Origin: Phycisphaeraceae bacterium
GTDB taxonomy: Bacteria; Planctomycetota; Phycisphaerae; Phycisphaerales; Phycisphaeraceae
Assembly (NCBI GenBank): GCA_963674705.1
Contig: OY771506.1
Coordinates: 1,600,001 to 1,664,000 of the forward strand
Direction of reading: 5' to 3'
DNA length: 64,000 bases
Made by a program: the position numbers and the translations under genes
The notes under the pieces: generated by a model
What the model was told of the DNA's origin: nothing
Seen by the model: only the letters and a program-made list of their open reading frames with translations
Database searches by the model: none
Shown: positions 1-64,000 of the stretch, piece after piece
Layout: each line of letters starts with the position of its first letter
Numbering within the stretch: the stretch's first letter is position 1

Positions 1-570
1 ACGCAGAAAATCGATCCCGCCGCCCGAGACGATAAACGTTTTGAATCCGTTGGCACGCAGGTAGTCAAGCAGTTCCAATTGCGGCTGATATAAACAGTCC
101 GCGTACAGCCTGTCTAGTGTGGGGTGTTTGGCGGTGGCCAACCAATCCGCGACAGCCGCCCTGAATTCTTCCGCGGTCATGTTGGTGTGTGTTGCTGCAA
201 TAATCTTAGCCAGTCCCTCCTTGCCCGAAGCCATCACCGCTTCCATGTCGCCGGCCAAAACGCTCTTGAACGGTTCTGTCGTCTTCCATTCGGGGTGATC
301 CTCGGCCATCGCTTTGATGCGGTCCAAGGCGAAGATGAGTTGGAAGTAAGCGGGCTGTTCCGCCCAAAGACACCCGTCATTATCGAAAGTCGCGATCCGC
401 TCGGTTGGCGGGATATAGTCGGGTGAACCCTCTGTCGTTACCTTTTTGACGAAAGACACAATCGCCTGCTTTGTCGGCGTATCGTTCCATGACGCCAGAG
501 GATCATTTGATTGTGCCAACACTGTCGAGGCGGTCAGCCACAGGCTGAACAGGATCACCGGTATACGCAT
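1..570 (-). CDS. HAD-family hydrolase (secreted, sulfatase-associated); 3' end runs off the window
   Basis: Not in the ORF track. Manual translation from ATG at 570 (GGAG ribosome-binding site upstream) gives a signal peptide, DPLASWND, RIATFDNDGCLWAEQP (HAD motif I) and GFKTFIVSGGG (motif II); the frame is open to position 1. Confidence 0.85.
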   Translation of the reverse strand, partial: MRIPVILFSLWLTASTVLAQSNDPLASWNDTPTKQAIVSFVKKVTTEGSPDYIPPTERIATFDNDGCLWAEQPAYFQLIFALDRIKAMAEDHPEWKTTEPFKSVLAGDMEAVMASGKEGLAKIIAATHTNMTAEEFRAAVADWLATAKHPTLDRLYADCLYQPQLELLDYLRANGFKTFIVSGGGIDFLR

Positions 571-601
571 CGTTGTACTCCTTGGTAGACAAAGGTAAAA
601 G

Positions 602-631
602 CGTCTACCGGTCAATTAAGACAGGTAGACG
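602..631. terminator. Hairpin between the sulfatase and HAD genes (possible terminator or mRNA stabiliser)
   Basis: CGTCTACC-G-GTC / GAC-A-GGTAGACG inverted repeat. Confidence 0.4.
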
Positions 632-645
632 AAGAGTGTGGGTGG

Positions 646-2250
<1,605 letters not shown>

Positions 2251-2393
2251 AACTTTGATTTCCTCTTAATAAAGATAGATGAACAGTGGATACCTTGATG
2301 TCTCAACTTTAATTGGTTTAACGTCGTTGGTTTTGCCCCTTACTCAAAGGGCTTTGTCCTCATGGAGCTTCCATAGTCATTGTGAGTTTCTTA

Positions 2394-3245
2394 TTACTTT
2401 GGGAACAGCAGGGTTAATTGCACGCGCACACCCCATTCGGGACCGTTGTCCGGTGCTTCGATGTAGTACCTCGGTCCGGCCATCAGACTCATCTGCTGAC
2501 CGCCGAGGTTGAAGACTTTCGAGCTGTTGGCGAACACCGGGATCGTCCACTCTTCGGTCTCCCAGTTGTAGGTCGCCTCCATATTGCCGCCCACGCTCCA
2601 GCCTCCGCCGACGGCATACGATACAAACGGTTGCAAGAATGTTGAGTTTATCTGGGGGCGGTCGATGAAGAATGTGTCGTAATTGTCTGTTTCACCGATC
2701 GACCAGATATGATTGGCGAGGATGCCGTAGGTCCACTGTCCGTCCGCGACGAGAACCACGCCAGTCGGACCGATGCCCCACTGTTCGGCGCTGAAAATAT
2801 CTACGCTTGCGGTGGGCAGGTAGAAAACCGGTCCGACACCCCATGTGATTTTGCTGTCGGTCCGCGGGCTGAAGAAGAAGCTCTGGACAACATCGCCCAA
2901 TCCATATTTGTCTTTGAACGTTAAAGCTGAGGCTTGGTTGTTCTGATAGATGATTGGCACGATCGTTCGGCTGATCAGCATCCAGTCTTCATTCAATTCG
3001 ATCGGGATGACCGGCTGAACATTGAGCGTGTATCGTACGCCTTCGTTACGCGGCCCGGAACCGAAGTCAAGATTCGATTGCATCGGAATGCTGACAAGAT
3101 TCGCGATCGGATTAGCAAGTTGTTTGGCCAGGTCATCCGCGGTGGGGCCCCCCGCTTGCTCTCCGCTTTGAGCCAGCACCGGCATGATATTGACAGACAC
3201 ACCTAGCAAACAGGCAAAGAACAGGAGGCGTGCTTGTTTAAACAC
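2394..3245 (-). CDS. Putative outer-membrane beta-barrel protein of the family often found next to sulfatases
   Basis: Signal peptide, LAKQLANPIANLVSIP motif, amphipathic strands, C-terminal VQLTLLFPK. GTG at 3245 has an AAGGGG ribosome-binding site; the ORF track starts at 3302. Confidence 0.7.
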   Translation of the reverse strand: MFKQARLLFFACLLGVSVNIMPVLAQSGEQAGGPTADDLAKQLANPIANLVSIPMQSNLDFGSGPRNEGVRYTLNVQPVIPIELNEDWMLISRTIVPIIYQNNQASALTFKDKYGLGDVVQSFFFSPRTDSKITWGVGPVFYLPTASVDIFSAEQWGIGPTGVVLVADGQWTYGILANHIWSIGETDNYDTFFIDRPQINSTFLQPFVSYAVGGGWSVGGNMEATYNWETEEWTIPVFANSSKVFNLGGQQMSLMAGPRYYIEAPDNGPEWGVRVQLTLLFPK

Positions 3246-3755
3246 TTCAATACCCCTTAGGTAATAACGTATTAATACACACTGAATCCGCGTGGTATTC
3301 ACGCGATATGTTTTTCATCATATTCATATGATGTGTTAAGCCCTCTGATCGTCCGGGTGCATGACTATGCCCATGGTCAGCATATGAGCCCGGTTGTGTC
3401 TATTTTTGTGTTACCACGTCCCTGATACACATACTCTACACGAGAGCATCGCCGTCTGTTGCTACAAATCAAAGATCCCACCACATCAGAACATATTGTG
3501 GGGACGTATTAAAGGTAAAGAAAATGAGGTCGATCCATCGGAAGTTGTATGAATCGCGTCCTGCAACCAGCTTGAAATCTACCAGACTGATGCAGGAGGG
3601 TCAACTATTTTAGTGTGTGACAATTGTTTACTAATGTAATTCAACACAGGATTTAAATAAAGATTGAAAAGTCTGTATAGGTTTGGGTTATAATTCCCAA
3701 CTTAGACCGTTAATGATCTATCAACCTGTCCGGTAGGTGAGTTACGTCGTATTCG

Positions 3756-3772
3756 TTAACAGTTGCTTAACA
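3756..3772 (+). promoter_or_regulatory. Candidate Pho-box/OmpR-family direct repeat TTAACA-N5-TTAACA
   Basis: Perfect 11-bp-spaced TTAACA pair, identical to the units upstream of phoB. Confidence 0.4.
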
Positions 3773-3877
3773 GGTATGGATCATTGAAGTAATAGCGATA
3801 TCTATGGCCGTATTCTATCCTTTACACAAATACGTTAGCTCGCGAAACACCAACCGATTCTGATTAAGAGACTTCTC

Positions 3878-4660
3878 ATGATTCGACACACGATTTACTT
3901 ATTTGCGATCTTTAATTTCGTTCTAAGTTCAGCTCAGGCTCAATCGACAACAGAAATTGAACCGCGGGCCAAGGAAGTGCTCAAGAGTGCTTGCGATCTG
4001 TTGAAGGATAGTCAGAAGATCCAATATTCCGGAGAGATCACGCGAGAGCTGCTGCTTGATGACGGCCAGAAAGTGACGCTGTCATCTCAACGCTGGATCG
4101 CGATGCAGCGGCCTGACAAGCTCAAACTCTACGGCAAGGGGGATTACAACTTCGTACAGCTCTACTACAACAATAACCGTATCCTGCTTCAGGACCTGAT
4201 GTCCAAGAAGTATGCCTTCCTCGATGCTCGCGAAACCATCGATGAAACCTTCGACATGCTCGCCCAGGAATACGCAGTCGTTATGCCGATGGCGGACCTG
4301 CTGGTCAGCGATCCGTATCAGTCGCTTATGGCAAGCGCCAAGCAAGGCACTTATATCGGTCTGCATCCCGTCCGTGGTATTCAGTGCCATCACCTGGCGT
4401 TCCGTGCTGGCGTGATGGACTGGCAGATCTGGATTGACGCCGGTGAAAAACCGCTGATCCGAAAGTTCACGATCACGAGCGTAACCCTGCCCGGTGAGCC
4501 GGACTGGTCCGTCGAAATCAATGATTGGGACCTCAATCCCACATTCAACGAAGCGACTTTCAGCCTCACGCCGCCTGAGTATCATGAAGAGATTTCGATG
4601 AAAGAACTGATCGAACAGCTTCGTGCCAACCAAGGTGAACAGGACGCTTCCAACGAATAA
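3878..4660 (+). CDS. DUF2092-family periplasmic protein
   Basis: Signal peptide; QRPDKL, PMADLL, CHHLAFR and DWQIWI..GEKPL motifs typical of DUF2092. Confidence 0.8.
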   Translation: MIRHTIYLFAIFNFVLSSAQAQSTTEIEPRAKEVLKSACDLLKDSQKIQYSGEITRELLLDDGQKVTLSSQRWIAMQRPDKLKLYGKGDYNFVQLYYNNNRILLQDLMSKKYAFLDARETIDETFDMLAQEYAVVMPMADLLVSDPYQSLMASAKQGTYIGLHPVRGIQCHHLAFRAGVMDWQIWIDAGEKPLIRKFTITSVTLPGEPDWSVEINDWDLNPTFNEATFSLTPPEYHEEISMKELIEQLRANQGEQDASNE

Positions 4661-4693
4661 CAGGAGTGTCGGCACATAACTAAACGCCGGCAG

Positions 4694-5197
4694 ATGAAAA
4701 TGCATCACCGAAAAATCACGCTGTCAGGTCGTTCGCTTAGCCTGCTTTGTCTCGTTCTTGTTTCTAGCTCCGTCCTCCTTGCACAGATCCAGGTGGACAT
4801 GCGCGCCGATGGCCCTGCGGGACAAGCGCCGTCTGTACGATACGGTGAAGTCCAGACACAGGTCCAGACGCGATTGCTCCCATCCGAAGTGCGATACAAC
4901 CGCTCCGCCTCCGGCATGCTGCCTTCCGAATACCGGTATTCGGTACACGGCAGCGGCAGGCTCCCTTCCCAAGGGCCGCCTCCCAATATCGGCCAGCCAA
5001 CGTCACAGCGATTAACCAGCCAAACAACCACGGGTGGTGCGCCAAACTTCCAGGATGTCCAACGGCACTACGATAAAATCGGCGCGAACGCCTCCTATAA
5101 CACCCCGTCGTTGCGGTACAGCCCGAGCACCCGGGTCGATACCTATGTCCAGCCCGACCACAACTTCAAACCCCCGTCAGCCCCCGGAATGCCTTGA
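4694..5197 (+). CDS. Hypothetical secreted low-complexity protein with repeated PS-x(1-2)-RY motifs
   Basis: Follows DUF2092 by 33 nt; hydrophobic signal peptide; PSVRY, PSEVRY, PSEYRY, PSLRY. Confidence 0.6.
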   Translation: MKMHHRKITLSGRSLSLLCLVLVSSSVLLAQIQVDMRADGPAGQAPSVRYGEVQTQVQTRLLPSEVRYNRSASGMLPSEYRYSVHGSGRLPSQGPPPNIGQPTSQRLTSQTTTGGAPNFQDVQRHYDKIGANASYNTPSLRYSPSTRVDTYVQPDHNFKPPSAPGMP

Positions 5198-5470
5198 AGC
5201 CTGATTGTTTGGTAGTTCGCAATCTCACAAGTCCTTTGTCGTGCTTACAACCCCCGATCGAGATGTGGCCTGCCCGGTGTTGTCACTGCCAGGACACGAT
5301 ATTAATCCATTGATTGCAATGGATTAAATGTTTTTTTTCATTTTCGGGTTCTTGTGGTATACTGATAATAACAACAGGCAAAATGCGCAGCTTTGAAATT
5401 GCGGAGGCAGACGGGGCTTAGGCCCTGTTTGCCGGGCTGTGTGTCTATTCTTATCAGTCGGAGTTGTCGC

Positions 5471-8400
5471 GTGACAAGGTCCAGGTCGTGGCGGGATTCA
5501 CTCATCTGTCGGTCTGCTCGTCGTTGCTCAAGTAGCGCGGACGCGGTATCGACGAGTGATCACTTTACAGGTCTCGAAGTCCTCGAACCGCGCTGGCTGC
5601 TCAGCGCCACACACCTGTACACCTTCAACGATGGCCTGGGCACCGACTCGATCGGCCGCATCAACCTCGACCTGGTCAACGGCGTCAACGTCTCCGCGGG
5701 CAAAGCCATACTCAACAACACCGGCATCACCAGCGGCGACACCGACAACATCCAATACCTCGATCTGCCCGCCGCCGCGATCCCCGGCACTGGCCCACTC
5801 ACGCTCGAAGTCTGGTTCTCTTCCAACGACACCACCAACTGGACGCGCATACTAGACTTCGGCGATCAATCCGGCGTCTACGGCAATTCCTACCTCTTCT
5901 ACACACCCCAGTCCTCCTACAGCGACGCCCGCCTCGTGCTCCGTCCCGATGCCGGCACTGAAGTCGTCGCCTCGTCCGGCACGACAAACGATGGCCAGCA
6001 GCACATGCTCGCCGCCGTCGTTGATCCTTCCGCCGACACGATGCTCGTTTATATCGACGGCAACGAAGTCGCGACCACAGCACTCAATGGCACCGGTATA
6101 GAGGACATCAACCAGGTCTACGCCTACTTCGGCAGATCGCTTTACGATCAGGATGCCGGCTTCACCGGCGCGTTCGATCAGATCACCATCTACGACGAAG
6201 CACGCACCGCTTCAGCGATCGCAACAACCTACGCAGACGGCCCTACACCCGCGCCGGACGCGTATCCTGAGAATCCCACCCAATACGCCAGGCAAGTCGA
6301 AAACCTTGACCGAGGTTTGGTCGCGTTGCGTACTTCCTCTACGCAGGTCTACATGAGCTGGCGTTTGCTCGGTCTCGACCCAAGTGATATCGCGTTCAAC
6401 GTCTACCGAAGCACAAGCGGATCTATCGCTGTTAAACTCAACAGTTCGCCGATCAACCAGACCACCGACTTCATCGATAGCAATGCAAACCAGAGCCAGA
6501 CGCATACCTACCTCATCCGACCTGTCATCGATGGCGTGGAGGGTGATCCGAGCAAGTCTTTCATCGTCGAAGCCAACGGCGGGACGAGGCCTTACCTCAG
6601 CGTGCCGATCGAGCCACCGCCCAGCGGCGTGACCGATGACGGCGAAGCCTATGACTATGTCGCCAACGATTCCAGCGTCGGCGACCTGGACGGTGACGGG
6701 GATTACGAGATCATCGTCAAGTGGCAGCCAACCAACGAGAAGCACGCCGGCGTCAACGGCCAGACCGGCAACACCATCTTCGATGCCTACACGCTCGAAG
6801 GTGTAAGACTTTGGCGCATCGACCTGGGCATCAACATCCGTTCCGGCCCGCAATACAACCCCTTCCTCGTCTACGACTTCAATGGCGACGGTCTCGCCGA
6901 ACTGGTGACCCGTACAGCCCCCGGCACAGTCGACGGGCTGGGCAATGATGTCATCATCAACGGCGACGATCCCGACGCCGACTGGCGCAATGAATGGGGG
7001 CACATCAACGACGGTCCCGAATACCTCACGGTCTTTGATGGTCTGACTGGCGAAAATCTCGCGACCGTGAACCTCGAACCCGCGCGCGGCGAACTCTACT
7101 CATGGGGTGATACCTACGGCAACCGTGCCAACCAGTTTCTCATGGCGGCTGCTTACCTGGATGGGCAGCGGCCAAGCATCGTCGTCGCCCGTGACTACAA
7201 CATGCCGCAAACGGGATTGCCCGGCCGTGACGAGTTGGCTGCTTTCAACTGGCGCGATGGTGAGCTTACGCTCGAATGGCACTTCAAAGCAGGTATCGAC
7301 TGGTACAACAACGAAAACTCCGAGTACGTCGGCCAAGGCAACCACCAGCTCAGCGTCGCTGACGTCGACGGCGACGGGTACGACGAAATCATCCGCGGTG
7401 CTTCGATCATCGATCAAGACGGCACAGGCTACCTCTCCACCGGTGCGGGCCACGGTGACGCCATGCACGTCGGCGACCTCGACCCCACCAATCCCGGCAT
7501 CGAAGTCTTCAGTGTGCATCAGCATCCGTCCGCGTATTCAAACGTCCAGGGGGTGAACGTCGGCGGATTCTTGTACGACGCGGCCGACGGCTCTGTCATT
7601 GTCGGTATCGACGGCCATGACGCCGACGTCGGGCGAGGCGTCGCCATGGACATCGATCCCAACTACGCCGGCGCCGAGATGTGGACCAGCGCTGATGACG
7701 GCATCTGGAACGTAGACGGCACACGCATCTACGGCAAGCCCTCCAACATGTTCCAGAACTTCGGCGTCTGGTGGGATGGCGACCTGCTGCGCGAATTGAT
7801 GGATCGCACGTACATCAGCAAGTGGCACTACGAATGGAGCACGCCCGGCAGGCAGAACATCGTGCAGGCCTGGGAATACGGCGCATCAACAAACAACGGC
7901 ACAAAAGAAACGCCCTGCCTCTCCGGCGATATCCTCGGCGACTGGCGCGAAGAAGTTATCTGGCGCAACGTCGACAGCACTGAACTTCAGATCTGGACCA
8001 CTACCATCCCCGCCCAGAGCCGCCTGTTCACGCTGATGCACGACACGCAGTACCGCGAAGCGATCGCCTGGCAAAACAACATCTACAACCAGCCCCCCAC
8101 CACCAGCTTCTTCCTCGGCGCAGGTATGGAAACGCCTGGCCAGCCGATGGTCTACTACGTTGGTGAAATCGAAGGCGGTCTCACCGGTGACCTCGACTAC
8201 GACGGCTTCGTCGGCCTCTCCGATCTCGACCTCATCCTCAACAACTGGAACCTCACCGTCCGCGACAACCACCCCGCCGACACCAACGGCGACAACTTCA
8301 TCGGCCTCGCCGACCTCGACACCGTCTTGAATGACTGGAACAAAGGCACGCCCCCCACCGCGGAAACCGAAGTGCTGATCCAGACCCTACAAACCCAGGA

Positions 8401-8641
8401 ACTCACCGCGACCGCCGCTTCAATATCGCAGCAAACCGCAACAGTCCAACAGCAACCAGCATTATGCCTACGCAATACAACGAAGTCACAAAGCACTTTC
8501 ACCCAAGACTTCCAAGCCGCATTTGCTCAGATGTCGTTCCCCCAAAGCCATCGTACCACACACGCCGCCGCCAACCTCAGCTACACCCCGCTTGCTCTGG
8601 AGTCGAGCGACACTACAGAGGCATTTGGTCTGTGGGAATAG
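5471..8641 (+). CDS. Extracellular multidomain enzyme: planctomycete LEPRxLLS motif, LamG-like domain, PL11-type rhamnogalacturonan lyase (YesW/YesX-like), dockerin-like tag
   Basis: LEVLEPRWLLS; WTRILDFG (LamG); RQVENLDRGLVA, NDSSVGDLDGDGDYEIIVKW, GQGNHQLSVADVD, GHGDAMH, NNGTKETPCL, YNQPP (PL11); paired GDLDYDGFVGLSDL repeats. GTG at 5471 has a GGAG ribosome-binding site; the ORF track starts at 5393. Confidence 0.88.
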   Translation: MTRSRSWRDSLICRSARRCSSSADAVSTSDHFTGLEVLEPRWLLSATHLYTFNDGLGTDSIGRINLDLVNGVNVSAGKAILNNTGITSGDTDNIQYLDLPAAAIPGTGPLTLEVWFSSNDTTNWTRILDFGDQSGVYGNSYLFYTPQSSYSDARLVLRPDAGTEVVASSGTTNDGQQHMLAAVVDPSADTMLVYIDGNEVATTALNGTGIEDINQVYAYFGRSLYDQDAGFTGAFDQITIYDEARTASAIATTYADGPTPAPDAYPENPTQYARQVENLDRGLVALRTSSTQVYMSWRLLGLDPSDIAFNVYRSTSGSIAVKLNSSPINQTTDFIDSNANQSQTHTYLIRPVIDGVEGDPSKSFIVEANGGTRPYLSVPIEPPPSGVTDDGEAYDYVANDSSVGDLDGDGDYEIIVKWQPTNEKHAGVNGQTGNTIFDAYTLEGVRLWRIDLGINIRSGPQYNPFLVYDFNGDGLAELVTRTAPGTVDGLGNDVIINGDDPDADWRNEWGHINDGPEYLTVFDGLTGENLATVNLEPARGELYSWGDTYGNRANQFLMAAAYLDGQRPSIVVARDYNMPQTGLPGRDELAAFNWRDGELTLEWHFKAGIDWYNNENSEYVGQGNHQLSVADVDGDGYDEIIRGASIIDQDGTGYLSTGAGHGDAMHVGDLDPTNPGIEVFSVHQHPSAYSNVQGVNVGGFLYDAADGSVIVGIDGHDADVGRGVAMDIDPNYAGAEMWTSADDGIWNVDGTRIYGKPSNMFQNFGVWWDGDLLRELMDRTYISKWHYEWSTPGRQNIVQAWEYGASTNNGTKETPCLSGDILGDWREEVIWRNVDSTELQIWTTTIPAQSRLFTLMHDTQYREAIAWQNNIYNQPPTTSFFLGAGMETPGQPMVYYVGEIEGGLTGDLDYDGFVGLSDLDLILNNWNLTVRDNHPADTNGDNFIGLADLDTVLNDWNKGTPPTAETEVLIQTLQTQELTATAASISQQTATVQQQPALCLRNTTKSQSTFTQDFQAAFAQMSFPQSHRTTHAAANLSYTPLALESSDTTEAFGLWE

Positions 8642-8671
8642 TCAGCAAACATTTGGATATCCCCCAAAAAA

Positions 8672-8717
8672 CAAAAAACCCTTGAGCTAAATCCATTAGC
8701 CCAAGGGTTTTGTGTTT
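8672..8717. terminator. Bidirectional intrinsic terminator between the lyase gene and tRNA-Ser
   Basis: AAAACCCTTG-A-GCTAA / TTAGC-C-CAAGGGTTTT stem flanked by A- and T-tracts. Confidence 0.75.
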
Positions 8718-8720
8718 AAG

Positions 8721-8810
8721 CGGAGAGGGCGGGATTCGAACCCGCGGAACAGGTAAAACCCGTTCGACGATTTAGCAAACCGTTGCCTTCAGCCGCTCGG
8801 CCACCTCTCC
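8721..8810 (-). tRNA. tRNA-Ser(GCT)
   Basis: Reverse complement GGAGAGGTGGCCGAGCGGCTGAAGGC...TTGCTAA...GGTTCGAATCCCGCCCTCTCCG; long variable arm; CCA not encoded. Confidence 0.96.
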
Positions 8811-8857
8811 GGGGTGTCGCTGTGGGAGGCTCTCGCCTTGCCACGCGGCAGAGATGC

Positions 8858-8885
8858 ATTGTAGCTAGAACCCCCCGAGTCTCAA
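8858..8885 (-). promoter_or_regulatory. Sigma70-type promoter of tRNA-Ser
   Basis: TTGAGA-N16-TACAAT on the minus strand. Confidence 0.55.
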
Positions 8886-8926
8886 GGGGGACAATATCAC
8901 ATGGGCTGTTGGGTGTCGCAAGAGTG

Positions 8927-8969
8927 AAAAAGGGGTGGCGGGGCGGGGGAAACGCGCCCGCCACCCTTT
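8927..8969 (-). terminator. Intrinsic terminator of the giant PEP-CTERM gene
   Basis: GGGTGGCGGG...CCCGCCACCC stem followed by TTTTT on the minus strand, just after the stop at 8976. Confidence 0.75.
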
Positions 8970-8975
8970 GTCGCC

Positions 8976-11900
8976 TCATCCTCGCCGTATCAGCGCCAGG
9001 CCCGTCAGCCCTAGCACGATCAATGTTGCCGGCTCTGGGATGCTGATCTGCCCAGCAGGCGGTGGCGAACCCGCGTTCCAGTTGCTCAACACGAGGTCCA
9101 GGTCATCCAGGCCGACGAATCCATCACCGCTGGGATCAGCAAGCGGGTTGCCGGGCGGGACCGTCTGATTCCAGTTGCTCAGGACGATGTCCAGGTCGTC
9201 GAGTCCAACGAAGCCGTCTCCGTTCAAGTCGCCTTCCAGTGCGGCATTGATCACTTCCAACTGCACAGTGGTCGACAGGTAGTTGACTCTGAACCCAAGA
9301 TCACCAGCCAGTGTCGGCAGGTTTTCGACGCTGAACGTGCCCACGCGTGAGCCCGCGCTGATGATGTTGAACGTCTGTCCCAGGGACGGTGAGAAACCAC
9401 CGATGATTGAGACATCGAGCACACCATCCAGGTCAGCGGTCCCGGTCACCAGCCATTGGTCGAATTCCATGCCGGGGAACAGGCCGCCGATCTCGATCTC
9501 GATGACGCCAACGGAACCCTGTGTGAGTTCGGCAACCGTTGCCTGGCCCGGCGAAGTTCCCAGAACGAGGGTACCTTGGTTCACCACTTCGACGCCTATC
9601 GTTGCGCCGTCTTCGACAGTCAGTGTCGACGTACTGAGCACGCCCAGTTTGTTGGTACCGCTGAAGGTTGCACCGGCCCTAACCGTCATATCCTGCTTGA
9701 TCTTGAGGTCGGCGTTGATAATAGTGTTTGAACTCGATTGGAATATACCCGGCGCGTCCAGTTCGGAGATCGAGCCGTTAACAGAAAGATCTCCAGCAAA
9801 GGTTTGACTCACATTCGAGCGATAGACCCCCCCGGCAAGGTTGAGTGACGAATCGGAGTTGAAGTCCAGGTTGAAGTCTTCGACGTAGGCATGATGACTC
9901 AAACCAATGTTGAGCGTGCCGTCGAAGCCGTACGAGATAGAGGGATACGTCAATTCCAGGTCCCCATCGATCGCGTTGAGTGTCCCCGTCTCCGTTCCGC
10001 CATCGAAGTCGGAGCCGTTGAGTATGAGTGCCCCGCCGTTGGCGGAGACCTGTGTGTTATTGATGAGCGGTGCATTGATAGTTCCGAAGCCGGAAATGCC
10101 CGCGGGCAGTTCATTTGTGATGGTACCGCCTTCAAACGAACCGCCGTTAAGCACAACGTTGTCGGCGCGGTTGGTGTTCCAAGGTCGTGAAGAATCCAAC
10201 ACGCCGTCGGAATCGGCTGTGCCGATCGTGCCGACATCTACGATCTCACCATTGATGTAGAGTGTGCCGTTGTCGGCTAACAACGTTGCATTATTCTGGA
10301 AGTTGATAGAGGTGTCGATCGTACCGTAGCCGACCAAGGCGTCGCCGTTGGAAGCCCGTAGCATGCCCAGGCCAGTGATGGTGCCACCGATCAATCGATT
10401 CGGGTCTGCCAGGCTGCCGCCCCCGAATTGGATAGCGTTGTCGGCGGCAACAGTGTTGACGGTTCCATAGATGTCGGCCCTGGCGCCCCATACGGAGTAA
10501 CCATTGAGCCCGGAAACATTGACGTTGCCGTAGACGTTGACGTCCGAACCATAAATGCCGTTATTGACTAGCGGTCCGCCACTAGTATTGAAGTTCACAA
10601 TGGCTTGGCTGTTGATGGTCCACTCATCGTTTGGGTCGGTGAGGTTGACGATCAGGTCGGCTTTACCGTTAAGTTGCAGGATATTGGTGCCGGCGGCATT
10701 TGTCTTGCCGAAGGAATACATGGTGTCGGCATTGATGGTGGTGTCGGCGTTGAGCGTTACGGTATTGCCGACGGCATCGGTGCTGCCGCCGTCGAGGTCC
10801 ACTGCACCGCCGGGCATGTCAATGGTCGTGGTTTCCTCGAACGTGGTCGTGCCGCCGATCAGGAGCGTCCCGTTACCTACGAACTGAGCGCTGTCGGTGC
10901 CGTTGTCGCTGTAGAAGGTCGTGGTACCCGCAAGCCGTAGTGACGCCCCCGCGCTGATATTAACGACAGCGTCCGCATAAAACTCTACCGTTGTGGATAT
11001 GTAAGATTGGCCCGAGCCGCCAACGTAAATAGCTCCATGGCTGTCAGCGGTATCGTCGTTGCCGATCCGGATCATGTTGCCGGTAACAACGGCCGCGCCG
11101 GAACCGGTGTTATTCAGATTTAATGTCCCGTCCATGATCCAGTACGTGTTGCTGGTCATTTCCATGTCGAGTTTGCCGCTGTTGAGCGTGAGTGCTTCGT
11201 CATATTTTTGTACGGCGCCGGTCTCGATATAGTCCGAGGCAATAGTCAGCACGCCGCCGGGCTCGATAGTCGTCGACCCGTAGTCGAAGTCGAACACTTC
11301 GACATTGACGGTCGATTCACCGGTCACAAACAGATCGGCTTGCAGCCGAACGGTGGAGGTGGCAACAGACCGGTCGATCGTATCGAGGATGTCGCCGCCA
11401 TCGAGCGTAATGGTGTGTAGATAGTCAATGAATACAGCTCCACCGGACCCGACAATGGTGATGTCGGTGCCCGAACCCGCTGTTGAACCCTCTTGCAGTA
11501 TCACGTTGGTGTAGATGTTGGCCCCGCCATCGACTCTGATTGTGCCGTTGCCCTGAACCTTTAGCTCATCACCATACAGAGCCGGCGTACCCGAGCCGGT
11601 GTCGGTCATGTTCAGCACGCCGTCCAACTCCCACTGGTCATCCGCGACGTTCACATCGAGTGTGCCGGAGTTGATGTTGATCGTGCCGTCATGCCGATCG
11701 TTACCGCCGTCGACGTTGGTGGCGTTGATCGTAAGTGTCACGCCGGGATAGATCGTGGTCGTATCCGAGCCGGCGCCGTCCCAGTCGTAGGTGCCGATTG
11801 TGATGGTCTGGTCCGCAGTAACGATGTTATCGCCCGGTTGGATGATGCCCGTACCGGTGACTGTGGTGCCCGCCCACTCTGTATCTCCATATAGGAGCAG

Positions 11901-13334
11901 AGACCCATCCACGTTCAGGGAACCGCTGTCCCAATCCTGTTCGCAATTCATAACTAACGCAGCGCCCGATACGACCGTAATAGTACCGCCGGTCTTCTCG
12001 AAGCGGTCGCCGGAGATATAACTTGCAGTCGATCCACTGATGTTAAAGAAGCCGCCGTCCTGCCCCCATGTGTCGAGTTGACCCTGGACGTTGAGTGTAC
12101 CACTGTTGATGTTCATCACGGCGCTGTAGCGGTCGCTTATGCCAGTGATATTGGCGTTGAGCACGCCACCGTCACCGATGTTGATCACATTATTAACAGA
12201 CGAACCGGCGCCGTCCCAGTTCCAGTCGGCATCGTTGATGGTGACGGTCGCATTAATGTTGAGTTCGGTTTCAGCGGAAGCCGCGTTGTGGTTGAAGTCG
12301 ACGCCCGAATCGATTGTCGTGGTGCTGTTGAACGTGATGGTCCCTTCGGTCAGGTCGATCGTGCCGCCGGTCGCGGTGTAAGGCGCGTTGATGACAAGAT
12401 GATCGGCCGTGTTATCGAGGGTGATCGTCCCGCCTGTCTGTGTGAAGGTTGCGCCTTCGATCGTGGCGGTTCCCGCGGGCTGGCCGACGAAGGTCCCGGC
12501 TTGGGTATTGACGTTCAGGTTGCCGTTATCCATGGTCCAGGCATCGGACATATCCAGCGTTGAATTGGCATACATATTAATCGTTGCGCTGAACGCATCG
12601 GTCAGCGGGCCGTTGATGTCCAGTGTTCCCGCACGATTGATACTGACGATTGCATCACCCTGATCGAGGTTGACTCCTCCCGAAGCGCCGTTGACGTTAA
12701 TGGTGAGTGTGGCGGCGGTATCAGTCGTGGGAATGGATATCCCGTCGACCGCGTAGCCAGCACGGATGGTACCGACATTGTAGAGTTCACCGCTGGCGGC
12801 ATCGAGATCGATCGTACCGTAACCACCGAGAGCGGATCCGGCGTAAAGTGTCAGGTCCCCTTCATCCACCTCCAGCACGCCCCCAAGCATCAGCACGACC
12901 GAGCCATCCCCGACAGACAACGAATCCGTGTCGAATGAGTCATACGTCGGATTATTACTGTTCACTTTTACTAACAGCGTCGTGCCAGAGCCGCTGAGGG
13001 AAGTACCTGACGAAGCACTGGCTGTATCCACTAATACTTCATATCCGCCAGTATCAAGCTCATTGCCATTCACCATCGTCAGCGTATTTGCATTGCTGTT
13101 GGCATCCGCTGTGACGCGTGTGCCCTCGGTACCCGCAACAGTACCGATCGATACGTCGTCCGAACTGGTCGGCACACTTGGGGGCGTCCATTTAGAGGCG
13201 TCGCTCCAGACATCATCCGTCGCCGAGTTCCAGGCGACGGGTACAGCAACAGCTGAGATCGAAGTGAACAGTAAGCATGTGAATAACGTGGCCAACGTTA
13301 GACCGCGTTGGGACCGGTCGTGGCAATACGACAT
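8976..13334 (-). CDS. Giant secreted repetitive (beta-helix-like) surface protein with dockerin-like tag and PEP-CTERM sorting signal
   Basis: 1452 aa; signal peptide; G/T/N/D-rich repeats; GDLNGDGFVGLDDLDIVLSNWN twice; C-terminal IPEPATLIVLGLTGLALIRRG; AGGAGG ribosome-binding site. Confidence 0.85.
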   Translation of the reverse strand: MSYCHDRSQRGLTLATLFTCLLFTSISAVAVPVAWNSATDDVWSDASKWTPPSVPTSSDDVSIGTVAGTEGTRVTADANSNANTLTMVNGNELDTGGYEVLVDTASASSGTSLSGSGTTLLVKVNSNNPTYDSFDTDSLSVGDGSVVLMLGGVLEVDEGDLTLYAGSALGGYGTIDLDAASGELYNVGTIRAGYAVDGISIPTTDTAATLTINVNGASGGVNLDQGDAIVSINRAGTLDINGPLTDAFSATINMYANSTLDMSDAWTMDNGNLNVNTQAGTFVGQPAGTATIEGATFTQTGGTITLDNTADHLVINAPYTATGGTIDLTEGTITFNSTTTIDSGVDFNHNAASAETELNINATVTINDADWNWDGAGSSVNNVINIGDGGVLNANITGISDRYSAVMNINSGTLNVQGQLDTWGQDGGFFNISGSTASYISGDRFEKTGGTITVVSGAALVMNCEQDWDSGSLNVDGSLLLYGDTEWAGTTVTGTGIIQPGDNIVTADQTITIGTYDWDGAGSDTTTIYPGVTLTINATNVDGGNDRHDGTININSGTLDVNVADDQWELDGVLNMTDTGSGTPALYGDELKVQGNGTIRVDGGANIYTNVILQEGSTAGSGTDITIVGSGGAVFIDYLHTITLDGGDILDTIDRSVATSTVRLQADLFVTGESTVNVEVFDFDYGSTTIEPGGVLTIASDYIETGAVQKYDEALTLNSGKLDMEMTSNTYWIMDGTLNLNNTGSGAAVVTGNMIRIGNDDTADSHGAIYVGGSGQSYISTTVEFYADAVVNISAGASLRLAGTTTFYSDNGTDSAQFVGNGTLLIGGTTTFEETTTIDMPGGAVDLDGGSTDAVGNTVTLNADTTINADTMYSFGKTNAAGTNILQLNGKADLIVNLTDPNDEWTINSQAIVNFNTSGGPLVNNGIYGSDVNVYGNVNVSGLNGYSVWGARADIYGTVNTVAADNAIQFGGGSLADPNRLIGGTITGLGMLRASNGDALVGYGTIDTSINFQNNATLLADNGTLYINGEIVDVGTIGTADSDGVLDSSRPWNTNRADNVVLNGGSFEGGTITNELPAGISGFGTINAPLINNTQVSANGGALILNGSDFDGGTETGTLNAIDGDLELTYPSISYGFDGTLNIGLSHHAYVEDFNLDFNSDSSLNLAGGVYRSNVSQTFAGDLSVNGSISELDAPGIFQSSSNTIINADLKIKQDMTVRAGATFSGTNKLGVLSTSTLTVEDGATIGVEVVNQGTLVLGTSPGQATVAELTQGSVGVIEIEIGGLFPGMEFDQWLVTGTADLDGVLDVSIIGGFSPSLGQTFNIISAGSRVGTFSVENLPTLAGDLGFRVNYLSTTVQLEVINAALEGDLNGDGFVGLDDLDIVLSNWNQTVPPGNPLADPSGDGFVGLDDLDLVLSNWNAGSPPPAGQISIPEPATLIVLGLTGLALIRRG

Positions 13335-13587
13335 GACTCATCCTCCTGTGCTGTAAGCAAGTTGTATGACTGCGTAACAATCAGCAGACGATGTGATAGC
13401 GCGGCGAGGTGGTGCGGCGCACGATTGGCAAACAATGAATGTAGAAACGGTGAATGTGTTTGTGCCCGGTGTCTCCCACACATGGGAAGCATTGAGATAG
13501 CGGAATCAACATCGTCAGGCCCCCTGGCCGGCTATAAGGTCGGCTACTGCCCGAACAAGTCGTCAACCCCCAAATTGTCAGTCCTGA

Positions 13588-13616
13588 ACGATAAGTAATG
13601 CGCCAAACCATGTCAA
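13588..13616 (-). promoter_or_regulatory. Candidate sigma70 promoter of the giant PEP-CTERM gene
   Basis: TTGACA-N17-TATCGT on the minus strand. Confidence 0.45.
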
Positions 13617-13831
13617 GATATAATTATCTTTAGTATTCGTGCGATCTACGTCCTGCATTGAGAGGCTAGTCTTGCCATAACAACGATCTAATAGTTTCAT
13701 TTCAAACGAGTTATATGAATATTAGTCGGCGGTGTGGTGCGCGATCGACTTTGCTCAAAAGTGCATATTGCAGTGCTGACTGTGTGTGGCCCGGAATGAA
13801 TCATATATGGGCTTGGTCCCCGATCCTTCAA

Positions 13832-13903
13832 TGCCGACGGCTGGATTTGAACCAGCGACCCAGGGCTTATGAATCCCTTGCTCTACCACTGAGCTACGTC
13901 GGC
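13832..13903 (-). tRNA. tRNA with CAT anticodon (elongator Met or Ile2; not initiator)
   Basis: Reverse complement GCCGACGTAGCTCAGTGGTAGAGCAAGGGATTCATAAGCCCTGGGTCGCTGGTTCAAATCCAGCCGTCGGCA; G1-C72 paired. Confidence 0.95.
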
Positions 13904-13913
13904 GAGACCCGCC

Positions 13914-13941
13914 ATTGTAGGGCTCCCGCGGCCGGGTTCAA
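13914..13941 (-). promoter_or_regulatory. Sigma70-type promoter of tRNA(CAT)
   Basis: TTGAAC-N16-TACAAT on the minus strand. Confidence 0.55.
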
Positions 13942-14188
13942 GCCGGGCAGTATCAGAGCAGGTGAGTGATGGTAGAGTTGGGCTGCAGAACATTTTGTAG
14001 CAGTAGATGGGCCGCCAAACCGTATCGGGCGTTGAACTTGCCTAGATTCACGGCAAAGCGGCGTGCTTGTCGATATTAACAGTCGCCGAGTGGTCCCAGA
14101 CAGCCGAATTTCGATGCTTATTGGGTGCTTTCGGTGGTGCGCGGCGACTGATCAACGACAACCCCCATATCCGGAGCCCCTGCCCGCT

Positions 14189-15169
14189 TTGAATCCGGCC
14201 CAAGTAAGCCAACCTGTCCAAGCGAACACCTCCGCCTCCGCCGGGGCCCTGCGGATCGCGGGGATCGAGCCCGGTTCGGCCCTCGAGCCGGCGGTCCGGG
14301 AGTTCCTCAGCTACTGCCGGATCGAGTGTGGCTTCGCCAAGGCGACCCTCGAAGCCTATGCCCGCGACCTGATCGACCTCTGGCGGTGGATGCAGCAGCA
14401 GGGCCACGCCACCTGGGACGAACTGAACCTCGACACCATCGGCAAGCACCTGCGGTACCTGGAAGCCAAGGGGCTGGAAGTCTCCTCGATCGTCCGTCAT
14501 GTAGCGACCATGCGAGTCTTCGGCCGATTCATCGAGGCCCGGGGCATCACCAAGCGTAACCCCGCCGAACTGCTCAGCAGGCCTTCTGCCTGGAAACGCC
14601 TGCCCACCGTAATGGGTGTTGACCAGGTCAGCCAGCTCATCGAAGCCCCACGCCCGACGGACCCGCTGTACCTCCGCGATGTCGCTCTGCTAGAGCTGCT
14701 CTACGCCTCGGGCCTGCGTGCCAGCGAAGCGGCGGACCTGATGATCGGCCAGGTCAACTTCACGCTCGGCGTCACCCGCGTCATCGGCAAGGGCAACAAG
14801 GAACGCATCGTCCCGATCGGCAAGCGGGCACTGACCGCGCTGCGTAACTACATCGACAGGCTCCGCCCGGAACTGGTCCGTGATGATAAGCCGACCGACA
14901 AGGTGTTCCTCTCCCGCACGGGTGGTGCGCTGACCCGCGTCGTCATCTGGCAGGTCGTCAAACGCCACGCCAAGCGGGCCGGCCTGACCGGTGTGTACCC
15001 GCACATGCTCCGACACTCCTTCGCCACCCACCTGCTCTCCGGCGGCGCCGACCTGCGCGTCGTCCAGGAACTGCTCGGCCATTCCAACATCCAGACCACA
15101 CAGGTCTACACCCACGTCGACCGCTCGCACCTCAAGGAAGTCATGGCCAAGTTCCATCCCCGCCCGTGA
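14189..15169 (+). CDS. xerD: Site-specific tyrosine recombinase XerD (start uncertain, 14063-14189)
   Basis: ATLEAYARDL, RDVALLELLYASGLRASE, GKGNKERIVP, HMLRHSFATHLL.GGADLRVVQELLGH...TTQVYTHV; full R-K-H-R-H-Y catalytic set. Confidence 0.88.
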   Translation: MNPAQVSQPVQANTSASAGALRIAGIEPGSALEPAVREFLSYCRIECGFAKATLEAYARDLIDLWRWMQQQGHATWDELNLDTIGKHLRYLEAKGLEVSSIVRHVATMRVFGRFIEARGITKRNPAELLSRPSAWKRLPTVMGVDQVSQLIEAPRPTDPLYLRDVALLELLYASGLRASEAADLMIGQVNFTLGVTRVIGKGNKERIVPIGKRALTALRNYIDRLRPELVRDDKPTDKVFLSRTGGALTRVVIWQVVKRHAKRAGLTGVYPHMLRHSFATHLLSGGADLRVVQELLGHSNIQTTQVYTHVDRSHLKEVMAKFHPRP

Positions 15170-15329
15170 TTGTGGTAAGTCTTTAAATATAGATAATGGG
15201 TAATGCACGCGGGCATCATTGATTTGTCCAGTGGCTTATAACTGGCGAATATATAATGTATTCTGCGGAGTCTGTGATGTTAGGCGCCTATAGTCACAAC
15301 GAGTTAATGCTAATCAATCATTCGGATTC

Positions 15330-16412
15330 GTGATGCAGGATATCAAGACACGCGAGTACGCTGTAGCCGAGTTGCTGGACCGGTCGGCGATGGCGTTGGC
15401 TGGCTACGCAACCGAGCAATTGGTCGGCCAATCCGCAAACGGTGCGCCCATATCAGATCGGTTTCACTTCTGGCAATCATATCTGGCATCGCGATTGCGC
15501 GACCTATCAGCGGCGGTGCACCTGGGACGGCCCGGGCTTTTCGCACGGCAGATACGCTGGTGTTGGGACGCACTGGCGGCGAAAGATCTAGATCCGACTG
15601 AATTCAAAGAGGCACTGGAAGTATTGGCTGGTGTGATCGAGACCGAGGTGGACAAAGTTGGACCGCGCATCGCTGATACGTACGTACGAGCCGCGATCGC
15701 ATCACTTGATCAGCTAAGCGACAACGGTTTGGCGTCGTTGCTGGATAGTTCGCAGCCCACCGGTAAGCTGGCCGCGTCGTATATGCTGGCGGTGCTGGAG
15801 GGTGACCGACGACGAGCGGCGGACCTGATCCACCAGGCGGTTGATGATGGGATGCCGGTGCGGCAGGTTTACCTGGATGTGCTGGCGCCGGCTTCGCGAG
15901 AGATAGGGCTTATGTGGCATCGTGACGAGGTCGGCATTGCCGAGGAGCACTTCGCCACCGCGACAACACAGATGGTGATGTCGCAGTTGTTACGGCGTTC
16001 ACCGGTCCCGGCGCTGAATGGTAAAACCGTGGTTGTGGCTTCGGTGATGGGGGATCGTCACGGGCTGGGGACACAGTTGGTGGCGGACTGTTTCGAGTTG
16101 GACGGTTGGCGAGTGGTTTATCTTGGCCCCGACATCCCCGGTCAGGAGTTGCCGCAGGCGCTCATAGATTTTCAGGCTGATCTTTTGTTGCTGTCCGCGA
16201 CCTTGTACACACACCTGCGTGCGTTGGAATCAACGATCGCTGCCCTGCAAGTCTTGGAAGAGACGCGGTCTGTGCCCGTGCTGGTTGGTGGACACGCGTT
16301 TGCGGAACAGCCGGACCTGGCCGAGCAGATCGGTGCGGATGATTACGCGGCGGACGCAGACGCTGCGGTATCGAAAGGTCGTAAACTTGTGGGTCTTGGA
16401 GAATCCTGTTGA
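15330..16412 (+). CDS. Cobalamin-binding (CarH-type photoreceptor-like) protein with an N-terminal all-helical domain and no DNA-binding HTH
   Basis: W-H-x8-E-H (WHRDEVGIAEEH = Wx9EH), DxHxxG (GDRHGLG), LSAT and VLVGG Rossmann motifs. Confidence 0.85.
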   Translation: MMQDIKTREYAVAELLDRSAMALAGYATEQLVGQSANGAPISDRFHFWQSYLASRLRDLSAAVHLGRPGLFARQIRWCWDALAAKDLDPTEFKEALEVLAGVIETEVDKVGPRIADTYVRAAIASLDQLSDNGLASLLDSSQPTGKLAASYMLAVLEGDRRRAADLIHQAVDDGMPVRQVYLDVLAPASREIGLMWHRDEVGIAEEHFATATTQMVMSQLLRRSPVPALNGKTVVVASVMGDRHGLGTQLVADCFELDGWRVVYLGPDIPGQELPQALIDFQADLLLLSATLYTHLRALESTIAALQVLEETRSVPVLVGGHAFAEQPDLAEQIGADDYAADADAAVSKGRKLVGLGESC

Positions 16413-16450
16413 GCCTACCTCGACCGGGGTGTTACGAGGCTTCATTTAGT

Positions 16451-17020
16451 ATGGCAAGCGAACGAACGGGTAATACCGGAGTGTTGCAACGGATCGCGGC
16501 AGGCGAAGCCGACGCGGTCAACGAGTGCCTGGATCGGTTCGGGGGCCTGGTCTGGTCACTTGCCCGACGGTTCTGCGCCAATCCAACCGATGCCGAGGAT
16601 GCGGTCCAAGAGGTCTTCACCGAAATCTGGACCAAGGCAGACCGCTACAAACCGGAAGTCGCCTCCGAAAAGACCTTCGTGACAATGCTGGCCCGTCGCA
16701 GGCTGATCGACATGTTGCGCAAGCGCGGTCGGGCGCCGCGCGAGACTGCGATCGAGGATGTGCAACTCGCTTCACAGCCGCAGCCTTCCACTATGGAACG
16801 GTCCGAGGAAGTCGAACGGGTGGAACGGGCAATTGATGAACTAAAGCCGATACAACGCGAGGCCCTGCGCATGGCGATATACGATAACTGCACGCACGCC
16901 CGCATCGCCGAAGTGATGGACATCCCGCTAGGTACCGTCAAGACCAGCATCCGCCGAGGTCTGCAGCGCGTGCGCGACGCGCTGAAGGTCGATGAAACCG
17001 GGGACGGCTCCGGCGCCTGA
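16451..17020 (+). CDS. ECF sigma-70 factor (SigK-like)
   Basis: Region 2 (DAEDAVQEVF..IW; RRRLIDMLR) and region 4 (THARIAEVMDIPLGTVKTSIRRGLQRVR); ATG at 16451 with GAGG upstream. Confidence 0.92.
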   Translation: MASERTGNTGVLQRIAAGEADAVNECLDRFGGLVWSLARRFCANPTDAEDAVQEVFTEIWTKADRYKPEVASEKTFVTMLARRRLIDMLRKRGRAPRETAIEDVQLASQPQPSTMERSEEVERVERAIDELKPIQREALRMAIYDNCTHARIAEVMDIPLGTVKTSIRRGLQRVRDALKVDETGDGSGA

Positions 17021-17220
17021 CCACGGTTGGATTCGTTTTTCTTGCAGTGCCTGTATACCCGGGATAATTCAGTCTGCACATGACGAATGGTTGTTGATGA
17101 GATAGCGGTGCTGTCTGTTTTTGTTGTTTGGCTTGTACGGAGATAATGGCATAATCTTTAGGATGGACAGCGGCCTATTCTGTGCTGCCCGGTATTAGAT
17201 ATCACGATCCGGAGGTGAAC

Positions 17221-19839
17221 ATGGCTAAATCCTCTCGAAGTCCAGACGAATGGCGGTGGTTAAGCGCGATCTTGTGGTTGTTGGTGGTGGTGGAGGTCTG
17301 CGGGCCCGCTTGTTTGGCTGCGGATGCGCCGACACATAAAGCGCCTGTGCCGCCGGAGCCGCCGGCGGGGGTGTATCGTGATCCGGATTGGAAGTTTGAT
17401 TTTGAAGGCTACCGATCGATTGCGCAGGGCTGGCTAAGCGCTGACGGCAAGACGTTTTGTTGCATCGCGGACAAGGGCGAGCCGATCGACATCGACTTGA
17501 TGATGCAGGGTCGGGCCAAAGGCAAGTTCAAGGCTGAGCCGGTGTTTGTTGAGTTGGACCTGGTGACGCGCAGCATCGTGCGCGAGGTGGCGCTGCCGGA
17601 GGAGGGGCGGTGGTATAGCATGCCCGCAGTCGCGTTTCTGCCCTTGACAGATCGGTTGATCGTTTGGCGGGCAACTTACGCACCACCGGCCGAAGCAACC
17701 CGGGAGGATATCCCATTTGCTCGCGTCAGCAACGGCTGGGCACTGACTTCGATAGACCTGGGTGAAACACATCAAGCTATCTCACGCGCGTATCCGGGTG
17801 AGCGTGCTGATCCGCCCGGCACGGACTGGCAATGGGAATTCAGCAAGGACGGCCGATGGCTGTGGCGGCTGACGTTTGACCGGGATCAGACGCTTTTCTG
17901 TTTGGAGAAGATGTCGACGCAGTCCCTGGAAACGACGCACACGATCCACTTCGAGTACGAGCTGAGTGAAAGCCAGCTCAGTAATCCAACCAGTCCTTTT
18001 GGCCCCATGGCCTGGCATATCAATGAAGATGCAAACGAACTGTGGGTCGGCTTATTGACCGGGTCGGGGCAGCAAGGTGAATTGCACTGGCTGCGTTTCA
18101 AATTATCTGACGGATCCTTGATCAAAAGGGAAGTGATAAGCGATGCGGTGACGCCGATGCGTGGCGTACGATTCCGGGAAGATGGACGATACCTGGTTGC
18201 ACGTCCGCCGGCGCCGGAGGATCAGTATTGGTCCGCTCCGCAGCGTTACTGGCGATTGCCTGAAGGTGAATGGGTGTACGAGATGCGCCGGTCACCGATA
18301 GGCTGTCACGTTGCGGGTTCACCGTCCGGTAGCAACCGGTACTTGTTCTTCCATGAGTTGCTGAGGCCCGGCGAGGATCAGGTGGTGTGGCGATACGATC
18401 GTGAAGAAGAAGCGTGGAGTTGGCCTAGGTGGGTCGGGGGTCGGCAAGGCGCGAGACTGAAGCTGATATCGCAAGACGGCTCGACACTCGTGACATTCAA
18501 CGACGTCGACAGCCTGAAGAACCGGGTGGCGGTGTATCGGTTCGGCGGACAGGAGCGTTATGACGCGGAAGTAGCCGAAAGCCTGGCAAAACAGTTACCC
18601 CCAAAGCTCGTGCCTGATTCGCCGCCTGAAGCGGAGCATACGATCGCGCTGCCTGCCTTGGATGAAGAAGTGAAGGTAGAGCGTCGAGCGTTGCCTTTAC
18701 CTAAAGGTCGAGTGCTGCGGGCGCATGCCTCGGCGAACGGACAACGGGTGGTGCTGTGGATGCAACGGGGGCTGGATGAAAAACTTGAAAAAGCGGAGCG
18801 GGGCGAAGACGGCGATCCGGGCAAGATCACCTACCGGGCGGTGGTGCTGGATACTGAAAGCGGCCGGGTGCTGCGCGAGGTCGAACCGCCTCAGACTTAC
18901 AAACCGAATGAATTGATCTACCACACGCAGGTGGCTTTGTCGGCCGATGGTCGCTGGCTTGTGGTTTTCTATGCACATGAATTCATGCGTGGACCTTATA
19001 GAGATAGTCCGTTACCCGGCGATGCGCTGGTTCGCGTGATCGATGTGGACAGCGGTGAGGTTCTGGCCGAACGACGCCGTGAAGGCGAGGGGTGGTCTGT
19101 TTTCAGGGTGATCGATGATGGCAAACGCATCCAGATGCGTTCTTCCAACATGTCGAGGCCGACCGTGACAAGTTTTGAGTTCTGGAAGCTGCCGACGCTT
19201 GAGACCGAGGCGAAGATGCAATGGGTTTGGCCCGATCCTGAGTTCGGCGCGGATGAAAACAGCGCAATCGCGGACCGCGTGCGCTACGATGAGGAGCATG
19301 ACCGGCTTGTTGCGGTGATGCGCAACCCGACAGCTTACAATAACAGCCGCAACGACTCTGCGTACCAGTGGGTGCAGATGTTTGATGCTAAAACGATGCA
19401 GCCGAAGGGACGCCGGGCGGTGTTTTACCGTGAGCATGGTCTGGGTCTGGCCCGGCCGGAGAACGGGCTTGTTGTGACAACTTACGGTCGCGATGGTACC
19501 GATAGCTTCATTGACATCTATCATTATGACTCGGTCAGGCCAATCCTGCGGATTGACGGTGAAAATACCCAGCAACGTATTTACGGCAGATTCACCGGCT
19601 GCGGCGCGTGGATCGCAATAGAGTCCGGCTCGCAACGGAACGACAAGCCCGGGGCCGTGCTGGTGAACGCCGAGACAAAAAAAGTGGTCGGGCCTTTGAC
19701 TGGGATGAATCGTAACGAGGCGCTATGGATCAGTGACGACGGCCGAAAGATATTAATCAGTCATAGCAACCCGTTCTTCACGGCATACGATCAATCGCAG
19801 TCTCCCCCGCCGCTCGAATGGCTTTTCGTGGCGGAGTGA
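17221..19839 (+). CDS. Hypothetical secreted beta-propeller (WD40/YVTN-like) protein, apparently two related halves
   Basis: GGAGGTG ribosome-binding site, signal peptide, repeated (L/F)SxDG(R/K) blade turns; LDLVTRSIVREV resembles LDTESGRVLREV. Confidence 0.6.
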   Translation: MAKSSRSPDEWRWLSAILWLLVVVEVCGPACLAADAPTHKAPVPPEPPAGVYRDPDWKFDFEGYRSIAQGWLSADGKTFCCIADKGEPIDIDLMMQGRAKGKFKAEPVFVELDLVTRSIVREVALPEEGRWYSMPAVAFLPLTDRLIVWRATYAPPAEATREDIPFARVSNGWALTSIDLGETHQAISRAYPGERADPPGTDWQWEFSKDGRWLWRLTFDRDQTLFCLEKMSTQSLETTHTIHFEYELSESQLSNPTSPFGPMAWHINEDANELWVGLLTGSGQQGELHWLRFKLSDGSLIKREVISDAVTPMRGVRFREDGRYLVARPPAPEDQYWSAPQRYWRLPEGEWVYEMRRSPIGCHVAGSPSGSNRYLFFHELLRPGEDQVVWRYDREEEAWSWPRWVGGRQGARLKLISQDGSTLVTFNDVDSLKNRVAVYRFGGQERYDAEVAESLAKQLPPKLVPDSPPEAEHTIALPALDEEVKVERRALPLPKGRVLRAHASANGQRVVLWMQRGLDEKLEKAERGEDGDPGKITYRAVVLDTESGRVLREVEPPQTYKPNELIYHTQVALSADGRWLVVFYAHEFMRGPYRDSPLPGDALVRVIDVDSGEVLAERRREGEGWSVFRVIDDGKRIQMRSSNMSRPTVTSFEFWKLPTLETEAKMQWVWPDPEFGADENSAIADRVRYDEEHDRLVAVMRNPTAYNNSRNDSAYQWVQMFDAKTMQPKGRRAVFYREHGLGLARPENGLVVTTYGRDGTDSFIDIYHYDSVRPILRIDGENTQQRIYGRFTGCGAWIAIESGSQRNDKPGAVLVNAETKKVVGPLTGMNRNEALWISDDGRKILISHSNPFFTAYDQSQSPPPLEWLFVAE

Positions 19840-19903
19840 TGCAGTCTGCGAGGTTCTGTGATGATGATCATTTAGTTAATAGTTGATTGAATTACATCAA
19901 ACC

Positions 19904-19940
19904 GGCCCTCACCCCGGCCTCTGCCGGGGGCAGAGGGAGG
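19904..19940. repeat. REP-like palindrome family A, single copy
   Basis: GGCCCTCACCCCGGCCTCTGCC-GGG-GGCAGAGGG; matches the copies near 29.2, 53.0, 59.3 and 60.6 kb. Confidence 0.75.
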
Positions 19941-20027
19941 TAGGTAATGGAAAGCGCTCTGACCTCGCGCTAGAATGGGACTCGATTACTACTTAATCCT
20001 GTTCAACCTAATACGAAAGGCATACAC

Positions 20028-20609
20028 GTGGCGGCGAAGAAGATATTGATGATTGTTGGTGATTATGGCGAAGACTACGAGATCATGGTGCCGTTCCAGG
20101 CGCTGTTGATGGTGGGGCATCAGGTGGATGCGGTGTGCCCGGATAAGAAGGCGGGCGAATCGGTGCGGACGGCGATCCATGATTTTGAAGGCGACCAGAC
20201 CTACAGCGAGAAGCCGGGGCATAACTTTACGCTCAACGCGACGTTTGATGAAGTCGATCCGAAGGATTACGACGCGCTGGTTGTGCCGGGCGGGCGTGCG
20301 CCGGAGTATCTGAGGCTGAACGAAAAAGTGATCGGGATGGTCAAGCACTTTTTCGATGAAGATAAGCCGGTCGCGGCGATCTGCCATGCGCTGCAGTTAC
20401 TGGCGGCAGCGGGCGTGTTGAAAGGACGCAAGGCGTCGGCGTATCCGGCGTGTGGCCCGGATGTGAACGCTTCGGGCGGGCAGTACCAGGCGATCGACAT
20501 CGACGCTGCATGCACAGACGGCAAGCTCGTTACCGCACCGGCCTGGCCTGCACACCCGGCGTGGCTGGCGCAGTTCCTGAAGGTGCTGGGCACGACGATC
20601 AATCCGTAA
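20028..20609 (+). CDS. DJ-1/PfpI family protein (deglycase/glyoxalase-like)
   Basis: [23 protein letters not shown] nucleophile elbow, [10 protein letters not shown]. Confidence 0.9.
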
Positions 20610-20643
20610 ACGTAAAGTAAATTACATTTATTGATTAGATACG

Positions 20644-20678
20644 ACGGGTCCCGATCTGTGGGGCCCGTTGTTTTTTTG
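20644..20678 (+). terminator. Intrinsic terminator
   Basis: ACGGGTCCC / GGGGCCCGT stem plus T-tract. Confidence 0.75.
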
Positions 20679-20751
20679 AAACTTACGCATGCAATATGGT
20701 CAGGCACTATGATGTGAGTTGCTGATGCGCAAATACACAAAGGAACTTCAC

Positions 20752-21666
20752 ATGGCGGAGATCACTTCCACGCACGCCCGGTTTGCTTCGCAATTTGCTG
20801 TGTCACTTTGGCGCAGTGCTGTGCTGCTGCTGTGTGCTTTAGTTGTGCTATGTGCGAACGCGGTGGTATTGGGTGATGAACAAGCGGCAGATGGGGCCAG
20901 CGAGGAAAAATCCGCGCTCTGGATCATCGGCGATTCAACCGTCCGCAACGGCAGTAACGACGGCGTCGGCTGGGGCGAGGTGATCGGGGAGTACTTCGAT
21001 CAGGAAAAGATCACGATCCAGAACCGCGCGATCGGCGGACGCAGCAGCCGAACGTTCCGCACCGAGGGACGCTGGGAAAAGATATTAGAAGAGGCGAAGC
21101 CGGGCGATTACGTGTTGATGCAGTTCGGGCATAACGACCCGATCGCGCCGGATGATCCGAAGCGGCCGCGAGGCACGATCCGCGGGATCGGCGATGAAAC
21201 GGTTGAGATCACGCACCCACACACCGGCGAGCAGGAGATCGTCCACACGTTCGGTTGGTACATGCGGATGTACGTGCGCGAAGCCAAAGAAAAAGGCATG
21301 ATCCCGATCGTCTGTTCATACGTCCCGCGCGCGCCGAGGAAAGGTGAAACGCCGGACCCGACACTTCGCAGCTATGCGCTCTATGCTCAGCAGGTGGCGG
21401 AGCAGGAAGACGCAGCGTTCATCGACTTGTTCGGCCGGATCGCACGGGATTATGCAGAGATCGAAGCCAAGCAGCCGCACGCGGTGAAAGAAAACCTGTT
21501 CGTCGAAGGTGACCGTGATTACACGCACACGCGAAGCGCCGGCGCCGAGCGCAATGCTCAGCATGTAGCCAAGGGCATCGTGGATCTTGACGGTGAGGCC
21601 GGGGAATTGGCACGGTACCTGATCGGTGCGCCGGATCAAGAGCAAGTTCGCGGGGCGAACCGCTAA
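20752..21666 (+). CDS. SGNH hydrolase, rhamnogalacturonan acetylesterase-like (CE12)
   Basis: Signal peptide; IGDST, GWG, NRAIGGRSSRTF, QFGHND, DYTH. Confidence 0.88.
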   Translation: MAEITSTHARFASQFAVSLWRSAVLLLCALVVLCANAVVLGDEQAADGASEEKSALWIIGDSTVRNGSNDGVGWGEVIGEYFDQEKITIQNRAIGGRSSRTFRTEGRWEKILEEAKPGDYVLMQFGHNDPIAPDDPKRPRGTIRGIGDETVEITHPHTGEQEIVHTFGWYMRMYVREAKEKGMIPIVCSYVPRAPRKGETPDPTLRSYALYAQQVAEQEDAAFIDLFGRIARDYAEIEAKQPHAVKENLFVEGDRDYTHTRSAGAERNAQHVAKGIVDLDGEAGELARYLIGAPDQEQVRGANR

Positions 21667-21694
21667 GGCTGAGACTGCTGATTAATCAGTCGGC

Positions 21695-23464
21695 CTATTG
21701 CTGCTGGTCCTCTAGCTGTACAAGCACAAGCTCGTGGCGAGCGATTGATATCCGATCTGCACGATCGATCAACTGGATATCGATATCGTCACCTGCTTCA
21801 TTGAACAACATAGTGAATAAACCTTCGGGACGGCGAAGTTGCCGGATGCGCAGATTGGTGTGATGCCCTGCAATGATTGAATTGATGTGGCTCAAAGCTC
21901 GGATGGAGTCGATCAGCTTTGCAGTTGTATGAATAACACGGCCAGCTTGTTCAAAAGGTTTAAGTACTGCGCACAATTCATCGGTCAACAGCGTGTCATC
22001 TTCCACGATCAGTACACGATAATGCATCGGGCCGATAGCTATGTGGTTGCTGGTCACGATGGCGGTGCCGTCGAGCAGCAGACGGTTTTCCAGATAATTG
22101 AAGTCGACTTGGTGTTCGTACAGTTCTTTGACGGTGCGCCAGGGGCAGCGGTCGCTGGTGAGGATCGCGACGTCACAAACGTGTTCGCTGGTCGCGTTAA
22201 GGTGGCAGAGTTGCCTGCATTGATCGGCAAAGGGTTTGAATTCATTCCACCACGATGCATGCGGACCGACCTGTGGCGGGCGCTCGTCACGGCGCGGGCC
22301 GCGCGTGCTGTAATAGAAGGCGTGCGGGATCAGCATGTTGACCCCGCGCACAAGGCACCAGTACGCGAGCCATTTGAATTCGTCGAAAGTGGTTTCGTGG
22401 CCGTACGCGCCGCAGAATTCGTTGCTGTTTCGTTCACGGCTCAGGTGCAGCGCAGCGGAGCTGCTTGCTTTAGCTTGCGTGGATTCCGGGCCTACGATCG
22501 CGGTGGGCGTGTCGGGTTCGACCCATCGCCAGACCAGGTCCTGGCCCGGTGTCTGGAAGTATCGCAGGCTGCCGATCTCATCGCCCTCGGCCGGATGGCC
22601 GCATAGCGCAACTTTGTGCCGCCCGCACCACGCGCTTAACGGCGCGTACCATGTTTCTTCCAGACGCAACCGGATCGCTTGCATGTATTGAGCGCGATAT
22701 AGCTCAGCATCTGGAAAGTCATCGAACCATAAGGCCAGCAAGTACGGTGCGAAGTCTTTGCCGAGCAGGCGGTTGATGTGCGAGAGGATATTGGTTGTGC
22801 CGGGCCAGGTGTTTTGCTCACGGCATCGGCCGAGAGGATTAGGTTCATCGGTGAAAATGCCCTGGATCGTATTGCCGAAGTGCTGTCCGAATTCGCTGTA
22901 ATAACGGCCATAAACAAGATTGATGAAAGATGCAACCGCGTCGGGGTTGAGGATATCCGCCATCGCCGGCTCATCTTCAGCCGGCCCGTCGTTGATGTAA
23001 TGCAACCCGCGGATCACGCTGTCAACCCGACGGTCGACGATGCGGATGTGTCGGTTGTTGATTGTTTTATCGAGTAGCACGTTGTGATCATCGGGCAATG
23101 ATGTATCAGCATCATCCATCGCCAGGCAACGGCAAGCATGACTCGGATCGGCCGCGACAACCTGCCCGCTAGCCGAACCGCTTGGGTACATCCCCTCATC
23201 GTAGAGCAGCACGGTCATGTCGCGCTTGTACGCTTCTTCGATTACAAGATGCATAAAGCCCAGCAAGCGCTCGCTCATCCAGCCGCAATCGCGCGGCAGG
23301 CCCACACGTGGATGGATCACAGAGCCGTACACGCCGTGGCTTTCAAACTCATCGATCTGTCGGAGCAATTCGTCCGCTTCCAGCCGATCGTTCCAGAACC
23401 AGAACGGCATGAGCGTATATCGACGTGGCGCGTCGGGCAGAGATAGATGATCTACGACTCTCAT
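21695..23464 (-). CDS. Glycoside hydrolase, GH106-like (alpha-L-rhamnosidase-related)
   Basis: PFWFWND, HPRVG, LYDEGMYPSG, IFTDEP, GVNMLIPHAFYY. Confidence 0.65.
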   Translation of the reverse strand: MRVVDHLSLPDAPRRYTLMPFWFWNDRLEADELLRQIDEFESHGVYGSVIHPRVGLPRDCGWMSERLLGFMHLVIEEAYKRDMTVLLYDEGMYPSGSASGQVVAADPSHACRCLAMDDADTSLPDDHNVLLDKTINNRHIRIVDRRVDSVIRGLHYINDGPAEDEPAMADILNPDAVASFINLVYGRYYSEFGQHFGNTIQGIFTDEPNPLGRCREQNTWPGTTNILSHINRLLGKDFAPYLLALWFDDFPDAELYRAQYMQAIRLRLEETWYAPLSAWCGRHKVALCGHPAEGDEIGSLRYFQTPGQDLVWRWVEPDTPTAIVGPESTQAKASSSAALHLSRERNSNEFCGAYGHETTFDEFKWLAYWCLVRGVNMLIPHAFYYSTRGPRRDERPPQVGPHASWWNEFKPFADQCRQLCHLNATSEHVCDVAILTSDRCPWRTVKELYEHQVDFNYLENRLLLDGTAIVTSNHIAIGPMHYRVLIVEDDTLLTDELCAVLKPFEQAGRVIHTTAKLIDSIRALSHINSIIAGHHTNLRIRQLRRPEGLFTMLFNEAGDDIDIQLIDRADRISIARHELVLVQLEDQQQ

Positions 23465-23528
23465 GTTGATTAACAGCGGCGCTGGTGTTGTATCGGTTAA
23501 GATATGTCAGCCATAAGGGGACCTTTCC

Positions 23529-25007
23529 ATGCAATTGTATCGCACCATCAAGTCAATGACAGCCCGGGCGATCATGGTTCTGACCATGGCGGCCATGCAG
23601 CTTGGCGCATCAGGGCAAACGCCATCGACGCCCGCTGACCGCGTGATCGAAATAGGTTCGCGTTTGCAGCTATTCCTTGACGATCACCTGATCGATTCAT
23701 TCGATGGTGCACGGCTACGTATGCACGCACCGATCGCGAGGGAGGCAGTGTTTGAATTTGACCAGCCATGGGAAGGCGGGCAGAGCGCATATGTGACTGT
23801 GCTCGAAGATGGCGGCAGATTCCGGCTGTATTACCGGGGCGGCGGTGAACTGACACAAGAGGTGACATGTTTGGCTGAGAGCGCGGACGGCATCCACTGG
23901 GAGCGCCCGACGTTTGGGTTGTTCGAGTTCGACGGCTCGAAGGACAATAACATCATCTGGCGCAGCAAGCGCAAAGCCTACGGTGCCTGTCACAACTTCA
24001 CGCCGTTCATTGATACCAACCCGGATGCGCTGCCCGAGCAGCGATACAAGGCGATCGCGATCGAGAAGTTCCCCGATGGCAGCGGCGATGTCAGCAAGAT
24101 GTTGATCGCATTGGCTTCGTCTGACGGTATTCACTGGCATTGGATGCATGACGGGCCGATCATCCGCAAAGGCGGTTTTGATTCGCAGAATGTCGCGTTC
24201 TGGGATTCGATATACCAGGAGTACGTCTGCTATTCACGCATCGGCGTGCAAGGCGTGCGCAGCGTGCAACGCCATACCTCCAAAGACTTCATCCACTGGA
24301 CCGGCGGCGAACCGCTTGACTTCGGCGACAGCGAGCTTGAACAGTTCTACACCAACGCGATCAAGCCTTACTTCCGCAACCCTCGACTATACATCGGCCT
24401 GCCGATGCGATTCGTACCGCAACGCAAAACCATTGGCGAAGAACGTCACGCAATCGATGGCGTATCCGATGCCGTACTGATCAGCAGCCGTGACGGACTG
24501 CACTTCGACCGCACCTTCCGCGAAGCGTTCATCCGCCCCGGGCTCGATCCGATGAACTGGGGCAACGCCCACGGCAACAACACCCCGGCATGGGGCATCA
24601 TCCAAACCTCCGAAACCGAGTTATCCATCTACTGGGCGCAGCGCTACGGCGACGTACCCGTCTTGCGACGAGGATCCCTGCGTATCGATGGCTTCGCTTC
24701 GCTCTACGCACCGGACGCCGGCGGCGAAGCAGTCACCCTGCCGTTGCAGATCACCGGCAATAAACTCGTGATCAACTTCGCAACGTCAGCCGTCGGCAGC
24801 GTGCGTGTAGAGCTTCAGGATGCTGCGGGCAATCCGCTGCCCGGCTACACGCTTGAGGATAGCGAAGAAGTTTTCGGGGACGCGATCGAACGCACACTCT
24901 CCTGGCAAAGCCGGACCGACCTGACGGAGCTTGGAGACAGGCCGATCCGTTTGCGGTTTGTATTGCGTGATGCAGATGTTTATACGTTTGGTTTCAAGTC
25001 GCAGTAG
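23529..25007 (+). CDS. Secreted five-bladed beta-propeller glycoside-hydrolase-like protein
   Basis: Signal peptide; LFLDDHLI, three SxDG(I/L)H(W/F) Asp-box-like motifs, FDSQN, LRIDGFAS. Confidence 0.65.
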   Translation: MQLYRTIKSMTARAIMVLTMAAMQLGASGQTPSTPADRVIEIGSRLQLFLDDHLIDSFDGARLRMHAPIAREAVFEFDQPWEGGQSAYVTVLEDGGRFRLYYRGGGELTQEVTCLAESADGIHWERPTFGLFEFDGSKDNNIIWRSKRKAYGACHNFTPFIDTNPDALPEQRYKAIAIEKFPDGSGDVSKMLIALASSDGIHWHWMHDGPIIRKGGFDSQNVAFWDSIYQEYVCYSRIGVQGVRSVQRHTSKDFIHWTGGEPLDFGDSELEQFYTNAIKPYFRNPRLYIGLPMRFVPQRKTIGEERHAIDGVSDAVLISSRDGLHFDRTFREAFIRPGLDPMNWGNAHGNNTPAWGIIQTSETELSIYWAQRYGDVPVLRRGSLRIDGFASLYAPDAGGEAVTLPLQITGNKLVINFATSAVGSVRVELQDAAGNPLPGYTLEDSEEVFGDAIERTLSWQSRTDLTELGDRPIRLRFVLRDADVYTFGFKSQ

Positions 25008-25018
25008 CTTGATACGGT

Positions 25019-26416
25019 TCAAGTTCGCCGCGTGATTGCCAATGCGCAACCCGCCTCGAAAAGCAACAGGCTTGCCGGTTCAGGCACGGCATCGCTCGAA
25101 GTCGGCGGTGTTCCGGTGTTCCATTGCGAGAGCACAACATCGAGGTCCGACAACCCGACAAAACCTTCGCCCGTGATGTCGGCACTTGGATCGGCATCGG
25201 GCACAGCCATGTTCCAGTTGTTGAGGATGACATCGAGATCCGTCAGGCCGACGAAGCCGTCCTGATTGATGTCACCGGTGAGTGTGGGTGTGGTTCGCGT
25301 CATGGATAGCGGGACGGGCGCTTCGCTTGGCGAAAGCAGGAACAAGTGTGACCCATAAGTGTCGGTGCCGTCGAGCCGACCGGTGGCGATGATCTCGCCC
25401 TGCTCGGTGATTGCCAACGCGTTTTCGAGGATGTAGTCACCGTCGATCAGTTCGTTAAGGTCGGTAACGGACCATGCGCCTGCGTCGTATTGCCAGATCG
25501 CGGCGAAGTGTTCCCAGCTCTGATCGTTACGCCACGTGTTGCCGACCGCCCACAGCGCGTTATTCACATCATTCACTGTTCCTTCATCAACGCTGTTTTG
25601 TGTCGGCAGGCCGAGGTCGGTGATGGTTGTGCCATCGATGCTGGCAAAGGGGTGTCTGCGGTAGAGGGTAGAGACGCCGTTGTAGTTCACGGTCGTGCTG
25701 TTGCCGACGATCGTGCCGTTGCCGTTGATGGCGTTGGCTTGTGTTGTGCTGGCGAACGTGTCGAGTGTTTCGTATGCACCGTTCGGGTAATAAACGAATG
25801 CACGGGTGCCCGTTCCAGTATCCGCCCAGCCGACAACCATCCCCGCATCGTTGACCGCGTTTGCGCCTGCTTTGGAGGCGATCGGTGTCAGGTCGGTTTT
25901 TGAATCCGTTGTGCTGTCATACGAGATCGCATGTGAGGTATAGCCGTAGGAAGATTCGCCATTACCCGTGAGTGTGGAGTCGCCGACCGCGATGCCGTTG
26001 TTATTGATGTCGTTGGCGTGCGTGAAGGAGACGCGGCCGTTCTGGAAGTGATAATCCGTGCCGTCCCAGTAAAGGTATTGCCAGTAGTAGGTGCCGTAGG
26101 GATTGATGTTTTCAATCGTAGGCGTGTCGGTGACGACGGCCGACAACGGGCCGTAGGTTGACGAGCGCTCACCGACGGTTTGGCCGTTGGTGTTATGGGC
26201 TTGTGCTACGTACCCCGTGGGCGCACCTGCCGGCGCATAAGGGACCCATCTTTGGAAGTGTGGCAACGTATCGAGTTGTGTCTGATTCCAGCCGGTGATA
26301 TCGGTCAGCGAGAAGGTCAGTTCGGCGTTCGCCACGGTGCCGGTAAACAGCAAGGCACTCGCGGACAGAAGTATCGCCCAACAGCGATAGCCGGCAGAGT
26401 CAGCAATAGAACTCAT
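25019..26416 (-). CDS. PEP-CTERM protein with HAF-like extracellular repeats and dockerin-like tag
   Basis: Signal peptide; ANDINNNG, ANAVNDAG, ANAINGNG repeats; GDINQDGFVGLTDL and ADITGEGFVGLSDL; VPEPASLLL...RRT; ATG at 26416 with GGAG. Confidence 0.8.
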   Translation of the reverse strand: MSSIADSAGYRCWAILLSASALLFTGTVANAELTFSLTDITGWNQTQLDTLPHFQRWVPYAPAGAPTGYVAQAHNTNGQTVGERSSTYGPLSAVVTDTPTIENINPYGTYYWQYLYWDGTDYHFQNGRVSFTHANDINNNGIAVGDSTLTGNGESSYGYTSHAISYDSTTDSKTDLTPIASKAGANAVNDAGMVVGWADTGTGTRAFVYYPNGAYETLDTFASTTQANAINGNGTIVGNSTTVNYNGVSTLYRRHPFASIDGTTITDLGLPTQNSVDEGTVNDVNNALWAVGNTWRNDQSWEHFAAIWQYDAGAWSVTDLNELIDGDYILENALAITEQGEIIATGRLDGTDTYGSHLFLLSPSEAPVPLSMTRTTPTLTGDINQDGFVGLTDLDVILNNWNMAVPDADPSADITGEGFVGLSDLDVVLSQWNTGTPPTSSDAVPEPASLLLFEAGCALAITRRT

Positions 26417-26849
26417 AGGAATCTCCAAGGATTGAATTGGCCGCCCACGAGCCGAAGCATCGACTCACATACTGCGGGCATTATACGGAGGCAGATGCAT
26501 GAATAGGCACAGAACCAGCATGAATACCTGAATTTTAAAATATGTGATTGTGATACAGTCTCAAATATGCGAGGTTTATTTTGGCCTGCTATTCGGTGTG
26601 ATCGCTCCATTTATCACGCGTGACTCTCCACCTGGTCCAACTTGGTGAATAAAGTGATGACGATGCTTACATACCCTTTTCACTTTATCTGGCCACCGGT
26701 TGTTCTCTTAGTATCGCCGCATTAACCGACTTGATATGCCTTAATCAGCATGTGACGGGGTATTACACGCCTTGCCGGACCGCTGCTCTGAGGCCGTTTT
26801 AATAAGACTCTTCGGTACGCTATCATGCTTCGAACAGGAGACTTTCAGC

Positions 26850-28019
26850 ATGAGTAACACCGCTCCCACCGTTAAACTGGCGATTGTCGGCATGGGCTCG
26901 ATCGCCCAGATGCATATCGAGCACGCCAAACAGATCGAAGGCGTGGATATCACCGCCGTATGCGATATCGACCCGAAGGCGCTGCAGCGTGCGGTTGAAA
27001 AATGTGATTGCAAAGGGTTTGCCACGCATCAAGAACTGCTTGAAGCCGATGTGTGCGATGCGGTGCTGATCTGCACCCCCCACTACGACCACACCACGAT
27101 CGGCATCGCGGCCCTCAATGCGGGCAAGCACGTGCTGGTCGAAAAACCGATCTCCGTGCACAAGGCCGACTGCGAAAAACTGATCGCGGCCTACAAAGAT
27201 AAGAGCCTCGTCTTTGCCGCGATGTTCAATCAACGTACCGACCCGAGCTACAAGAAACTCAAAGCGATGCTGGGCAACGGCGAACTCGGCGACATCGTAC
27301 GCGTCAGTTGGATCATCACCGACTGGGTGCGCACCGAGAAGTATTATCGCGGTGGCGGGTGGCGTGCGACCTGGGCCGGCGAGGGCGGCGGCGTGCTGCT
27401 GAACCAGTGCCCGCATCAATTGGATCTGATGCAGTGGCTGTTCGGCATGCCCATGAAAGTGGCGGGGTTCTGCGGCCTGGGTAAACGACATGACATCGAG
27501 GTCGAGGACCAGGTCACCGCATACCTTGAATACGACAACGGGGCAACCGGCACATTTATCACCGCCACCGGTGAAGCACCGGGCACGAACCGCCTGGAAG
27601 TCGCGGCCGAGCGAGGCAGGGTCGTGATTGAAGACGGCACATTCAAGTTCACTCGCAACGAAGTGCCGGCCGACGACTACCTGAAAACCAGCGAAAACGC
27701 GTTCGGCGGGCCCGAGGTCTGGCACGTCGATATCCCGATTAAAGGCAAGGGCGGGCAGCACAAGGAAGTCCTGGCGAACTTCATCGATGCGATCCGCAAC
27801 GGCGCGGAACTGATCGCACCGGCGACGGAAGGGATACACTCGGTCGAACTGGGGAACGCGATGCTGTATTCGTCGATCACGGGTAAACCCGTCGGCATGC
27901 CGTTGGATGGTGTGGCTTACGAAGGGCAGCTCAAGAAGCTGATCGAGGAATCGACGCACGTGAAGAAGGTCGATGATGATAGTCAGCCTCGCGATATGAG
28001 TAGTAGTTTTGGAAATTAG
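26850..28019 (+). CDS. Gfo/Idh/MocA NAD(P)-dependent oxidoreductase
   Basis: GMGSIA Rossmann motif, KHVLVEKP, WRATWAGEGGGVLLNQCPHQLD; AGGAG ribosome-binding site before ATG at 26850. Confidence 0.9.
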   Translation: MSNTAPTVKLAIVGMGSIAQMHIEHAKQIEGVDITAVCDIDPKALQRAVEKCDCKGFATHQELLEADVCDAVLICTPHYDHTTIGIAALNAGKHVLVEKPISVHKADCEKLIAAYKDKSLVFAAMFNQRTDPSYKKLKAMLGNGELGDIVRVSWIITDWVRTEKYYRGGGWRATWAGEGGGVLLNQCPHQLDLMQWLFGMPMKVAGFCGLGKRHDIEVEDQVTAYLEYDNGATGTFITATGEAPGTNRLEVAAERGRVVIEDGTFKFTRNEVPADDYLKTSENAFGGPEVWHVDIPIKGKGGQHKEVLANFIDAIRNGAELIAPATEGIHSVELGNAMLYSSITGKPVGMPLDGVAYEGQLKKLIEESTHVKKVDDDSQPRDMSSSFGN

Positions 28020-28039
28020 TATCCAAACATAAAGCAGCA

Positions 28040-28153
28040 GCCACAAAAAGGCACAGAAAACACAAAATAGAAGTTCAGATGTGTGGGATAGCGCGCAAAT
28101 CATTTTTGCTGACATTACCCATCTATTTTGTGTCTTTTGTGCGTTTTCGTGGC
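28040..28153. repeat. Miniature inverted-repeat element, family B
   Basis: GCCACAAAAAGGCACAGAAAACACAAAATAG ... CTATTTTGTGTCTTTTGTGCGTTTTCGTGGC, imperfect inverted arms. Confidence 0.75.
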
Positions 28154-28202
28154 AAAACAAATCGCTAAGCCGCAAGCGGCTTATTTGAAGGAAGGTTTTA
28201 TC

Positions 28203-29066
28203 ATGGCGTGGACATTGAGTTCGTTTGCGGATGAAGCGGGGCCGACGACCGCCGAACAGATCGCGGCCAGTATGGCTGGGGGCTTGAAGTACATCGACCC
28301 ACGCAACCTCGACGGGTACAACATCACCGAACTGCCGTTGGATAAGGCAGAAGAAGTTGCCAAGCAATACGAGGCGGTCGGCATCAAGGTCGGGATGTAT
28401 GGTTCACCGATCGGCAAGATCGATATCGCCGACGACATGAAGTCCGATCTCGATAAGCTCGAACACCTTGGCAAGCTGAAGCAGATCTTCGGCGGCACGG
28501 ACGTGCGCATCTTCAGCTACTACAACAAAGCCGGCGTCGACAAGGCCAAGTGGCGGCAGGAGAGCCTCGATCGTCTCAAACGTCTGCGCGACCTTGCGGG
28601 CAAACTCGGGCTTGTCTTGTATCACGAAAACGAAAGTGAAATCTTCGGCGATCATCCGGAAGACGTCGCGGCCATCGCCGAACTGCGCGACGGCGAAACC
28701 TTCAAGCTGATCTACGATTTTGCCAACTACGTACGCACCACCGCTTCGCCTAGCGAGTGCTGGTCGATCTGCAAGAACATCACCGACAGCTTCCACCTCA
28801 AAGATCAACGCAAGGACGGCCAGCATGTCCCGATGGGCGGCGGTGACACCGATTCCGAAGCAATCCTCCAGGACGCGCTAGACTCCGGCTGGTCCGGCCC
28901 CTGTATTATCGAACCACACCTGACCCACTCCGACGCGGTGCTCGCAACCAACGTGCACGGCAGCGGCGACATGTCATTAGCCGACCTCGCACCGTCCGAA
29001 TCCTTCGCGATTGCGGTCGAAGCATCGAAAGCGCTGTTGGCGAAGATCGGTGTGGAATTGGCGTGA
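28203..29066 (+). CDS. Sugar phosphate isomerase/epimerase (xylose-isomerase-like TIM barrel)
   Basis: LSSFADE, GSPIGK, VRIFS, YHENE, YDFAN, FHLKD, IEPHL metal-binding pattern. Confidence 0.85.
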   Translation: MAWTLSSFADEAGPTTAEQIAASMAGGLKYIDPRNLDGYNITELPLDKAEEVAKQYEAVGIKVGMYGSPIGKIDIADDMKSDLDKLEHLGKLKQIFGGTDVRIFSYYNKAGVDKAKWRQESLDRLKRLRDLAGKLGLVLYHENESEIFGDHPEDVAAIAELRDGETFKLIYDFANYVRTTASPSECWSICKNITDSFHLKDQRKDGQHVPMGGGDTDSEAILQDALDSGWSGPCIIEPHLTHSDAVLATNVHGSGDMSLADLAPSESFAIAVEASKALLAKIGVELA

Positions 29067-29109
29067 TTGCATATCACATAAACTCAGTTTCATAGACCAA
29101 GTAACCAAT

Positions 29110-29141
29110 AGCCCCTTGCGGAAGCAAGGGGTTTTTCTTTT
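29110..29141 (+). terminator. Intrinsic terminator
   Basis: GCCCCTTGC-GGAA-GCAAGGGGT plus T-tract. Confidence 0.8.
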
Positions 29142-29170
29142 GGCGCAGATAAAGAGGTTATTCCTCTTAT

Positions 29171-29328
29171 CCCCTCTCCCCTCGGGAGAGGGTTAGGGTG
29201 AGGGCCGGATTGATTGCGTGTGAAGATTGTCGTGAATGCTTAAGTAACTAATCAAGATCACGTATTTAACATCGTACGGCTATCACACAACGGCCCTCAC
29301 CCCGGCCCTCTCCCAAGGCGAGAGGGGG
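29171..29328. repeat. REP family A inverted doublet (REPIN-like)
   Basis: CCCCTCTCCCCTCGGGAGAGGGTTAGGGTGAGGGCC (29171-29206) and inverted copy (29292-29328) around an AT-richer spacer. Confidence 0.8.
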
Positions 29329-29354
29329 TGAACACATCTGAAGGCTTTTTACCC

Positions 29355-30761
29355 TCAATCAAAATCCGCGTCTTTGCTTGCATCACCCACCGTGTGCATG
29401 AGCCGCCAGAAGCCAATCGTTGCGATGATGGCGAGCGCGGTGGTGACGAGGAAGACGTGGATGCCGATGCCGTTGAAGGTGGGCAAGGTAAGACCGGGGA
29501 TCGCGTCGGACTTCCAGCCATAGAGCAATACCATCGCCATGTATGGCGCGATAAATCCACGGACGCCGGTCAGTGTGACGTGGATACCCATGTAAAGCGG
29601 GACCATACGCCGGTCGGCAAAGTCGTTATGGCCAAGGTTCCAGGCGAGCATCCCCCCGCCGCGCGAGGTGCCTTCGATAAATCGGGGCAGTGCCAGTAGC
29701 ACAATAGATCCGGTCAAGCCGGCCAGCCATGTGCCGAGTTGTATCGTGATCCAGAAGAAACCCTGCCTTGTGCGGAAGCGTGAAATGTGCACGCGGTCCA
29801 GGTAGCGAGCCCAGTAAGGTACGGCCAGCATCGCCATCGTCATCGGGATCGTCGTAGTGACGAGGATGCTGATCGCGTACTCGTATGTTTTGCCATCGGT
29901 CAATTCGATGATGATGCGGATGAAGGCGAAGTTACCGAGCATGTTGGCCATCCCGCCGAAGAACATCCAGACCATGTACCAGCGGTAGTTGTGGTCTTCG
30001 CGCAGGATGGTCCAGACGGTGTGGCGTTTGGCGGTCCTGCCGTCGGGCTCGAACGCGTAGATGTGGCCCGGGTCGCCGTGCGGTTGTGGTTTGGCGGTGG
30101 GTTGCAGTTCATATTCGATCAGGTGTTTTTCACCACGCAGGCGGATGCGGGAATACGAGAACACACCGATCGCAGCGACCAACGCAATCACACGGTACAC
30201 CCATCGAAAACTTTCAGGAGCCAGATCCTGGATGAAGAAGCCGATCAACGGGCCTGCCGCCATGATCAGGCTGGCGAGGATGGTGAACCTGCCGGTGATC
30301 TGGGCGCGGGACGCCTGCGGGTAGTTCTGTCGCCAGACGACGCTGCGGAGCGTGACCATCCCGGCGAGGATGCAGCGAGCGATGATGACGCAGATCACCA
30401 GCATAATCGGCCCGGGCCCGACCGTCGGCAGGAACGAAATCACCAGCAGCATCAACAGGACCAGCGCCTGCAACGTCGAGATAAACGGCACCTTCTGCCG
30501 GCCGCGTGCGAGCATCGCCCACATGAAGCTGGTCAGGTTCGCGAAGATCGGCGCAGCCATGATCGTCGCCAGCTCCAACTCGTTGACGTTGAAGGTTTTT
30601 TTGGCCAGGACACCGATCACACCCGCTTCGAGGATCGCCGGCGCCAGCGGGAAGGTCGACGCGGTCAGCAATTCATGCTTATAGCTCTGCCTGGCCATCA
30701 AGGGCTGTCGGCTGGTCAGGAAGTTTTTCGGTGAAGGCCATGGCATGGATACGCCCATCAT
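29355..30761 (-). CDS. MFS-type transporter
   Basis: About 12 hydrophobic segments in two halves separated by a hydrophilic loop; WRQNYP..RAQITG; YMGIHVTLTGVRG. Confidence 0.7.
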   Translation of the reverse strand: MMGVSMPWPSPKNFLTSRQPLMARQSYKHELLTASTFPLAPAILEAGVIGVLAKKTFNVNELELATIMAAPIFANLTSFMWAMLARGRQKVPFISTLQALVLLMLLVISFLPTVGPGPIMLVICVIIARCILAGMVTLRSVVWRQNYPQASRAQITGRFTILASLIMAAGPLIGFFIQDLAPESFRWVYRVIALVAAIGVFSYSRIRLRGEKHLIEYELQPTAKPQPHGDPGHIYAFEPDGRTAKRHTVWTILREDHNYRWYMVWMFFGGMANMLGNFAFIRIIIELTDGKTYEYAISILVTTTIPMTMAMLAVPYWARYLDRVHISRFRTRQGFFWITIQLGTWLAGLTGSIVLLALPRFIEGTSRGGGMLAWNLGHNDFADRRMVPLYMGIHVTLTGVRGFIAPYMAMVLLYGWKSDAIPGLTLPTFNGIGIHVFLVTTALAIIATIGFWRLMHTVGDASKDADFD

Positions 30762-30990
30762 GGCGAGTCTTGGCGAGTCTGTCGAGTGCGGGAATGGACA
30801 GAAGTTAGCCGAAACTGTCGAGCCGGTACGGCAAGAGCCTCCACAGAGGGCGCAATCAAGACCGTTCAGTGCTGATTTTCGTCAGCGCCAATAGCGGTTA
30901 AGGCCTTGAGTGTGTGTGTCATCGGTCAAACAACTGCGTGCGAATGATTCACCTTCGTGTATCCGCGTTAGAGTTCCCCCGCTATCGTGC

Positions 30991-31815
30991 TCAGACAATC
31001 GATTGTCTGTTGCGATACATCAGCAAGGTGAAGCCAGCGCACAAGGCAAAGGTGCCCGGCTCGGGGATCAAGTGTAATGCACCCGTCCATTCACTTGAGC
31101 CCTCTTTGGCTGCGACAAAATCGAAGCTGGTCTGTGTATTGTCCGCAAACGTGATGGCCAGGGAAGTGCCCAGCATGTCGCTACCGAATGGAACGGTCAG
31201 GTCGCTTAAGGTGATCACCTGGCCAGCCTGGTAACCCGGTCCGAAGTCGTCAGCAAAGATATAGATGTTGCCGGCACCCGATGCTTCCAGGACGCCCCCG
31301 GCAAGATTGCCGCCAGACATGCTTAGCGTGGCGACATTACCGACCACGACTTTGTCATTGATCGTGCCGCTGCTGAGATAACCCGTGCTGTCATGGACGA
31401 TATCCCATTTACCCATCACGGTTCCGCCGCGGACATGAACGGTCGCGCCGAATGTGGCGATTGAACCCTCGATTGTCCCACCGGCAATGCGCGTCATGCC
31501 GTCGTCACCGGAAGCATAGATATTCCCGCCGATCGAACCACCCGTGACGTTAAGCTGCCCGTGGAAGTGGACATAGACATAGTCGGTGATCTCGACGCCC
31601 GGACCGAGTGTGAGCGTTGAATAGTCATAAATGTTGGCAAAGTCGTAGACGCCCGGCGCGGCGACCACATGTTGCGTGCCCGTCGTTGTGATATCCGCTG
31701 CGTACGTACCGGCCGTACTCATCAGCAAGGCAAAAACACATAAGAGAGCACTTGTCCACCTTCGCAAAGATGATGAGCGAGCAAGTGAACACACGCGATT
31801 GAAGTAATTAATCAT
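30991..31815 (-). CDS. Small PEP-CTERM surface protein
   Basis: Signal peptide, GG-turn repeats, IPEPGTFALCAGFTLLMYRNR; GGAGGG ribosome-binding site. Confidence 0.8.
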   Translation of the reverse strand: MINYFNRVCSLARSSSLRRWTSALLCVFALLMSTAGTYAADITTTGTQHVVAAPGVYDFANIYDYSTLTLGPGVEITDYVYVHFHGQLNVTGGSIGGNIYASGDDGMTRIAGGTIEGSIATFGATVHVRGGTVMGKWDIVHDSTGYLSSGTINDKVVVGNVATLSMSGGNLAGGVLEASGAGNIYIFADDFGPGYQAGQVITLSDLTVPFGSDMLGTSLAITFADNTQTSFDFVAAKEGSSEWTGALHLIPEPGTFALCAGFTLLMYRNRQSIV

Positions 31816-32078
31816 TTGGCCCCTCCGTTAAATAACCCGAACAGTTTAAGGGGCGTCGAGATCAATCCGTACCCCCATCAAGAACACTGCGTAACTGCAA
31901 CAATCAGTCTACCGCAAAGTGATTATCCGTCAATCCCCCAGAGCCGAATTTATATATGGTCTTAATACTGACAAGATAGGCAGCTAAAGCAATAAATCGA
32001 TATTTTATATACGAGGCATGTCTTTGACCGGTCTCAGTTTCATCATAGATCAGAAGCCAACTCGTGAATCTCGGTTAT

Positions 32079-32765
32079 TCACGCCTGGTTTTCCGCCGCC
32101 TTGGCGCGGGCGCGGCGGTGGCGAACGATGTCGCCATTGGCCAGGTAGATCACGTCTTTGGCGATGTTCACCGCGTGGTCGGCGAGGCGCTCGATGTGCC
32201 GGACGGTGATCTGGATGCGCATCAATTGAGGCAACATATTCACGTCTCGTCGGATGTGCTCCTCGATGATCTGGTAGGACGCGCGGTGCCTGGCGTCGAC
32301 CTGGTCGTCCATCGCCCGGACCTCGGCGGCGAGTTCGGCGTCGACCTCGACCAGTGCGTCCAACGCCTTGGTCAACATCTCTTGAGCCAGGCGCGACATT
32401 TCGATCATGCCAAACGGCCTGATCTCGATCGCCGGCATGCCCGACAACGCGGCCCCCTGCTCCGCCACATTCGATGCCAGGTCACCGATGCGCTCAAGAT
32501 CGTTATTGATCTTCAGCACCGAAACGATGAACCGCAGGTCGTGTGCGACCGGCTGATGCAGCGCCAGCGTCGCCAGGCATTCTTCCTCGATCTCGATCTC
32601 GGTCAGGTCGATCTGCATATCCTGGGTAACAACCTGTTCGGCCAGGGCAGCGTCGCGTTCATCGACAGCCTGGATCGCGCGCTGCAGCGCCTGCTCGACC
32701 AGCGCGCCCTGCGCGAGGATCATGCGTTTGATTTTCTCGATCTGTTTATTCAGTAATACGGACAT
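32079..32765 (-). CDS. phoU: Phosphate signalling protein PhoU
   Basis: HQPVAHDLR, DLERIGDLASN, IERLADHAVNIA. Confidence 0.95.
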   Translation of the reverse strand: MSVLLNKQIEKIKRMILAQGALVEQALQRAIQAVDERDAALAEQVVTQDMQIDLTEIEIEEECLATLALHQPVAHDLRFIVSVLKINNDLERIGDLASNVAEQGAALSGMPAIEIRPFGMIEMSRLAQEMLTKALDALVEVDAELAAEVRAMDDQVDARHRASYQIIEEHIRRDVNMLPQLMRIQITVRHIERLADHAVNIAKDVIYLANGDIVRHRRARAKAAENQA

Positions 32766-32792
32766 TCAATCTTTCCAAGCGGCAAGTGTATT

Positions 32793-33674
32793 TTAGCCGA
32801 ATCGACCGGTGATGTAGTTTTCGGTCTGTTCGTTGTCGGGCTTCGTAAAGATCTTCTCGGTCGGACCGAACTCGACGAGGTCGCCCTGGTACATGAAGGC
32901 GGAGTAATCCGAAGCGCGGGAAGCCTGCTGCATGTTGTGCGTGACAATGACAATCGTGTAGTCGTTACGCAGCTCGGACATGAGGTCTTCGATGGCGGCG
33001 GTGGAACGCGGGTCCAGCGCCGAGCAGGGCTCGTCCATCAACAGCACGCTCGGGCCCACCGCGATCGCGCGCGCGATACAAAGCCGCTGCTGCTGCCCGC
33101 CCGACAGGCTCAGCGCCGAAGTCTTGAGCCGATCTTTCACTTCATCCCACAGCGCGGCTCGCTTCAGGGAATGCTCCACAACACCCTCCAGCTCAGATCG
33201 CGACATCTTCAGGTGCAGCCTGGGCCCGAATGCGACGTTGTCGTAGATACTCTTGGGAAACGGGTTGGGCTTCTGAAAGACCATGCCCACATGCCGACGC
33301 AGCTCAACGACGTCGGTGTCTTTGGCCAGCAGGTCCTGGCCGTGCAGTTTGAGTATGCCGGTGGCGCGGGCGCTGGGGACAAGGTCATTCATGCGATTGA
33401 TCCACCGCAGGAACGTGCTCTTACCGCAGCCGCTGGGTCCGATGAACGCGGTGACGCGTTTTTCCGGGATCACCATGTTCAGGTTGAGCAAGGCGTGGAA
33501 GTCACCATACCAGGAGTTGAAGTCGGCGACCTCGATCGCTGGCCGAGCGTCATCAACGGGTATGTTTTTGCCGGCCGGTTTACCGGTCGTAACCGCGATG
33601 GCCTGATGTTCTTCGGTTTCGCTGATCTGGTTCATGTCATCAACTTCTTGGGTTGTAGAAATTGTAGCGGTCAT
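32793..33674 (-). CDS. pstB: Phosphate ABC transporter ATPase
   Basis: [47 protein letters not shown]. Confidence 0.96.
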
Positions 33675-33692
33675 GGCTGTGTCCTTCGCGAC

Positions 33693-34646
33693 TTAGCGCT
33701 GGAACTTCTGACGGATAACGACAGCGGCGGCGTTGAAGGTCAGCAGGATCGCCATGAGGACAATGATACCGCTGGCCGCGACGTGGTGGAACGCTTCCTG
33801 GGGCCGACCCGCCCAGTCGTAAATCTGAAGCGGCATGGCGGTGAAGTCGTCCATCAGGTGTTCGGGCGTAAACGTGATATAGACGATACCGGCGATAATC
33901 AGGATCGGTGCGGCTTCACCGATGGCCCGGCTCATTGCCAGGATCGTGCCGGTCATGATCCCGGGGACCGCGGAGGGCAACGTCGTGTTCCAGACCATCT
34001 GCCACTTGGTTGCGCCCAGCGCCAACGCTCCGTTACGCAGAGAATTAGGCACCGCACGCAGCGCCTCTTGCGAGGAGATAATGATGATCGGCAAGACCAC
34101 CAGCATCAGGGTCAATCCGCCGGCCAGCACACCGCGACCGAAAGGTATCCGCAGATAGTACCAGTTCTCTGTGGTTCCCAGCGTCCACCATGGATCACCG
34201 CCGGCGCCGAAAAGTTTGAACATCTCGACGAAGGCCGTCAGCCCCAAGATGCCGTACACCACGGAAGGCACACCCGCCAGGTTGGTGATGTTCAGTTGTA
34301 CGAAACCATGCAGCCTGGCGAGGATCGGGTGTTTGGGTTTGAACTCTTCGAGCAGGATAGCCGTGCCGATACCCAGCGGGACGGCAGAAATCGCACAGAC
34401 CAGGCAGATGTAGATCGTGCCGATCATCGCCGGGTAGATGCCGGCCTTGTCGGGCTTACGCGAAGGCACACCGGTCAGCAGTTGCTTGTCCAGGTGGTCC
34501 ATACCCTGAGCCAGGATCGAACCCAGCAGGATGCAGAGTGTGGAGATACAGACCGCCGCTGCGAACAGGCAGATGATGATAAAGAACCGGTCTTTGATAA
34601 CCCGTCGCAGCCGACGTCCGGATTGTGTCTCGTGGATGTCGGTCAT
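33693..34646 (-). CDS. pstA: Phosphate ABC transporter permease PstA
   Basis: NLAGVPSVVYG, EALRAVP..LR.GALALGATKWQ, SRAIGEAAP. Confidence 0.93.
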   Translation of the reverse strand: MTDIHETQSGRRLRRVIKDRFFIIICLFAAAVCISTLCILLGSILAQGMDHLDKQLLTGVPSRKPDKAGIYPAMIGTIYICLVCAISAVPLGIGTAILLEEFKPKHPILARLHGFVQLNITNLAGVPSVVYGILGLTAFVEMFKLFGAGGDPWWTLGTTENWYYLRIPFGRGVLAGGLTLMLVVLPIIIISSQEALRAVPNSLRNGALALGATKWQMVWNTTLPSAVPGIMTGTILAMSRAIGEAAPILIIAGIVYITFTPEHLMDDFTAMPLQIYDWAGRPQEAFHHVAASGIIVLMAILLTFNAAAVVIRQKFQR

Positions 34647-35593
34647 TCGTACACCTGCCTGAACTTGACTCGGATGCGGTGGCCGATCACCGTCAGCGCC
34701 AGGGTCATGAGGAACAGGGTCGCCGCCACCGCGTAGCTTGAGTAGTACTCGGGCCCGAAGTTGCTGGCATCGCCCAGGAAGATCTGAACCATGTACGCGG
34801 TCATAGTCTGAACTTCTTCGCGGGGATCAGCCGTCATCTTCGCGGCGTTGCCGGCGGCCAGCGACACGATCATGGTTTCACCCACGGCACGGGCGATCGC
34901 CAGAAGGAACGCGGCGATGATGCCCGACAGCGCGGCCGGTGTCACCACCTTGACCGAGACTTCAAACCGCGTGGCGCCTAGACCATAGGCCCCTTCTTTC
35001 AGACTTCGGGGCACTGCCCGAAGCGCATCCTCGGAAAGGCTCGTTACGATCGGCAGACACATCACCGCCACCGCCAGACCGGCGCTCGCGGCGTTGTAAA
35101 CATTAAAACCTTCGTGCAGCCATCGCAGGCTGGGGGTGATCACCGTCAAGGCGAAGAAGCCGAACACAACGGTCGGGATACCGGCCAGCACCTCCAGCAC
35201 AGGCTTGATCACCGCTCGCACGCCCGGCCGGGCGTATTCACTGAGCCAGATCGCTGTAATCAAACCCAACGGTAGCGCCACAACCATAGCCACGGCCGTA
35301 ACCAGGAATGTACCGCAGATCAACGGCCAGATGCCGAAGTGCTTCTCAGCGCCCAGCAGCGGATTCCACTGCGTGCCGGTGATAAAATCTACGAACGACA
35401 CTTCATCAAGGCCAAAGAAGTGGATCGTCTCTAGTCCGAGGATAATGATGATGGCAAGCGTTGTGGCGATGGAGAACACACCGCAGCCGATCAGCAAACC
35501 CATGATGCACCATTCGCGAACTCGGCGCACGGTCTTGGACTTGAGCCTACCCACCGGCAGGCTGGTTTGGGATGGTATCGTAGCGCTACTCAT
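34643..35593 (-). CDS. pstC: Phosphate ABC transporter permease PstC
   Basis: LAGIPTVVFG, EDALRAVP, ARAVGETM. Confidence 0.93.
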   Translation of the reverse strand: MSSATIPSQTSLPVGRLKSKTVRRVREWCIMGLLIGCGVFSIATTLAIIIILGLETIHFFGLDEVSFVDFITGTQWNPLLGAEKHFGIWPLICGTFLVTAVAMVVALPLGLITAIWLSEYARPGVRAVIKPVLEVLAGIPTVVFGFFALTVITPSLRWLHEGFNVYNAASAGLAVAVMCLPIVTSLSEDALRAVPRSLKEGAYGLGATRFEVSVKVVTPAALSGIIAAFLLAIARAVGETMIVSLAAGNAAKMTADPREEVQTMTAYMVQIFLGDASNFGPEYYSSYAVAATLFLMTLALTVIGHRIRVKFRQVYE

Positions 35594-35616
35594 ATCACTC
35601 GCTTGAAGTTGGAAAA

Positions 35617-35645
35617 CGTGGCGTCCCGGTTGTGGAACGCCACGC
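35617..35645. terminator. Hairpin between pstS and pstC (partial terminator or mRNA stabiliser)
   Basis: CGTGGCGT ... ACGCCACG inverted repeat. Confidence 0.45.
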
Positions 35646-35687
35646 GAGTATAAAACAAACTGTTAGTCGCGGACCAGGCGTGTCGGC

Positions 35688-36686
35688 TTATTTGTAAACC
35701 TCAGCCAACGGGCCGTGGATCTTTTCGCCGTTCTTATCAAGGAACTGGGTACCGGTCTTGCGGGCGGCATAGTTCTTCTTGGTCAGCTCGATGATCTGGC
35801 TGGGCAGGCGGACGTAGCCGACCTCTTCAGCCAGTTCCGGGCCGTTCTCAAGGTAGAAGTTGACGAAGGCATCGACCTCGGGTCGTTCGGCCGACTTGGT
35901 GTTGATATAGATGAACAACGGACGGCTGAACGGGGCGTAGGTGCCGCCTTCGATGGTGTCCTTGGCGGGCAGGACCGGGCCGTTGCCGCCGTCGATCGCG
36001 ACCGCACGCAGCTTGTCGGTGTTCTCGAAGTAGTAGGCACAGCCGAAGAAGCCGATCGCGCCCTTGTCGCCGGCGACGCCGCGGACCAGGACGTTGTCAT
36101 CTTCGGAAACGCTCATATCCGAGCGGATCGAGCCATCACTACCGGCGACGACTTCCTTGAAGTAGTCGAAGGTGCCCGAATCGGTGCCGGGGGCATAAAT
36201 CTTGATGTCGATGGCCGGGTATGCCGGGTTGACATCCTTCCATGTCTTGACGGTGGTGCCGTCAAGGAAAATCTTCTTCAGATCATCCACGGTCAGCGAC
36301 TTGATGAAGTCGTTGTCGTGATTGACGACGATGGTCAGGCCGTCATAAGCGACGGGGATTTCGATGAACTGAACGCCGTTCTCCACGGCCACGTCCAATT
36401 CTTTTTTCTTGATGGGGCGTGAGGCGTCGGAGATATCGGTTTCACCGACTGAAAAACGCTTGAAGCCGCCACCGGTGCCGGAGATGCCAACGGTCACCCG
36501 CACGTGGCGGTGTTCTGCGCCGAATTCTTCAGCAACAGCTTCGGTGATCGGGTAGACGGTGCTGGAGCCATCGATCTTGACGGCGCCCTTCAGTTCTTCT
36601 GCTTGTGCGCTGCTGTTACCAACGAACAGGCTCAAGGCGGCGGCGATTGCGGCGGCGGCGAGGATGCCGGTGCTGCGACTCAACAT
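35688..36686 (-). CDS. pstS: Phosphate-binding protein PstS
   Basis: [38 protein letters not shown]. Confidence 0.95.
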
Positions 36687-36759
36687 GGTAGGTATCTCCT
36701 GAGAGTGTTTTTGATGTCGGGCGGCAACGGTGAATGCCTGGTGAATGACATCGTTAGGT

Positions 36760-36820
36760 TGTGCAAATGCTATGAAGGGCCGATGAATGAAATGTGAGCA
36801 AACGGTTAGATTTGTGTTAA
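36760..36820 (-). promoter_or_regulatory. Pho-box-like array upstream of pstS
   Basis: Six hexamers at exact 11-bp spacing on the minus strand: TTAACA, CTAACC, CTCACA, TTCATC, TTCATA, TGCACA. Confidence 0.65.
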
Positions 36821-36846
36821 CATCTTAAGACTTTATTTTGCAGGCG

Positions 36847-38187
36847 TTAACAGCCTGGAAGATGGATCCGGAACGTGCTTCCACTACCCGGAACGCTGTC
36901 CACGCTAACGCGGCCGCCATGAACTTCCGCCACATGTTTAACAATCGACAGCCCCAGACCCGTGCCGCCAAGCTCCCGGCTACGCGCCTTATCCGTGCGG
37001 TAAAACCGCTCGAAAATCCGCGGCAGGTGCTTGGCTTCAATGCCCCGACCCTGATCGGTCACCGTCAGTAGCGCCTCGCCTTCTGAGACTTCGCACGTTA
37101 CCAGAACCGACGTGCCGGGATCGCTGTACTTGATCGCGTTGTCCACCAGGTTGACTACCGCCTGGGTCAATAGTTGTTCGTTCACGCGAGATTGAACCTG
37201 CCGGTCGCATTCACTTTCCACATGAATGCCTTTGGCGTCCGCTCCCGATTGACAGGTCTCCATCGCTGCGCCCACGATCACCCACAGCGGTATCGGCTTA
37301 ATATCTGACAGCGCCGATTCATTGTCCTGCTCAATCCGGGCAAGACTTAACAAGTCATCCACAATCGCAGCTAAACGATCGGCCTGTCTTGAGATCATCT
37401 CCAGGAACCGTTTGGTGTCCGGATCATCATCCGTCGCGATTTCCCGCAAGGTTTCCACCGCGGCCTTGATCGCGCTGACCGGGGTTTTCACCTCGTGCGA
37501 CACGTTGCTGACAAAATCTCTGCGGACCGATTCAAGCCGTCGCAACTGCGATACGTCGTGCAGCACCAGCACCAGGCCGATGTGCCTGTCGTCTTCATCG
37601 CGAAGGATCGCGCTTTGCAGTTGGATAACACGGGGAGTGGTCTTGCCACAACTTGTCGTTTCCGGCCGGGTGAGTGTCATTTCACCGGCGACAGAGTTAT
37701 CCTCTTTCAGAGACCTGCGTATCACATCATGCAGGTCGGCGTTCCGCACCACCTCGTAGACACTGCGGCCGATCGAACCGACCGGGTCCAGCTTCAGCAT
37801 TTCCGTCGCCGCCGGGTTCAGGCTCAGGATGTTCTGGTCGCGATCGATCGCGATCACACCCTCGACCATCGAGCCATGCACCGCCCCCAGCTCATTACGG
37901 TGGCGAATCACGCTGGAGAGCCGGTCCGCCAGTTGCGATGCCATGGTATTCAGCGATTCCGCCAGTTCCGCCAGTTGCAACGGCCCACGGATCGTGATCC
38001 GCTTGCGAAGGTCACCGGCGGCAAAGCGTTCGGCGCCCTGGCGCAATTCGCGGATCGATCGGCTTATCAACATCAGGATAAACAGCATGACTCCGGCAAA
38101 GATCGCTGCGCCGATCAATACCGCGACGGTGCCGGCGTTGCCGGTGTACTCCGCCAGGATGTAAGCCATGAGTAATGTATGCATCAT
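36847..38187 (-). CDS. phoR: Phosphate regulon sensor histidine kinase (TM-HAMP-PAS-HisKA-HATPase)
   Basis: RRDFVSNVSHEVKTP, NLVDNAIKYS, DQGRGI, FERFYRTDKARSR..GGTGLGL; lies between phoB and pstS. Confidence 0.9.
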   Translation of the reverse strand: MMHTLLMAYILAEYTGNAGTVAVLIGAAIFAGVMLFILMLISRSIRELRQGAERFAAGDLRKRITIRGPLQLAELAESLNTMASQLADRLSSVIRHRNELGAVHGSMVEGVIAIDRDQNILSLNPAATEMLKLDPVGSIGRSVYEVVRNADLHDVIRRSLKEDNSVAGEMTLTRPETTSCGKTTPRVIQLQSAILRDEDDRHIGLVLVLHDVSQLRRLESVRRDFVSNVSHEVKTPVSAIKAAVETLREIATDDDPDTKRFLEMISRQADRLAAIVDDLLSLARIEQDNESALSDIKPIPLWVIVGAAMETCQSGADAKGIHVESECDRQVQSRVNEQLLTQAVVNLVDNAIKYSDPGTSVLVTCEVSEGEALLTVTDQGRGIEAKHLPRIFERFYRTDKARSRELGGTGLGLSIVKHVAEVHGGRVSVDSVPGSGSTFRIHLPGC

Positions 38188-38247
38188 CGAATATCCGCGC
38201 AGCGGACCAAGCTAGGCAATTATAAGTGTTTGCCCGGAAAGAGGTAA

Positions 38248-38955
38248 TCAGGCATTATTTTCGCTGAATCGATACCCCACGCCGCGCACGGTCTGGACTT
38301 GCCTGCCCACCGTACCAAGTTTGCGACGAAGCGACACGACTTGAACATCCACCGAACGATCGGTGACCGCCGCGAAACCATCATGGATCGATTCAATAAT
38401 CTGCTGCCGCGTATAGACACGACCGGGACGCGACATCAGAAGTTTCAGCAGGTTGAATTCCGTGGCCGTCAGGTCCACCACCTTGCTATCAGCGGTGACC
38501 TCGTGGCGCTCGGGGTCGAGCTTCACGCCGCCCGTCTCCACCACCCCCGATCCTCCGCCTGCTTCAGCGCGACGTAAGACCGCATTAATCCGCGCCAGCA
38601 GCACCTTCGGACTGAACGGCTTGGTGATGTAATCGTCCGCGCCGGCTTCCAGGCCCTTGACGATGTCGGCCTCTTCACCCTTGGCGGTCAACATGATCAC
38701 CGGTACGTCGCTGGTCTGGTCATTACTACGCAGCGCACGACACACCGACAATCCATCGATCGTCGGCAGCATCAGGTCCAGCACGATCAGGTCCGGACGC
38801 TGTTGGCGTACCAAACGGATCGCATCCTCGCCGTTCTCTGCTGTGCGGACTGTAAAACCCTCCCGCGAAAGACTGAAACGCAGAACCTCGAGCAGGTCCT
38901 GCTCATCTTCAACAACCAGCAACGAAGGCTGACGACTCGCGGCGTTGGATTTCAT
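38248..38955 (-). CDS. phoB: OmpR-family response regulator PhoB
   Basis: VVEDE, LDLMLP, MLTAKGEE, GADDYITKPF, RSVDVQV..LRRKL, TVRGVGY; pst context. Confidence 0.9.
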   Translation of the reverse strand: MKSNAASRQPSLLVVEDEQDLLEVLRFSLSREGFTVRTAENGEDAIRLVRQQRPDLIVLDLMLPTIDGLSVCRALRSNDQTSDVPVIMLTAKGEEADIVKGLEAGADDYITKPFSPKVLLARINAVLRRAEAGGGSGVVETGGVKLDPERHEVTADSKVVDLTATEFNLLKLLMSRPGRVYTRQQIIESIHDGFAAVTDRSVDVQVVSLRRKLGTVGRQVQTVRGVGYRFSENNA

Positions 38956-39084
38956 GGCAATCGAAGGCCTTTACGATGGTGAGGGTCCCGTTTCTTCCGC
39001 ATTTCGTTAACTCACCATTCGCTAACAATGCGGCGGAACCCCTGCTATTCCTTTAAACACTTGTGCGGTAAGGTAATGTCGGAT

Positions 39085-39132
39085 CGTGAGTACGCGGTCA
39101 GCAAATTGTTAATTAAATGTTAAGAATGTTAA
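39085..39132 (-). promoter_or_regulatory. Pho-box-like array upstream of phoB (autoregulation)
   Basis: Minus strand TTAACA, TTAACA, CTGACC, CTCACG at 11-bp spacing, plus an extra TTAACA 9 bp upstream. Confidence 0.65.
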
Positions 39133-39161
39133 GACCCTCGATTATAGACCATAAACCGCGA

Positions 39162-41402
39162 TCACGGTGCATACCTCAAGGCTCGCCCGTCCGGATATAA
39201 CGCCAGGACACTCATGCTCGGCAGGTCGTACCCGTCGATGCTGAATGACTCATCCTGAAAGTTCGCCAGGATCCGCGTGCCGTCCTCGAACGTGGTCTGC
39301 TGGACTGTCCGCCCCTCATTCAACCACTGGAAACCCGTCATCGGCTTCAATCCCAGTTCACGATGCAGCGGGCTGAAGAACGCGTAGTGCTTAAGGATGT
39401 GTTCACGGTGTTTCTTCCACTGGGCATGGTTCAGGTGGTACAACGGCGGGACGTTATATAGTTGCTCCAGCAGTGCGACCGCCGCGATCTGGTCCTCGAA
39501 CTTCAGGCTCGCGTTGCCCCAGTGATGCGTCGTCACGAGTGAATCATGGAATGCCGCCTGGTACAACGGCAGCCTATAGCGTGGATCGTAAAAGAACTTC
39601 TTGAACTTGGGCTTGAGAGGGACCTGTTTGATAAAGATGCCCGGGCCTTGAGGCGGCCAGTAGGCGCCGGTGAAGTAAGGCGAGTTCTTGTCGCGCATGT
39701 CGGCATCGCCCCATCCGATGACGGGGCTCAGCATGCCATGGGCGAAGTGGATCGCCGAGGCGGCGCAGGCGTTGCCCCCTTCGCTGCCGACGACCAGGCC
39801 GTGAACATTGCTCAGCCAGTTAAGCCGATCCAGCCGCTCGTTCAGGTCGTCCTGCTTCGTGGCGGTGTGATCCGGGCTGTAGTCATCGAAGTATTGGCCG
39901 AACGCATCACAGTCCACGAATACCGCAGTGTAGGGGACGCGCGACATGTAATCGTTCACACGCTTTTCGACGTATGGCCTCGCTGCCAACGGGCTCAGGA
40001 GGTAGCCGACCTTCTTGAATCCCGCCCTCTTCGTGCCATCCGCCTTCACAATCGGGCCGGTCTCGAATAGCTCGGGCGGGAACTGCGCGGTCTCCCACGT
40101 GTTATCCGCATCGTAATCCGGGTGCCCCACCGGCGGGTGGATGCTGTGGTACGCATCGTAAGGCCCGAACAGATAGCCCAACTCATCCGCTCTCGCCGCG
40201 ACCTGCGGCTTCGACTCGGCAGTACTCAGATCGCCCAGGCACAACACCATCCGATCAAGCCCGGCATCCTGTAAAACATCTAACATCTTTATCGAGATGC
40301 CATCCCCCCACTTCTCGTATGGCAGAACCAGCCCCTCGTAATGCTTACAGAATCCGCCCAGCACGACCACGCGCGGATCGCCGTCCGCCAGATGCTTCAT
40401 CCTCTTTTCCAGAAACGCGCTGATCTGTGTCGCCACCACACTCTTCGGATACATGCCCGGCCACTTCTCTTCAGCAAGCTGTTTCACCGACTTGCGAGCT
40501 TCATCATCAAGCGACTGCCAGATCGCGGAGCCTGATGAATCTGCCCCACCCTCCCCTTCTTCGATGAGTTTCGCAGCGAATGCTTTCCAGTCCGTCACGT
40601 CCATGTGGCTGAACACGCCATGATCCCACAGGTACGCTTGCGCCGCGCCGAGTAGACGCTCCGCATGTGGATTCGCTTCGATCTTCTCTTTAAACGAAAC
40701 AAACTCGCCGCGCTCTTCCAGGTACCGTCGATACGCCTTGGCCGGCTCGATCGGCGACGCATCACCCAACTCGACAATCACGCTGTATTCCATCGTCTTC
40801 CAGTTCGGCATGAACCTGTGCGTTACCGACACGTCCGCCATACCGCCTCTACCGGCTGTGAAGTCGACTTGATTATCAAACATGTTGCCGATGATGTACG
40901 TCAGCGTCCGATCGCCGAGATCAAACCCAACAAACGGCATCGAAAGGTCGGCCGTAGTATCAAGCGGTTCATGCTCGATCAGGTGTTGCATCCACTCGTC
41001 ATCATCGGCCGGTGCGTACACCCCCTCGAACATCGGGAGGATGTAACCCTTGACCGCTTTGTCCGTGTTAACGATCGGCCAGGTTACTTCGCCCGGCTTG
41101 GTGGACTTGAAGTGAACTGTGAGCTGCTTGCCCGCCAACTCGGCCGTGACCATCCACCCCCGCTCGGGTAAAGCAAACAACATGGACTTGGTATCCGATG
41201 TAATCACACGCGACACCCCCAGACCATCCTGCGGCGAAGAAATCTCTATCGACTGACCATCATGATCCGTCAGCACAACCCCCAGTGTTGCCGGATCGAT
41301 CTCGACCTTGTAGTCGTCTGATCGCAACACGACCTGTCCAAGCACCAACGTCGGCCCGAATACCACGAGACACAAACATATCGCGATAACTTGTCGGATC
41401 AT
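39162..41402 (-). CDS. Secreted glycoside-hydrolase-like protein (GH101/GH129-related GHL family)
   Basis: Signal peptide from ATG at 41402; LLGAAQAYLW, GPYDAYHSIH, TWETAQF, FVDCDA, GSEGG, YRLPLYQAAFHDS..THHW. Confidence 0.7.
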   Translation of the reverse strand: MIRQVIAICLCLVVFGPTLVLGQVVLRSDDYKVEIDPATLGVVLTDHDGQSIEISSPQDGLGVSRVITSDTKSMLFALPERGWMVTAELAGKQLTVHFKSTKPGEVTWPIVNTDKAVKGYILPMFEGVYAPADDDEWMQHLIEHEPLDTTADLSMPFVGFDLGDRTLTYIIGNMFDNQVDFTAGRGGMADVSVTHRFMPNWKTMEYSVIVELGDASPIEPAKAYRRYLEERGEFVSFKEKIEANPHAERLLGAAQAYLWDHGVFSHMDVTDWKAFAAKLIEEGEGGADSSGSAIWQSLDDEARKSVKQLAEEKWPGMYPKSVVATQISAFLEKRMKHLADGDPRVVVLGGFCKHYEGLVLPYEKWGDGISIKMLDVLQDAGLDRMVLCLGDLSTAESKPQVAARADELGYLFGPYDAYHSIHPPVGHPDYDADNTWETAQFPPELFETGPIVKADGTKRAGFKKVGYLLSPLAARPYVEKRVNDYMSRVPYTAVFVDCDAFGQYFDDYSPDHTATKQDDLNERLDRLNWLSNVHGLVVGSEGGNACAASAIHFAHGMLSPVIGWGDADMRDKNSPYFTGAYWPPQGPGIFIKQVPLKPKFKKFFYDPRYRLPLYQAAFHDSLVTTHHWGNASLKFEDQIAAVALLEQLYNVPPLYHLNHAQWKKHREHILKHYAFFSPLHRELGLKPMTGFQWLNEGRTVQQTTFEDGTRILANFQDESFSIDGYDLPSMSVLALYPDGRALRYAP

Positions 41403-41422
41403 TTGATTCACTTTCAACTTAG

Positions 41423-41557
41423 TAGCCACAAAAAAACACAGAATCCACAAAAGGATCGCCCCCTCAAACACATAAGCATAACTTCCATGCACAGATTAAA
41501 CCGAGCAGGAAACCATGAACCAGCCCATTTTGTGTATTTTGTGTTTTTCCGTGGCTA
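41423..41557. mobile_element. Miniature inverted-repeat element, family B
   Basis: TAGCCACAAAAAAACACAGAATCCACAAAA ... TTTTGTGTATTTTGTGTTTTTCCGTGGCTA; spacer nearly identical to the copy at 42783. Confidence 0.7.
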
Positions 41558-41585
41558 AGAAATCAGAATTGAATGTGTGCCCGCT

Positions 41586-42197
41586 TCATCGCTCCGCCAG
41601 CGCCAGCTTCACCGCGAGCAATCCGAACGCTCCCGCGAAGCTTCTGCGTAGCCACGTCATCACGCCCGGCCGACTGATCACGTGGTCCCGCGCCGCGGAT
41701 GCACACGCGCCGTACCCGATGAACACGATCAACGTCAGCCCCATGAACACCGCTGCCAGTAAAAGCATGTGCATCGTCGGATGACTCACGCTACCGGGAA
41801 TAAACTGCGGCAAGAATGCCAGGAAAAACAGCGACAGCTTCGGGTTCAATACGTTTAGCAGGATGCCATCTCGGATGAGTTTGATCGATGTCGACCGCGT
41901 CTTCTGCTCCGGCACCTGTAGCGCCCCGCTCTGACGCAGCATCGCCCATGCCATATACAACAGGTAAATCACACCCAGATACTTCACCACCACAAATGCC
42001 ATCGCACTGGTATGCAGCAACGCCGCAAGCCCGACGATGCTCGCAATGATGTGCGGCACGATCCCAAACGTACACCCCACCGCCGCCACCACGCTCGCCC
42101 TGAATCCCTGTCCAAGCCCGATCGCCAACGTATACAACACCCCCGTCCCCGGCACGAGGACCACGATCAGCGAGGTTAGGAGGAATTCGTAGGACAT
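41586..42197 (-). CDS. LysE/RhtB family translocator
   Basis: PGTGVLY, KYLGVIYLLYMAW, LNVLNPKLSLFFLAFLPQF. Confidence 0.9.
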   Translation of the reverse strand: MSYEFLLTSLIVVLVPGTGVLYTLAIGLGQGFRASVVAAVGCTFGIVPHIIASIVGLAALLHTSAMAFVVVKYLGVIYLLYMAWAMLRQSGALQVPEQKTRSTSIKLIRDGILLNVLNPKLSLFFLAFLPQFIPGSVSHPTMHMLLLAAVFMGLTLIVFIGYGACASAARDHVISRPGVMTWLRRSFAGAFGLLAVKLALAER

Positions 42198-42240
42198 CAA
42201 AGAATCACCATATTGAGACGCTTCATATTGTAGTGAAATT

Positions 42241-42298
42241 AGCCATAAAAAAGCACAGAATCCACAAAAGGGGCTGGGGTCTAGGGACTGGGGTCTGG
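42241..42298. repeat. Half copy of the family B arm followed by degenerate GGGNCTR heptamers
   Basis: AGCCATAAAAAAGCACAGAATCCACAAAAG then GGGCTGG GGTCTAG GGACTGG GGTCTGG. Confidence 0.6.
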
Positions 42299-42305
42299 TC
42301 AGATA

Positions 42306-42695
42306 TCATGACTTGGCAGAGGTAGACCCGTCAGACGACTGGTTATGACAAAACCACCAGTAACCACGACGGGCAGATTCGATTAAATCCGTAACTGTAA
42401 TCGGTATCAGCCCTGCCCTTTCCTCGGGTGTTGTACGGCTGAAGGGTTGATTAAATAAACCAAGGATCAAAGAGAAAAAAGTGGGCGGGAGTTCCGGACC
42501 AAAATGTTGGTCTACCCGGCAATGACGCATGTCAATACTGAACTTTCGGGCAAACTCTTCAAGAATCTCATCACCATCCATTCCATCAACACCCAGATCG
42601 CCAAAGAGTGTGGATGATTCGTTGATGCGATCTATCGGAATCCCGGTAAAGTCGGAAACAAAGCTGATGACTTTCTGGGATAGTGAATCCATCAT
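42306..42695 (-). CDS. DUF1493-like (acyl-carrier-fold) small protein, AT-richer than its neighbours
   Basis: LFGDLGVDGMDGDEILEEFARKF and PITVTDLIESARRGYW. Confidence 0.6.
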   Translation of the reverse strand: MMDSLSQKVISFVSDFTGIPIDRINESSTLFGDLGVDGMDGDEILEEFARKFSIDMRHCRVDQHFGPELPPTFFSLILGLFNQPFSRTTPEERAGLIPITVTDLIESARRGYWWFCHNQSSDGSTSAKS

Positions 42696-42782
42696 CCAAC
42701 CAATCAGAATGAAGAAGGCTTCGCCTGCCAATTATACACGAACAATATTAACGCCAGCCATACCATATAAGAGTGCTTAATC

Positions 42783-42912
42783 GGCCACAAAAAGGCACAG
42801 AACACACAAAAGGGTGCCCCCTCAAACACATAAGCATAACTTCCATGCTCAGATAAAACTGCACAGAAACCAGGAACCAGCCCTTTTGTGTGTTTTGTGT
42901 CTTTTCGTGGCC
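42783..42912. mobile_element. Miniature inverted-repeat element, family B (direct repeat of 41423-41557)
   Basis: Shares the arms and the spacer CCCCCTCAAACACATAAGCATAACTTCCATGC with the 41423 copy. Confidence 0.7.
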
Positions 42913-42934
42913 AAGACTTCTTCCGAACAGTTTC

Positions 42935-44764
<1,830 letters not shown>

Positions 44765-44912
44765 GGGGTTCAGCTTATCGGTAAGTGTGTACGCAAGCCA
44801 GAGAATCTAACTATTTAAGGTAAAAATACATACAAAACTGCTTACCCATCAAGTCGTATTGTGCCTACAATATGCTCCTCGACTATAAAGCCCCGAATCG
44901 GAGATTCAAGAT

Positions 44913-45311
44913 ATGCATATGAAAGCTCATGATAAGGACCTCGGGCCGGAGATCGTGCCCGTCAAGTTTATCCTGGAAGACCCGGAACCGTTGACCGGCA
45001 ATCATGAGAAGGAGATCGACCTCAAAGCCGCGATCGGCGAGTCGATCCTCGAACTGGCGCTCGATCACGGCATCAACATCGAACACGCCTGCGGTGGCGT
45101 CTGCGCCTGCTCCACCTGCCACGTCTATATAGATAAGGGTGAAGAATGCTTCGACGAAGCCGAGGACGAAGAACTCGACCGCGTCGACGAAGCCCCCGGC
45201 GTCGAACTGAACAGCCGACTCGCCTGCCAGGCCATCGTCAAGCGCGAAGGCGAAGTCGTCGTCCGCGTCCCCGCCTGGAACCGCAACGCGGTGAAGGAAG
45301 TGCCGCATTAG
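44913..45311 (+). CDS. fdx: 2Fe-2S ferredoxin (ISC/adrenodoxin type)
   Basis: EHACGGVCACSTCHV ... SRLACQ. Confidence 0.9.
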   Translation: MHMKAHDKDLGPEIVPVKFILEDPEPLTGNHEKEIDLKAAIGESILELALDHGINIEHACGGVCACSTCHVYIDKGEECFDEAEDEELDRVDEAPGVELNSRLACQAIVKREGEVVVRVPAWNRNAVKEVPH

Positions 45312-45347
45312 GTGAGGGTGTGGGGTTAAAATCAAAGACAAAGAACC

Positions 45348-45382
45348 AGACGTGCAACTTCACGGTTGCGCGTCTTTTTTTT
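45348..45382 (+). terminator. Intrinsic terminator
   Basis: AGACGTGCAAC / GTTGCGCGTCT stem plus T-tract. Confidence 0.75.
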
Positions 45383-45500
45383 ATTTGCCAACGCCGGTCC
45401 CGAGCGCAGTGAAGGTCCGGGCGGGTTTGTAGCAGGTGAATGTAGACCAGCAGAACAGTAGACCCTTCTCACCTGTTCACCTGCACCTGCTTCAACTGCT

Positions 45501-45923
45501 CTAACTCCCGATCATCCAAAGCGCCAACACCCCGCGCAGCGACCACAACACCGTCCGCAACCAGTTACTTCTCACGAGCAACCGATGCGCAGCCGGATCA
45601 AAACCGCTTTCCAGTTTACGATGCTGCGGAACCTGCAAGAACGCTGTCGACAGCCAGAGCAACACGACCATCGCAAGACCGGCATTCGTCATCCACAAAT
45701 CAACCCCCGCCGGTGGTGCGATCAATAACCAAATCGCGGTCGCCAGTTCCACCAGCATCGGCGGACCAACGACCCACGTCGTCAGCCGTTGATGATGCTT
45801 TTCGTATTCTGTAAACCCTTCGCTGCCGACGCGCGCCATCAGCGGGTAATGTACGACCTGCACGAACCAGATCAGGCCCGTCATGTACAGCGTCGCGCCG
45901 GCGTGGATCAACAGGAGCATCAT
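45501..45923 (-). CDS. Conserved four-TM membrane protein (DUF1772-like) in the photolyase operon
   Basis: TGLIWFVQVVHYP, VVGPPMLVE, QVPQHRKL, NWLRTVLW; GGAG ribosome-binding site. Confidence 0.7.
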   Translation of the reverse strand: MMLLLIHAGATLYMTGLIWFVQVVHYPLMARVGSEGFTEYEKHHQRLTTWVVGPPMLVELATAIWLLIAPPAGVDLWMTNAGLAMVVLLWLSTAFLQVPQHRKLESGFDPAAHRLLVRSNWLRTVLWSLRGVLALWMIGS

Positions 45924-45938
45924 GGCGTCGCGCTCCTT

Positions 45939-46412
45939 TTAAGCAAACAAGTCGGCGAGCACCTTCTGGCGGTGCGCGAAGATCGCTTTGACATCGCGCT
46001 TGACAAACAGCGCGTTGATGATGGGCCCGCCCTTCGGCCGATACTCGACGCGGTCGCCGATCAGCGTCCCATCACCATCTTCTTTGAACCAGTGCGTGTG
46101 ATACCACAGATGGTACGGGCCCTTAAGCTGCTCGTCCGCAAACCGGTGCGGCGGGTCCCACTCCGCGATGCGCGTCCGCCACCTGATCGGCAAACCCTTG
46201 ATGCGGATCTTGTAATCGATCAGCGTGCCGACCTTCATCTCGATAGGCGTGGGCGTGATGATCTGAAATCGTACGCTGCTCGGTGTGATGCGCTCGAGAT
46301 TCGATGCATCACTGAAAAACTTGAACACCTCATCGATCGGCCGATCGATACGCTGCTCCGCGAGCACGAGTGTGTTCTTGCCATGTTTCTCGAATGTGAC
46401 GTTGTTGCTCAT
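45939..46412 (-). CDS. SRPBCC (START-fold) ligand-binding protein
   Basis: VFKFFSDASNLERITP, FADEQLKGPY..W.HTH.F, IFAHR; ATGA overlap with phr. Confidence 0.85.
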   Translation of the reverse strand: MSNNVTFEKHGKNTLVLAEQRIDRPIDEVFKFFSDASNLERITPSSVRFQIITPTPIEMKVGTLIDYKIRIKGLPIRWRTRIAEWDPPHRFADEQLKGPYHLWYHTHWFKEDGDGTLIGDRVEYRPKGGPIINALFVKRDVKAIFAHRQKVLADLFA

Positions 46413-47881
46413 TTGCTTTTCTTGATGGTGTCCAGCGCCGCAAGCGCCTTGTTGCGCGCTTCGCTGTGGTCGACGATTGGTTTGGGATAGTCTTTACCCA
46501 GCGTGATCCCCGCTGCTTTTAGAACCTCGGCCGGGGCTTTGGCAGGTTCGTGGATGTATTTATCTTCGAGTTTGGCAAGCTCAGGCACCCACTTGCGGAC
46601 ATACGCACCATCGGGGTCGAACTTCTTGCCTTGCAGCGTCGGGTTGAACACGCGGAAGTACGGCGCAGCATCAGCGCCGCAGCCGGCCGTCCACTGCCAG
46701 CCAAGCGTGTTGCTTGCAAGGTCCGCATCGACCAGCGTATCCCAGAACCACGTCGTGCCTTCCTGCCAACTGATGAGCAGGTCTTTGACGAGAAATGATG
46801 CCACGATCATCCGCACACGATTGTGCATCCAGCCGATGTGCCACAGCTCGCGCATCCCCGCATCGACGATCGGGTAGCCGCTCAAACCTTTCTGCCAGGC
46901 TTTGAGCGATTTGGCGTTCTTCTTCCACGGGAACTTTTTGAATTCCGGGCGCAGCGGGTTGTTGGCCGTATCGGGGAAGTGATAGAGCAGGTGGTAAGCA
47001 AACTCGCGCCAGCCGACCTCGCGCAGGTACGACCACGCGTTTTTACGGTTGCCGGCATTCATCCCGGCATTGATGCGTTTCGTCACGGCATGCCATATCT
47101 GGCGAGGGCCGATCTCGCCGAAGTGCAGGTGCGGACTTAGGCGTGATGTGCCGCGCACATCAGGCCGATCGCGGTCCTCATCGTAGTTGCGTATCGCTTC
47201 ATCTAGAAATTGTTCGAGTGCTTCGGCTGCGCCTTGTTCGCCGGGCGTCCACGCTTCACGTATCCCCTTCGCCCAATCGATCTTGGGCAGCAACTCAAGG
47301 TCATCCAGCTTAAGCGACTTGGGCCACTTCTTAGGTGACGGGATATCTCCGGGGCCTGGCACTTCGCATGCTTTCTCCGGCGCGGGCCGATCCGTGCATG
47401 TTTTCCAGAACGGTGTAAACACCTTGTAAGGATCACCCGCCTTCGTCTTCACTTCCCAAGGCTCAAACAGCAGCGACAGGTTAAAACTCTTCGCTTCAAT
47501 ATCATCATCACGCAACGCCGACTTGATCCGCTTATCCCGCTCGATCGCGGCCGGTTCGTAACAGCGGTCCCAATACACCGTGTCCGCCCCGGTCTCTTCG
47601 ATCAATTCACGCAACACTTCTTCGCAAGGCCCACTGCGGATAATCAGCCTGCTGCCGAGGTCTTTTAAAGATTTACTTATTGCCGCCAATGAATGATGAA
47701 GCCACCACCGACTCGCCGCTCCAGCGGGCCAGTCGCCCTCTTCTTCGGGTGAGTAAATATAAACCGGAACGATCGCCCCGTCCCCGGACGCATTCGCTGT
47801 GCGATCACACGCCGCCACCAGCGCCGGATTATCCGCCAGCCGAAGCCCCCGCCGAAGCCAGAGCAAAGTTGTCGCCGCCAT
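46409..47881 (-). CDS. phrB: Deoxyribodipyrimidine (CPD) photolyase
   Basis: WLRRGLRLADNPAL, TSRLSPHLHFGEI, WREF, GYPIVDAGMRELW..GWMHNRVRMIVASFL.KDL, DAAPYFRVFNP. Confidence 0.94.
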   Translation of the reverse strand: MAATTLLWLRRGLRLADNPALVAACDRTANASGDGAIVPVYIYSPEEEGDWPAGAASRWWLHHSLAAISKSLKDLGSRLIIRSGPCEEVLRELIEETGADTVYWDRCYEPAAIERDKRIKSALRDDDIEAKSFNLSLLFEPWEVKTKAGDPYKVFTPFWKTCTDRPAPEKACEVPGPGDIPSPKKWPKSLKLDDLELLPKIDWAKGIREAWTPGEQGAAEALEQFLDEAIRNYDEDRDRPDVRGTSRLSPHLHFGEIGPRQIWHAVTKRINAGMNAGNRKNAWSYLREVGWREFAYHLLYHFPDTANNPLRPEFKKFPWKKNAKSLKAWQKGLSGYPIVDAGMRELWHIGWMHNRVRMIVASFLVKDLLISWQEGTTWFWDTLVDADLASNTLGWQWTAGCGADAAPYFRVFNPTLQGKKFDPDGAYVRKWVPELAKLEDKYIHEPAKAPAEVLKAAGITLGKDYPKPIVDHSEARNKALAALDTIKKSK

Positions 47882-47908
47882 GGGTACAGGTTAGCAGGAG
47901 GATGGTGA

Positions 47909-48129
47909 AACCGCGAAGGCGCTAAGAGCGCGAAGAAGTGTAGCCGCGAATGGACGCGAATCAACGCGAATTGGGATTAGGGTTGGGGGTTGGGGATTAG
48001 GGATTAGGGAAGGGTGCGTTATTGGCCTCGTATCATTGACCAGCCACTAGCCACTAGCCACCAAATCCCATTCGCGTTTATTAGCGTTCATTCGCGGCTA
48101 ATCAATTCTTCTTCGCGCTCTTCGCGGTT
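47909..48129. repeat. Nested inverted-repeat element (outer family D, inner family C, heptamer core)
   Basis: Outer AACCGCGAAG..GCGCGAAGAAG / CTTCTTCGCGCTCTTCGCGGTT; inner TAGCCGCGAATGGACGCGAAT / ATTAGCGTTCATTCGCGGCTA; core GGGATTA-type and ACCAGCC/ACTAGCC heptamers. Confidence 0.75.
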
Positions 48130-48142
48130 CCCCTGTTCTTAC

Positions 48143-49678
48143 TCACACATCAAACTTGATCCCCTGCGCCAGCGGCAGCGCGGTGGAGTAGTTGATCGTT
48201 TGCGTGCTGCGGCGCATGTAGGCTTTCCAGGCATCGGAGCCTGATTCCCGGCCGCCGCCGGTTTCTTTTTCGCCGCCGAACGCGCCGCCGATTTCCGCAC
48301 CGCTCGTGCCGATGTTGACGTTGGCGATGCCGCAGTCGCTGCCGGCTGGGCCGCAAAACAGTTCCGCCTCGCGCACGTTGTCGGTGAACACCGCGCTGGA
48401 CAAGCCTTGCGGCACATCGTTATGAATCTGCACCGCTTCATCGAAGTCGTCATAGGTGATGACGTACAGGATCGGCGCAAATGTTTCGGTCTGCACGCAC
48501 TCGGCATCCGGCGCGATCTCGACGATCGCGGGTTTGACATACACGCCGCCCGCCGGCACGCCATCCGTCACGCGCCCGCCGCCATACAACACCTTGCCGC
48601 CCTGCTGCTTCACCGCTTCAAGCGTCTTATCCATCGCCTCGGCCGCGGCTTCATCGATGAGCGGGCCGATCAGCGTGCCCTCTTCAACCGGGTTGCCGAT
48701 CTTGATCTGGTCGTACACCTTGATCAGGCGCTCAACGATCGTGTCCTTGACGGATTTATGGGCGATCAGACGACGCAGGCTGGTGCAGCGCTGCCCGCAC
48801 GTGCCCACCGCCGCGAATGTGATCGCCGGCAACGCAAGATCAAGATTCGCGCTCGGCGTCAGGATCATCGCGTTATTGCCGCCGAGTTCCAGTAGCGCCC
48901 GTCCCAGCCGAGCGCCGACCGCTTTACCGACCGCCTTACCCATCGGGATCGAACCGGTCGCGGAGACCAGGGGCAGCTTCTTCGAGTTGGAAATCACTTC
49001 TCCGGTATCGCGCAGCCCGACGACGACGCTACTTATCCCCGCAGGACATTCATCCATCTCGTCGATCACTTCATTCAAGAGATTCTGACACGCCAGCGCG
49101 CAGAACGGCGCTTTTTCCGATGGCTTCCACACCACCGCGTCGCCGCAAACCAGCGCCAGCGCCAGGTTCCACGCCCAGACCGCGACGGGGAAGTTAAACG
49201 CGCTGATCACGCCGATGGGCCCGATCGGGTGCCACTGCTCGGCGAGTCGATGCTCGAAGCGTTCGCTCGCGATCGTCAGGCCGTACAACTGCCGGCTCAG
49301 ACCCACCGCGAAGTCGCAGATGTCGATCATCTCCTGCACTTCGCCCTCGGCTTCCGCCGTGATCTTGCCGACTTCCCACGCGACCAGGGCGCCGAGCGTC
49401 TGCTTGTATTCACGCAGCTTCACGCCGAACCGACGGACCAGTTCGCCTCGCACGGGCGCGGGCACGGTGCGCCACTTCTTGAACGCCTCGGCCGCGCTGT
49501 CGATCGCCTTCTCCGCTTCGGTCGGCGTCGCGAGTGTGACCGCCCCGAGCTTGCTGCCGTCGATCGGGCTATGGATGTCGATCGCTTGGCCGCCGGCCTG
49601 CGGGTTCTTGCCGCCGTAGGCCAGGCCCGACATGGTTTCGCTCAGTCCGAGTTTGGGGAAGAAGTCTTTGGGTTGCAT
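48143..49678 (-). CDS. Aldehyde dehydrogenase family 7 (L-piperideine-6-carboxylate/alpha-aminoadipate-semialdehyde dehydrogenase-like)
   Basis: GEVQEMIDICDFAVGLSRQLYG, ISAFNFPVAVW, LELGGNN, GQRCT, GAEIGGAFGGEKETGGGRESGSDAWK. Confidence 0.92.
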   Translation of the reverse strand: MQPKDFFPKLGLSETMSGLAYGGKNPQAGGQAIDIHSPIDGSKLGAVTLATPTEAEKAIDSAAEAFKKWRTVPAPVRGELVRRFGVKLREYKQTLGALVAWEVGKITAEAEGEVQEMIDICDFAVGLSRQLYGLTIASERFEHRLAEQWHPIGPIGVISAFNFPVAVWAWNLALALVCGDAVVWKPSEKAPFCALACQNLLNEVIDEMDECPAGISSVVVGLRDTGEVISNSKKLPLVSATGSIPMGKAVGKAVGARLGRALLELGGNNAMILTPSANLDLALPAITFAAVGTCGQRCTSLRRLIAHKSVKDTIVERLIKVYDQIKIGNPVEEGTLIGPLIDEAAAEAMDKTLEAVKQQGGKVLYGGGRVTDGVPAGGVYVKPAIVEIAPDAECVQTETFAPILYVITYDDFDEAVQIHNDVPQGLSSAVFTDNVREAELFCGPAGSDCGIANVNIGTSGAEIGGAFGGEKETGGGRESGSDAWKAYMRRSTQTINYSTALPLAQGIKFDV

Positions 49679-49722
49679 GGGGTGTCTCTATGAATTCGGG
49701 GTGAATGTTCGGGTTTTTTGTT

Positions 49723-49905
49723 TAGCCGCAAATGGACGCGAATCAACGCAAATGGGGATTAGGGATTGGGGATATATACTCTGTCAGCCACCAGCCACCA
49801 GCCACCAGCCACCAGCCACCAGCCACCAGCCACCAGCCACCAGCCACCAGCCACCAGCCACCAGCCACAATCCTATTCGCGTCTATTAGCGTTCATTTGC
49901 GGCTA
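49723..49905. repeat. Inverted-repeat element family C containing 12 tandem CAGCCAC heptamers (49785-49868)
   Basis: TAGCCGCAAATGGACGCGAATCAACGCAAAT ... ATTCGCGTCTATTAGCGTTCATTTGCGGCTA. Confidence 0.85.
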
Positions 49906-49978
49906 TATAAGCTAAATTAACAGCCCCCAACGGATGCCACCCACCCGTCGGGGCAAAGATTATAGAACAATTTGCCGC

Positions 49979-51289
49979 TCATTCATAGAGCAGGTATGGC
50001 TTGCGATCCTCGCGGAATTGCTTGCACTGCTGACGCCAGCGGGCGAACAGCCCATCCAACGGGGCGCCTTCCATCAGCAGCAGCCTCGCCTCGTTCGTGC
50101 CGGTCGCGATATCGAACGACCGATCGCGCTTGCCGTCGCCGAACATCAGCTTCGGGCCCAGGGTCTGAGCCACCTTGAAGTTGATTTCCACCAAGTTCAC
50201 CGGCCGATCCAGATCGATGTACACCTGCACCCCCTGGCAGACCTCACCCTGGAACCGGCTGTAGAACGGCTTGAACCACGCCGGCCTGAATGTCACACCC
50301 AGCGGCGCGTGATGCGAATTCATACGCAGCAGCTTGTGCTCATTCAGCCGTGTATACAAATCACGCGGATCATCCCACTGGCTGTTCAGCGCACGCGCCA
50401 GATACTCACCGTTAATCCCCGGTGCGCCGACCAGCTCGAACGGCTGCGTGTAACCCACGCCGATCGATATCGTGTTCAGCTCCCCGATGATCCCCGTCGC
50501 GACGTAGTACGCACACGTTTCGGCGTGCGGGATGTGCGGGCTCGTAATCACCCACTTCAAACCCGTGCTCTCCCAGGTCATGTAACGGTGCCAACCCTCC
50601 ATCTGCACGACCGTCAGCTTCTTGTAATCCGGTGCGTACTTGTCGCGCACCAGTAAAGCCAACTCACCCATCGTCATGCCATGCACGTAAGGCACGGGGA
50701 TGTGTGAGATGAACGACTCGAATCCTTCTTCAACCATACCGCCTTCGATCCGGTCCCCGCCCAACGGGTTAGGCCGATCCAGCACGATGAACTCGATGTC
50801 TTCCTCGGCACATGCTTCCAGGCAGGCACGCATCGTGCTCACAAACGTGTAGCTGCGCGCCCCGATATCCTGAAGATCGAACACCAGCGCGTCGAGGTTC
50901 TCAAGCATCATGTGCGTCGGCTTGCGGTTTTCCCCATACAGCGAATACGCCGGCAGTCCGGTCCGCTCATCGGTGCGGTTCTCGATCTTGTCCCCGGCAT
51001 AGACATCCCCATACACGCCGTGCTCCGGCCCGAACAGCGCCACCAGTTCCCCGTTCTTGATGCTGTTAAGCGACTGGACCGTCGGCATGAAGCGGCTGTC
51101 CACGCTCGCCGGGTGGGCCACCAGCCCGAACTTCTTGCCACGCAAAATCTCGTAATTGGATCCGCGCAGCACGTCGATACCGAGTTTGACCGGTTGATTG
51201 TTCATCTGTGCCTGTGCCACCCCACTAAGAAGAAGCATGAGTAAAAACAGCATCGAGCCCGCCAAAGCCTGTCTGATACTTAAGTGCAT
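49979..51289 (-). CDS. namZ: DUF1343 exo-beta-N-acetylmuramidase (NamZ/YbbC-like), secreted
   Basis: Signal peptide; LFGPEHG, YSLYG, FDLQDIGARSYT, VLDRPNPLGG, HGMTMGELA, W..TSPHIP. Confidence 0.85.
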   Translation of the reverse strand: MHLSIRQALAGSMLFLLMLLLSGVAQAQMNNQPVKLGIDVLRGSNYEILRGKKFGLVAHPASVDSRFMPTVQSLNSIKNGELVALFGPEHGVYGDVYAGDKIENRTDERTGLPAYSLYGENRKPTHMMLENLDALVFDLQDIGARSYTFVSTMRACLEACAEEDIEFIVLDRPNPLGGDRIEGGMVEEGFESFISHIPVPYVHGMTMGELALLVRDKYAPDYKKLTVVQMEGWHRYMTWESTGLKWVITSPHIPHAETCAYYVATGIIGELNTISIGVGYTQPFELVGAPGINGEYLARALNSQWDDPRDLYTRLNEHKLLRMNSHHAPLGVTFRPAWFKPFYSRFQGEVCQGVQVYIDLDRPVNLVEINFKVAQTLGPKLMFGDGKRDRSFDIATGTNEARLLLMEGAPLDGLFARWRQQCKQFREDRKPYLLYE

Positions 51290-51372
51290 AAATGGAGTTC
51301 CTGGTGCATTTTGATGTGCATAGCCCAACCCACAGCATACAACAGATGCCCCGCTTGCGGTATCATCTCCGC

Positions 51373-51834
51373 ATGGAAATAAACGTCGAAACCATTGATG
51401 TCCCGATTAAACGCCTGCCCGGTAACGAGGATGTTCCTTTACCAGATTACCAATCCGACCACGCCGCCGGCATGGACCTGCACGCCGCCGTCGATGGGTC
51501 GATCATGATCCCACCCGGGGAAGTACGTATGATCCACTGCGGTTTCGCGATGGCGGTGCCCGTTGGTTACGAAGCGCAGGTCCGTCCGCGCTCCGGGCTC
51601 GGCGCCAAATACGGGATAACCCTGCCAAACGCGCCCGGTACCATCGATGCCGACTATCGCGGCGAAGTGATGGTCCCGCTGATTAACCACGGCTCGCAGC
51701 CGTTTGAAGTCACGCGCAGTATGCGTATAGCACAGATGCTTATTAAACCCGTACCCCGTACACAGTGGCAGGAAGTGGATGAGTTACCACCCACCAGCCG
51801 CGGTGAAGGCGGCTTCGGACATACCGGCCATTAA
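51373..51834 (+). CDS. dut: dUTP diphosphatase
   Basis: AAGMDL, QVRPRSGL, GTIDADYRGE, RIAQM, RGEGGFGHTG. Confidence 0.96.
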   Translation: MEINVETIDVPIKRLPGNEDVPLPDYQSDHAAGMDLHAAVDGSIMIPPGEVRMIHCGFAMAVPVGYEAQVRPRSGLGAKYGITLPNAPGTIDADYRGEVMVPLINHGSQPFEVTRSMRIAQMLIKPVPRTQWQEVDELPPTSRGEGGFGHTGH

Positions 51835-51863
51835 CACACGCTCACTTATAAAGGATCACGCAA

Positions 51864-52928
51864 TTGGGTATCACACTTGGCATCATCGGCGCCGGCACGA
51901 TCGGTCGCGTACACGCGCTGGCGGCAAAGCAAATGGGCATGAAAATCGGGGGCGTCGCGGACATCCTGCCGGATAAAGCCGCCAAGCTCGCCGCCGACGT
52001 CGGGGGTGTGCCGAGTTACGATCACGCCGACAAACTGTTGGCTAACGACTCGATCGACGCCGTGGTCGTCGGCGTGCCCAATATCGACCACAAGCCGCTT
52101 GCGATCGCTTCGATGAAAGCGGGCAAGGACGTGCTGCTCGAAAAGCCGATGGCGATGAACACCGCGGAATGCAAGGAGATCAACGCCGTTGTGAAAGAAA
52201 CCGGCCGTATCCTGCAGATCGGCTACGTCCAGCGCTTCTCGACCGTCGGCCAGGGCGCCAAGCAACTGATCGACACCGGCGCGCTCGGCAAGGTCTATCA
52301 CGCCAAGGCACAACTCATCCGCCGACGCGGCATCCCCGGGCTCGGTGGATGGTTCACCACCAAGGCGCAGTCCGGCGGCGGGCCGTTGATCGACATCGGC
52401 GTGCATGTCATCGACCTCTCGCTCTACCTGCTCGGCGGCAAAAAGCCTTCGCGCGTCAGCGGCAAGACCTACTCGCACTTCGGCAGCCCCATCAAGGATT
52501 ACCTCTACGAAAGCATGTGGGCCGGCCCGCCGAACTACGACGGCGTGTTCGATGTCGAAGATGAAGCGCACGCCATGATCCACTTCGAGGACGGCACATC
52601 GCTGACCGTCGACGTCGCCTGGGCGATGAACGCGCCCGAAGACAAAATCCCCGTCAACCAGATGGCGTTCTACGGCGACAAGGGCGGCATGATCTTTGAA
52701 CTCTTCGGTGACCACGTCGTCCTCGCCAACGAACTGAACAACCGCAACGCCGACAGCAAACTCTACCTGCCGCAGGTCGAAATGCACCAGGAGCAGTTGG
52801 CCGACTTCGAAAAAGCCTGCCAAACCCGCAAAGCCCCCTGCGCGACTGGCGAGCAAGGCGAACTCGTCCAATCCATCATCGACGCCATCTACACCTCCAG
52901 CAAATCCAGCAAAGAAGTCACGTTGTAG
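51864..52928 (+). CDS. Gfo/Idh/MocA oxidoreductase
   Basis: GAGTIG, DVLLEKPMA, RRRGIPGLGGWFT.K..SGGGPLIDIGVH. Confidence 0.9.
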   Translation: MGITLGIIGAGTIGRVHALAAKQMGMKIGGVADILPDKAAKLAADVGGVPSYDHADKLLANDSIDAVVVGVPNIDHKPLAIASMKAGKDVLLEKPMAMNTAECKEINAVVKETGRILQIGYVQRFSTVGQGAKQLIDTGALGKVYHAKAQLIRRRGIPGLGGWFTTKAQSGGGPLIDIGVHVIDLSLYLLGGKKPSRVSGKTYSHFGSPIKDYLYESMWAGPPNYDGVFDVEDEAHAMIHFEDGTSLTVDVAWAMNAPEDKIPVNQMAFYGDKGGMIFELFGDHVVLANELNNRNADSKLYLPQVEMHQEQLADFEKACQTRKAPCATGEQGELVQSIIDAIYTSSKSSKEVTL

Positions 52929-52962
52929 ATTCGCTACAGTAAATCACCATGCATGACTCATT

Positions 52963-52990
52963 AGCCCCACGCACAACCGTGGGGTTTTTT
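52963..52990 (+). terminator. Intrinsic terminator
   Basis: GCCCCACG / CGTGGGGT stem plus T-tract. Confidence 0.75.
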
Positions 52991-53015
52991 GTGCACAAGA
53001 AGTTTGTTCTATTTA

Positions 53016-53182
53016 CCCCCCTCTCCCCTCGGGAGAGGGCCGGGGTGAGGGCCGTAACGGGATGAATGAGCTTTGTTTATTGGGTGTTTATGCTCTGACC
53101 TTGTTCGTTCAAATGAGGCTTCGCGCACAATCAATCCGGCCCTCACCCTAACCAATTCCGGGGCTCCCGCGGGGAGAGGGGA
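53016..53182. repeat. REP family A inverted doublet (second arm degenerate)
   Basis: CCCCCCTCTCCCCTCGGGAGAGGGCCGGGGTGAGGGCC (53016-53053) and GGCCCTCACCCTAACC...GGGGAGAGGGG (53138-53182). Confidence 0.75.
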
Positions 53183-53243
53183 TAAGAAAAACCCTGGGCT
53201 TCCGCCCAGGGCTAAGGGGTTTTGTCATCGAGTAGCACGCTAT

Positions 53244-55388
53244 TTATTTTTCTGAATCTTCCGATTCGTTTGATTCTTCGTCCGTGCTTTCGTTCTCGTA
53301 GCGAGTCTTCATGTTGAACAGATGCTTCTCGAGCGTGCCGGGTTTGACGGCGTTTTCGACGATCTCCGTGCTCTTGTAGATGCCTTCGCCCATCTTCTCA
53401 AGAGATTGCACATCCGTCACGATCTCGGGCGTCAGGAACAGAAGTAGTTCCGTCTTGCTCTTGGTCTCCTGCTTACGACGGAACAACGCGCCCAGGCCGG
53501 GGATGTCACCCAGCAATGGGACCTTGCTTTCGGTCAGCGTGTACTGGTCTTCCATCAATCCGCCGATCACGATGGTTTGTCCGCCTTGGATGGCGACGCG
53601 TGTCTCTGCGAAACGCTTGGCGATGACCTGCGCGTCGAGCTGCTCGGAGATCGCGACCGTTCGGCCGCTGATCGTTGACAATTCCTGCGACACGTCGAGC
53701 GTGACGCGGTTGTCCGGGTTGATCTGAGGCGTGACGTCGAGGATCAGGCCGATCTCGCGGTACTCGATCGTGTTGATCGTGTTGCCTGCGTCGGTCTCGC
53801 GCGTGTTGGTGACGAACGGGAACTCTTCACCGATCAGGATGTTCGATGGCTGATTATCCGAAGCCAGGATGTAAGGCCGAGACACGACCTCCAGCTTGCC
53901 GACCTCCTGCAACAGGCGGATGTTCAACAGGAAGTCATCGGTATCCAGCAGGACCGCCTGGAAACCGCCGCTCGCCGCGGCGACACTGAAGTCCGTCAGC
54001 AGGCTGTCGACCGATCCGCCGACGTTGTAGAGTTCACCTTCGACGCCGACATCCAGTTGGTCATCGATAGAAACTTCAGCGATCAGCACGCGGATCAACA
54101 CTTGCGGCTGTTGTGTGTCGAGTGATTCCAGGATCGCCATGATTCGATCGTGATTGCGCTCAGGGGTGAGGATCATCAGTGTGTTGGTTGCCTCATCGGC
54201 GACCGTGGTCACCTGCCCGACCAGGCTGCCGGCGAACGAATCGCTGCTGGAACTGCTGTTGTTGTTATTATTATTATTGTTGTTGCGGCTGCGCGGATCG
54301 CGCGGGCTGTTGTTGCTGCTGGAGGATGAATTTTCATCAAACAGGTCGTTGAACGCCGTCTCCAGGTCGGTCGCGAGAATGTGCTTGACGTGGTACACCA
54401 GCACGGACTCGCGCGCGGTGGTGTCGGCATCGAGCTGGTTGATCACTTCCTCGACAACCGTCATCAACTCGGGCGATGCGCTGACAACAACACTGTTGGT
54501 TCGTTCGTCGGAGGCGGCGCTGACTTCGCGGCCCTGCACTTGTGTGTTGCTGTCATCATTGCCGCCCATCCCGGGCGGGCCGAAACGGCTGAAACGCCTC
54601 TGAATCGCCCGGCCGACTGCGGAATCCGCGCTCTCCCTATCCTCAAATGTCTCTTCTAATAATTGCGCGGTGTCTTCGGCGTCCGCGTACTGCAGTTGGA
54701 AGACACGCACCTGCGTCACCGATGAGATCGACTTGTCCACCGCATTGACGATCTGAACGATACGCTTGATGTTCGCCTCCGCGTCCGTGATGATCAGCGA
54801 GTTGCTCGCTTCATTCGCCGCCACCTCGGCGACCTCGGTATTGATCAGCGGGGAAAGGTCGTCAGAAAGACTCTTGGCATCGGCGTAACGGATCGGAACG
54901 ATCTGCGTGATGATCGTATCCGTGTTGCCGATCTGGTCCGGATCGTTGCCGTAGCGAACGGGGATCGCATCGAGCTTGGCATCCTGCAAGCGGACAATAC
55001 GAAGCAACCGATCGCGACGCACGGCCGTGTAACCTTTCTCCATCAGCAGCGTGTTGATCAGGTTGATCGCTTCATCGAGCGTGATCGGCTGACGGTTGAC
55101 CACCGTGATGCGCCCATCGACCGCGGTGTCGTTGACGACGATGAGCCCGGCCTGTTCGGACAGGTACTCGAGCACGGTCTGCAGCGGCGCGTCGCTGAAG
55201 TTCATCAGCAGGCCGTTGCCGTTGATCAACGGCGTGTTGGGCGCCTGCTCTTGCTGCTCGCTGAGCGTCAGGTTCGGCGCCTGCTCGTCTGCGGCAGTGT
55301 TGCCTTCATCCTGTGCGAAACTCACAGGCGCGACGGACAACACCGTGCATACAAACAGGGTCGTGGATAGTGTAAATAGACGTCTCAT
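53244..55388 (-). CDS. gspD: Type II secretion secretin GspD
   Basis: ATG at 55388 with AGGAG; signal peptide; MNFSDAPL (N0), repeated D.R/ATN.L/VV N-domains, QVLIRVLIAEV, LDVTPQIN, KVPLLGDIPGLGALFR, ELLLFLTPEIV. Confidence 0.92.
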   Translation of the reverse strand: MRRLFTLSTTLFVCTVLSVAPVSFAQDEGNTAADEQAPNLTLSEQQEQAPNTPLINGNGLLMNFSDAPLQTVLEYLSEQAGLIVVNDTAVDGRITVVNRQPITLDEAINLINTLLMEKGYTAVRRDRLLRIVRLQDAKLDAIPVRYGNDPDQIGNTDTIITQIVPIRYADAKSLSDDLSPLINTEVAEVAANEASNSLIITDAEANIKRIVQIVNAVDKSISSVTQVRVFQLQYADAEDTAQLLEETFEDRESADSAVGRAIQRRFSRFGPPGMGGNDDSNTQVQGREVSAASDERTNSVVVSASPELMTVVEEVINQLDADTTARESVLVYHVKHILATDLETAFNDLFDENSSSSSNNSPRDPRSRNNNNNNNNNSSSSSDSFAGSLVGQVTTVADEATNTLMILTPERNHDRIMAILESLDTQQPQVLIRVLIAEVSIDDQLDVGVEGELYNVGGSVDSLLTDFSVAAASGGFQAVLLDTDDFLLNIRLLQEVGKLEVVSRPYILASDNQPSNILIGEEFPFVTNTRETDAGNTINTIEYREIGLILDVTPQINPDNRVTLDVSQELSTISGRTVAISEQLDAQVIAKRFAETRVAIQGGQTIVIGGLMEDQYTLTESKVPLLGDIPGLGALFRRKQETKSKTELLLFLTPEIVTDVQSLEKMGEGIYKSTEIVENAVKPGTLEKHLFNMKTRYENESTDEESNESEDSEK

Positions 55389-55398
55389 AGTTGTACTC

Positions 55399-56067
55399 CT
55401 ACTGGCTCTCACGCTCCCGCCGTTCGCGGAGCCGGCGAAGAATGTCGGCTGTGCTTGAACCCGTATCGCTTGACTCGTTGCTTGAAGTTGTACTGTTATC
55501 AGAGCCCCGCTCTGATGTAGAGGAACCATATCCGTCCGACGAACCGTAGTAACCCGACATGCCTGATCCGTATGATCGGCTGGCAAGCGCGCCGGTCAGG
55601 TCGTACCCGATCTGGATATTGCGCTGCTCATCACCGACCTGATACTCGACAACGTCGTGGCTGATCGCACCCAGCTTTCCGCTGGCAAAGGTTTCGTCCT
55701 CGCCTACGCGGAAGACCTCGCGCGTCTGCATGTTCTCGAAGAACGCCAACCAGCGTTCGCCTGTGTAACTGACGCCGATGAACCGGTACGCACGGTCCGG
55801 ATCCTCCGGCTCGGGCTGCGGCTCATATTGCTGCTCAGGTTGTTCCTGGCCTGCTTCACCCGGAGCCGGTTCAACACGCGGGGCGCGACGCTGGCTCGGT
55901 ACGAACAGGTTGCCGTTGATCACCTTCTCCATCGTTTCCTTGGAGACTTCCTTGGCCGTCCATGCCGAAGCATCGATCTTTTCTTCCTGCGCCGACGCCG
56001 AAGCACTCAGCATCAACAGCGAAGACAGGCAGCACATCGCGATAATCATGTTTGACTTTGTTTTCAT
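55399..56067 (-). CDS. Hypothetical T2SS accessory protein (GspC-like position)
   Basis: N-terminal hydrophobic segment, NLF, FIGVSY...AFF.......RVGE pattern; lies between gspM and gspD. Confidence 0.55.
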   Translation of the reverse strand: MKTKSNMIIAMCCLSSLLMLSASASAQEEKIDASAWTAKEVSKETMEKVINGNLFVPSQRRAPRVEPAPGEAGQEQPEQQYEPQPEPEDPDRAYRFIGVSYTGERWLAFFENMQTREVFRVGEDETFASGKLGAISHDVVEYQVGDEQRNIQIGYDLTGALASRSYGSGMSGYYGSSDGYGSSTSERGSDNSTTSSNESSDTGSSTADILRRLRERRERESQ

Positions 56068-56597
56068 GATGCGCCCTCCTCTTCGCTCAACACCAGCGTC
56101 GACACCGTCAGCCGAAGCGTCAGGCGGTTGCTGCTGTCGTCACGCCTGGCGATGTCGCATGACAACACCGCCAACGGGATCTGCGCTTGCTGGACCTTCT
56201 GGAGGAACTTTGCGACCGAACTTAATTCGCCCGTTGCGGTCAGGCTGAAACGCACTTCCGTAAACGGCGGGCTGCTCAGGTTGCCGCCGGCGCTGAGGTT
56301 GTTCAGCGTTAATCCGGAACTTTCCGCCACCCGGCTGACCTGGCCCTGCACGTTCAATCGCGCCGATGCCGGGCTGCTCCACAACCCCGCGAGCTTACGC
56401 TCTTCCCAGCGAGAGAGGATCAGTTCACGGTTATCCACCAGCACCATGTCTTCATCAATCTGCTGCTCAAGCGTGTCCGCTTGTTCGCGCAGATCGCTCA
56501 GGTACACCTGCATCGGCGAGATCAGCAAACGGTCGGCTACGAAGAAACCAACGATCAGCGCGACCGCCCAGGCCAGTAATCGCTCGCGTTTAGACAT
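56064..56597 (-). CDS. GspM/PilO-like inner-membrane platform protein
   Basis: MSKRERLL + TM + coiled coil + ATGELSSVAKFL ferredoxin-like domain. Confidence 0.7.
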   Translation of the reverse strand: MSKRERLLAWAVALIVGFFVADRLLISPMQVYLSDLREQADTLEQQIDEDMVLVDNRELILSRWEERKLAGLWSSPASARLNVQGQVSRVAESSGLTLNNLSAGGNLSSPPFTEVRFSLTATGELSSVAKFLQKVQQAQIPLAVLSCDIARRDDSSNRLTLRLTVSTLVLSEEEGAS

Positions 56598-57922
56598 CAG
56601 CGGCCCCCCTTTCCAGCGATATAGTTGAACACGATTTCAAATCGTACTTCGCCCCGGTCGTTCTGTGTCTGTGCCGAGTCACGAAGCGCAACGCTGCTTA
56701 AACTCTCCGACGCCTGCATCGTCCTCAAAAACTCGAGCATCTGGCTGCGCGTCTCGGCCCGGCCCTGTAGCGAACCGCTCTTATCCGCGTTCAACCGGAA
56801 CTCTGTCAGCCGTAATTCACTTCGCTGCGGCACGCATTCGGTCAGCACCTGCATGCACGAAAGCATGTCCACGCGCTTATCAAACCACGGCGCGGATTCA
56901 TCCAGCCGCGACTTCACCTCGCTGAGCATCTCAACATCCGACGCCATCCCCGCCGCCGTTGCCTGCAGCGTTGATAACCGATGCTCTCGGCTCCACCACA
57001 ACCCACCGACCGCAAGAATCAACAGAACCACCAGCGCCGCAACACCCACGCCGATCCGCTGCGTCTTGGTCAGGCCCCTGCCCGTTTCCTTCGAGGCTCG
57101 ACAACGCAGCAGGTCCAGCATGTCGTGCTGTTGTGCACGCCGCCGCATCGCATCGATCACAGATTCATCGATCACGGATGTCGAACCACCCGCTACACCG
57201 TTCAGGTACGAGGCGATGCTGTGCGGATCGATCCCCGTTGCCGGATCGGATGCCAGCACGAGTTCGCTTTGATTGCTTGATAGCTGCGGGTCGGACGCGA
57301 TGTTGGCCGTGATCGCACGCGCCGCACCGGCCGGGTCGTTATCGAGCGTATCGCACAGCGAACGCAATCCGACCGTCCTGCCGTCCCGCACCAATGCCAA
57401 CTCAGCCATCGGCGGATCGATACGCACAAGCGTCGTGTCCGCCTGCTTCTCGTTGACATATGCCTGCGCCGTCACGTGGATCGCAACCGGCGTCAGCCCT
57501 GCTTCTGCAAGCGTCTTGGTCAGGCTCTCCAGTTTCTTGCGCGTCGTCACGCCGATCAACACTTCGCTCGCCCCGCTGCTTCGGCTGATCGTATAGTCGG
57601 CAACCAGGTTGCCCGCGTCCGTCGCATAGTCCCGGCTGACGCGCATCTTTACCGCGCCTGCCGCCACGTTCGTATCGGTCGACGGCACGCTCAATCGCTG
57701 CGTCAACACCCACGATACCGGCACGCCCACCACCACGCGCCCCAGCGACAAACGGTGCGAACCCAACTGGTTTTTCAGTAACGCGCCCAACGTCGCCGCA
57801 TCCATGTCGGACCAGCGACCGGGCAGATCGATCTTGACTGGCTGCGCATCACCCGGCGCCGCGGCGACCACACGGTGCTCGTCGATCAACATCACAAGAT
57901 GCTTCTTCGCATCACGTGCCAC
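56597..57922 (-). CDS. GspL/PilM-PilN-like platform protein
   Basis: Cytoplasmic actin-like region (VVVGVP), MLDLL + TM, PilN-like periplasmic domain (LQGRA). Confidence 0.7.
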   Translation of the reverse strand: MARDAKKHLVMLIDEHRVVAAAPGDAQPVKIDLPGRWSDMDAATLGALLKNQLGSHRLSLGRVVVGVPVSWVLTQRLSVPSTDTNVAAGAVKMRVSRDYATDAGNLVADYTISRSSGASEVLIGVTTRKKLESLTKTLAEAGLTPVAIHVTAQAYVNEKQADTTLVRIDPPMAELALVRDGRTVGLRSLCDTLDNDPAGAARAITANIASDPQLSSNQSELVLASDPATGIDPHSIASYLNGVAGGSTSVIDESVIDAMRRRAQQHDMLDLLRCRASKETGRGLTKTQRIGVGVAALVVLLILAVGGLWWSREHRLSTLQATAAGMASDVEMLSEVKSRLDESAPWFDKRVDMLSCMQVLTECVPQRSELRLTEFRLNADKSGSLQGRAETRSQMLEFLRTMQASESLSSVALRDSAQTQNDRGEVRFEIVFNYIAGKGGR

Positions 57923-59415
57923 TAATGCACCCCCGATCCGTATTGTTCAGATACTTCGTCCACCGTTGCTCCTTGACGTAAGGCAACTCTAATCTCCGGA
58001 TCGATCGGCCAACCCAGGTCCGTGATGTCCTGCAGGTACACCACACGCGGGCCCTCCACTTCTTCGCCGTTGCTCGACAACGTGTCGATCACCACGCGGT
58101 AACGCACGAACCCTCGGCCGTCCCCACTCACCGCCAGGATGTCCGCGCCAAACTGAAAACTGCGCGTCGTCAGCAGATTCGCCGCCGCGACCGCTTTCTC
58201 TTTATCTAACGCGTCGACCAGCCATAACATCGATTCCTGATCGGTGTCGCGCGCCGAAACGATCTTCTGCCCGTCGCCCTCTTCAAGCCCCGGCAACAAA
58301 TCCAGCACCTCCGCCGGCGCCGTGTTCACATTGATCAAGCCACGCTGCACGTTCTGGTTGTTCGCGGTGACTTTGTCCTGTAGCTTCGCGAACTCTTCAT
58401 CCGTCAGCTTCAGCTTGATCGCAAAGTCGAGCGCGTTCTGGAACGGCCGGCCCGTCAGGACCTGCGGCGACACCTCGTTGAACCGCTTTTCTTCAAGCTC
58501 ATCTCGCAACAACTGGAACAACTCGCCGCCCTGATTCAGGTTTGTCCGGTCCTCGCCGTCAACGGTCTTGTTCGGCTCGACGCTGTACACCGTCAGGTAC
58601 GGATACAAACCCACGTCCAGCGAGCCGTCCGCGTTATCACTCGGCGGGGTTGCCGCAGCGTCGTTCTCGTTGTCATCAAGTACGCCGTTGCGGTTTGTGT
58701 CTTCGCCGTAAAGAATCAGTTCATCCACATCACGCACCAGCAGCAACTCTTCGAGTGTCTCGAATCGGCTGTTCTTCGCTTCGTAACCGATGCGTTGCGC
58801 CAGGTAATAGTCGGACTCCGCGCCGCCGTCTCGTATCTCGTCGTCGCCATCCGCCCAGTCGGCGATCGCGTTACAGATTTCGCTGTTCAAGCCGATCAAC
58901 CCGGATAGCGCCTCGGGGGGCGTGACACTCACGTTCAGCCGCGTGTTCTCCGGCACCACGCCGTAGGTCGGCTCTTCATCCGTCGTAAAGTCCTGCGCGA
59001 TCACCCAGAACAATCCGTTGCCCAGGGGTTCTGCTTGTACTTCAAGAAAATCTATCGCCGGGTTCTCACCCGCATCGATCGAGTTCTGCAAATCCGCCTT
59101 GATCGCCTCGATCACCCCCATTGCGATCATCCGCGCCTGCACCTGTGAGACATTGTTCCCCGCAGTGACCGCTTCGGTCTGCATCTGTCGAGCAAACACC
59201 AACGCCATCGCCACCAGGAACACGATCATCGCCAACACCACCACCAGCGCCGCACCACGTTGACGCTTTATAGTGGTCAGGCGCTCTACCCCCCTCTCCC
59301 CTCGGGAGAGGGCCGGGGTGAGGGCCGAATTCCTTTTGCACGCTATCAACCAATTTATTCGGGTGCCACACATTGACTGCGCAGCAGCAATGTGTGTTGA
59401 GTCGTTCCATCGCAC
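57922..59415 (-). CDS. gspK: Minor pseudopilin GspK; the leader carries REP insertions and the start is uncertain
   Basis: RQRG|AALVVVLAM prepilin site, ENTRLNV, AIADWAD.D, FETLEELLLVRDV, INVNTAPAEVL. Confidence 0.9.
   Translation of the reverse strand: MRWNDSTHIAAAQSMCGTRINWLIACKRNSALTPALSRGERGVERLTTIKRQRGAALVVVLAMIVFLVAMALVFARQMQTEAVTAGNNVSQVQARMIAMGVIEAIKADLQNSIDAGENPAIDFLEVQAEPLGNGLFWVIAQDFTTDEEPTYGVVPENTRLNVSVTPPEALSGLIGLNSEICNAIADWADGDDEIRDGGAESDYYLAQRIGYEAKNSRFETLEELLLVRDVDELILYGEDTNRNGVLDDNENDAAATPPSDNADGSLDVGLYPYLTVYSVEPNKTVDGEDRTNLNQGGELFQLLRDELEEKRFNEVSPQVLTGRPFQNALDFAIKLKLTDEEFAKLQDKVTANNQNVQRGLINVNTAPAEVLDLLPGLEEGDGQKIVSARDTDQESMLWLVDALDKEKAVAAANLLTTRSFQFGADILAVSGDGRGFVRYRVVIDTLSSNGEEVEGPRVVYLQDITDLGWPIDPEIRVALRQGATVDEVSEQYGSGVH
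59289..59326. repeat. REP family A copy inside the gspK leader
   Basis: CCCCCCTCTCCCCTCGGGAGAGGGCCGGGGTGAGGGCC, identical to 53016-53053. Confidence 0.85.
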
Positions 59416-59446
59416 ACTTTGCCCTTCGGGTCAAAGTGTGGCACCC
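59361..59446. repeat. Second palindrome family (E) inverted doublet at the gspJ-gspK junction
   Basis: GGGTGCCACACATTG..CAATGTGTG and CACACTTTG-CCC-TTCG-GGT-CAAAGTGTGGCACCC; partial copy at 60706-60730. Confidence 0.7.
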
Positions 59447-59472
59447 CATGCTGGTAAGTAAAAGTGTCACGC

Positions 59473-60138
59473 TCATCTTCCCACCCCCGACAGGATACTG
59501 TCCGAGCGCGTCCCGGCCGGCATCGCGATGATCTGTGTGAACATCAGGTCATCAGAGTTTGAATACTTCGAATCCTCATCCGGATGATACAACGTGATAC
59601 GCACCGCCAGCGGCAGCGTGTTGTCCTGCTGGGTTGAGTCCCAGTCATCGACCCAGTCCGACCCGTCGCTGTATTCAACATTCCAGCCGGTCAGTCCGCG
59701 TGCAAGTATCTGCTCCTCCGGGTCCGTTGTCGCCGGTGCGAGCAGATTCGTCGTGATATAACGCACAAGCATGAACGTATCGCTATCGTCCGTATCTTCT
59801 GCCAGTTCAAGACTGACGTTGATCAAATCAGACAGCTTGCCGTCCGGCGGGAGGAAGCTGTTGGCGGTGGTAAAGCTGATCACGTCCTGCTGGCTGTCGT
59901 CTTCACCAAGGAATCCACCGGCCATTTCACCGGTCGGCGGCGGAACGGATTGCAGATCACGCCGCACCAGTTCCAGCGCCAGGCTCAACGTGCGGTCCTT
60001 GCCGATCGTGCTCGAAGCCTTGTCGCGCGTCGTCGTCGCAATCATCAGGCTCGCGTAGACCGTCGCCGCCAGGATCGCGGTGATCGCGATCGCCAGGATC
60101 AGCTCAATCAACGTAAATGCACGGTTTCGAGGCCTCAT
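59473..60138 (-). CDS. gspJ: Minor pseudopilin GspJ
   Basis: RA|FTLIELILAIAI, LVRRDLQS, W.DDWDS....LPLAVRITL. Confidence 0.88.
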   Translation of the reverse strand: MRPRNRAFTLIELILAIAITAILAATVYASLMIATTTRDKASSTIGKDRTLSLALELVRRDLQSVPPPTGEMAGGFLGEDDSQQDVISFTTANSFLPPDGKLSDLINVSLELAEDTDDSDTFMLVRYITTNLLAPATTDPEEQILARGLTGWNVEYSDGSDWVDDWDSTQQDNTLPLAVRITLYHPDEDSKYSNSDDLMFTQIIAMPAGTRSDSILSGVGR

Positions 60139-60767
60139 GTATCACTTTCGTCATGCACGGCTGTGGTCAGCGTGATCGTCTGGGGTCGGCCGCGCCGCTC
60201 CCAACTCACCGTCATCGTGAGTTTCCGCACGCTCGGGTCGAGCCATTCCTCGACCTGCAGCACCCAGGTATAACGCCCCGACTGTCCTGTTTCTTCGTCC
60301 TCAACTTCAAATTCTCCGGTGTCGTCCCCGAACTGCCAGCTCTCATCCAGCAGGATCTCGTTGATCTTGTTTTCCGCCAGCCGCGCCGCCTCCGCCCGGT
60401 CCTGTGCCAACCCGCCGATATGCGTCGCCGTATTGAGCGCCCCCATCAACACCGGCAACACGATCGCCACCAATAACAACGCCGCCAAAACTTCGAGTAA
60501 TGAGAATCCTCGTTGAGTATGCCTTCGCCTTACCCCCTCTCCCCCTGGGAGAGGGCCGGGGTGAGGGCCAACAACCTTGGAGTTACTTACTGCAATTACT
60601 TCTTCTGATACAGCAGATTCTTTTTCTGCACGATGGGTAAAGTCTGTACACCCAATCAACCCGGCCCTCACCCTAGCCCTCTCCCGAGGGGAGAGGGGAC
60701 CGGAGTTGACTGCGCAGCAGCAAAGTGTGCTTTCAAACTCACTCTTCATCTCAGAGGCGCAGCGCAT
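60135..60767 (-). CDS. gspI: Minor pseudopilin GspI with an 87-residue leader containing a REP doublet
   Basis: QRG|FSLLEVLAALL; LAENKINE; AGGAGG six nt before ATG at 60767. Confidence 0.85.
   Translation of the reverse strand: MRCASEMKSEFESTLCCCAVNSGPLSPRERARVRAGLIGCTDFTHRAEKESAVSEEVIAVSNSKVVGPHPGPLPGGEGVRRRHTQRGFSLLEVLAALLLVAIVLPVLMGALNTATHIGGLAQDRAEAARLAENKINEILLDESWQFGDDTGEFEVEDEETGQSGRYTWVLQVEEWLDPSVRKLTMTVSWERRGRPQTITLTTAVHDESDT
60533..60698. repeat. REP family A inverted doublet inside the gspI coding sequence
   Basis: Arms at 60533-60569 and 60663-60698 around an AT-richer spacer. Confidence 0.85.
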
Positions 60768-61296
60768 TGAGCACCTCCTGGGCCTTCAGCCCCTTCACTT
60801 CGCTCTTACCCATGATCCGGTAGCGCTCGGTCGCCGCTTCGCAGGTAATCACAACGAACCGATCATCCTGCTCGACGATCACCGTGCCCGGCGTCACCAG
60901 GCCCGTCGGCTCGAAGTAGAGCATGATCTCGTTGTAGCCGCTCTTTTCGACATCCGTATCGATCTCGATCGTGTTGTTCCACTGAACCGACTCGACACCC
61001 GTGCCGACGGTTTGTTCGTAGCCTTCATCACCGATGTGCTCGATGTACGCTTCGCGCTGCTCAAGGTTGATTACTACGCGGTACGTATTCGCTTCGTGGA
61101 TCGCGCGCGTCTGCGCCTGCTGCGTCAAGGTGAACAGTTCTACCGCAGTGTTATCCAGCGCCGCCCTCCGCGCAAAACCGCTGAGTGCGGGTGTCGCCAG
61201 TGTGGTGAGAGTGGCGATAAGCACCAGCACGAGGATCAGCTCAAGCAGAGTGAAGCCGAGAGCCGATCTGCGGGTTGTACGCGTGCGTGGGTTCAC
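60751..61296 (-). CDS. gspH: Minor pseudopilin GspH
   Basis: LG|FTLLELILVLVLI, AQTRAI, FEPTG. Confidence 0.85.
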   Translation of the reverse strand: MNPRTRTTRRSALGFTLLELILVLVLIATLTTLATPALSGFARRAALDNTAVELFTLTQQAQTRAIHEANTYRVVINLEQREAYIEHIGDEGYEQTVGTGVESVQWNNTIEIDTDVEKSGYNEIMLYFEPTGLVTPGTVIVEQDDRFVVITCEAATERYRIMGKSEVKGLKAQEVLNALRL

Positions 61297-61733
61297 TTGG
61301 TTGTTGTCCAGTTGGCGATGTCGTCGTTACCCCCGGCCCGTTGATCGGGGCCGTAGGAATACAGATCGAATCCCTCTTCGTTGTGCGTGCCCGGGCATCG
61401 GTACTGCCATTCGTTACCCCACTGGTCCACCGGCACAACGTCCGATTCCAGGTATGGACCGGACCAGCCCTCGGCATCGGAAGGCTCTTCGATCAGCGCT
61501 TCCAAGCCCTGCTGCGTCGTCGGGTACGAACCGACCTGCAGTTCATACGTGCCCAGCGCGGTCTTGAAGTCGCTTAGTTGTGTCTTTGCGGCGGTGATCC
61601 GCGCTTTCTCGGATTGGCCGGCAAAGCGCACGCCGACGATCGCCGACAACACGGCAAGGATGACCAGCACCAGCAGCAGTTCGAGAATGCTGAAACCACG
61701 GCTGCGTGTTTGACGTTTGTTCTTATTCATCAT
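61293..61733 (-). CDS. gspG: Major pseudopilin GspG
   Basis: RG|FSILELLLVLVIL, YPTTQQGLEAL, WSGPYL, DQWGNEWQY, DLYSYGPD....DDIANW. Confidence 0.93.
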   Translation of the reverse strand: MMNKNKRQTRSRGFSILELLLVLVILAVLSAIVGVRFAGQSEKARITAAKTQLSDFKTALGTYELQVGSYPTTQQGLEALIEEPSDAEGWSGPYLESDVVPVDQWGNEWQYRCPGTHNEEGFDLYSYGPDQRAGGNDDIANWTTTK

Positions 61734-61743
61734 GATTAAACCT

Positions 61744-62958
61744 CTACTGAATCGCGTCCCAAAGATCGAACACCGGTAACAGCATACCGATCACGATCGT
61801 CCCCACGAGCGTCGCCATGACAAACAGCAACGCCGGCTCTGCCAACGACACCAGCATCCGCAGGCGACGGTCCAACTCTTGTTCATTATCTACACCCAAC
61901 CGATCGAGCTCCGCGCTTAGCTGCCCGGACTCTTCCGCCACCGCGATCACTTCCAAAACCGACGGCGGGAACAACCCCGGGCACGTCGCCAAGCCACGCG
62001 CCAAACTGTCGCCGCGCTGCACGCGGTCGATCGATTCATCCAAAGCGTCGGAAAGGATCTGGTTGCCGATCGCTTCACGCGCCACGCGCAATGACATGAT
62101 CAACGGCACACCCGCGCCGAGCAGCGTCCCCAGCATCCGGCAAAAACGCACGAGTGCGAACCTCGCCGTCACCGTGCCGACGCCCGGCACCTTGAGTATC
62201 CATTTATCCCTGAATCGTCGTCCGCCCGGCGTCGCCAGCGCACGCTTGCCGACGATTGCCAGCAAAGCCGCGATGACAAGGATGAAAGGCCCGTACTCAC
62301 GCACCGCAAGACTCACGCCCTGGATGATCCGTGTGATCAAAGGCAAATCCTGGCCGAACTGCTCAAAGATCCCCGAAAACTTCGGGATAAACCACGACAG
62401 CAAGAACGTCACCACGCCCGTCGCGACACACATCAGCACGATCGGGTAGATCATCGCGCCGGTCACCCGGCTTTTAAGGTCACGCTCGCGCGACATGAAC
62501 TCGGCGATCTGACGGAGTACGACATCCAGGAAGCCGCCCGTCTCGCCGGCACGCACCATCGCGACATGCACCGGCGCGAACACGCGGTCGTGCTTGCTCA
62601 TCGCTTCTGCGAGCGGTGTGCCGTCCGACACCTCGTCGCGCACGTTTTGCCAAAGCGACTTCGCCGCCTGTGATTTTGATTCTCTTCCCAGAATTTCAAG
62701 CGCCCTGCTTAACGGCACACCCGCCGCAAGCAAGCCGGAAAGCTGACGCAGAAACTGATGCACCTGGGCCGGACGCACACGACCGGTCGTCGCACGCTGC
62801 AAGCCTGATTGACTCGCCTCGTCCTGTTCATCGACGCTGACGGGCATCAGGCCGCGCTGCTCGATCGCCTCGGCCGCAGCCGTCGCGTTCGCCGCGTCGA
62901 TCACGCCGCTGCGCTTCTTGCCTGTGGATTCAAGTCCGGTATAAGCGAACACGGGCAT
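61744..62958 (-). CDS. gspF: T2SS inner-membrane protein GspF
   Basis: RQLSGLLAAGVPL, MVRAGETGG.L, AMIYP, AEESGQL, EP...LLPVF. Confidence 0.93.
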   Translation of the reverse strand: MPVFAYTGLESTGKKRSGVIDAANATAAAEAIEQRGLMPVSVDEQDEASQSGLQRATTGRVRPAQVHQFLRQLSGLLAAGVPLSRALEILGRESKSQAAKSLWQNVRDEVSDGTPLAEAMSKHDRVFAPVHVAMVRAGETGGFLDVVLRQIAEFMSRERDLKSRVTGAMIYPIVLMCVATGVVTFLLSWFIPKFSGIFEQFGQDLPLITRIIQGVSLAVREYGPFILVIAALLAIVGKRALATPGGRRFRDKWILKVPGVGTVTARFALVRFCRMLGTLLGAGVPLIMSLRVAREAIGNQILSDALDESIDRVQRGDSLARGLATCPGLFPPSVLEVIAVAEESGQLSAELDRLGVDNEQELDRRLRMLVSLAEPALLFVMATLVGTIVIGMLLPVFDLWDAIQ

Positions 62959-62963
62959 CGTCG

Positions 62964-64000
62964 TCAGCCTTTACCTTTCGTGTCGCCGCCGTAGACATGT
63001 TGCTCATCCTTGGTAACACGCAAGACTTCCTGAACCGTCGTCAGGCCTTCACGCACCAGACGCCAGCCGTCTTCGCGCAGGCTCTGCATCCCTTCGATGG
63101 TCGCCACGCGTCGGACCTCGCGCCCCGAGGCCGTGCCGGTGGCTAGCGCGCGTAATTGTTCGCTCATCGGCATCATCTCGAACACGCCCCGCCGGCCCTG
63201 GTACCCCGTGCCGTTGCACTCCCGGCAACCCGTGCCGACGTACAACTCGCTGGGCAGGTTACCGTTGTACTTCTCGATCAACGCCTGCGCATCACTCTCC
63301 GCCATACGCTGCTTACAACGCGGGCAGATCAACCGCACCAAGCGCTGCGCCACCACCATCTCAAGCGAAGACGCAACCAGGTAAGGCTCGACGCCCATGT
63401 CGATCAATCGCGGGATCGCGCCCGGCGCATCGTTCGTATGCAGCGTGGAGAAAACAAGATGGCCAGTCAACGATGCCTGCACCGCGATCTCCGCCGTCTC
63501 GCGGTCGCGGATTTCACCGATCAAGACAACGTCCGGGTCGTGACGCAAAATCGACCGCAAGCCACGCGCGAACGTCAACCCGGTTTTCGTATCGACCTGG
63601 ATCTGGTTCACGCCGTCCAGGTGATACTCGATCGGGTCTTCGATCGTGACGATCTTGCGGTCGCTGGTATTGATCTGCGAAAGCCCCGCATACAGCGTCG
63701 TCGTTTTACCGCTACCGGTCGGGCCCGTGACTAACACGATGCCGTGCGGAAGCGCGAGGATTTCTTCGAATTTGCCCAGATGCATCTTGGACATGCCAAG
63801 CCCATTGAGCCCGACCAATGAGCCGTGTCGATCGAGGATACGCAGCACGACCGCTTCGCCGTGCAGCATCGGGATGATCGATACACGCACATCGACTTCA
63901 CGTCCTGAGACACGCAGCTTGATGCGCCCGTCCTGCGGCAGGCGCTTCTCTGCGATATCCAAATGGCTTAGGATCTTAAGACGCGAAACGATCGCCGGCT
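62964..64000 (-). CDS. gspE: T2SS ATPase GspE (5' end outside the window)
   Basis: DIAEKRLPQDGR, GPTGSGKTTTLY, TIEDPIEY, LRHDPDVVLIGEIRD, TLHTND, CxxC...CxxC. Confidence 0.95.
   Translation of the reverse strand, partial: PAIVSRLKILSHLDIAEKRLPQDGRIKLRVSGREVDVRVSIIPMLHGEAVVLRILDRHGSLVGLNGLGMSKMHLGKFEEILALPHGIVLVTGPTGSGKTTTLYAGLSQINTSDRKIVTIEDPIEYHLDGVNQIQVDTKTGLTFARGLRSILRHDPDVVLIGEIRDRETAEIAVQASLTGHLVFSTLHTNDAPGAIPRLIDMGVEPYLVASSLEMVVAQRLVRLICPRCKQRMAESDAQALIEKYNGNLPSELYVGTGCRECNGTGYQGRRGVFEMMPMSEQLRALATGTASGREVRRVATIEGMQSLREDGWRLVREGLTTVQEVLRVTKDEQHVYGGDTKGKG

Follow-up and report, generated by a model that had tools for sequence, protein, structure and literature searches.

The outputs known for B12 photoreceptors are DNA, for CarH and LitR, a repressor, for AerR, and a fused enzyme, for AbDPcob. 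In relatives whose photochemistry has been described, green light splits the Co-C bond and the dark dimer falls apart (PMC10979010), and a signature of the type GxxW, EH, GxxH and GxxxP has been validated for the light response, with the His after the Trp serving the bis-His light state (PMC11796333). The closest known system to the one considered here is LitR-LitS of Streptomyces (ECF19s4; PMC11519972, PMC7826278 supplement), in which an adenosyl-B12 (AdoB12) photoreceptor gene likewise lies beside that of an ECF19-type sigma factor. LitR carries a MerR-type helix-turn-helix (HTH) and controls litS transcription by binding DNA, and the LitS subgroup ECF19s4, which adjoins MerR-type LitR, mostly lacks an anti-sigma factor, one being present in 21.82% (PMC7826278 supplement).

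Mycobacterial SigK and its anti-sigma factor RskA provide a second point of comparison. According to PMC7509140, RskA is abnormal in 23% of cases with a Cys-less SigK, an 81-aa RskA stub inhibits SigK by itself, a Cys-less SigK lacking RskA shows high activity in Nocardia, and RskA can activate SigK too. These data supply a background rate of RskA loss as well as a reason for another brake, since a Cys-less SigK that is highly active alone makes it likely that an RskA-less sigma of this kind needs one.

Here we analyse a two-gene locus in a 64,000-nucleotide stretch of a Phycisphaeraceae genome (GCA_963674705.1, contig OY771506.1, positions 1,600,001 to 1,664,000), hereafter the window, which encodes a predicted photocobilin followed by an ECF sigma factor, sigma-1. 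Our main reading, to which we assign a probability of roughly 0.4, is that the photocobilin acts as a soluble, light-released inhibitor of the sigma factor; that it exerts control of some kind over the sigma we regard as reasonably probable. The features of the window are as follows.

15170..15329, + strand: AT-rich intergenic stretch, 39% GC, likely site of the operon promoter
15330..16412, + strand: predicted photocobilin gene, 360 aa from GTG; photoglobin, B12 cap and B12 Rossmann domains, without a DNA-binding domain
15348..15752, + strand: putative photoglobin (phycocyanin-like globin) domain, about residues 7-141, from profile and structure matches
15915..15950, + strand: W196-H197-x8-E206-H207 adenosyl-binding motif, from sequence
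16053..16070, + strand: D242-x-H244-xx-G247 cobalt-ligating motif, from sequence
16451..17020, + strand: ECF sigma gene (sigma-1), SigK/LitS-like, 189 aa, without the sigma-4 Cys pair
17100..17116, + strand: terminator-like hairpin after the sigma-1 gene, at chance level (1 found against 1.5 expected)
46409..47881, - strand: CPD photolyase gene, without a sigma-clade promoter upstream and hence not counted among the system's parts

The photocobilin frame has an alternative ATG start at 15333, which would give 359 aa. The ATG of sigma-1 at 16451 lies 38 nt past the photocobilin stop on the same strand and no anti-sigma gene lies 3' of it, in agreement with the original prediction; the next gene, 161 nt on, encodes a protein of 885 aa that matches no Pfam family. 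The + strand of 15170..15329 gives no match to a sigma-70 promoter and, as an ECF candidate, just TTGTCC-N16-CGAA, a degenerate site with a matrix score of 1.6. A XerD-type recombinase gene lies upstream of the pair, and because the flanking genes differ in two congeners, conservation is limited to the pair itself. Elsewhere in the window, at 53244-63962 on the - strand, ORF translations suggest a type II secretion-like cluster (secretin, pseudopilins, inner-membrane platform, ATPase).

The 360-aa protein contains B12-binding_2 (residues 153-220) and B12-binding (233-347) domains by Pfam, and Pfam, NCBIfam and profile searches found no MerR-type HTH in it. The Wx9EH motif, the His directly after its Trp, DxHxxG and the lack of an HTH, on which the original prediction had been built, are all seen in this ORF, 15330-16412. 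W196, E206, H207 and H244 are invariant in 100/100 aligned relatives, so the motifs are not chance occurrences, while H197, conserved in 59/100, supplies the His after the motif Trp that CarH and LitR require for bis-His ligation; the GxxW, EH, GxxH and GxxxP light-response signature is present in full. The closest solved relatives by sequence are SasPcob structures 8J2W/8J2X (E 2e-28), to whose C-terminal globin residues 57-105 give a second, short match. An AlphaFold model (pLDDT 95) places the B12 half on 8J2W with Z 27.5 and rmsd 1.7 over 208 aligned residues, the photocobilins 8J2W/8J2X/8J2Y ranking best among both sequence and structure matches. A PduO-type adenosyltransferase is encoded in the genome, in which no CobA/BtuR enzyme was found. 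Judged from sequence and model, the protein is a photocobilin with the globin first, not a bare CarH module: the AdoB12 signature of the predicted CarH-type photoreceptor held up, but its photoglobin domain had been missed. Two other identities were rejected, a CarH/LitR repressor (HTH absent; NCBIfam CarH score 86 against a cut-off of 400) and the MtbC-like methyltransferase corrinoid protein by which some sources label it (scores 49-63 against cut-offs of 215-370; Wx9EH present). A second HTH-less B12-fold protein (G000:C1:3379647-3380255), without Wx9EH, is found across the family.

The photocobilin likely binds AdoB12 and likely senses light. It is quite improbable that the module instead reports AdoB12 supply or redox state, an alternative that draws on the light response being read from motifs, on the different outputs of apo and holo photocobilin even in the dark (PMC10979010) and on the redox response of SigK relatives (PMC7826278 supplement); against it stand the validation of the signature for light (PMC11796333), the photolyases among the neighbours, and the light induction of ECF18/19 relatives, two LitS proteins (PMC7826278 supplement).

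A profile of the N-terminal domain built from 105 sequences matches photocobilin globins at E 7e-11 to 5e-8 (8J2W: 7e-11) and, next, allophycocyanins at E 0.004. When this domain was modelled alone, the top Foldseek rows were a photocobilin and phycobiliproteins (E 0.02, TM about 0.6), all matches lying at E above 0.001. With the published SasPcob numbering taken as sequence position + 6 (anchored on Trp61 and Glu71), the bilin-binding Asp270 aligns with Y51, the phycocyanin Cys (the Cys/Thr position) with W48, and the conserved globin Trp296 with W77. Among the 105 relatives, the W48 position is Trp in 87, and the Y51 position is Asp in 12. AbPcob also lacks the Asp and binds bilin weakly (PMC10979010), which indicates that the missing residue lowers bilin binding and leaves family descent intact. 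Bilin binding here thus appears to be weak or absent, in a pocket that looks degenerate or filled. Two-colour sensing through a bilin is accordingly disfavoured, the pocket residues being changed and no PF01126 heme oxygenase having been found in the genome. We infer instead that the globin serves in protein contact.

For sigma-1, the best named NCBIfam model is SigK, at 119.6 bits and below its cut-off of 226, in line with the predicted SigK-like sigma without an RskA partner. The sigma-4 cysteine pair, which does not define ECF19 (PMC7826278 supplement), is absent from sigma-1 and from the sigmas of its clade, and a redox-controlled disulfide of the kind found in M. tuberculosis SigK was rejected on that ground. 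Of the condition that was to refute the proposal, a cognate RskA elsewhere in the genome, only half holds. The genome holds a single RskA_C gene (G000 2346049-2346870), and it belongs outside the window to an operon of fasciclin, sigma-2 and rskA (G000:C1:2346049-2348654) preceded by a perfect TGAATCC-N16-CGAA promoter (G000 2348627, - strand); this RskA thus has a sigma of its own, sharing 45% identity with sigma-1 against 30% for the next paralog. Region 2 and region 4.2 of both sigmas are near the clade consensus. Full-length photocobilin occurs in only 2/10 congeners, G005 and G009, both with the same split between photocobilin-sigma-1 at one place and fasciclin-sigma-2-rskA at another. 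The photocobilin-sigma-1 order is common to these three genomes at 67-70% sigma identity and with different flanks. On the sigma tree, the copies of sigma-1 group in a separate clade with support 100, without an established sister link to sigma-2, and an RskA-like anti-sigma gene lies at +1 in 69 clade members, sigma-2 included and sigma-1 not. The RskA of the sigma-2 operon could act on sigma-1 in trans.

The suggested check of neighbourhood conservation gave the same gene order in these two further genomes of the genus and other orders across the phylum. In a sample of 401 planctomycete genomes, in which kin are not independent and a few of the 37 photocobilin hits are partial matches, the sigma is present in 30/37 genomes with a photocobilin match and in 19/364 without. 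It lies within about 1 kb in 13/37 other photocobilin loci and is absent from the fetched stretch of 24/37. The 176 metagenome loci were represented by the best 80, which reduce to 66 distinct ones; a full sigma match is present in 27 of these and missing from 39, many of which are short. Since the linkage is found in every orientation, it does not merely reflect co-transcription. Where the photocobilin directly follows the sigma, start and stop overlap as ATGA in 9/21 loci (not de-duplicated), an arrangement typical of RskA. Neither sigma-photocobilin nor RskA-photocobilin fusions were found, which is weak evidence; the three longer proteins are all histidine-kinase fusions, other long open frames being GC-rich run-ons. 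A match between sigma and photocobilin distances (r 0.82, 52 pairs) is expected from shared descent and was discarded as support.

The state of RskA varies among these loci. Of the 13 sigma-linked loci, four have a full RskA between the two genes, six only an N-terminal RskA piece of 87-106 aa without a membrane helix, and three none; the 27 metagenome sigma loci divide into 18 without RskA, 5 with a stub, 3 with full RskA and 1 at a contig end. Stubs without a Pfam family have stayed open as reading frames next to the sigma and photocobilin genes of separate lineages (L033:4221-4481, L002:4154-4471, L036:7664-7942 and others). These pieces speak for positive control, in which the photocobilin in its light state would bind the N-terminal domain of RskA or strip it off, the distant RskA providing it in trans here, or would co-activate the sigma. 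RskA pieces inhibit SigK and, having no sensor of their own, need a releasing factor, RskA can also activate SigK (PMC7509140), and all three genomes of the genus retain RskA; because so many loci keep an inhibitory stub, the role of antagonist fits them as well as that of inhibitor. We nevertheless consider positive control unlikely, for many loci and genomes have no RskA piece (18 of the 27 distinct metagenome sigma loci, for example) and would leave an antagonist without its target.

Another alternative is that the photocobilin signals through a different partner, either an unlinked repressor, as in AerR-CrtJ, or a kinase, with the sigma merely a co-inherited light-stress gene and sigma-1 under RskA in trans or under transcriptional control. 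AerR-type HTH-less B12 photoreceptors do act on separate transcription factors, no sigma lies near 24/37 photocobilin loci, LitS-type ECF19 sigmas under transcriptional control often lack an anti-sigma (PMC7826278 supplement), and Cys-less SigK loses RskA easily (PMC7509140). Moreover, the module has other outputs: 7/37 photocobilin genomes lack this sigma, and in two of the seven the module is joined to a histidine kinase. Such fusions were observed at L198:6004-8457, L200:6004-8469 and in P0116-P0118, all from genomes without this sigma, with a receiver-like tail in L198 and L200. However, no recurring repressor or kinase was found among 113 neighbouring genes of 21 loci, and the two MerR_1 genes of this genome stand in unrelated contexts. 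A separate partner would also leave unexplained both the near confinement of RskA loss to photocobilin genomes and the photocobilin in the ATGA-coupled position of an anti-sigma, and on balance we find this alternative doubtful.

That RskA loss goes with the B12 protein was evaluated in every one of the 49 phylum-sample genomes that carry the sigma, together with the stronger matches among the 75 genomes of the class sample, leaving out contig-edge cases and a divergent sigma-2 row from G009. At least one sigma without full RskA occurs in 24/55 photocobilin genomes against 2/37 others (Fisher p 4e-5, uncorrected), and 31/55 photocobilin genomes retain full RskA. G798 was counted as having full RskA, as the full gene lies upstream; its locus, L239, is a tandem of degenerate sigma, long RskA, intact sigma and RskA stub. 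RskA_C was not found genome-wide in 18/18 searched photocobilin genomes outside the genus without full RskA in their loci (87-100% complete, except G715 at 86%). The sigma tree calls for about 14 switches between RskA states. An independent-pairs test was not significant (median p 0.5-1, too few pairs) and a rough binomial count of losses gave p 0.05-0.07, so that the association, once corrected for kinship, is only borderline. The sigma occurs without RskA and without a photocobilin in two genomes, G456 (90% complete) and G743 (84%); in the G456 counter-example (L218), the clade sigma lies beside a desaturase, an amine oxidase and a cyclopropane synthase cluster. In five loci of one family (L075, L082, L086, L091, L097), an RskA-less sigma is followed by what reads as a 1,100-1,300-aa tricorn-like protease gene, and all five genomes have a photocobilin elsewhere.

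The promoter motif TGAATCC-N16-CGAA was derived from sigma-fasciclin intergenic regions, and in 120 loci outside the training set a spacer of 16 yields 71 sites against 2-12 at 13 other spacers. For the clade as a whole it has the ATC at -35 and the CG at -10 of ECF19/ECF18 (SigK-like) promoters; sigma-1, sigma-2 or both may read it. A genome-wide scan gave 9 exact sites where about 6 were expected, with the top matrix match inside coding sequence, and was rejected as a list of the regulon; only sites upstream of genes seen again at other loci were kept as candidates. In this genome the motif precedes the fasciclin-sigma-2-rskA operon, a DUF2867-type oxidoreductase gene and a gene for a membrane protein whose sequence reads as having a redoxin-like half; in G005/G009 it precedes fasciclin (both genomes), the DUF2867-type oxidoreductase, SOUL and a DUF378-like gene. 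The neighbours in 21 loci include fasciclin, SOUL, lipocalin, DUF378, DUF2867, CIA30, a cyclopropane synthase cluster and peroxiredoxin-like genes. The photolyase operon proposed as a target did not survive this comparison, as its best matrix score in 570 bp upstream is 0.8, against 17.9-32.5 for training sites; the fasciclin and DUF2867 genes appear to be better targets. In the window, the photolyase forms one run with an SRPBCC protein and a small membrane protein (45501-47881, - strand), and the motif argues against this sigma as its regulator. Photolyase genes also occur in several other photocobilin loci.

No good motif site was found before the photocobilin-sigma-1 operon. An autoregulatory site lies upstream in 40/69 loci with full RskA, 10/17 with a stub and 6/33 with none (counts not de-duplicated). 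It is very improbable that the photocobilin belongs to the regulon but regulates nothing, serving as a B12 or tetrapyrrole sink beside a redundant duplicate, sigma-1. At several loci it merely stands third in an autoregulated sigma-rskA operon; here, by contrast, it lies upstream of the sigma without a sigma promoter, three genomes share this order despite sigma divergence and different flanks, and the adenosyl-specific motif is invariant.

Having no HTH, this photocobilin must act on the sigma either by touching it directly or via a further protein. Under the light-released inhibitor reading, the dark, AdoB12-bound photocobilin would take the place of RskA and hold sigma-1 inactive, illumination would free it through photolysis, and freed sigma-1 would switch on a predicted photo-oxidative stress regulon; both the contact and the sign of dark inhibition are inferred. 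The contact might have existed first alongside RskA and later alone, and a single such contact is the simplest account of the series of full RskA, stub and none. In favour of this reading are the complete photoreceptor signature, the photocobilin best matches and the PduO adenosyltransferase, together with the co-occurrence, the linkage in any orientation, RskA loss, the ATGA position, the likely need of an RskA-less, Cys-less sigma for another brake and the fasciclin, SOUL, lipocalin, DUF378, DUF2867, cyclopropane synthase and photolyase neighbours. Against it weigh the full RskA that this genome and two congeners keep beside sigma-2 and that may hold sigma-1, the non-significant kinship-aware tests, G456 and G743 together with the 23% of abnormal RskA in Cys-less SigK, the retention of full RskA in 31/55 genomes and the lack of the sigma in 7/37, the many loci that keep a soluble RskA stub, which would suit an antagonist equally well, and the autoregulatory promoter that is usually missing without RskA, unlike in ordinary sigma/anti-sigma operons. 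A more elaborate version, tentative at best, holds that the bilin-less photoglobin is the sigma-binding surface of a direct light-released anti-sigma that repeatedly replaced RskA across Planctomycetota, and that the genus duplicated its sigma, one copy going to RskA and one to the photoreceptor, to give two inputs to one regulon.

Both proteins are members of known families, and B12-dependent light control of such a sigma is itself known; the wiring would be new. The original prediction had suspected as much, and in the open-licence literature we found no paper on a B12 photoreceptor that lacks an HTH and targets an ECF sigma, but the pairing as such is known from LitR-LitS, by transcriptional control. 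The text searched in the PMC7826278 supplement contains neither 'B12' nor 'cobalamin', and the consulted portions of PMC10979010 and PMC8717448 make no mention of ECF sigma linkage. If the proposed mechanism holds, an ECF sigma gated directly by a B12 photoreceptor would represent a new output for such receptors and a novel type of anti-sigma factor, would give stand-alone photocobilins a physiological role, would point to light as an input for SigK-type sigmas, the stimuli of which PMC9861118 calls obscure, and would amount to a two-gene, membrane-free green-light transcription switch.

The B12 cap, Rossmann domain and photoglobin are shared with the photocobilins SasPcob and AbDPcob (8J2W, 8J2X, 8J2Y; PMC10979010) and the photoglobin-B12 family (PMC8717448), as are Wx9EH, E/DxH and the conserved globin Trp. 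Unlike in SasPcob, the globin is N-terminal, Asp270 is replaced by Tyr and the Cys/Thr position by Trp, and a His follows the motif Trp, as in CarH, where SasPcob has Gln; since PMC8717448 describes photoglobins both before and after the B12 domains, the architecture is known. With Thermus CarH the protein shares W-H-x8-E-H and the Co-ligating His, but it has no MerR HTH and scores far below the CarH cut-off. AerR/PpaA, which acts on CrtJ/PpsR (PDB 7TE2), is likewise a stand-alone HTH-less B12 photoreceptor that works by binding a transcription protein, yet its partner is a repressor, not a sigma, and it has no globin. Mycobacterial SigK-RskA, with its fasciclin regulon (MPT70/MPT83; PMC7509140), is alike in the SigK model match, in the fasciclin-sigma-RskA cassette and in the truncation of RskA to its N-terminal domain in Cys-less sigmas, as seen in this clade, and differs in that here there is no sigma-4 disulfide, no RskA at the locus and a B12 protein as constant neighbour. 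Finally, the LitS promoter GCATCCR-N15-CVGAAD (PMC11519972) is near-identical to TGAATCC-N16-CGAA, whereas LitR works through the HTH that the photocobilin lacks.

Follow-up and report, generated by a model that had tools for sequence, protein, structure and literature searches.

Repeat elements that lie behind the gspH stop codon in a type II secretion-like (T2SS-like) operon are probably translated from the ancestral gspI start and removed together with the leader peptide by the prepilin peptidase; the mature pseudopilin would be unchanged, and the repeats would be passengers, not parts of the secretion machine. The operon lies in the window, by which we mean the whole stretch of 64,000 nucleotides that was analysed, and the genome containing the window (5.54 Mb, single contig) is referred to as G000. 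An earlier sequence-only reading of this DNA had proposed that, in a tightly coupled operon, repeats survive in prepilin leaders because these are cut off. Tests of enrichment and of reading frame bear this out and support the safe-haven idea in the sense of a filter on which inserts survive: among coupled junctions, a repeat after an in-frame start was found at 35 of 300 gspI, gspJ and gspK junctions and at 0 of 162 gspL and gspM junctions (Fisher p = 1.5e-7, a value overstated by kinship, since related genomes are not independent and the p-values are too strong), and of the 63 prepilin junctions that bear a repeat and span at least 90 nt, 52 had an open gene frame.

The gspI leader and its repeats

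The features of the operon and of the gspI and gspK leaders are collected in Table 1. About 100 genomes of the class share this gene order. The C-like gene between gspM and gspD (window 55399-56067), which gave no Pfam match, is conserved and present in 97 of 109 operons.

Table 1. Features of the operon and of the gspI and gspK leaders (window positions)
Feature	Position	Strand	Basis or remark
T2SS-like operon E-F-G-H-I-J-K-L-M-(C-like)-D	53244..64000	(-)	Pfam; C-like label by position only
gspI ORF	60767-60135	(-)	210 aa; Pfam N_methyl residues 83-104, T2SSI 123-204
Shine-Dalgarno AGGAGG for gspI	60774..60779	(-)	within coding end of gspH
Ancestral gspI leader start (ATG, MRCAS)	60753..60767	(-)	overlaps last gspH codons
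gspH stop TGA	60753-60751	(-)	inside gspI leader
Predicted 87-residue class III leader of gspI	60507..60767	(-)	8 ancestral-equivalent and 79 inserted codons
Truncated family E REP arm in gspI leader	60706..60731 (about)	(-)	intact arms flank Y1_Tnp gene
BoxC/PIT/TM_ECO arm, type A-like (CTA second loop)	60665..60697	(-)	fits published consensus
97-nt spacer between gspI arms	60568..60664	(-)	43% GC; unique in G000
BoxC/PIT/TM_ECO arm, type B (CCG second loop)	60535..60567	(+)	inverted relative to first arm
Basic gspI leader end VRRRHTQRG	60507..60534	(-)	without ATG/GTG/TTG; near-cognate GTA at 60533
Mature GspI-like minor pseudopilin, 123 aa	60135..60506	(-)	F1, E5; PF07963, PF02501
gspK leader from ATG overlapping gspJ stop	59257..59476	(-)	insert with family E doublet and BoxC arm
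Family E doublet in gspK leader	about 59449-59363	(-)	within gspK insert
Type B BoxC arm in gspK leader	59324-59292	(-)	consensus match
Homopolymer run with one probable extra base, gspK leader	59286-59291		contig comparison

The start proposed by the sequence-only reading, an ATG at 60767 behind a strong AGGAGG, agrees with our measurements: the site pairs at -14.0 kcal/mol with the 3' end of G000's own 16S RNA, which places it in the top 1% of 960 genes scored, and a purine-rich equivalent occupies the matching place in four congeners. Exactly 87 open codons lead from this ATG to the cleavage site RG/FSLLE (the slash marks the cut), as had been claimed; contigs did not span the gspI doublet, and the frame rests on agreement with the congener G004. 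Canonical in-frame starts occur only at -87 (ATG), -81 (ATG), -55 (GTG) and -51 (TTG), and the in-frame scan found none between the last arm and the cleavage site, in line with the earlier observation. The insert falls entirely upstream of the predicted cleavage site, and the protein has the class III features: a basic leader end, Gly-1, Phe1, Glu5, a hydrophobic tract and the T2SSI domain. Pfam matched nothing in the leader except N_methyl at its end, and an Rfam search of 52000-64000 gave four weak matches, all below the gathering score and none of them in the leader. The other leaders in the window, previously read as 7-14 residues, measure 12-13 (GspG), 14 (GspH) and 7 residues (GspJ). G000 also encodes an intact-looking prepilin peptidase ORF of 409 aa.

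The family E fragment, the two arms and the AT-rich spacer that had been placed inside the leader all map there, with the spacer well below the genome-wide GC content of 56.6%; it is homologous to the spacers of the gspI and gspK doublets of G004. Both arms fit the BoxC/PIT/TM_ECO consensus, CCCTCNCCC N3-6 GGGNGAGGG N3 GGGNGAGGG (PMC4666352). Five matches to the arm consensus were observed in the window against 0.00 expected, and G000 as a whole has 86 exact matches and 149 looser arms in 117 loci. Nearly all inverted doublets in G000 (29 of 30) pair a type A arm with a type B arm, and the gspI doublet combines the CTA variant of type A with the CCG type B. Only 16% of the reading frames through these 30 doublets are open, so that an open frame is not the default. 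Of the 117 BoxC loci, 42 fall between convergent genes, against 615 of 4240 gene pairs, and the loci thus prefer 3' positions; most are outside coding cores (1 of 117 inside). By blastn, the arm is present in 5410 of 5426 E. coli genomes. DUF559, which we took to be a lead for the BoxC mobiliser, was rejected, as no DUF559 gene was found in G000; none of the 14 Y1_Tnp genes in G000 is flanked on both sides by BoxC arms, and one has a single arm nearby.

Repeat families were defined by motif lists; k-mer clustering over the whole genome had run families together. A Y1_Tnp (RAYT-like) gene at G000:C1:13195-13560 has inverted family E arms on either side, at -108 and +118 (gene and arms together, G000:C1:13063-13714), and elsewhere in G000 the family forms inverted doublets. 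Families P and B are similarly paired with other Y1_Tnp genes at 291753, 4511231 and 387949. Heptamer arrays number about 110 in the genome, and no fewer than twelve short repeat families are abundant in it; families D and J, which turned out to be coding repeats, were excluded.

The earlier reading had also noted a similar insertion in gspK. This insert is present, but as assembled in the window the coupled ATG lies 220 nt from the cleavage site, which puts it out of frame by one base. At 59289, the contigs of runs X1, X3 and X4, which represent two samples, have one base fewer (this gap lies 26 bases short of the contig end, and the X2 contig ends before the informative point), and gspK of G004 has an in-frame leader of 84 codons. 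The frameshift is probably a homopolymer error of the assembly and, given the contigs that lack this base, gspK is probably the second in-frame case.

Filled and empty alleles in relatives

We found a gspI match in five of ten congeneric genomes. Four of them (L003-L006) have an 8-residue leader of the MRCASSRG/F type, with an ATG that follows a purine-rich tract and overlaps the last part of gspH; these empty alleles fix the gspI start and the insertion point. Leaders of the form MRCAS, MRCVS or MRRAA followed by SRG/F occur in the same four congeners and in P0001-P0006, P0011 and P0013-P0015. The G000 gene keeps MRCAS and the final RG, and the 79 codons between them begin at the gspH stop. 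In another congener, L023 (G007), gspF, gspI and gspJ look split or shortened by stops, either through decay or through assembly errors.

The fifth congener, G004, has an open gspI leader of 188 codons with two doublets, and it differs from G000 by 303 nt, or 101 codons, located between two copies of the family E sequence. Mature GspI is 99% identical between the two genomes (4 synonymous and 1 non-synonymous codon differences). The three homologous spacers of G004 are 97, 97 and 115 nt long, their lengths thus differing by 0 and 18 nt. Its two gspI units are 14 non-synonymous and 6 synonymous codons apart and contain neither a stop nor a frameshift, a pattern which, judged from the codons, suggests that the frame is kept and the peptide is free to drift about neutrally. 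Other repeat families follow the same MRCA start in P0007 (56-residue leader) and P0012 (104 residues), both drawn from a protein set, which selects for open frames, and a BoxC doublet occupies the same gspI site in G054, from another family. The proteins P0016, P0017, P0019 and P0020 start within the mature region.

Repeats at gene junctions in Phycisphaerae operons

When 401 genomes of the class were searched with a profile, 132 gave gspI-like matches. The 109 operons analysed comprise 100 of the best-scoring matches, eight further loci and G000, with G302 and some weak or contig-end matches left out. Repeats were detected as motifs, hairpins, inverted repeats or heptamer arrays by a procedure that fired in 4 of 600 coding control windows.

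Following the upstream stop, a repeat was found at 70 of 529 prepilin junctions and at 26 of 485 other junctions, and a canonical start behind the last repeat was absent from 42 of the former and 3 of the latter. The remaining 28 of the 70 prepilin junctions have such a start after the repeat; they are mostly the looser gspG and gspH junctions and probably represent ordinary intergenic repeats. At the E-F junction, all 11 repeats sit before gspF's own ATG. For the 63 long repeat-bearing prepilin junctions, which occur at least once in 44 of the 109 genomes, the shifted frames were open in 17 and 11 cases, compared with the 52 given above, and 11 were not open in the gene frame. Overlaps of the ATGA or GTGA type were in frame and open in 26 of 34 cases and out of frame in the other 8. 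Apart from G000 and G004, a single pair of inserts was alike by global alignment, so most inserts are separate events. Leaders of at least 50 residues were found at 29 of 300 coupled gspI, gspJ and gspK junctions; of 41 long leaders only one contains a stretch of strong hydrophobicity, and in 37 the last eight positions still include a basic residue.

Coupled-junction hits were also obtained at M-C (3/96) and C-D (7/50), whose genes are not among the uncleaved controls. Most of them are single matches to a short motif, located in linkers or signal regions, and they include a clear BoxC doublet in L089 with its own downstream ATG. The detector missed a heptamer repeat at the K-L junction of L099, which probably lies before gspL's own TTG. 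Tandem heptamer arrays also extend prepilin leaders in frame in L059, L060, L043, L087, L147, L152 and L100, with leader peptides such as SSFCILHSSFCI.

In-frame repeats elsewhere in the genome

The earlier reading had suggested a survey of all prepilin-motif genes for such enrichment, and both this genome-wide count and the within-operon comparison came out in its favour. Genes were called with our own program and sorted by a crude classifier of hydrophobicity. A repeat in frame at the N-terminus, with no start behind it, was counted in 4 of 97 prepilin genes, in 4 of 1148 genes that have an N-terminal hydrophobic stretch or a lipobox, and in 4 of 2451 others; when gspI and gspK are left out, the proportions are 2/95 for prepilin genes and 4/2451 for the others (p = 0.019). 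One of the four other genes resembles a lipoprotein. The classification rule overlooked a methylpurine glycosylase whose N-terminus carries a BoxC arm.

Three more prepilin genes have repeats in an open leader: G000:C1:4273549 (-), a DUF1559 protein with a BoxC arm in its 37-residue leader, 4341048 (+), and 201085 (-), which has its own ATG seven codons ahead of the cleavage site. At G000:C1:5437537 (+), a family K repeat may provide the ATG of the downstream gene (...SRLYM, then ISLTTDFG).

In-frame repeats were also seen just ahead of lipoprotein or Sec-type hydrophobic stretches with no later start (G000:C1:4126687 (+), 1318182 (-), 356271 (+), 5315736 (+) and 1042350 (+)), and signal-peptide starts may be a second refuge. 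A search for internal in-frame repeats produced 43 candidate rows, many of them apparently chance fuzzy matches; eight of the 43 and one dehydratase-component case were checked against Pfam. Internal RPE-like repeats were observed in DnaE, a Mur ligase, a lipoyl ligase, UbiD, a P-type ATPase and a dehydratase D-component (loci G000:C1:1722065, 1285599, 4361766, 4881966, 3679114 and 1805243). Prepilin leaders are thus the most enriched coding refuge seen in G000. They are not the sole one, and the earlier view of leaders as the one tolerant segment does not hold, because repeats also occur at signal-peptide starts, at a few cytoplasmic N-termini and in internal loops.

Proposed mechanism and alternative explanations

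These patterns probably arise in three steps. BoxC and REP-type repeats would be supplied preferentially toward the 3' ends of genes, as the BoxC loci of G000 are. Where the next gene starts on or before the upstream stop, an arrangement observed here, that position is coding DNA. Finally, inserts that shift the frame, carry stops or fall in retained N-termini would be purged, in keeping with the junction pattern, and in-frame inserts in a hydrophilic, cytoplasmic, cleaved leader with a basic end and Gly would be near neutral and accumulate. For gspI we infer translation from the ATG at 60767, membrane insertion, cleavage and near neutrality; a start at the GTG (-55, position 60671) or TTG (-51, position 60659), if used, would still translate the second arm. 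Class III leaders are described as remaining cytoplasmic, and the peptidase needs no other factor to cut them behind the Gly (PMC4471445, PMC10191384). Reviewed leaders are 6-26 residues long (PMC4471445), so processing of 87-188 residues is an extrapolation.

Translation might instead begin at a non-canonical codon behind the last arm (GTA 60533 in gspI, CTG 59280 in gspK), with the G-rich arm end acting as ribosome-binding site and the repeat being effectively intergenic. The purine end of the arm does resemble a Shine-Dalgarno sequence, with pairing of -10.1 and -13.1 kcal/mol ahead of the two codons, and minor pseudopilins may be needed in small amounts. Di Nocera et al. also warn that REPs at N-termini may be mis-annotated (PMC3733652). 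We nevertheless consider this start quite unlikely: both sites lie in or beside a hairpin and have mean unpaired values of 0.31 and 0.21, against 0.40 and 0.50 at the ATGs, non-canonical codons in E. coli reached 0.01-3% of AUG in one study (10.1101/063800), and the frame that stays open from the ancestral start across unrelated inserts would be left unexplained. Another reading, in which the operon is little used or decaying and inserts are tolerated through weak selection and not through cleavage, would fit the fast turnover of inserts between G000 and G004 and the apparent gspK frameshift in the window, a frameshift which is absent from the contigs of two samples. It is very improbable in view of the gene order conserved in about 100 genomes and of the 89 synonymous and 13 non-synonymous codon differences in genes F-M between G000 and G004, which indicate purifying selection (the count leaves out gspD, with 328 non-synonymous differences, and the C-like gene, with 21/21, whose ungapped comparison was probably disturbed by indels). 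Weak selection would, moreover, neither spare gspL and gspM nor preserve the frame.

The inserts may also have been domesticated or targeted, with hairpins setting the level of tip pseudopilins through slowed ribosomes or RNase cleavage, or with elements homing to prepilin leaders. Repeats are indeed concentrated at gspI and gspK and occupy several junctions in a row in some genomes, and the gspI leader region has a very stable predicted RNA fold (-139 kcal/mol, z = -5.8). Set against this are the detection of a repeat at only 11 of 103 gspI junctions, the differing families, the nearly neutral divergence of the duplicated G004 units and the position of most BoxC loci of G000 outside coding cores; Holder et al. 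2015 likewise saw nothing to suggest that BoxC has a regulatory function in E. coli (PMC4666352). Domestication or targeting is quite unlikely, and the earlier suggestion that the hairpins tune pseudopilin stoichiometry finds no support, the inserts being sporadic, drawn from unrelated families and different between near-identical genomes. A wider and doubtful reading sees prepilin leaders as a lasting niche that selfish repeats occupy across whole bacterial classes: the peptidase would remove up to about 190 residues and let unrelated families accumulate in essential genes, and recombination between repeat copies, as the 303-nt difference might illustrate, would exchange hairpin cassettes in frame, which would serve as strain-variable dials on tip-pseudopilin supply.

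Translation and removal with the leader, the reading we prefer, points to a defined site at which coding DNA acts as spacer DNA does, with a control inside the same operon. It predicts that the prepilin peptidase handles leaders several times longer than those reviewed, at an enzyme-substrate step that is poorly understood. Repeats at N-termini that have been set aside as mistakes of annotation can be real, a point of importance for calling start codons and predicting pilins in Planctomycetota, and the E. coli BoxC triplex motif is placed in a remote phylum, where one site has both filled and empty alleles.

Comparison with known systems

No published description of repeats in prepilin leaders was found in the literature searched, whose scope left subscription journals mostly outside. 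Class III signal peptides are described as having a hydrophilic leader ending in Gly, a 21-residue hydrophobic tract and Glu5, all common to GspI (PMC4471445, PMC10191384). The leader length differs, 6-26 residues in the reviewed cases (PMC4471445) against 87 in G000 and 188 in G004. Family E is like RAYT-associated REPs in flanking a RAYT-like gene on both sides and forming doublets elsewhere, and it ends in GTGGCACCC. Di Nocera et al. 2013 describe intragenic REPs, in-frame N-terminal cases included, as here, and treat the N-terminal ones as likely mis-annotation (PMC3733652); the word 'pilin' does not occur in that text or in its four searched supplements (PMC3733652).

Holder et al. describe BoxC of E. 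coli as an intrastrand triplex repeat (PMC4666352), to which the present arms are assigned by consensus match; BoxC is also counted among the known E. coli repeat families in another study (PMC2267715). As in G000, inverted pairs there mix TTA-type and CCG-type arms (all five E. coli pairs), but the first gspI arm has a CTA loop in place of TTA, and the copies of E. coli K-12 are always intergenic, in contrast to the gspI copy in an open coding frame (PMC4666352).

Rickettsia palindromic elements and MITE-ORF fusions, as reviewed in Delihas 2008, are short palindromes translated in frame within host genes, as here (PMC2229807). Their peptides are retained in the mature protein or form new ORF ends, whereas the gspI insert would be discarded, and the gspI site, unlike those fusions, is used by several unrelated repeat families. 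In-frame palindromes within genes are thus already known from this review and the REP study (PMC2229807, PMC3733652); added here are the identification of the arms as BoxC, the filled and empty alleles and the within-operon control.

The earlier term 'peptide-level intron' is loose, as nothing is rejoined and the whole leader would simply be discarded. Inteins and introns are selfish sequences rendered harmless by removal after transcription or translation, and the likeness of the gspI insert to them lies in this harmlessness through removal. Unlike them, the palindrome-derived insert involves no self-splicing, rejoining or element-encoded catalyst, and the host's ordinary leader cleavage would remove it with the leader.
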